A stretch of DNA of 24,341 bases from positions 1 to 24,341 of IMG/VR virus record IMGVR_UViG_3300024191_000332, one strand, 5' to 3'. The first letter of the stretch is position 1, and each line of letters starts with the position of its first letter. The notes beneath the pieces were generated by a model that did not search any database, was not told the DNA's origin, and was given only the letters and a program-made list of their open reading frames with translations. Position numbers and translations under genes: made by a program. Below, piece by piece: positions 1-24,341 of the stretch. This DNA comes from a virus. Lineage: Duplodnaviria; Caudoviricetes.

Positions 1-255
1 GTCTTTTTCTAAGTCTTGAAATGTTTTTCCTGAATCTGCTATATCGTCTAGGATAAGCATGCTAGGATAGTGGTTGCTCATATAAGGAGTATACTGTATA
101 TTGAATCTATGTGAAAATAGTATTGCTAATATTGTACCTCCTCTAGGTACCCCTGTTACTAATGATATCTCCCCTTTGCATTGATCATATACTTTATCCA
201 ATAGTTCGTTAACCTTCTCCCAGGTAATGTAAATTTTCTTTGGTTCCATTGTCAT
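1..255 (-). CDS. Type I phosphoribosyltransferase (purine/xanthine-guanine PRTase-like), truncated by window edge
   Basis: Manual translation MTMEPKKIYITWEKVNELLDKV...VTGVPRGGTILA...MLILDDIADSGKTFQDLEKD shows the GxPRGG loop and PRPP-binding DDIADSGKT motif; ATG at 255 overlaps the upstream TGA (alternative ATG at 249). Confidence 0.88.
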   Translation of the reverse strand, partial: MTMEPKKIYITWEKVNELLDKVYDQCKGEISLVTGVPRGGTILAILFSHRFNIQYTPYMSNHYPSMLILDDIADSGKTFQDLEKD

Positions 256-422
256 GCTATGTTAGTTGTCCATTTGTCACTATCTATAGTGTATCTAGTA
301 GAGCCTGTAGATATACTCCTAACTTTATCTTTTAGGTATTGCCATTGCTTAGGTGAAACTGAGTATGTATGAACTCCGTCTACATAACCTCTTATCCAGT
401 CAATAAATTCTTTCTCTGTCAT
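252..422 (-). CDS. Hypothetical protein, 56 aa
   Basis: Manual translation MTEKEFIDWIRGYVDGVHTYSVSPKQWQYLKDKV...; fills the gap, A-rich leader, ATGA coupling to the PRTase. Confidence 0.75.
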   Translation of the reverse strand: MTEKEFIDWIRGYVDGVHTYSVSPKQWQYLKDKVRSISTGSTRYTIDSDKWTTNIA

Positions 423-425
423 TTT

Positions 426-1007
426 TTAGTCTATTAAGTAATCAATCCAATCCGTTCCTGATGTATTAGAGTTTGGAAATCTAAATTTTAAATTCTTATC
501 ACCGAATTTTATAGTCTTTATAAATTCCTTAGGTATTGCTGCTCCTGTAGGAACTCTTCTTACCTTATCGTCAAATAACACCTCTATCGTTACTTCAACT
601 TGATAAAAATTAGCTAGACTTCTTTCGAATTGTTCTAACCTATTCCATACCCCTCTATTTAAGCTTTCATGTTGAAGAGCACAGTTAAAGTATAGAAACG
701 TCTCTCTTAACATCTCCTTAGTACAGCTAAATGCTGCTGCAGGAGCTAAATGTCCTTTATCCCATACATTATTAGAATAGTCCTCTGGTGTGGATGTGAC
801 TATATTAGGAACAGTTCTAAAATCCATTCCTGCTCTGTCGGCTTCTCCTTTCGGACATAGTACTGTATAACTAACTTCAAGAGGTTGTTTTAAATCTTGA
901 TCGTATAATACTTTGTATATCTTTGTTTCTACTTCTACTACTTGACTAACACTTACAAAAGGTATTAGTATTAGTAATGTGATAAAATTAATTGCTTTTC
1001 TTCCCAT
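426..1007 (-). CDS. DNA/RNA non-specific endonuclease (NucA/EndA beta-beta-alpha-Me family) with signal-peptide-like N-terminus
   Basis: DKGHLAP (DRGH motif), LNRGVWNRLE metal-binding Asn/Glu, VPTGAAIP...K; hydrophobic N-terminus FITLLILIPFVSVS. Confidence 0.9.
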   Translation of the reverse strand: MGRKAINFITLLILIPFVSVSQVVEVETKIYKVLYDQDLKQPLEVSYTVLCPKGEADRAGMDFRTVPNIVTSTPEDYSNNVWDKGHLAPAAAFSCTKEMLRETFLYFNCALQHESLNRGVWNRLEQFERSLANFYQVEVTIEVLFDDKVRRVPTGAAIPKEFIKTIKFGDKNLKFRFPNSNTSGTDWIDYLID

Positions 1008-1270
1008 TTATAACTTTTAATTAATTCTCTATCTGCTTCTGTTTTAAATTTTACTGATTCGAAAGGTATGAAGCTGTCTACTATGTACTTTCTTAATTCT
1101 TTTAAAGTTACGTACTCTTCTTCTACACCTTCCCAAGGGTCTTCTGATATAAGAAATACAGTATGTACGTCTCCCATTTTATAGTCCCAAACTGGGCTTC
1201 CTTCTATAGTAATCGTATGATCTAGTCTACCTGGACCTGCTGATTCTATTAATTCTTTTAAGTTAATCAT
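971..1270 (-). CDS. Hypothetical protein, 99 aa
   Basis: ORF in operon orientation, overlapping both neighbours; no recognisable motif. Confidence 0.7.
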   Translation of the reverse strand: MINLKELIESAGPGRLDHTITIEGSPVWDYKMGDVHTVFLISEDPWEGVEEEYVTLKELRKYIVDSFIPFESVKFKTEADRELIKSYKWEEKQLILSHY

Positions 1271-1397
1271 TCTCTATATATATTTTTAGTTTATCACATA
1301 GTACTAAAACGTCATCTGGTTCCATAGTGATTGCACAACATGTATTAATGTTTTCTGCTATATTTTCTAATATTTCTAATGCCTCTTTTTTATCCAC
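1263..1397 (-). CDS. Hypothetical protein, 44 aa (GTG start)
   Basis: Manual translation MDKKEALEILENIAENINTCCAITMEPDDVLVLCDKLKIYIEND; GTG overlaps queE TAG by one base and the stop overlaps the next gene's 5' end. Confidence 0.65.
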   Translation of the reverse strand: MDKKEALEILENIAENINTCCAITMEPDDVLVLCDKLKIYIEND

Positions 1398-2185
1398 TAT
1401 ACTTCACGTTGGTCTTCAAAAGCGATGATATGAGGTCTCCAAGTCATTCTATATCCATTATCTCTTACCCAATCAAATAATACGGGATAAGATTTGAATA
1501 GGGCTTCTCTAGAATCTCCGGCAGGCATAAACCAAACTTTATGTTGAGGTACTTCTAAGGTATCAATACATTCCATAATCTCGGATAATGCTCCCTCATC
1601 TTTACCGTCCCATACGGGTTTAATATGGTAATCAGAATGATAATCAATTGATTGTTTTATTGCTTCGTAATTAAGTCTAAACTTATTATGACGTTTTACC
1701 ATTCTTTCGTCTGTAATGGATCCCTGAGGAGTTTCAACACCAACAACGGGGACACTATTACTAAACTTAGGACTAATGCTAAGCAAATTAATAGGATAAT
1801 CGGTAGGAAGAAAATGAGATCCCTCAGTTTCAATAGTAATGAATATATTGTTTTCATGTGCAAAGTGTGTTAATTCGTTTACTAAGGCTGGATGCATTGT
1901 TGGTGAACCACCAGTTAACATCATTTCTTTTATATGAGGATTATCTTCATATGCTTTAATAATATCTTTAAAGTTAAAGTGCCCTTTTTCTGGGTGTATG
2001 CTTGTATACCAGCTATCGCACCATCCTCCTTCACCGAAATAACATCTATGTGTACATCCTGTTGTTCTAATTACTACTGTTGGGTAACCAGCTCTTGATC
2101 CTTCTGATTGTACTGCTGTGTATATTTCTACAATAGGCAGATTCTTATCGTAATCCTCTATTCTTTTTAATTGTTTATGCGACAT
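1397..2185 (-). CDS. queE: 7-carboxy-7-deazaguanine synthase QueE (radical SAM)
   Basis: EIYTAVQSEG, VVIRTTGC, CDS, LTGGSP, ITIETEG, SISPK, RPHI motifs; next to queD. ATG at 2185 preferred to GTG at 2194. Confidence 0.92.
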   Translation of the reverse strand: MSHKQLKRIEDYDKNLPIVEIYTAVQSEGSRAGYPTVVIRTTGCTHRCYFGEGGWCDSWYTSIHPEKGHFNFKDIIKAYEDNPHIKEMMLTGGSPTMHPALVNELTHFAHENNIFITIETEGSHFLPTDYPINLLSISPKFSNSVPVVGVETPQGSITDERMVKRHNKFRLNYEAIKQSIDYHSDYHIKPVWDGKDEGALSEIMECIDTLEVPQHKVWFMPAGDSREALFKSYPVLFDWVRDNGYRMTWRPHIIAFEDQREV

Positions 2186-2639
2186 AAATTGCACTATTTT
2201 TAGCGTGTTCTCTAAATTCTACTTTTGTTATCTTAACTCTACCGCCGGTTTCTTCTTCTATAAATGGATTTATACTTTCGTATATAAATTTAGCAAAGCT
2301 CTCTGCTCCTGTTGCCGGAACTATTCGTACTTGAGCTACTTTAGCTAAATCCATTTGCATAAAAGACTCCTTAAATGGATCGTCTTCAGCTACTAAAAAG
2401 GTATGGTCAAACATATAGTCCATCCATGCTTTAGGTGTCATCTTTTCTATAGTTCCTTTAGCTCTTTTCATTCCTCCGAAATCCCAGACCCAGTTTCTCT
2501 CATCTAACTCTCCTTCGAACCATATCTTAAATGATACACCATATCCGTGTAGTTTTGAACAATGTGTAGTTGTTGCTTTCCATTGACGAAATACAGTAGA
2601 GTACCCGTCAAATACTTTTGTTGATTGAAATTTTCCCAT
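2175..2639 (-). CDS. queD: 6-carboxy-5,6,7,8-tetrahydropterin synthase QueD-like (T-fold)
   Basis: HCSKLHGY, WVWDFG, FDHTFL, GAE and EHAKNSA motifs; context with queE and queC. Confidence 0.88.
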   Translation of the reverse strand: MGKFQSTKVFDGYSTVFRQWKATTTHCSKLHGYGVSFKIWFEGELDERNWVWDFGGMKRAKGTIEKMTPKAWMDYMFDHTFLVAEDDPFKESFMQMDLAKVAQVRIVPATGAESFAKFIYESINPFIEEETGGRVKITKVEFREHAKNSAIYVA

Positions 2640-2648
2640 AACTTTAAT

Positions 2649-2873
2649 TTAAACTAATTCTTCACCAATACCAACTATTTCTGCTAAAAATAGTCCAATA
2701 AACCCTACTTCAAACATACCAAAGAATCCGAAAGCACATGCCCCCATTCTAATAGCTGATTTAATAAAAGATATTCTTTGGTGTAATTTCGGATCAGGTA
2801 TCTTCTGTCCGTCGATTTTGATAGAGTCTCTATTTTCTCTATCCCATAACTCATTGTGTATTTCTTCTCTCAT
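2649..2873 (-). CDS. Small membrane protein, 74 aa
   Basis: Hydrophobic C-terminal half (GACAFGFFGMFEVGFIGLFLAEIVGIGEELV); first gene of the queD-queE unit. Confidence 0.75.
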   Translation of the reverse strand: MREEIHNELWDRENRDSIKIDGQKIPDPKLHQRISFIKSAIRMGACAFGFFGMFEVGFIGLFLAEIVGIGEELV

Positions 2874-2874
2874 A

Positions 2875-2905
2875 CGTGTGTTTTTAAAGTGGTGCTACGA
2901 CACTA
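2875..2905 (-). promoter_or_regulatory. Candidate preQ1 class I riboswitch aptamer
   Basis: Minus strand UAGUG-UCGUAGCAC-CACU-UUAAAAACA-CACG: P1 AGUG/CACU, loop starting U and ending C, A-rich L3, loop CGU complementary to 3' ACG; lies between a promoter motif and the ATG upstream of queD/queE. Confidence 0.6.
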
Positions 2906-2921
2906 ATTATTACCTATAATA

Positions 2922-2954
2922 TAATATAGTCAGAATATTCCTTATATCCAACTA
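2922..2954 (-). promoter_or_regulatory. Putative promoter TAGTTG-N20-TATATTA
   Basis: One of six copies of TTG-N19/20-TATATTA at gene boundaries; resembles the Bacteroidota -33/-7 promoter. Confidence 0.7.
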
Positions 2955-2967
2955 AATATACGTTTTT

Positions 2968-3240
2968 TTATAACGAATTTATAAAATGTATCGTCCAGGC
3001 AATTAAACCGTTTAACTGTAGAGCTACTAAGTTCCACTGTCTACGAATTGCTACCTGTATTAAGACACATCCAAAACCTATTACATACATAGCTGGATTT
3101 AGTGTCCATTGTCCTGCTATTAAGAATCCAACTCCCATATACCCTACTCTTGTACCTAAACGTTCGGCCGGGGTCAGTCTTCTATCTCTAACCATGTTCC
3201 TAAGGTAGTAGTTCCAGTAACTCTTTTTTAGTTTTTTCAT
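2968..3240 (-). CDS. Small membrane protein (about 3 TM; possibly half-transporter-like)
   Basis: Three hydrophobic segments after a basic N-terminus; ATGA-free 4-bp overlap with the upstream gene. Family assignment is uncertain. Confidence 0.6.
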   Translation of the reverse strand: MKKLKKSYWNYYLRNMVRDRRLTPAERLGTRVGYMGVGFLIAGQWTLNPAMYVIGFGCVLIQVAIRRQWNLVALQLNGLIAWTIHFINSL

Positions 3241-3824
3241 AGTCCTAAATCTTTTCTGATATCTTCTTTTACTGTTCTTAAGTATTTACTTCGTTTTTCT
3301 TTAGATACAAACGGTACAGACCAGAATTGCTTTGTCTTAGTCCACCTGTTTAGGTTCCAGCCAAATACAAATGTATATACTCCCATAACTAGTCTGAGCT
3401 TTACAGAGTTTAAGTATAGGGTAATAACTGGTAACTTTGGAGCTCCGTGTGTAATGTAGGTTCTTACTTTCTTATTACTGAAGAACGGTTTAGGGTATGC
3501 ATACTTTCCAATTATTGGAACAAACTTATATGCAAACCCTGGTGTGAATACTTCATCAAAAAACATTTCTAATTTAGGAGTTAACCTAAACCACCAAACT
3601 GGTGAAACAAAGTACATATGTGTTGACCAAGTAACTAACTGTTTATAGTTTTTTATCAAGTCTACTTTATCTCTGTGCAATTTATCTTCATATAAATCAA
3701 TAACCTTATAGTTCGATTTATACTTATTCATCTGTCTTATGATAGTTTTATAAATGCCGTTGTAACAGAATGATTTTTGGTCTGGGTGTCCTATTATGAT
3801 AAGATGTTTAGTACCTTTTTTCAT
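3237..3824 (-). CDS. Flavodoxin-like fold NAD(P)H dehydrogenase/quinone reductase (Flavodoxin_2)
   Basis: IIGHPDQKSF, IDLY, SPVWWF..TPKLE.FFDEVFTPGFAY, ITHGAP motifs. Confidence 0.88.
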   Translation of the reverse strand: MKKGTKHLIIIGHPDQKSFCYNGIYKTIIRQMNKYKSNYKVIDLYEDKLHRDKVDLIKNYKQLVTWSTHMYFVSPVWWFRLTPKLEMFFDEVFTPGFAYKFVPIIGKYAYPKPFFSNKKVRTYITHGAPKLPVITLYLNSVKLRLVMGVYTFVFGWNLNRWTKTKQFWSVPFVSKEKRSKYLRTVKEDIRKDLGL

Positions 3825-4166
3825 TTACTCTTCTATTACATATATTTTAACATTACCCCACTTACCGTACTTCATACTTTTATTTACTAAAAAATCAATA
3901 CGTTTTGTCCATCTCTTATTCATACGATCTTCAATAGTCCATTCACCATCCATCTCTCCAGCATTTTCTATACATACCCTAGTCCCCATAGTAAAGCCTA
4001 GTTTTTCTAAATCTCTAGAGACAGCAATCCACCTATGACCTGCAGGATTACTTTCATCTATTTTCTTAAGAGAAGCAGTGGTTAAATAGTCTGCGTTAGT
4101 CTGTGCTGGATCAGCATGGTATATAGTAGCCAATACTGTCGTTACAGCTAAAATAAATAATTTCAT
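3825..4166 (-). CDS. 3D (Asp-Asp-Asp)/RlpA-like domain protein, possible cell-wall lytic enzyme, signal-like N-terminus
   Basis: ATIY...TTAS...IAVSRDL...GTRV...EDR...RIDF pattern of 3D domains. Confidence 0.8.
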   Translation of the reverse strand: MKLFILAVTTVLATIYHADPAQTNADYLTTASLKKIDESNPAGHRWIAVSRDLEKLGFTMGTRVCIENAGEMDGEWTIEDRMNKRWTKRIDFLVNKSMKYGKWGNVKIYVIEE

Positions 4167-4181
4167 ATAACTTAATTTTAG

Positions 4182-4328
4182 TTAAATGGAACGGTTTCTT
4201 CTTCTACCGTCCCATTGTACTTTTTTAGTGCTGCCTAACATAATGTACCTACTTACCCTTTTATTAAAAGTATTTCTAGTATCATTAGTGTGTGGTTGAC
4301 CGTTTTGTTGATCGCTTGTAGTACTCAT
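4182..4328 (-). CDS. Small basic hypothetical protein, 48 aa
   Basis: Manual translation MSTTSDQQNGQPHTNDTRNTFNKRVSRYIMLGSTKKVQWDGRRRNRSI; fills the gap and has an A/T-rich leader. Confidence 0.6.
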   Translation of the reverse strand: MSTTSDQQNGQPHTNDTRNTFNKRVSRYIMLGSTKKVQWDGRRRNRSI

Positions 4329-4356
4329 TACTTTATCTTAATTAATTAACATGAGC

Positions 4357-5145
4357 TTATAAATATGCAGATAAAACGTTTTCAACGTGTTTTCTAGCAA
4401 CTTCATATCCAACTTCTCCTGTTTCATCTTCGTATTGAACTGGATCAGGTCTCCCTAGTGCGATAAATGCTTCAATTCTCTCTACAGAAGAAGCAGATTT
4501 ATAGTCTGAGTTACCGCTTGGGTAAGGTTTATACGATGTGTTTGTTCTTTTATAAACTTCATTAAAGTTGATCCCAAGTTCATCACATAATTTTTCACCG
4601 TCTATTAAAATACCTAATTTATCAGTATCTAAATAAGGCGTAAAGTACCCTACTCTGTCAGCATCCCAGTTTCCAATTCTAAAAGCTGCATCATCTGCAT
4701 CTCTAAATTCTTGTCTACAATCAGGATAAACTGCATGATCACCAGCATGTATACCTAGAGCAATATCACAAGGTTCTCCTGTTTTATTTGCTACTGACAA
4801 AGCTACTGCTTGAGTAATAGAAGCGAACATTTTGTTTCTATTAGGAACAACAGTTTCTTTCATATTATCTTGTTCATAATGTCCTTCTGGTACATCTTTA
4901 CCTCCTTCGGTTAAAGCCGAATCTAGTAAATCTACTAATCCGTCTAATTTAATTTGACGATAATTTACTTTGTGACCTTTATCTGCTAGGTAATTAATTA
5001 ATGATTGAGCTCTTTCAAGTTCAACTCTATGTTTTTGACCGTAGTCAAATGAGATACCAGTTACGGTATCGTACTTTTCGATAGCTCTTAACAATAGGGT
5101 GCTGCTATCCATTCCACCACTTAAACTAACTACACAATGTGCCAT
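4357..5145 (-). CDS. queC: 7-cyano-7-deazaguanine (preQ0) synthase QueC
   Basis: SLSGGMDS PP-loop, FDYGQKH..E, VVPNRN, GIHAGD..YPDCR..F. Confidence 0.95.
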   Translation of the reverse strand: MAHCVVSLSGGMDSSTLLLRAIEKYDTVTGISFDYGQKHRVELERAQSLINYLADKGHKVNYRQIKLDGLVDLLDSALTEGGKDVPEGHYEQDNMKETVVPNRNKMFASITQAVALSVANKTGEPCDIALGIHAGDHAVYPDCRQEFRDADDAAFRIGNWDADRVGYFTPYLDTDKLGILIDGEKLCDELGINFNEVYKRTNTSYKPYPSGNSDYKSASSVERIEAFIALGRPDPVQYEDETGEVGYEVARKHVENVLSAYL

Positions 5146-5160
5146 AATTTATTTATTTAA

Positions 5161-5194
5161 TTTTTGCCAGGTATTTCGCGTATAGGCTAACGCT
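5161..5194 (-). promoter_or_regulatory. GC-rich structured leader (possible H-type pseudoknot) upstream of queC
   Basis: Minus strand A-GCGU-UAGCCUAU-ACGC-GAAAUACCU-GGC-AAAAA; P1 GCGU/ACGC, and loop GCC complementary to downstream GGC. Confidence 0.4.
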
Positions 5195-5207
5195 AAAATG
5201 TTAATTA

Positions 5208-5240
5208 TAATATATTAAAAATATTACTAAAATACAACTT
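5208..5240 (-). promoter_or_regulatory. Putative promoter AAGTTG-N20-TATATTA for queC
   Basis: Copy of the recurrent bipartite motif. Confidence 0.65.
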
Positions 5241-5394
5241 TACTTATATTTGTTTTTTCTATTAAATCTATCTCTGCTGATGGTTCCTCTGCTAAAACTT
5301 TTCTAATTACTTCTTTAATTTCTTTTCCATCTACTATCCACTCTTCTCCATCAACTTCAACTCTCCAATAAAAAATATCTATAGGAACTGACAT
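5227..5394 (-). CDS. Hypothetical acidic protein, 55 aa
   Basis: Manual translation MSVPIDIFYWRVEVDGEEWIVDGKEIKEVIRKVLAEEPSAEIDLIEKTNISKVVF; starts 1 bp after the upstream stop. Confidence 0.7.
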   Translation of the reverse strand: MSVPIDIFYWRVEVDGEEWIVDGKEIKEVIRKVLAEEPSAEIDLIEKTNISKVVF

Positions 5395-5395
5395 A

Positions 5396-5701
5396 TTAAT
5401 CTATATTTGTAAAAGATGATATTCTCTCTTGTATTACTTTCCACTCATTAATATACTCTTTTATTGACCCGTAGTGCTTACTTTTACTATTGAGTAACTC
5501 TCTACAGGCTGATTTCAGCGCTTGGTTAAAAGTTGCTGGGTAGCATATGGTTTTAATGTAGTGTGTGTTATTTTCTCCTTTGATTACTCTTTCGTATAAA
5601 GTATAACCTCCTGAAGTTGATTTAGCGATAAAGAACGGTTCCATAACCGAATCTTCAATAATTGTGTCCCCAGCGGGGATAGAATCTGGTCTTCTTAACA
5701 T
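5396..5701 (-). CDS. Hypothetical phage protein, 101 aa
   Basis: ORF in operon orientation; no firm motif. Confidence 0.75.
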   Translation of the reverse strand: MLRRPDSIPAGDTIIEDSVMEPFFIAKSTSGGYTLYERVIKGENNTHYIKTICYPATFNQALKSACRELLNSKSKHYGSIKEYINEWKVIQERISSFTNID

Positions 5702-5716
5702 AACTTAAATTTATTT

Positions 5717-6061
5717 TTATTTCCAATATAATTGTACCATTACTATTATAAATGCAAGTAATAGTGTAACTCCTGTTTTGACTGTGATGCCTTCTCCTAA
5801 GTGAACGTAAGTCAGGATCGCCATTATTATCATACCTGTAGAAAATCCTATTAATCTACCGGGCCATAATAATCCATCGAATCCTGCTACGACGTACCTT
5901 GATGCATAAATTAAAATGTAGCTAATAGGTATACCTAAACAAGCCATTAGAAGTGGTCTCTCCTTAACCCAGCTACTAAAAAACTGAGAGTTAGTCTGAT
6001 ACCAAATCATACCCTGGGCTATCATAAAAAGTATAAACGCTATAACTATATTTCTATTCAC
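5717..6061 (-). CDS. Small 4-TM membrane protein, DMT/SMR-like
   Basis: Four hydrophobic helices; LGEGITVK resembles the EamA/DMT LGE.[LI]T motif. Confidence 0.65.
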   Translation of the reverse strand: MNRNIVIAFILFMIAQGMIWYQTNSQFFSSWVKERPLLMACLGIPISYILIYASRYVVAGFDGLLWPGRLIGFSTGMIIMAILTYVHLGEGITVKTGVTLLLAFIIVMVQLYWK

Positions 6062-6314
6062 TACCTATGAAAGCTTTTAATCTTTTTTCATCCATCCTTC
6101 CGGATTCTGATTTAACCTTATCACCGTCTATAACAACAGTTGTAGGTATTCCATTAACTTTGTACTCTGCAGCTAATCCTGTTGTATCTGTTTCAACATT
6201 GATATTAACAAAATCGTACTTGTCTTTCAACTCTTCTGATACTTTATCAAAAGTTTTAGCGTAGACTCTACAAGGTCCACACCAATCTGCATAAAATTTA
6301 ATTACTTTAATCAT
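6054..6314 (-). CDS. trxA: Thioredoxin
   Basis: FYADWCGPC active site and GIPT cis-Pro loop; near the RNR genes. Confidence 0.95.
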   Translation of the reverse strand: MIKVIKFYADWCGPCRVYAKTFDKVSEELKDKYDFVNINVETDTTGLAAEYKVNGIPTTVVIDGDKVKSESGRMDEKRLKAFIGSE

Positions 6315-6442
6315 TTTCTACCTCTGTCTTTATAGTTGTTAAATCTTGATTTTTTAGCTGTAGTGTTTGAAGTTTTGATTCCTCTAGTTTTTAGCCATTC
6401 CATAGTCTGTGTATAGAGTTGCTTTGTTGAATTTTTTGACAT
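6311..6442 (-). CDS. Small basic hypothetical protein, 43 aa
   Basis: Manual translation MSKNSTKQLYTQTMEWLKTRGIKTSNTTAKKSRFNNYKDRGRK; ATGA overlap with thioredoxin; first ORF after a promoter motif. Confidence 0.65.
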   Translation of the reverse strand: MSKNSTKQLYTQTMEWLKTRGIKTSNTTAKKSRFNNYKDRGRK

Positions 6443-6467
6443 ATAACTTTGATTTATGATTATATAA

Positions 6468-6500
6468 TAATATAAGAAAAATAACAGTATAAAACAACTA
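6468..6500 (-). promoter_or_regulatory. Putative promoter TAGTTG-N20-TATATTA
   Basis: Copy of the recurrent motif; its TAG is also the upstream gene's stop codon. Confidence 0.7.
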
Positions 6501-6911
6501 TTTTACACTATTTCCATCAACAGCTATTTCATGCCAAAACACTCTACCTTCTTCAATTGCCTTTTTTATATTTTTCTGTTTTCCCATAAGGAACGCACTA
6601 CCGCTCTTTACTTCTACGAAATGAACCGAGCATTTATTCTTACTTCCCGTATCTTTAAAAGCAACATAATCTATAGGCATACCTAAAAACGTACAGTCTT
6701 CTGGAGGTACTGGAAAGTCAGACATAAATGGTACGAAGTGTTCTATAGTCTTACCCCATTGTACAGCTCCTGATCTTTTTTTAGCATCTCTTCTTATCTC
6801 TGCTCTTTCTCTTTCAAAGTCGGCTTTTAAATTTGCTATCTTTTTTTTGTAGAGAAAAGTAACTCCTCCTAGGCTCACTAGGAGAAGTATTATTAAAATT
6901 GTATATATCAT
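6498..6911 (-). CDS. Archaeal-type Holliday-junction-resolvase-related PD-(D/E)xK endonuclease with N-terminal TM helix
   Basis: GKTIEHFVPF, FLGMPIDYVAF, FVEVKSG motifs of the Endonuc_Holl family; hydrophobic N-terminus followed by a coiled segment. Confidence 0.85.
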   Translation of the reverse strand: MIYTILIILLLVSLGGVTFLYKKKIANLKADFERERAEIRRDAKKRSGAVQWGKTIEHFVPFMSDFPVPPEDCTFLGMPIDYVAFKDTGSKNKCSVHFVEVKSGSAFLMGKQKNIKKAIEEGRVFWHEIAVDGNSVK

Positions 6912-6921
6912 AAATTATATT

Positions 6922-8637
6922 TTATCCATCACAACTTAAACAGTCTTCTGATGTTCTAGAACCTATATCTCCGTTGATTACTGAATCTGTTCTTAAGTAG
7001 TATAGGGTTTTAATTCCTAACTTCCATGCAGTTTGATGTACCAAGTTAATAAATTTAGGTGAATCTGTTGGGTCGAAAGCTAAATTTAAAGACTGTGTTT
7101 GGTCAATATATTTTTGCCTAACTGCTGCCTGTTCTACTAGTGCTAATTGATTTATTTCTGCAAAAGTTAAGAATATAGGTTTATCTTCTAATGGCATAAT
7201 ATCTTCCGGTAGATTAGCAACAGAACCTCTATCTTTCATAATAGCATCCCATACTTCTTCTGTGTTACTGCCTCTATCTACTAAGTAACTCTCTAATGCT
7301 GAGTTTTTACGTATAAAAGTTCCTTTTGCTGAATTAAAAGTATATACGTTAGCTGGTATTGGCTCGATTCCTGCTGATACACCTCCTGATATCGTACTGT
7401 TAGATACAGTCGGTGCTATAGCCATTAAATGAGTATTTCTCATACCTGTACCTTTACACCAAAGTGGTTCTCCGTACTCATCTGCTAATTTTCTTGATGC
7501 TGCTTCTGCTTGGTTCTTAATTTGAGAGAAAATCTGATGAGTATAAGATGTTGCAGCTATAGATGAAAAAGGTATTCTCTCATTCTGCAAGAATGTATGC
7601 CAGCCTAATACTCCTAATCCAATTGCTCTACCTTTTTTAGCAGATCTATGAGCTCTAATTAAAGAATCTCTTCCTGAAGTCTTAGCTAAAAACTCTTCTA
7701 ATACTCCGTCTAAAAAGTATATTGAAGTTTCTATTAAGTCGGTATTTTTCCATTCATGCCATTTAGTAATATTAACAGACGATAAACAGCAAATAAAAGA
7801 GTGTTCTTCATCGGTATGTAAAGTTATCTCAGAACATATATTGGTCATGCTTACATCTAAGTTATTCTTAACATAAGCAGGTGGATTGTCATTATTAACA
7901 TTGTCCTTATACATAATATACGGTTCTCCTGTTTCTACTCTAGATTTAAGTATTTCTACCCATAATCCCATAGCCTCAGGGTCTCTACGCTCTAATTTTT
8001 GCATAAATTCATCATCCACTACAACACATTGATGTAGATTAAGACACTGTCTGTTAGGGTCCCCTTTAGGTCTTCGTATCTGCAGGTATTCTTTAATATC
8101 TGGGTGATTTATATCCAAATTTACTGATGCTGCACCTCTTCTTACTGCTCCTTGATTGGTTGCTAATATTGTAGAGTCGTAAATTTTAGCCCATGGAATT
8201 ACTCCTTCTGATTGGCCCATATCTCCATTCCCGATTTCTTCTCCTCTACCTCTAATACGAGATAACCCTATACCGACACCACCGCCGAGGGAGGTAAGTC
8301 TCATTAGTTCAGCATTGGTTAAACCAATACCTCGAATTGAATCGGGCGTATCAATTCCAAAACATGAGATCGGTAATCCTCGGTCGGTTCCGGTGTTCGA
8401 TAGTACAGGGGAGGCTAAGTTTAGCCATCCTTTCCACATATAGCGGAAAAACTTATTAGCAAGATCTGGTCTATCCAGTCTTTTTGCAATTGTATCTGCT
8501 ACTCTTCTGTATGCTTTTTTAGGGGTTTCATCTGTCAACAAATATCCTTTTGATATAGTTGCTAATGACACTTCATTCATCCATTCTGGGTAATCTTTCC
8601 CTGCTTCCCATTTGGAAGTATCTACTATTGTACTCAT
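6922..8637 (-). CDS. nrdA: Class I ribonucleotide reductase alpha subunit (no ATP cone)
   Basis: PISCF, GGGVG, TNICSEI (NxCxE), AIAPT, TLYYLR, C-terminal CLSC. Confidence 0.97.
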   Translation of the reverse strand: MSTIVDTSKWEAGKDYPEWMNEVSLATISKGYLLTDETPKKAYRRVADTIAKRLDRPDLANKFFRYMWKGWLNLASPVLSNTGTDRGLPISCFGIDTPDSIRGIGLTNAELMRLTSLGGGVGIGLSRIRGRGEEIGNGDMGQSEGVIPWAKIYDSTILATNQGAVRRGAASVNLDINHPDIKEYLQIRRPKGDPNRQCLNLHQCVVVDDEFMQKLERRDPEAMGLWVEILKSRVETGEPYIMYKDNVNNDNPPAYVKNNLDVSMTNICSEITLHTDEEHSFICCLSSVNITKWHEWKNTDLIETSIYFLDGVLEEFLAKTSGRDSLIRAHRSAKKGRAIGLGVLGWHTFLQNERIPFSSIAATSYTHQIFSQIKNQAEAASRKLADEYGEPLWCKGTGMRNTHLMAIAPTVSNSTISGGVSAGIEPIPANVYTFNSAKGTFIRKNSALESYLVDRGSNTEEVWDAIMKDRGSVANLPEDIMPLEDKPIFLTFAEINQLALVEQAAVRQKYIDQTQSLNLAFDPTDSPKFINLVHQTAWKLGIKTLYYLRTDSVINGDIGSRTSEDCLSCDG

Positions 8638-8648
8638 AAATTATTTTA

Positions 8649-9632
8649 TTAAAACATTGTTGCTGCGTCCCATTCCATATGTCCTTTTGCATAGTTTGTA
8701 ACTCTATTAGCAAAGAAATCCGTATGTTGCTTACCTGCAATTACTGCGTCAAACCATTTCATTGTCTTTAAAGCTCCTTTATCTATTTCTTCAGAAGGTA
8801 CAATTGGTTTTAAGTCTAAATCTGCCATCTTAGTATTTACCCTATGGCGTATAAAGTTCTTTAGCTCGCCTTTCTTTAAATTCTCTAAATCTCCCATTTC
8901 GAATATCTTATCAATAAAGTCAAACTCTAACTTTAGAGCATCTTTTGCAGCTGATTCTATATCCGCTATTAACTCCGGAGTTTTAAATTCTGGATGTTCT
9001 TTCATTAATGTTCTAAATAGCCAACACCCTGCATCAGAGTGTAAACTCTCATCCCGTACAGACCATTCTACTATCTGTCCTACTCCTTTAAGTTTATTTC
9101 TCATTTTAAATGATAATAAGACTGCAAATGAACTGAATAAATTAACTCCTTCGGTAAAAGCAGAAAATATAGCTAAAGATTTTGCTCTATCATGCCAGTT
9201 TGGTGTACCGTCATGGCCATCCCTTACTTCCATAAGGTTTTCAATCTTAGCCATAGTTGCTTCATCTTCTAAAAACTCTGCAAAGTTATCTAATCCTAAT
9301 TGTTCATTCAATAAAGAGTAAGCTTCTGCATGGATAGTCTCACTAGAACCTAGTGTTGTCCCCATCATTATTATTTCCGGCTTCCTAAACCATTTAGTTA
9401 CTAGAGTAGACCAGTAATCATTTACTATTGTTTCTGTTTGAGCAAATCCTTTTAGGATTCCTCCAATCACATTTTTTTCGTGATCTTTTAAATTACTCGC
9501 CCAATCAGTCACATCTTGTGACATTGGTACTTCTGTATGTAGCCAGTGAGCTTGTTGTTGTTTAAGCCAAAAATCATATGCTTTTGGGTATTCGAAAGGT
9601 TTGTAAACTATGCGTTCGTTTAGTAAACTCAT
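8649..9632 (-). CDS. nrdB: Class I ribonucleotide reductase beta subunit
   Basis: YKPFEYP, ETIHAEAY, TEGVNLFSSF, RDESLH, DFFANRVTNY. Confidence 0.97.
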   Translation of the reverse strand: MSLLNERIVYKPFEYPKAYDFWLKQQQAHWLHTEVPMSQDVTDWASNLKDHEKNVIGGILKGFAQTETIVNDYWSTLVTKWFRKPEIIMMGTTLGSSETIHAEAYSLLNEQLGLDNFAEFLEDEATMAKIENLMEVRDGHDGTPNWHDRAKSLAIFSAFTEGVNLFSSFAVLLSFKMRNKLKGVGQIVEWSVRDESLHSDAGCWLFRTLMKEHPEFKTPELIADIESAAKDALKLEFDFIDKIFEMGDLENLKKGELKNFIRHRVNTKMADLDLKPIVPSEEIDKGALKTMKWFDAVIAGKQHTDFFANRVTNYAKGHMEWDAATMF

Positions 9633-9660
9633 TTTTTTAATTTAGATTAATTGATTAGAC

Positions 9661-9701
9661 AAAAAAAATCTCCAGAGGAAGCTATATAAGCTATTGGAGA
9701 T
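9661..9701 (-). terminator. Hairpin plus U-tract (intrinsic terminator/attenuator-like) between helicase and nrdB
   Basis: Minus strand AUCUCCA-AU-AGCU-UAUAU-AGCU-UCCUC-UGGAGAU followed by 7 more U. Confidence 0.6.
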
Positions 9702-9725
9702 GTTTCCATAAATAGCATATATATT

Positions 9726-11072
9726 TTACTTTTTATCAAAAAGTTCGGACATTTTTTCTCTTGATAACGTAAAAGTAGGTCCATCGTTGTTATTTAAGTG
9801 TTCATCGATATCTGCCTTACCTTCGAATTCTATACGACCGTTATTAGTGTCCATTTTTAAGTTATAGGTCATACCGTCTTGTCCATACCTATTTTTCATA
9901 ACATGCCATCTACCGGTTCCTAGTACTTTATCTTCTTTCATTCTGGAAAGAGAGAAGCACATATCGGCTACCATCATTTTATCATAAGAACCTGCTGCTT
10001 TATCTCCTTCAATAACCGAATCTTTAGCACCCATTCTATTTACTTGAGAAGGTGTTATAACCGGTATCTTAAGTTCTTTAGCTAGTCCCTTAGTAGCAAT
10101 AAATACATCATCTATTTCGTCTTTACGTTCTGAGAATTTACCTTTAGAAGGTGCTCTTAAGTAGTCAACATAATCTATAACAACTAAATCCGGTTTATGC
10201 TCCATGTCAATACACTTTTGTATATGGGATTTAATTGTATTCACTGTCGCTCCTTTAGGTGCATATTCCTTTACTATAAGTTTACCTTTTAAATTATCAA
10301 CGTGCTTCTGTACCTCTTTTCTATGGTTGTTAACTTCGTCTATAGAGTACCCTGTAAAGTAGCAATCAAATCGTTTACCGACGTAGTCTTCTCCTAGCTC
10401 TAATGTATAGTAGTTTACTTTATACCCCATTTTGACAGCATGAGCAGCCATTGCAACACAAGTCCAACTCTTACCTCCTCCTGGATTACCAAATACTATG
10501 GCTAAATCACCAGGACCAAATCCTCCTTGAATACCTTCGTTTAAAGTTGGCCATGGAGTAGGAATTGTAGGTCTGTAATCTGTCCTATACCTAGATTCTA
10601 CGTCCTTATTATATTCATGCCCGATATTTTTATCCATACCAGCTTTCATAGCTGTTTCTATGGTGTTTCTAATACCGTCAAAATCTCCTGCTTTAAGTAA
10701 ATCAGTAGAGTTAAGAATAGCTTGCTTCATCTCTTGATTCTTACAGAAAGTTGTAAATTCTTCCTGTACGTAGTTTAAATCATCTTGAGATGCTTCATAG
10801 GAGTTACGTAATTCTTCTTTTAATGCTACTTTTAATATATCATTATCAACTTTCTGTAACTCTACCTTTAGTACATCCATAGTTACAGTAGTATGGTACT
10901 TATCGAAGTAGTTTACTAGCTGATTAATAATCCATTTGTGTGCGTCTGAGTCAAAATAATCTTCTTGAAGTACGTCTCTGACGTTAAGAAGAAAACTTTT
11001 GTCTGTTAGCAATGAGCCCAATACCTTCAGTTGGAAACCTTTTCCATACTGATTCAATGCTTTTAATGTCAT
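9726..11072 (-). CDS. dnaB: DnaB-like replicative helicase (T4 gp41-like)
   Basis: Walker A GNPGGGKS, YTLE, Walker B VVIDYVD, SQVNR, KNRYG. Confidence 0.95.
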   Translation of the reverse strand: MTLKALNQYGKGFQLKVLGSLLTDKSFLLNVRDVLQEDYFDSDAHKWIINQLVNYFDKYHTTVTMDVLKVELQKVDNDILKVALKEELRNSYEASQDDLNYVQEEFTTFCKNQEMKQAILNSTDLLKAGDFDGIRNTIETAMKAGMDKNIGHEYNKDVESRYRTDYRPTIPTPWPTLNEGIQGGFGPGDLAIVFGNPGGGKSWTCVAMAAHAVKMGYKVNYYTLELGEDYVGKRFDCYFTGYSIDEVNNHRKEVQKHVDNLKGKLIVKEYAPKGATVNTIKSHIQKCIDMEHKPDLVVIDYVDYLRAPSKGKFSERKDEIDDVFIATKGLAKELKIPVITPSQVNRMGAKDSVIEGDKAAGSYDKMMVADMCFSLSRMKEDKVLGTGRWHVMKNRYGQDGMTYNLKMDTNNGRIEFEGKADIDEHLNNNDGPTFTLSREKMSELFDKK

Positions 11073-11079
11073 CTATAAC

Positions 11080-12114
11080 TTATTTTTTAATAACCGTTAA
11101 ACCTCTAAAGTTCTCTAACCAACCTTCAGTATTCTTAGTAATCCCTTCGATCTTATCTTGATCTAAAAGATGTAGAAAAGCCCCTGATTGTAGATTGGGT
11201 ATGTCACTCTTTATTATATTTAATATATGATCTTTTTCTTTAATATCCAACGAAGTTTCATGTAAATCCATTAATTTAAAATTAGTTTCTACACGATCCC
11301 ATTCCGTTATAATTTTAGGAAAGATCTTTTTAAATTTCTTTTCTTCTAATTTAGCTGCACATACATCATAAACGTACTGGAGGGTCATATTCGGTTTATC
11401 AACTAATTCAGGAAACTCTGATATTATAGTTTTTATTCCCAACCCTTTGACACCTGCTAAATTATCTGAGTTATCTCCTAATAACGCTTTTACAACGTTA
11501 TAATTTTCAGGTAATACCTTCAATTCGTCGAATATATTCCCTTCCGTAAACACCTTCTTCTTAATAGGAGCGTATACTTCAACTGTATCATCTACTAATT
11601 GTAGGAAATCTTTATCAGATGAAACTATAGTACATTTTTTAACTTTAGATACTGATGCTCTTTTAGCTATATACGCTATTACATCATCAGCTTCAAGTTT
11701 TTCCATACTAATTTGCTGTACCGGTAAGCATTCAAGATAATCTTGTGTTCTGAATAACTGTCCTATAAGTGCTTCTTGTTCTTCTGCTTTAGAATCATAT
11801 AATCCCCAATGAGTAATCCTTGAAGTAGCTCGTTGTGCTTTGTAGTTAGGATCTATATTCTTTCTATTTGCAGAACCTCCTTTACCGTCCCATACTACTA
11901 TCACCCTAGTAGGGTCAAACGTACGTGTTACAAATCCTAAAGACCGCATAAAACCAACCAGACCGCCGATATGATGGCCTGATGGGTTCATTGCTTTGAG
12001 AAGAGAAAAACTACGAATTAACATATTCATAGCATCGATCACTAGAATGTGGTCGTTCAATTCTCGGGGTGGAGTTTCTTTAAGATTGTTAAGTATATTG
12101 CTATAATCGCTCAT
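11080..12114 (-). CDS. 5'-3' exonuclease / flap endonuclease (T4 RNase H, PolI N-terminal-like)
   Basis: IDAMN, VVWDG, YKAQR, EADDVI, SSDKDFLQL, GDNSDNLAGVKGLGIKT (H3TH). Confidence 0.95.
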   Translation of the reverse strand: MSDYSNILNNLKETPPRELNDHILVIDAMNMLIRSFSLLKAMNPSGHHIGGLVGFMRSLGFVTRTFDPTRVIVVWDGKGGSANRKNIDPNYKAQRATSRITHWGLYDSKAEEQEALIGQLFRTQDYLECLPVQQISMEKLEADDVIAYIAKRASVSKVKKCTIVSSDKDFLQLVDDTVEVYAPIKKKVFTEGNIFDELKVLPENYNVVKALLGDNSDNLAGVKGLGIKTIISEFPELVDKPNMTLQYVYDVCAAKLEEKKFKKIFPKIITEWDRVETNFKLMDLHETSLDIKEKDHILNIIKSDIPNLQSGAFLHLLDQDKIEGITKNTEGWLENFRGLTVIKK

Positions 12115-13187
12115 TAATCTAAAATATTTGGTTTGATAGCTTCTTCTTCTAAATCTCCTTCTTCAATTAAATCAAAATCTATACTACCAACTAATTTTAG
12201 CCAATGTTCTTTATGTTCGTTTTTATACTTATCAATAGCTCTCTTGTCATCGGGTATAAACCCGTGAGATGTCATTACTACTCTTCCTCTAGACTGTACA
12301 CCACCGATATGGTTTTTCTCTACTTGAACGTTAGTACGTTTAGCAAATTCTACCTGAAGCCCGTCTTTTATAGCCTTTATCTTAGATGTACCCGGGTTAG
12401 TAATATTCCCGAAAGTTATAACTAAGGTAGAATCATACCACATAGACATTCCTCCTTTATTCTGCAATTTAGGTTGCCCCATTGGAGATTCAGGTTTCAT
12501 AGTCCATACCTTATTAATAGCTACCAGTGTGTTAGTATACGGAGAGTTTTCCTTTCTAGATAGTAGTATCTTCTGATTAAGGTTATTACCAAATTGAGTA
12601 GACATTGCCCCTGCATTCCATTCATTATTGTTTTTATTAGAACGTACTGATAAATCACAAGGAATAGAGCCGATAGAGTCCCAGAAGAAACACATATCGT
12701 AAGGTAAGTTCCCTTTCGCCTGTTCGTCCATAAGGTCAGCCATGTAAACTGCTACTTCTTCAATAGTATTTAATGTACCTCTATCAGCATACAAAAAATG
12801 CCCTTCATAGTCCACAACGTTTCCGTTATCATCTTTAACTTCCTCAAACTTAAGTCCCATTTCTTTAGCATGTTCCCAAGACCATTTCATCTCCGAGATA
12901 ATGAATACCGGTAGTACACCCATTTTTTGAGCATTAACTGCCGCTTCTAATAAAGCTGTTGTTTTACCTGTATCACTATGTCCTCTTAGTAGTGTAATAT
13001 GCCCTGTAGGAATACCTGGAAGAGAGGTAATGTCCTGAAAAGCTTTAGATAGGGGAATCCATCCCTGTTCTTTAAACTTTACAGAAGCATTAGAAAATCC
13101 TTTCTTCTTCTTAAAATTACCTAGATTGAAACTCTTTTTGACTGCCGCAGATGCGGCTGCTTTTACCTCTTTGCTTTGTTTTGCCAT
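12114..13187 (-). CDS. recA: RecA/UvsX-like recombinase
   Basis: GIPTGHITLLRGHSDTGKT Walker A, FFWDS Walker B, NKGG, EKNH; located between SSB and exonuclease. Confidence 0.88.
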   Translation of the reverse strand: MAKQSKEVKAAASAAVKKSFNLGNFKKKKGFSNASVKFKEQGWIPLSKAFQDITSLPGIPTGHITLLRGHSDTGKTTALLEAAVNAQKMGVLPVFIISEMKWSWEHAKEMGLKFEEVKDDNGNVVDYEGHFLYADRGTLNTIEEVAVYMADLMDEQAKGNLPYDMCFFWDSIGSIPCDLSVRSNKNNNEWNAGAMSTQFGNNLNQKILLSRKENSPYTNTLVAINKVWTMKPESPMGQPKLQNKGGMSMWYDSTLVITFGNITNPGTSKIKAIKDGLQVEFAKRTNVQVEKNHIGGVQSRGRVVMTSHGFIPDDKRAIDKYKNEHKEHWLKLVGSIDFDLIEEGDLEEEAIKPNILD

Positions 13188-13189
13188 TT

Positions 13190-13996
13190 CTATTCGTTAA
13201 ATAAGTCATCAAATTTACTAACTGTGTCTTTGTTGCCAGCCGTAGCTGTTTCCAAAGTAAAGTCTGTTTTTTGTTGACCTAAGCTTTCTGGCAGTTTATC
13301 TTCTTTAGTATTACTAGTAGTATCGTTACTCTCTTCTACTGCATTTGGATCTAAATAACCTTGAAGTTTCTTTTTGATAAATTCGTAATCATACTCTGTA
13401 TGTACCTCTAAAGGATTAGGTTGTGATTTTAACCATAAATCCACATGATCGTTATTATCTGATAAAGGAGTCTGTTTAGGTTTAATTCTAACAGTAGTTT
13501 CAGGGTAAGGATTACCTTTTTGTTGTTCTACTACCATATCCCATCCGTTTAGTACGTCTGTGAAGTCTCCAATATCTTCATCTTCTGCTAAAGCAAGTAA
13601 TGCTTTGTAGATTGTTACTCCGAATCCCCATAATCGTACTCCTTTATCCTCTTCTCCTCTAACTACTACAGGAGCAAAGATACGAGTTTTAGGTGATATT
13701 TTACCTGATAATGACCAATTGTCTTTATCGCTTGTTTTCCTTAACTCTTTAACAAATTCCTCAATTGGGTCTTGCTTACCAAAATTGGAAAGTGCTATCA
13801 TTGGAAATTTACCAATTCCGTAGTGGAATTTAAGTTCTTTGAAAGGAAAAGAAGGATCAAAAGCAGATGGTACTATACGTACGGTCTGTTTACCTAATTC
13901 TGGTTTCCAAAAGATTTTTGTGTAGTCAGTCTTTTCTCTTTCCTGACCATTTGTGTTTAGCGCATCTAATTTAGCGCGGATTGCATTGATATCCAT
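13190..13996 (-). CDS. Single-stranded DNA-binding protein (T4 gp32-like)
   Basis: FWKP..G..TVRIVP, DPIEEF, VRLWGFG, acidic tail ending FDDLFNE; replication context. Confidence 0.85.
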   Translation of the reverse strand: MDINAIRAKLDALNTNGQEREKTDYTKIFWKPELGKQTVRIVPSAFDPSFPFKELKFHYGIGKFPMIALSNFGKQDPIEEFVKELRKTSDKDNWSLSGKISPKTRIFAPVVVRGEEDKGVRLWGFGVTIYKALLALAEDEDIGDFTDVLNGWDMVVEQQKGNPYPETTVRIKPKQTPLSDNNDHVDLWLKSQPNPLEVHTEYDYEFIKKKLQGYLDPNAVEESNDTTSNTKEDKLPESLGQQKTDFTLETATAGNKDTVSKFDDLFNE

Positions 13997-14025
13997 ATAA
14001 CTGATTTTAAATTATAACTTATTAT

Positions 14026-14058
14026 TAATATAGGAATAAAAAATCAAAGAGCCAACTA
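14026..14058 (-). promoter_or_regulatory. Putative promoter TAGTTG-N20-TATATTA for the SSB-recA-exonuclease-helicase unit
   Basis: Copy of the recurrent motif, overlapping the upstream TAG stop. Confidence 0.7.
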
Positions 14059-14508
14059 TAGCTCAATAATTTTATATAACTTTGTGTTCACTCTTTTGAG
14101 TTCTGGACCTTTAGTAAGAAGTACGCAATTGCGATAATCAGGCCAGTTTATTCTATAGCTAGTATCTAACGTACCGCCGTTAAGTTCTTTAATTAATGTG
14201 TTTAAAGCATTAATGGTATAGAGAGTATTAGTTTCTTTCTTTCTGTGTACTAATATAGTGTTATCTATAAAAGCTCCTACATTTCCAAAATCTACATTAT
14301 AAGTACACATATATTCATCTTGGCTTTTAGAATACAGTACGAATATTTTATTATATATGATTTTGTATCTATCTTGAATCGAGGTTAAAACCTCTTCAAG
14401 TCCTTCTTCTGTTGAAAAGGTACAAAACAGCTTGTTGCTCATATCGTCGCTGGTAAAAATAGGTTCTATGTCGTAGTCGAACCTTGGTGATTTAGTTGTT
14501 GTTATCAT
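14056..14508 (-). CDS. Hypothetical phage protein (true start may be ATG at 14442, MSNKLFCTF)
   Basis: ORF between polymerase and SSB; no assignable family. Confidence 0.8.
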   Translation of the reverse strand: MITTTKSPRFDYDIEPIFTSDDMSNKLFCTFSTEEGLEEVLTSIQDRYKIIYNKIFVLYSKSQDEYMCTYNVDFGNVGAFIDNTILVHRKKETNTLYTINALNTLIKELNGGTLDTSYRINWPDYRNCVLLTKGPELKRVNTKLYKIIEL

Positions 14509-14528
14509 ATATAAATAGTTGTGCTGAT

Positions 14529-15854
14529 TTATAACACTAAATTAGTGCTATATTTAAATTTTACCGGGTATTTTCCCTGTTTTTCCATTATTGTTTGTAT
14601 CTCTGATAAAGTCTGTTTACCGTCTTCTTTATTAAAATCGAATAAAATCGCATCATAAGTGTATAACGTTATAAATGATTTTTTATCTCTTAGATACTTT
14701 AGTATATCTTTTAATATAGTAATATTATTTGAAGTCTCCAACGATTGCATCATATAATTCATTAATTTTGCTGGGTTCATATCTTGGAGTTTGTTTGTAA
14801 ATGCTTTTCCTGATTGAGGATTCCAAACATACCCTGCTTCTGTATAACTCTTCCACATGGCATCTATATACTCCTGTACTTCTTTAAATATTTTAAGATT
14901 TTTATGCTCTTCCGGTATCTTCCCGTATATAGCATGAAAATTAATCTGTTTTGCCCTATTGTACTCTTCTTCAGATATATCTTGCTTACCGAAATACTGT
15001 TTAGCTAACTGTTTATGAGCCGATTCATTAGTCAACGGGTAATCTAACTGTTCTGCTAGTAACCTTAAATGGTATCCATCGAAGTCAAACTCTACAAAAA
15101 AGTCATTCTGAGGTTTAAAACACTGTCTATGTTCTGGTGTCTTAGGTATAGCAGCAAAGTTTACAGAGTTAAATGTGTTTGTAGGTCTGGATGTACTATT
15201 GTATAGGTTGTATTCGGTATAAACAGTATTATTATCAGTATTAAAGAGAGGATTCTTGGGTTTAAATAATTCATTAAAGCTATCGTATAGTATACCTACA
15301 CCGTTCTGTTCTAGTAAATAAAATACATTTGTAGTAATATTATTATAAAAGTCAAATCCATCCGGTATCGGTAGTTCCAGGTACTGCTCTACTTGGTTGA
15401 ATATATTCTCGCATCTCTCATAGAGTTTAACTATGGGAATTATTCTATTTATGTTGGGATTTTCACTATGTGTTCGGTAATACCAGTCTATAGTTGTATT
15501 TGTTGTAGAGTATTCTAATCTTTTATAATTACTCATAGAATAAACTAGAGATATATCTATAGCTCTCTGTAAATTAAAGTAATATAGAAGAGTTTTCTTG
15601 TTTAGTGTGTAAAGAGTTTGTGCTTTTTTAAGAATGTTGTAGATACGTTCTTTATCTACATTTAATCCATCGTTATGAGAGATAGGAATGAAGTACCCTT
15701 GTTTATCTCCTACTACTCTAATATAAACTCCTACTGTTGAAGTTAATTTAGAATGGTAATAGAAATTTGTACTAACTACATCTACATATAGAGGAGAATT
15801 AGTTTGGTTTTCTAACCAGTCAATTTGATCTTTTGATTCTAATATATAAAACAC
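14529..15854 (-). CDS. polA: Compact family A DNA polymerase-like protein (GTG start)
   Basis: TSRPTN..VNFAAIPK (motif 2), EFDFDGYHLRLLA (motif A), RAKQINFHAIYG (motif B), LYTYDAILFD (motif C). Confidence 0.88.
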   Translation of the reverse strand: MFYILESKDQIDWLENQTNSPLYVDVVSTNFYYHSKLTSTVGVYIRVVGDKQGYFIPISHNDGLNVDKERIYNILKKAQTLYTLNKKTLLYYFNLQRAIDISLVYSMSNYKRLEYSTTNTTIDWYYRTHSENPNINRIIPIVKLYERCENIFNQVEQYLELPIPDGFDFYNNITTNVFYLLEQNGVGILYDSFNELFKPKNPLFNTDNNTVYTEYNLYNSTSRPTNTFNSVNFAAIPKTPEHRQCFKPQNDFFVEFDFDGYHLRLLAEQLDYPLTNESAHKQLAKQYFGKQDISEEEYNRAKQINFHAIYGKIPEEHKNLKIFKEVQEYIDAMWKSYTEAGYVWNPQSGKAFTNKLQDMNPAKLMNYMMQSLETSNNITILKDILKYLRDKKSFITLYTYDAILFDFNKEDGKQTLSEIQTIMEKQGKYPVKFKYSTNLVL

Positions 15855-15873
15855 TTGTTTGTAACCTTTATTA

Positions 15874-15903
15874 TAATATACGAAAATATTTCGTATCTAC
15901 AAC
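15874..15903 (-). promoter_or_regulatory. Putative promoter GTTG-N19-TATATTA containing an 8-bp inverted repeat
   Basis: Recurrent motif; ATACGAAA-ATA-TTTCGTAT at 15878-15896. Confidence 0.7.
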
Positions 15904-16577
15904 TCTTTTCCTGGAGAAGGTATAATAATGTCTTTTTTCTGAGGTTTGTATTCCTTAGATGAAGGTATAAATGTATCTTCGACGTATTCTAATGGACTTT
16001 TAATAAGTCCTTCTATTACCGGAATAGTTTTTTTAAGTTCCTGTACTGTTCTACTGTTAATGGTCTCTAAACCTTCTAAAAAATATCCGTTTACAGTTCT
16101 ATCTTTAGCAGAACCTTTAATATACCAGTCAGCTATCGCTAATTCAGTACATAGGTCTTTGTTTACATTTAAATTTTTTAGTTGTACTTTTGAAACTTCT
16201 GATGCTTTTCCTGTACATTTATTATAGTAAAAACATCTTTGCATTATTCCTCTCTTTCTATCGTCTGATGTAGGAGGAAGTTTTAAAGAAAATGATTTTA
16301 CAGATGAATTTATTTCTGGATTTTCTTTATCGAATTCATATCCAGGTTTATCACTAGATTCAGAATCTTCTGCTGTTCCAGTAGAAAACAACTCCATCGC
16401 TTTTGAAAAATCTCCTTTATCAAAATCTATTCCTGCTTTATCGAATATAGTACCAAAAGACGTTAGAACTACTTGTTTATTTGAGTTAATAAAGTTTCCT
16501 AAACGGTCAACTACCTCTTTTACGTTTGGTATATCTTTAACTTTAGTTAATTTATATTGTGATTTAGGTAAATACAT
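15897..16577 (-). CDS. Hypothetical protein, probably baseplate/virion-associated
   Basis: 226-aa ORF closing the structural gene run; function inferred from position only. Confidence 0.7.
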   Translation of the reverse strand: MYLPKSQYKLTKVKDIPNVKEVVDRLGNFINSNKQVVLTSFGTIFDKAGIDFDKGDFSKAMELFSTGTAEDSESSDKPGYEFDKENPEINSSVKSFSLKLPPTSDDRKRGIMQRCFYYNKCTGKASEVSKVQLKNLNVNKDLCTELAIADWYIKGSAKDRTVNGYFLEGLETINSRTVQELKKTIPVIEGLIKSPLEYVEDTFIPSSKEYKPQKKDIIIPSPGKEL

Positions 16578-16589
16578 TTGTATATAGTT

Positions 16590-19511
16590 TTATGCTGGAC
16601 CCCAGTATTCAAAATGCCATAATTCTTCTTGTCTTGCGCCATCAGATAATCTCCAAGGATTATACCAGCCGTACTTAGCCCCTATTTCAGCCATTTGCTT
16701 CCATACTGGGTTCTGAATTCTTGCGTTTTTATTAGGTATATTAGTTTCTGCTCCTCCTACTAATCTCCATAAATTGCCGAAATCAACTGCAAGTCCATAA
16801 CCATGTACACCTCCACCGACATTACTCCCGAACCTTAAAGCAGACGTTACTCTAAATTTTATTCCTGCTGTCACCATTTCGTTATACCATCCAACAAATT
16901 GTGCTGCTGCTTTTGTTTCAAGGTAGTATGATCCATTTACATTTGAAGAGCTACTACTTCCCCATGAAGCTCCAGGGGTACCTGGTCCACCTATAGGAGC
17001 AAAAATACCGTCTGTAGCTCCTTTTAGTACGTTAGATTTACCGTATGTTCTTGCTTTACTTCCCCACTCTCTTACTAGAGGTTTATTTGCGACAACTGGT
17101 GCTAGTCCTTTATTATGATATGGAGATCTTCTTCCTATCTTATTAGGATTAATAATCGGTGCAGGATCTTGTCCATCAGCAACGACTATTTCTCCCTGTT
17201 CACCTAATGTTGCTCCTGCCGTAGTTACACTACCTGCAGTTCCTCCTGATGTTGGTGATGATGAGTTGTTATTCTGATAAGGTACTGCTTCTGAGCTGTG
17301 TTTTTCGTTAAAGTATTCTATCTCTTCTTGTGTTGGTGGTTTAGTTGAGTAGAATTGTGTTTTTACATCTGTAGTCCATTTACCATCTGATATGTTATGA
17401 GAGAGTCCTGTTATTATAAATCCAAAATTTTCTGAATATTGGAAAGGTAGTACTCCTTCTTCTACTAGAAATGCTTGTCCTATCTTTAATCCTCCTATAC
17501 CCATAGTTGTAAAAGATAATTCAACCGGTATCACACCTGGTGCTGGTGTTGGGTCTTCTTTTGATTTACTCTTCATTTCCACTACCCACTTTTGACACCA
17601 CTCTTTATGGTACCCTTTTATATTAGCAACTGCTTTGCTATCGTAGTCTCCGTTATCTGCCCAAAAGCCAGAATTACCGTTAAGCTCTTCCCAGTAGTCG
17701 TGGTATGCTAAAGTCCATTTTTTTAACCTCTTATCTTCTGGTGTTTCTCGATTCTCTTTAACTTGTCCGTTATCGGCTGTATTTTTTTGAGATTTATGTC
17801 TTATGTGTCTATCTAATAAACCTCTATTCCACTCTAATAAAGGTGCTATATTATCTTTAGTATGTCCACCAGTTCCTTGAGCTGCTATAGATACCATACT
17901 AGCAATATTTGAACTAATTTTACTAGATATATTGAGGTTTGTAATTGTTGATTTAAGTCCTGTAAGGCTAATGGTTGGCAGTATATTACGTAGTGCTGGT
18001 GTTACTTTACGGTCTACTATATAAAATCTATCGTCCTGTTCATCGTATATTGTATCTAGGTCATTTATTCCACCTAAAGCCTCATTACATGCTTTCAATA
18101 TAGTCCTTATAAAAGTCACCATATCGTTTCCTTCATTTTGGTCAGAATCTTCTGTCTTACTGATTATTTTATCCAACTCTTCTTGAAGTAGTTGGCAAGA
18201 AATTAGAATGTTTAGTATATCATCTGTCTCCCCTCTCATTAATCCTCTCTGTAGAGCTTCTACAACGTTCTTGTGAAACCCGTTTTTATATATGAGTCCT
18301 GGAGCATAAGAAGTAGTATCGTAGCCTACAACAGGGTCTCTCCAAAGTACTGGTTGTTTTTTAGAATCGTACACTGTGATATTTTGAACAGGCTTAGGTA
18401 ATACACACACCATAGGATCGATTGAAAAATGCAAGTTGTTTGTAAGAAATTTACATTCTTTCTCATATGCTTGTTTGGTATCGTCTATGTCCTGGTATCC
18501 GGTGTAAAACTCAGTTAATTTTCTACCTGGTGTATTTGATCCCTTCTCTGGCTCTACAGTTGCATCTATTAAACTAACATATTGATTATATATATCTAAA
18601 ACAACATAAAGAGGTATCCAATATTCATTTAAATCATCATTATCGAATACTCCTGTATCTTTCTCTTCTATAGACTTTAACCTAAATGCAACGAATCCAT
18701 TTATTGTATTTTTTAAATGCTGTGCCTGAGATCTCATAAAACTATCCTTAGTATATATTGGTAGTTGATCTATAGCTGGAGGTGTTTGTAATTTCTGCTT
18801 ATTGTCACTAGTTTGGTTAACTTTATCTGGGTCTGGTTTACTAGTGTTGTTCGAAGTATTGTTTGCACTATTACCTGTTCCGTTTTCAGTTGGAGTAGTT
18901 CCTGTAGGATAGTCCTCTACGGTTCCTCCCCATACTTCATCTACTATACTCTGAACTGCCCATGTAGCATTTACCCTATTTTGTACTTTCTTAATATCTT
19001 TACTAGCTGGGTCAAGTCCTTTATTGATTGCTTTTTTTACGTTAATAGCAGATTGTGGTCGAATATCTAAAAACAGAAGCTCTAAAGTTGCTTCTACTGG
19101 GTTTGCAGTTGATTTTAATATGTTAGCAATAGGTTTTCCTTTTACTTCGCTTACTAAGTACTTAGTTTGAAAATCTAAACTATCTCTAACTTCTTTATCA
19201 AAATTTGCTGCTTTTTCTAATTTACCTCTTCTTCTTTTTCCTTGACCAGTCCATTGAATTAACCCGATTCCTCCTTTCCCACCTATTTCAGAATTTCCAC
19301 CTACTCCAACTTCAACTATTGCTGGTTTAAAGTAACTTTCTTTTTTTATGTTAGCTAGTACTGCTTGTGCTCCAGCTTTAGTATACCCTTGTGATTTTAG
19401 GTATTTAGCAATATATGTAGCGTTTGGCTTCATTGTAGGAGGTAAAGTTTGACCTCCTTTAGGAGTTGTATCTAAGTACTTGTATGTTTGTTCAGTGTAT
19501 TTACTAGCCAT
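16590..19511 (-). CDS. Baseplate hub-like protein with N-terminal phage-tail lysozyme domain and C-terminal M15 (VanY-like) peptidase
   Basis: N-terminus AVLANIKKES...GIGLIQWT...LDFQTKYL; central IPVELSFTTMGIGGLKIGQ...ITGLSHNISDGKWTT; C-terminus SALR..HGYGLAVD..EELWHFEY. Confidence 0.8.
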   Translation of the reverse strand: MASKYTEQTYKYLDTTPKGGQTLPPTMKPNATYIAKYLKSQGYTKAGAQAVLANIKKESYFKPAIVEVGVGGNSEIGGKGGIGLIQWTGQGKRRRGKLEKAANFDKEVRDSLDFQTKYLVSEVKGKPIANILKSTANPVEATLELLFLDIRPQSAINVKKAINKGLDPASKDIKKVQNRVNATWAVQSIVDEVWGGTVEDYPTGTTPTENGTGNSANNTSNNTSKPDPDKVNQTSDNKQKLQTPPAIDQLPIYTKDSFMRSQAQHLKNTINGFVAFRLKSIEEKDTGVFDNDDLNEYWIPLYVVLDIYNQYVSLIDATVEPEKGSNTPGRKLTEFYTGYQDIDDTKQAYEKECKFLTNNLHFSIDPMVCVLPKPVQNITVYDSKKQPVLWRDPVVGYDTTSYAPGLIYKNGFHKNVVEALQRGLMRGETDDILNILISCQLLQEELDKIISKTEDSDQNEGNDMVTFIRTILKACNEALGGINDLDTIYDEQDDRFYIVDRKVTPALRNILPTISLTGLKSTITNLNISSKISSNIASMVSIAAQGTGGHTKDNIAPLLEWNRGLLDRHIRHKSQKNTADNGQVKENRETPEDKRLKKWTLAYHDYWEELNGNSGFWADNGDYDSKAVANIKGYHKEWCQKWVVEMKSKSKEDPTPAPGVIPVELSFTTMGIGGLKIGQAFLVEEGVLPFQYSENFGFIITGLSHNISDGKWTTDVKTQFYSTKPPTQEEIEYFNEKHSSEAVPYQNNNSSSPTSGGTAGSVTTAGATLGEQGEIVVADGQDPAPIINPNKIGRRSPYHNKGLAPVVANKPLVREWGSKARTYGKSNVLKGATDGIFAPIGGPGTPGASWGSSSSSNVNGSYYLETKAAAQFVGWYNEMVTAGIKFRVTSALRFGSNVGGGVHGYGLAVDFGNLWRLVGGAETNIPNKNARIQNPVWKQMAEIGAKYGWYNPWRLSDGARQEELWHFEYWGPA

Positions 19512-19517
19512 ATATTA

Positions 19518-21065
19518 TTAATTACTAGGGAGTTTACCATTTTCTACAATAAAATCCATTATATTATACGTCTCTTTCCTAGACCCTTGAGGTGTTAAGG
19601 TGTTCAGCTCGAATTCCGCCGATCTTGATGCATCTCCTACTACAGTTATTTTTACGTAATTTCCCCAGCCGGCTTTTGTAAACTTAAGTCCGTACATTCC
19701 AAATTTATCATTTAAGTAAGGTACTACCTTATCTTCATTGTATTGAGATAAAGGTTTATCTTTAGTCCAATTATAAGATGAATTTCTATACTCTAAACTG
19801 CCTCCATTTATTACTTTATCGTATTTTGCTTTGAAATTAACATCTTCCAGTAGTGCTCTACCTGTAGTTGTTGAAATATCGTTTAGGTCTTCTCTTGCTC
19901 TTTCATCATCTCCTGTAAATATTTCGGTAAACTCTTCTACTGCTGTAGCTGTAGCTGTAGCTAGAAGATCAGTATTTCCAGTTGCTAGTGCTATTTGGAC
20001 TGCTGTTCCTACATCGTCTATTGAATCTATAAATTCTACTGTATTTTGTTTAAATTCCTGAACACCTGAGTTAGGGTCTCCGATTAAGTGTTCAAGTTCT
20101 ACAAATAACTTGTGGTATATAGATCTCCTTTCTTTTTTACCTTTGTCTTCACTCCATTTATCGAGTTGGTCAGGTGGATATACGTTTGAAGTATCGAAAG
20201 TAACAGCGATTGATTCAAGAACTGTTCCTTTAGATATTATTTTAATCATACAATCATAACCTCCATCTTCTCTAAAGCTCCAATTAAAATTAGATACGAA
20301 ACCTGTCATTGAATCGTAGTTATAGCTAGAATCAAAGGATAGTTCTTTTAAGTCATTTTGTATAGTTTTTTTTGGTATCTTATTTCTTAAAAACTTTCTA
20401 TAAAACTGTATATCTTTAACTACTTCTCCTGATTTACTGTCGAGTTGTAAAGAATGTCCCCATTCTAAAAGTATAGAAAAACCAGGTCTGAGGTATAGAG
20501 CTTGCATCATCTCTAAATCTTCTAATGTCCATACTGTTACATTTACTTCTGCTTCTCTTAAACTACCGTAAGTACCTTTAGATTTAACAGAGACAGAGTT
20601 AATTCCTGGAGTTGGTCTGTGTCCTAAGCTTTCATAGTTATGGTAGGCACTATCTTTTATATCTCCTGCAGAAACATATCCATCCGTGTCTATGTTTATA
20701 GGATTGTGTTTTGATTGATTAATTCCTCCGTTGATTGAAGTCGGCTGTGTAGCGGTTCCTTGTTTAACAGTGCCGCCCATAATGACATTATTATAAGCTA
20801 GATTTTTACTACCTACTACATCTTTAATCGTCTTCTTACCTGTTGCTAATCCTTCTGTCTCCGCTTTTGTTATTGTATTAACACTCGATACTATTCTTGC
20901 CCAGGCGCCATTACTATTAAAGAAAAGTAAGTGGTTTTTGTCTCTCTTAGAAGAAGATATAAGACTTTCCCGTGCGATGAGCTGTTCTACCACACTTCCG
21001 TCTATTCCTCCACCAATAACTTCTTGAGGTTGACCTTGAGGTTTATCTTTTCCTTTTTTAGACAT
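19518..21065 (-). CDS. Baseplate hub-like protein, N-terminal part
   Basis: RPTPGINSVSVK..GSLREAEVNV..YLRPGFSILLEWGH..GFVSNFNWS..GGYDCMIKI pattern; follows the LysM wedge gene. Confidence 0.65.
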   Translation of the reverse strand: MSKKGKDKPQGQPQEVIGGGIDGSVVEQLIARESLISSSKRDKNHLLFFNSNGAWARIVSSVNTITKAETEGLATGKKTIKDVVGSKNLAYNNVIMGGTVKQGTATQPTSINGGINQSKHNPINIDTDGYVSAGDIKDSAYHNYESLGHRPTPGINSVSVKSKGTYGSLREAEVNVTVWTLEDLEMMQALYLRPGFSILLEWGHSLQLDSKSGEVVKDIQFYRKFLRNKIPKKTIQNDLKELSFDSSYNYDSMTGFVSNFNWSFREDGGYDCMIKIISKGTVLESIAVTFDTSNVYPPDQLDKWSEDKGKKERRSIYHKLFVELEHLIGDPNSGVQEFKQNTVEFIDSIDDVGTAVQIALATGNTDLLATATATAVEEFTEIFTGDDERAREDLNDISTTTGRALLEDVNFKAKYDKVINGGSLEYRNSSYNWTKDKPLSQYNEDKVVPYLNDKFGMYGLKFTKAGWGNYVKITVVGDASRSAEFELNTLTPQGSRKETYNIMDFIVENGKLPSN

Positions 21066-21370
21066 TATCTATTTTTATTAACTTCTTCATATAACTGTAT
21101 AGCTGCGGTTTTATCAGCAGGTATTCTCAACTGTACACCAGGTGTTACATTAAGCGAGCCTTTTTGGTAATTATTAGCAGAAGAGATTATCCACCATAGT
21201 TCTGAGTCTTTATAGAATTCAAGGGCTAGAGAATCATACCTGTCTCCGTATTGAGTTATCACGTATACATCATTTTCACTTAAGGGAATTTCCGGGTATA
21301 TTACGTTTCTTTTATAGGTAGTTCCTCCAACTGTTTTACTAACCGGTATTTTTTTAAATCTTCTTCCCAT
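21065..21370 (-). CDS. LysM/tail-X-like baseplate wedge protein
   Basis: GDRYDSLALEFYKDSELWWIISSANN...PGVQLRIP. Confidence 0.85.
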   Translation of the reverse strand: MGRRFKKIPVSKTVGGTTYKRNVIYPEIPLSENDVYVITQYGDRYDSLALEFYKDSELWWIISSANNYQKGSLNVTPGVQLRIPADKTAAIQLYEEVNKNR

Positions 21371-21374
21371 CTTT

Positions 21375-21405
21375 TAATATACGAATTTTTTTTTATCTTT
21401 CAAGT
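21375..21405 (-). promoter_or_regulatory. Putative promoter ACTTG-N19-TATATTA
   Basis: Variant of the recurrent motif ending 4 nt before the ATG. Confidence 0.55.
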
Positions 21406-21420
21406 AAGAAACCTACTTTT

Positions 21421-23784
21421 TTACTCTTTAAGTCCATTCTTTAAAGGAATATATGTATCTTTATTACTTTTTATTGGCCTGTGATTTGTTATAAATGGTG
21501 TTAACCCTGTTTCTGGTAAGAAGTCGTGTATTACTTTAAATGATAATGATACATCCAGTACATGAGGAAGTATCTGATCTTTACCTCCTTCTCCTTCCGG
21601 ATTTTGAAAAGATATCTCCCAGGGGTAGTCTTTTTGCCATGTGTATTGAACTGATTCTATTATACCTGGTTGTTCGTATATGTAATCTCCTACGGTTACC
21701 TTAGCTATAGTACCTCTCATAAATCTACCACCGGTACCGTATGAAGGTGCTGTTACAGAAGCTAAAGTTGCAACTTTTCTATACAGTGGTTTCATTTCGT
21801 CTTTTGACTGTGCTGCTATTTTAAATCCTATATTTATAGTTCTTTCAAATCCGCTGTATGTGTAAAAACTATCTGCTCTACCTAGATATTTACTTGATTT
21901 CCATGAACCGTTAAAACTATCGTCAAAGGTATCAAGAAATGCTCTAAAAGCTAAATAGTATGTTTCTTCTGGTGTTATCACCTGAAATTCTAACTGTACT
22001 AAATCTCTGTTTTCCTCTATTCCGTCTAAGGGTTTTTTACTAACATCTAATGCATTTATTTTATCTACTGTATCTGGGTCTGAAATTGTATAGGATGTTC
22101 TTATTCTAGATGCTTTACCTGGGTTTCCTAGACCTACTCTTTTTTCTTTATTTATTTTTATATCACTATAATCAAAGGAGTAGGTGTTTCTTATTCCACC
22201 TCCAAATTCATCTGTTTCTCTAAAATCTTTTAGTTTTGTAGAAGAAGTTAGTTGACTATAAGTTGCAGAGTCGGAGTTAAGCTTGTCCGGTATTGGTTTT
22301 GATGTTCCGCCAATAGTATCATCGTTGAGATTAGCTCTATTTGCTATACCTACATTTAGTCCATCTCCGTGTTTAAGTATATCTACATGCTGTTTAGCAG
22401 TTTCTCCTGTATATGTACTCCCTGATGAGTATAGTTGTGTAGACATTTGATTATCCACAAACTCATCCGGTGTTGGGGAGTCTTTAAGTGGTATTTTTAT
22501 AATACTACCTGTAACTCCTGGTTGTGCTGCTAATATATTTTCCTGTGTTCCTAATTTAGTTTTAGAATCACCTATTGTGAATTTAGTTGCTTTAGTATTT
22601 TCTAATGGAGCTATATCTCCTTCAATCTTTTTATTGCTAATTCCGAATTCTCCTTCAAGTGATGTAGTTTGTACTGCAAACGTTTGATTGAATTCACCTT
22701 CCCCTTTAGGGTTGTTAACTGGGTTTCCAGTACGTACAGCAATTGCATTGTTAGTTGTCTCAGTTTCTGTATAAGGAGTATCCGGGCGGTAATTGCTTGA
22801 ATTTACTTCCTCAGGTATGTCTCCTATAACGTTCTTATTAGATACCCCTAAGCTTTCTGGTGATGCTGTTGTATTTCTAGTAAGGTCTTGCGGTTTTGCA
22901 GTACTTACTCCATTTTGTACATTATTAGCATTATCTAAAGTTCCTACTCCTGTTAGTGGACTGGTATTACTATATTTGTTACTTCTATCAAAATTAGATT
23001 CAAGAGTCCCTACTACACCTTTATTAGTACGTCCTAAAGTACCTTTAGTTAAAGTAGAATTTTCTAAACCTTCTGTTTTATTATTTATAACTGTTCCGCT
23101 AGAAGCTTTTTCTATATTTAGACTTGTATCAGTCTCAGTAAAGTTGTTTCCGTAACCGTACTTATCAACTACTTTTCCTGCAGGTCCATAACTCGGTTCT
23201 AGATCTCCTTGTATACCTATATTTAACTTTCCCAAATTTCCAGGAGAAGAAGTTGTATTTAAAGTAGGTAGGGTAGATTCTGAGCTTAGGCTTGACATTG
23301 GTACTTTTTGTCCGTCAAGAGTATAGGTAGAACCGTTTACTGGCCCGGGAAATGATGTACTTTCTTGTAAGTACGTATCTTTATTAAAACCTCTAACAAA
23401 GTGTGTTCCGGTTCCATTAACAGGTACCTGGGCTAAGGTAGAGCCAGCGACTAAAGCTAAGTGTTCTACAGTGCCTGTTGCTCTTCTGAGAAAATTACCT
23501 ACAGCAGTTCCGTTTTTGTACTTTTCATTTTGCCTTAACTTATCTGTTATTTCTCCTTGCTTTAATATACCTTCCTTTGCTAGGTGTTCAAGTCCTGGCT
23601 TGCTTATAAGCATTTTACCCATACGGGCAAGATCGTCAATTCTTTTTGTAACTTCGTCGGATTTGCTCCCTATATTCTTTGTTACATAAGGAGCCTCAGT
23701 ACCAGTTTCCCTATAAGTAACTGAACGTAAACTATCCATACGACCTTCGTCAAAGTCTTTTTTAAGGTTCCTTATAATTGGCAT
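21421..23784 (-). CDS. Baseplate/tail-tube-initiator-like structural protein with internal repeats
   Basis: C-terminal FRAFL..FDDSF..W...YLGRAD.FYTYSGFERTINIGFKI...VTVGD..PGIIESV...PWEI; lies between tape-measure and LysM genes. Confidence 0.65.
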   Translation of the reverse strand: MPIIRNLKKDFDEGRMDSLRSVTYRETGTEAPYVTKNIGSKSDEVTKRIDDLARMGKMLISKPGLEHLAKEGILKQGEITDKLRQNEKYKNGTAVGNFLRRATGTVEHLALVAGSTLAQVPVNGTGTHFVRGFNKDTYLQESTSFPGPVNGSTYTLDGQKVPMSSLSSESTLPTLNTTSSPGNLGKLNIGIQGDLEPSYGPAGKVVDKYGYGNNFTETDTSLNIEKASSGTVINNKTEGLENSTLTKGTLGRTNKGVVGTLESNFDRSNKYSNTSPLTGVGTLDNANNVQNGVSTAKPQDLTRNTTASPESLGVSNKNVIGDIPEEVNSSNYRPDTPYTETETTNNAIAVRTGNPVNNPKGEGEFNQTFAVQTTSLEGEFGISNKKIEGDIAPLENTKATKFTIGDSKTKLGTQENILAAQPGVTGSIIKIPLKDSPTPDEFVDNQMSTQLYSSGSTYTGETAKQHVDILKHGDGLNVGIANRANLNDDTIGGTSKPIPDKLNSDSATYSQLTSSTKLKDFRETDEFGGGIRNTYSFDYSDIKINKEKRVGLGNPGKASRIRTSYTISDPDTVDKINALDVSKKPLDGIEENRDLVQLEFQVITPEETYYLAFRAFLDTFDDSFNGSWKSSKYLGRADSFYTYSGFERTINIGFKIAAQSKDEMKPLYRKVATLASVTAPSYGTGGRFMRGTIAKVTVGDYIYEQPGIIESVQYTWQKDYPWEISFQNPEGEGGKDQILPHVLDVSLSFKVIHDFLPETGLTPFITNHRPIKSNKDTYIPLKNGLKE
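22519..23259 (-). repeat. Four degenerate ~65-aa protein repeats arranged (AB)2
   Basis: LGKLNIGIQGDL, LGRTNKGVVGTL, LGVSNKNVIGDI, FGISNKKIEGDI at aa 184, 250, 312, 380. Confidence 0.7.
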
Positions 23785-23788
23785 AAGC

Positions 23789-23998
23789 TTATGCTGGAGG
23801 GTTATCTGAATATTTGTCCGGTGTTACTCCGTTAAGGTCTAATCCTGATGGACTCTGTGCAATTTCTGGGTTGTTATTAATCGAAGACTCATAATGTAGT
23901 CTAGATTTACCTTTAGCTCCTGCTCTCTGTGGAGGAGTCACTCCTTTAAGTCCTAGTGTTGAATTAGGTAGTTGATTGTTTATTATTCCTTTAGCCAT
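23789..23998 (-). CDS. Small hypothetical protein, probably virion-associated
   Basis: 69-aa ORF in the structural module; internal repeat LGLKGVTP / LDLNGVTP. Confidence 0.7.
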   Translation of the reverse strand: MAKGIINNQLPNSTLGLKGVTPPQRAGAKGKSRLHYESSINNNPEIAQSPSGLDLNGVTPDKYSDNPPA

Positions 23999-24023
23999 AA
24001 TTATTAATTTAAATTTATTTTAT

Positions 24024-24032
24024 TATAAATAG
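24024..24032 (-). promoter_or_regulatory. CTATTTATA motif, candidate late promoter
   Basis: Similar motifs at 14510-14518, 9707-9715 and 4358-4365, all at gene boundaries. Confidence 0.45.
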
Positions 24033-24035
24033 AAG

Positions 24036-24341
24036 TTAAGAAAGTTTATATGTTCCCAATACTTGTGCTTCTCCTACTTTATCTCCGTCTAAGTATACAT
24101 TCCCACCTGCTGATACGACTGATATAAGAGTATCTAGTTTAGTTGATATCTCTGCCAGTGAATTATCCTCTTGTTCGTCACCATCTCCAAATAATCCTCC
24201 AAGTGCTGCTAATGGTGATGCTACTAAAGCAAAAGCAGATAAGGCGGCTAGAGCCGGTATTGCTGCTATTCCTGAAATTGCTATCATTCCTAAGCCTGCT
24301 GCTATTCCCATTAGTCCTGCTCCTACTAATAGGAGTTGAGG
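24036..24341 (-). CDS. Probable tail tape-measure protein, C-terminal fragment
   Basis: Frame is open to the window edge (PQLLLVGAGLMGIAAG...); Ala/Gly/Leu-rich helices ending NVYLDGDKVG; directly upstream of baseplate genes. Confidence 0.7.
   Translation of the reverse strand, partial: PQLLLVGAGLMGIAAGLGMIAISGIAAIPALAALSAFALVASPLAALGGLFGDGDEQEDNSLAEISTKLDTLISVVSAGGNVYLDGDKVGEAQVLGTYKLS

Follow-up and report, generated by a model that had tools for sequence, protein, structure and literature searches.

The locus studied here raises the question of how a phage might regulate its 7-deazaguanine pathway, and which end product that pathway serves. The analysed DNA (the window, 24,341 nt in total) contains, all on the minus strand, queC (4357-5145), encoding a member of the preQ0 synthase family with an intact SGGMDS motif and no zinc cysteines; a small ORF of 74 aa (2649-2873) that has a hydrophobic C-terminus and belongs to no family; queD (2175-2639), of the FRQ...CxxxHGY subtype; queE (1397-2185), encoding a radical SAM enzyme with a CX3CX7C motif, whose likely start, the ATG at 2185, overlaps the queD stop; and the 5' part of a purine-type phosphoribosyltransferase (PRTase) gene (1-255), interrupted by the contig end. 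The gene layout proposed in the initial annotation stands, except that three unrelated genes separate queC from the small ORF. In 74/80 loci, que genes are located no more than 3 kb from the small ORF. No tRNA was found in the window. The phage is of a marine Flavobacteriia type and is Immutovirus-like.

The initial annotation saw no folE, queF or dpdA, which is correct for the window; the search beyond it that was then proposed recovered folE, dpdA3, dpdN and queF from a contig of the same population (G121; locus L586), immediately beyond the point at which the window stops. This contig is identical to window positions 1-6000, with 1 mismatch in a checked overlap of 535 nt. In L586 the PRTase is complete beyond the window end (136 aa) and is followed by folE, preceded by a leader termed motif A below, and by genes for a pyrophosphohydrolase, dpdA3, dpdN, a kinase, queF and polA. 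The window and this contig together hold the complete DpdA3/fdPreQ1 gene set (folE, queD, queE, queC, queF, dpdA3 and dpdN). Identity to Flavobacterium phage immuto_2-6A is 76% for FolE, 77% for DpdA3, 53% for DpdN and 64% for QueF, with the PRTase, at 38%, below this 53-77% range. Because DpdA3 is present, guanine salvage appears a more likely role for the PRTase than the supply of modified nucleotides to the polymerase.

In immuto_2-6A, all guanine in the DNA is replaced by fdPreQ1. The two phages share the gene set and its order from PRTase to polA, and identical odd QueC, QueD and QueE motifs; in the cultured immuto_2-6A, motif A likewise lies in front of folE, and a second leader, motif B, in front of queC, whereas the phage studied here has an additional motif A and small ORF before queD. 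This comparison makes it likely that this phage also replaces its DNA guanine with fdPreQ1. The earlier proposal of an end product unlike known ones was rejected, since the gene set and the enzyme variants match those of the fdPreQ1-bearing phage; the QueD and QueE variants are also common to phiST (dDG via CDG). The immuto_2-6A precursor could come from host enzymes, so that fdPreQ1 is not strict proof of activity of the variant enzymes. We consider it probable that we are dealing with a phage that uses FolE, QueD, QueE, QueC, QueF, DpdA3 and DpdN to put fdPreQ1 in place of guanine, and that adjusts this pathway by feedback through two leader RNAs.

As initially annotated, queC and the small-ORF/queD/queE unit each have their own promoter-like motif, GTTG-N20-TATATTA at 5208-5238 (minus strand) and the corresponding GTTG-N19/20-TATATTA pattern at 2922-2952 (minus strand), apparently a variant form of the -33/-7 promoters of Bacteroidetes; the host consensus is TTTG/TANNTTTG (PMC6847099). 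The pattern is present 7 times in the window, always on the minus strand, where 0.17 copies would be expected (0/100 shuffles), and thus represents a promoter type used throughout the phage and not reserved for que genes. A sigma-70 promoter scan gave chance-level results (33 vs 29.6).

The leaders behind these two promoters had been described as short and structured. Folding of single sequences did not distinguish either from its shuffles (z of +0.7 and +1.5), whereas both are conserved with compensatory changes. When the window and each leader were scanned against Rfam, only chance-level matches were returned, with neither leader matching RF00522, motif A not reaching its score cut-off, and no covariance model matching motif B.

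Motif A (2880-2904, minus strand) resembles a type II preQ1-I aptamer, with a 4-bp P1, a UCGUAGCAC loop, an A-tract and a tail C, and ends 6 nt from the ATG of the small ORF; the second copy in this phage precedes folE. All four P1 pairs form in 33/33 aligned sequences, two of them with changes in both strands; there is no variation in the A-run or at G5, U6, G11, C15 and C16 (Tte numbering), in agreement with the ligand contacts of the alpha mode and with the type II AC rule. The AC before the P1 3' strand, containing the specificity C, is likewise present in 33/33, a figure to be read with the fact that our own descriptor, by which the alignment was chosen, required it; one variant has CC. 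When the three outer stem pairs were left free in the search pattern, 59/61 matches whose P1 was perfect were in front of folE, queD or the small ORF, against 1/59 of those without a perfect P1 (26/28 against 1/41 in pathway context following the removal of duplicates); in these matches, too, the floor pair, U6, G11, A-rich L3 and tail C are linked to the gene context. The strict pattern (n=93) lies before the small ORF 84 times, before queD twice, before queE and folE three times each and at a contig end once. For both motifs, such counts exceed the number of independent events, given that the loci are related, that the search patterns came from these loci and that our own descriptors selected the aligned sequences. 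Two near-complete genomes each have exactly two copies of motif A, both before pathway genes. We considered whether motif A serves the small ORF, and rejected this, as it tracks queD instead: it is found at 32/32 small ORFs directly followed by an HGY-type queD, at two whose next gene is a canonical queD, and at 0/46 others. Motif A is present in 15/18 queF-bearing records, and a further 26 records have neither; of the three queF-bearing records in which it was not detected, two are fragments of 15-21 kb and the third is G032 (variants aside). Its absence from the layout that lacks queF involves incomplete contigs, and may represent one evolutionary event.

Like the type II preQ1-I riboswitches of T. 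tengcongensis and B. subtilis (RF00522), motif A has a G-C floor pair (G5-C16), U6, C7, G11, AC before the P1 3' strand, an A-rich L3 and a tail C, and lies close to the start codon of preQ biosynthesis genes of the queuosine pathway. It differs in its covarying P1 of 4 bp instead of the usual 5, in a loop one base shorter than that of Tte, in the lack of a conserved equivalent of the Tte C9-G33 pair, and in the lack of a P2 helix with a Shine-Dalgarno or terminator platform, there being no Shine-Dalgarno sequence; it is moreover phage-borne, and predicted to control folE besides queD and queE. To judge by the aligned bases, no ligand-contact base of type II preQ1-I riboswitches is missing from motif A, which we predict to be a miniature member of this type.

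The A-tract of motif A overlaps positions -14 to -11 in 87/91 contexts. Adenines at these positions form a translation enhancer in F. johnsoniae, and are used by Bacteroidia in place of a Shine-Dalgarno sequence; because the A-tract sits on them, motif A is likely to be a translational OFF switch. Binding of preQ1 (or preQ0) would dock the A-tract against the stem and so hide the adenines required by Bacteroidia ribosomes, and closure of the motif would stop translation of the GTP-consuming steps, encoded by folE and by the small-ORF/queD/queE unit.

Motif B (5166-5193, minus strand) is a predicted H-type pseudoknot with P1 GCGU/ACGC, P2 GCC/GGC and a conserved AUAC junction; it ends 20 nt from the queC ATG, outside the -14 to -1 zone. 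It is present in 76/82 queC loci, and 109/120 pattern matches lie before QueC, with no other gene seen downstream. Three of the four P1 pairs covary; the main P2 hardly varies, in an alignment in which 3/39 rows are one column out of register, and a subtype in which both P2 strands are changed lies before queC in 12/12 cases. Motif B lacks the G-C floor pair and specificity C of preQ1-I riboswitches, and its top pair, an invariant U-A, comes after a U; by these sequence features it does not fit that class, and it may represent a new ligand class. As a separate predicted pseudoknot travelling with queC, it would control QueC translation via a ligand or a protein. The regulation at the RNA level first suggested for this locus is supported, in that both leaders show conservation and covariation and go with the pathway genes, a second motif A lying before folE. 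A more specific version, which we offer tentatively, is a circuit of two sensors, in which the Shine-Dalgarno-independent miniature preQ1 riboswitch A would turn off folE and queD/queE as end product builds up, a motif B riboswitch of a new class, sensing another intermediate (CDG or preQ0), would set QueC translation, and QueC and QueD may be zinc-independent.

It is possible, though we consider it unlikely, that both leaders are instead binding sites for a translation-repressing phage protein, such as QueC or another pathway enzyme, and not metabolite sensors. Autoregulatory pseudoknots are known in phages, for example that of T4 gene 32, and motif B is only ever found before queC, remains with it in two genome layouts (the QueC tree was built by a quick method only) and mostly lacks a nearby promoter core (present in 23/148 cases only). 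Motif A fits this explanation poorly, as its invariant bases are the preQ1-contact bases of class I aptamers, and it precedes several different genes and goes with queF. More doubtful still is that the leaders are constitutive structures without sensing, acting in 5'-end protection, as translation insulators or as promoter-adjacent DNA operators. Both motifs are short, and motif A lies just behind a promoter core (within 25 nt) in 95/103 contexts, against a background of 4%; however, the five remaining promoter copies in the window have no leader of either type, motif A combines a variable stem with an invariant loop and tail, which is not the pattern of a palindromic operator, and the two motif A copies per near-complete genome are both confined to pathway genes.

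Feedback control through the two leader RNAs remains our preferred reading. According to the initial annotation, all three enzymes deviate at canonical metal ligands, which is true of QueC and QueD, whereas QueE differs in spacing alone. The zinc region of QueC is without cysteine in 82/82 viral loci, and the four zinc cysteines of canonical QueC (PDB 3BL5, 2PG3) are absent, although the phage protein shares its predicted fold (TM 0.60 on query) and its SGGxDS, VPxRN and YPDCR motifs. In the QueC homologue QatC, the region matching the zinc region is important for activity. QueD has CxxxHGY where the canonical enzyme has CxxxHGH, and F17 at the position of His16, and so lacks two of the three canonical His ligands, departing from the PTPS-I signature of Cx3HGH and an N-terminal His. 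His79 is invariant, and the equivalent residue binds zinc in QueD2 (PMC9894224). QueD2 and low-zinc paralogues described there similarly combine the QueD fold with a modified metal site, and the top fold matches of the phage protein include QueD2 and E. coli QueD; QueD2, however, has Cx4HGH and still binds metal, in contrast to the Cx3HGY and phenylalanine at His16 seen here. QueE retains all three Fe-S cluster cysteines of radical SAM QueE enzymes (C44, C48 and C56), in the altered spacing, and FolE is of the PF01227 type with its Cys/His motifs kept.

The QueC, QueD and QueE variants are also found in cultured bacteria, in which the cysteine-free QueC is the sole full-length QueC. The variants are not obligately linked: in one relative the same leader precedes, and the same QueE adjoins, a QueD with the canonical HGH. 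On our reading, the metal-site changes are those of a widespread enzyme subtype and not new chemistry, the cysteine-free QueC and HGY QueD being subtypes known here from sequence. Zinc sparing is accordingly a weak proposition, favoured by QueC and opposed by the retained FolE motifs and QueE ligands. A linked zinc-sparing enzyme set making a different 7-deazaguanine is very improbable: the QueC and QueD losses, the co-occurrence of all three variants in phages and in Cysteiniphilum, and the lack of mention of HGY in PMC9894224 are outweighed by the same variants in immuto_2-6A and phiST, the intact FolE and QueE sites, the invariant His79 and the interchangeability of QueD with the HGH enzyme.

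The guanine-replacement gene set is of a known kind, and the two leader RNAs are the new part. The main text of the immuto_2-6A paper does not mention riboswitches, and phages are absent from that of a 2024 review of preQ1 riboswitches. The review names translation-controlling riboswitches of bacteria lacking Shine-Dalgarno sequences as something predicted and still an open challenge; motif A is a concrete candidate of 25-28 nt, with its A-tract on a known Bacteroidia translation enhancer. We found no published report of motif A or B, subscription papers and large motif-catalogue supplements lying outside the reach of the search. If the proposal is correct, a lytic phage would meter the use of GTP for genome-wide guanine replacement via its own RNA sensors, and the cultured pair of immuto_2-6A and Flavobacterium, carrying both motifs, makes this directly testable.

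The stretch is present in 24 seawater metatranscriptomes, as contigs only, from which transcript starts, strand and level cannot be read. In the order to which a Flavobacteriales MAG belongs, 61 genomes were searched with both RNA models, approximately 120 of thousands of candidates being scored per genome; among these, motif A was not found and motif B gave three weak matches with no que gene nearby. An RNA-model search of 43 queC loci from a cellular collection likewise found no motif A, and found motif B in three (L418, L419 and L421), which we take for phage contigs that were binned into MAGs.

The window comprises the entire record of 24,341 bases, and its genes are of phage type (ribonucleotide reductase, helicase, RecA-like and structural genes). 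The nearest relatives of its QueC, QueD and QueE were identified in Flavobacterium phage immuto_2-6A (69%, 72% and 83%, respectively), followed for QueD and QueE by Cellulophaga phage phiST (58% and 73%). A search with the small ORF that precedes queD (2649-2873, minus strand) retrieved two IMG/VR contigs that match positions 1-6000 identically, one of which extends 16 kb beyond. This contig encodes a complete, purine-type PRTase of 136 aa, followed by folE, a pyrophosphohydrolase, dpdA3, dpdN, a kinase, queF and polA, in the same order as in immuto_2-6A and with identities to it of 38, 76, 73, 77, 53, 69, 64 and 71%, respectively. The folE, queF and dpdA genes that the initial annotation had proposed seeking outside the window are accordingly present, the last as dpdA3. 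Guanine is fully replaced by fdPreQ1 in immuto_2-6A and by dDG in phiST (excerpted text of PMC10516641). From the gene order and identities shared with the former phage, the modified base in the window phage is, judging from sequence, most likely fdPreQ1, and the 7-deazaguanine pathway itself is already known. The locus as a whole is read as this known DNA-modification module accompanied by two leader RNAs, one a probable phage mini-riboswitch and the other a predicted regulatory pseudoknot, both open to testing in a cultured phage. No report of either motif was found within the literature that could be searched.

We examined the suggestion that QueC, QueD and QueE all depart from canonical metal ligands in a zinc-sparing pathway. 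QueC retains its fold and ATP motif (structure model, pLDDT 89.6; top structural matches 2PG3 and 3BL5), and its zinc region does depart from the canonical one, being devoid of cysteine in 82/82 viral loci, including immuto_2-6A. Among 80 loci of the cellular collection this region held no cysteine in 55 and one in 25, and the Cys-less protein was the sole full-length QueC in all five cellular genomes examined. QueD also differs from the canonical ligands given in the available portion of PMC9894224: 120/120 of the homologs listed have CxxxHGY, and F where His16 would stand; the same portion states that zinc can be bound by the His71 equivalent, and this residue (H79) is invariant in the subtype. 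For QueE the suggestion fails, as all three cysteines are present and only a five-residue insertion is added. FolE of the same-population contig has intact CSHH and HxC motifs, which we take to be its zinc ligands. QueC is likely to be independent of zinc and QueD may be, with no sign of this in QueE and FolE. All three enzyme variants occur in one organism, the cultured bacterium Cysteiniphilum litorale (a single divergent cluster encodes its Cys-less QueC, HGY QueD and CX3CX8C QueE), where we found no leader motifs, and are the mark of a widespread subtype. At one phage locus (L575:2884-3728), a canonical HGH-type QueD of 190 aa replaces the HGY type after the same leader and small ORF, with the same QueE adjoining.

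The predicted leader RNA before the small ORF, motif A (2880-2904, minus strand), shares with the T. tengcongensis preQ1 aptamer (sequence from an excerpt of PMC10639078) and with the preQ1-I rules stated in part of PMC11625349 the floor pair, U6, C7, G11, the AC specificity step, the A-run and the tail C, but differs in its 4 bp stem, shorter loop and lack of an SD; an Rfam scan gave no score. A generic descriptor yielded 43 matches in 82 loci and the window, all preceding the small-ORF/queD unit or folE (one folE truncated by the contig end). Copies precede folE both in the window phage and in immuto_2-6A, the latter with a different stem sequence and pairing kept. P1 was paired in 33/33 sequences, with AU/UA/GC and UA/AU swaps. 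When the collection was scanned with no constraint on the outer stem, 59 of 61 perfect-stem matches preceded folE, queD or the small ORF, versus 1 of 59 with an imperfect stem; with duplicates removed the split was 26/28 versus 1/41, among loci that are kin and not independent. Six loci with small-ORF homologs (L521-L524, L537, L538) had neither a que gene in the fetched flanks nor motif A. The tail C lies 5-12 nt upstream of the ATG, and the A-run covers part of positions -14 to -11, in 87 of 91 contexts. Efficient initiation in F. johnsoniae requires adenines at -14 to -11, and docking of the A-run upon ligand binding would conceal this enhancer. On comparative grounds, motif A is a probable phage mini-riboswitch.

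Fifty of the 80 contigs, chiefly the longest, were searched: queF was found in 18, motif A in 20 and both in 14. A fifteenth queF-bearing contig has a motif A variant, and the six contigs with motif A alone stop short of the queF position. This co-occurrence is compatible with preQ1 as the ligand. In a second layout (L016:8630-17100 and similar loci), the gene upstream of queC is a distant dpdA (about 35% to DpdA3), a flavodoxin gene precedes folE, and the polymerase is family B-like. We found neither queF nor motif A at these loci, even in contigs 73-75% complete; this co-absence, seen in contigs that are fragments, also agrees with preQ1 but may be a single event, and DNA modification in these phages may differ from fdPreQ1.

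The promoter motif GTTG-N19/20-TATATTA occurs seven times on the coding strand of the window, versus 0.17 expected, and is similar, not identical, to the Bacteroidetes consensus TTTG/TANNTTTG in the excerpted PMC6847099. Its core lies near motif A in 95/103 contexts, versus 23/148 for motif B, the predicted pseudoknot before queC (5166-5193, minus strand); the usual lack of a nearby core points to motif B acting on mRNA. Of 82 queC loci, 75 have motif B before the gene according to the descriptor, and the model added one more; immuto_2-6A is among them. Its pattern gave 120 matches, 109 before QueC, one before a queC cut by the contig end, one without an open frame behind and nine unrelated. 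P1 shows covariation at three of four pairs, the GGAU/AUCC form is found in four separate parts of the QueC tree (quick method), and a subtype with both P2 strands altered (GRCCC/GGGUC) precedes queC in 12/12 cases. P2 ends 18-26 nt upstream of the ATG. Motif B departs from the preQ1-I rules, and is a second predicted pseudoknot with a putative regulatory role. In all four RNA runs compared, relatives' contigs part from the window sequence at 5194, which is the 5' edge of motif B; with mixed layouts on the QueC tree, this suggests that leader and queC travel as a cassette. A Melainabacteria MAG contig (L420, about 200-244) has a hairpin and short tail before queC, distinct from both motifs.

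Between queC and the next gene lies a strong hairpin (4173-4221, minus strand; z -4.6), possibly a terminator or processing site. A tRNA search of the window found none; in relatives, tRNA-like sequence joins near 4182. Three passenger genes (2968-4166, minus strand), encoding a PHROG 21574 protein, a flavodoxin-fold NAD(P)H oxidoreductase and a small membrane protein, separate queC from the queD unit and are present in only a few relatives. A DNA/RNA non-specific endonuclease gene (PF01223; 426-1007, minus strand) lies between queE and the PRTase gene, and its location differs among relatives.
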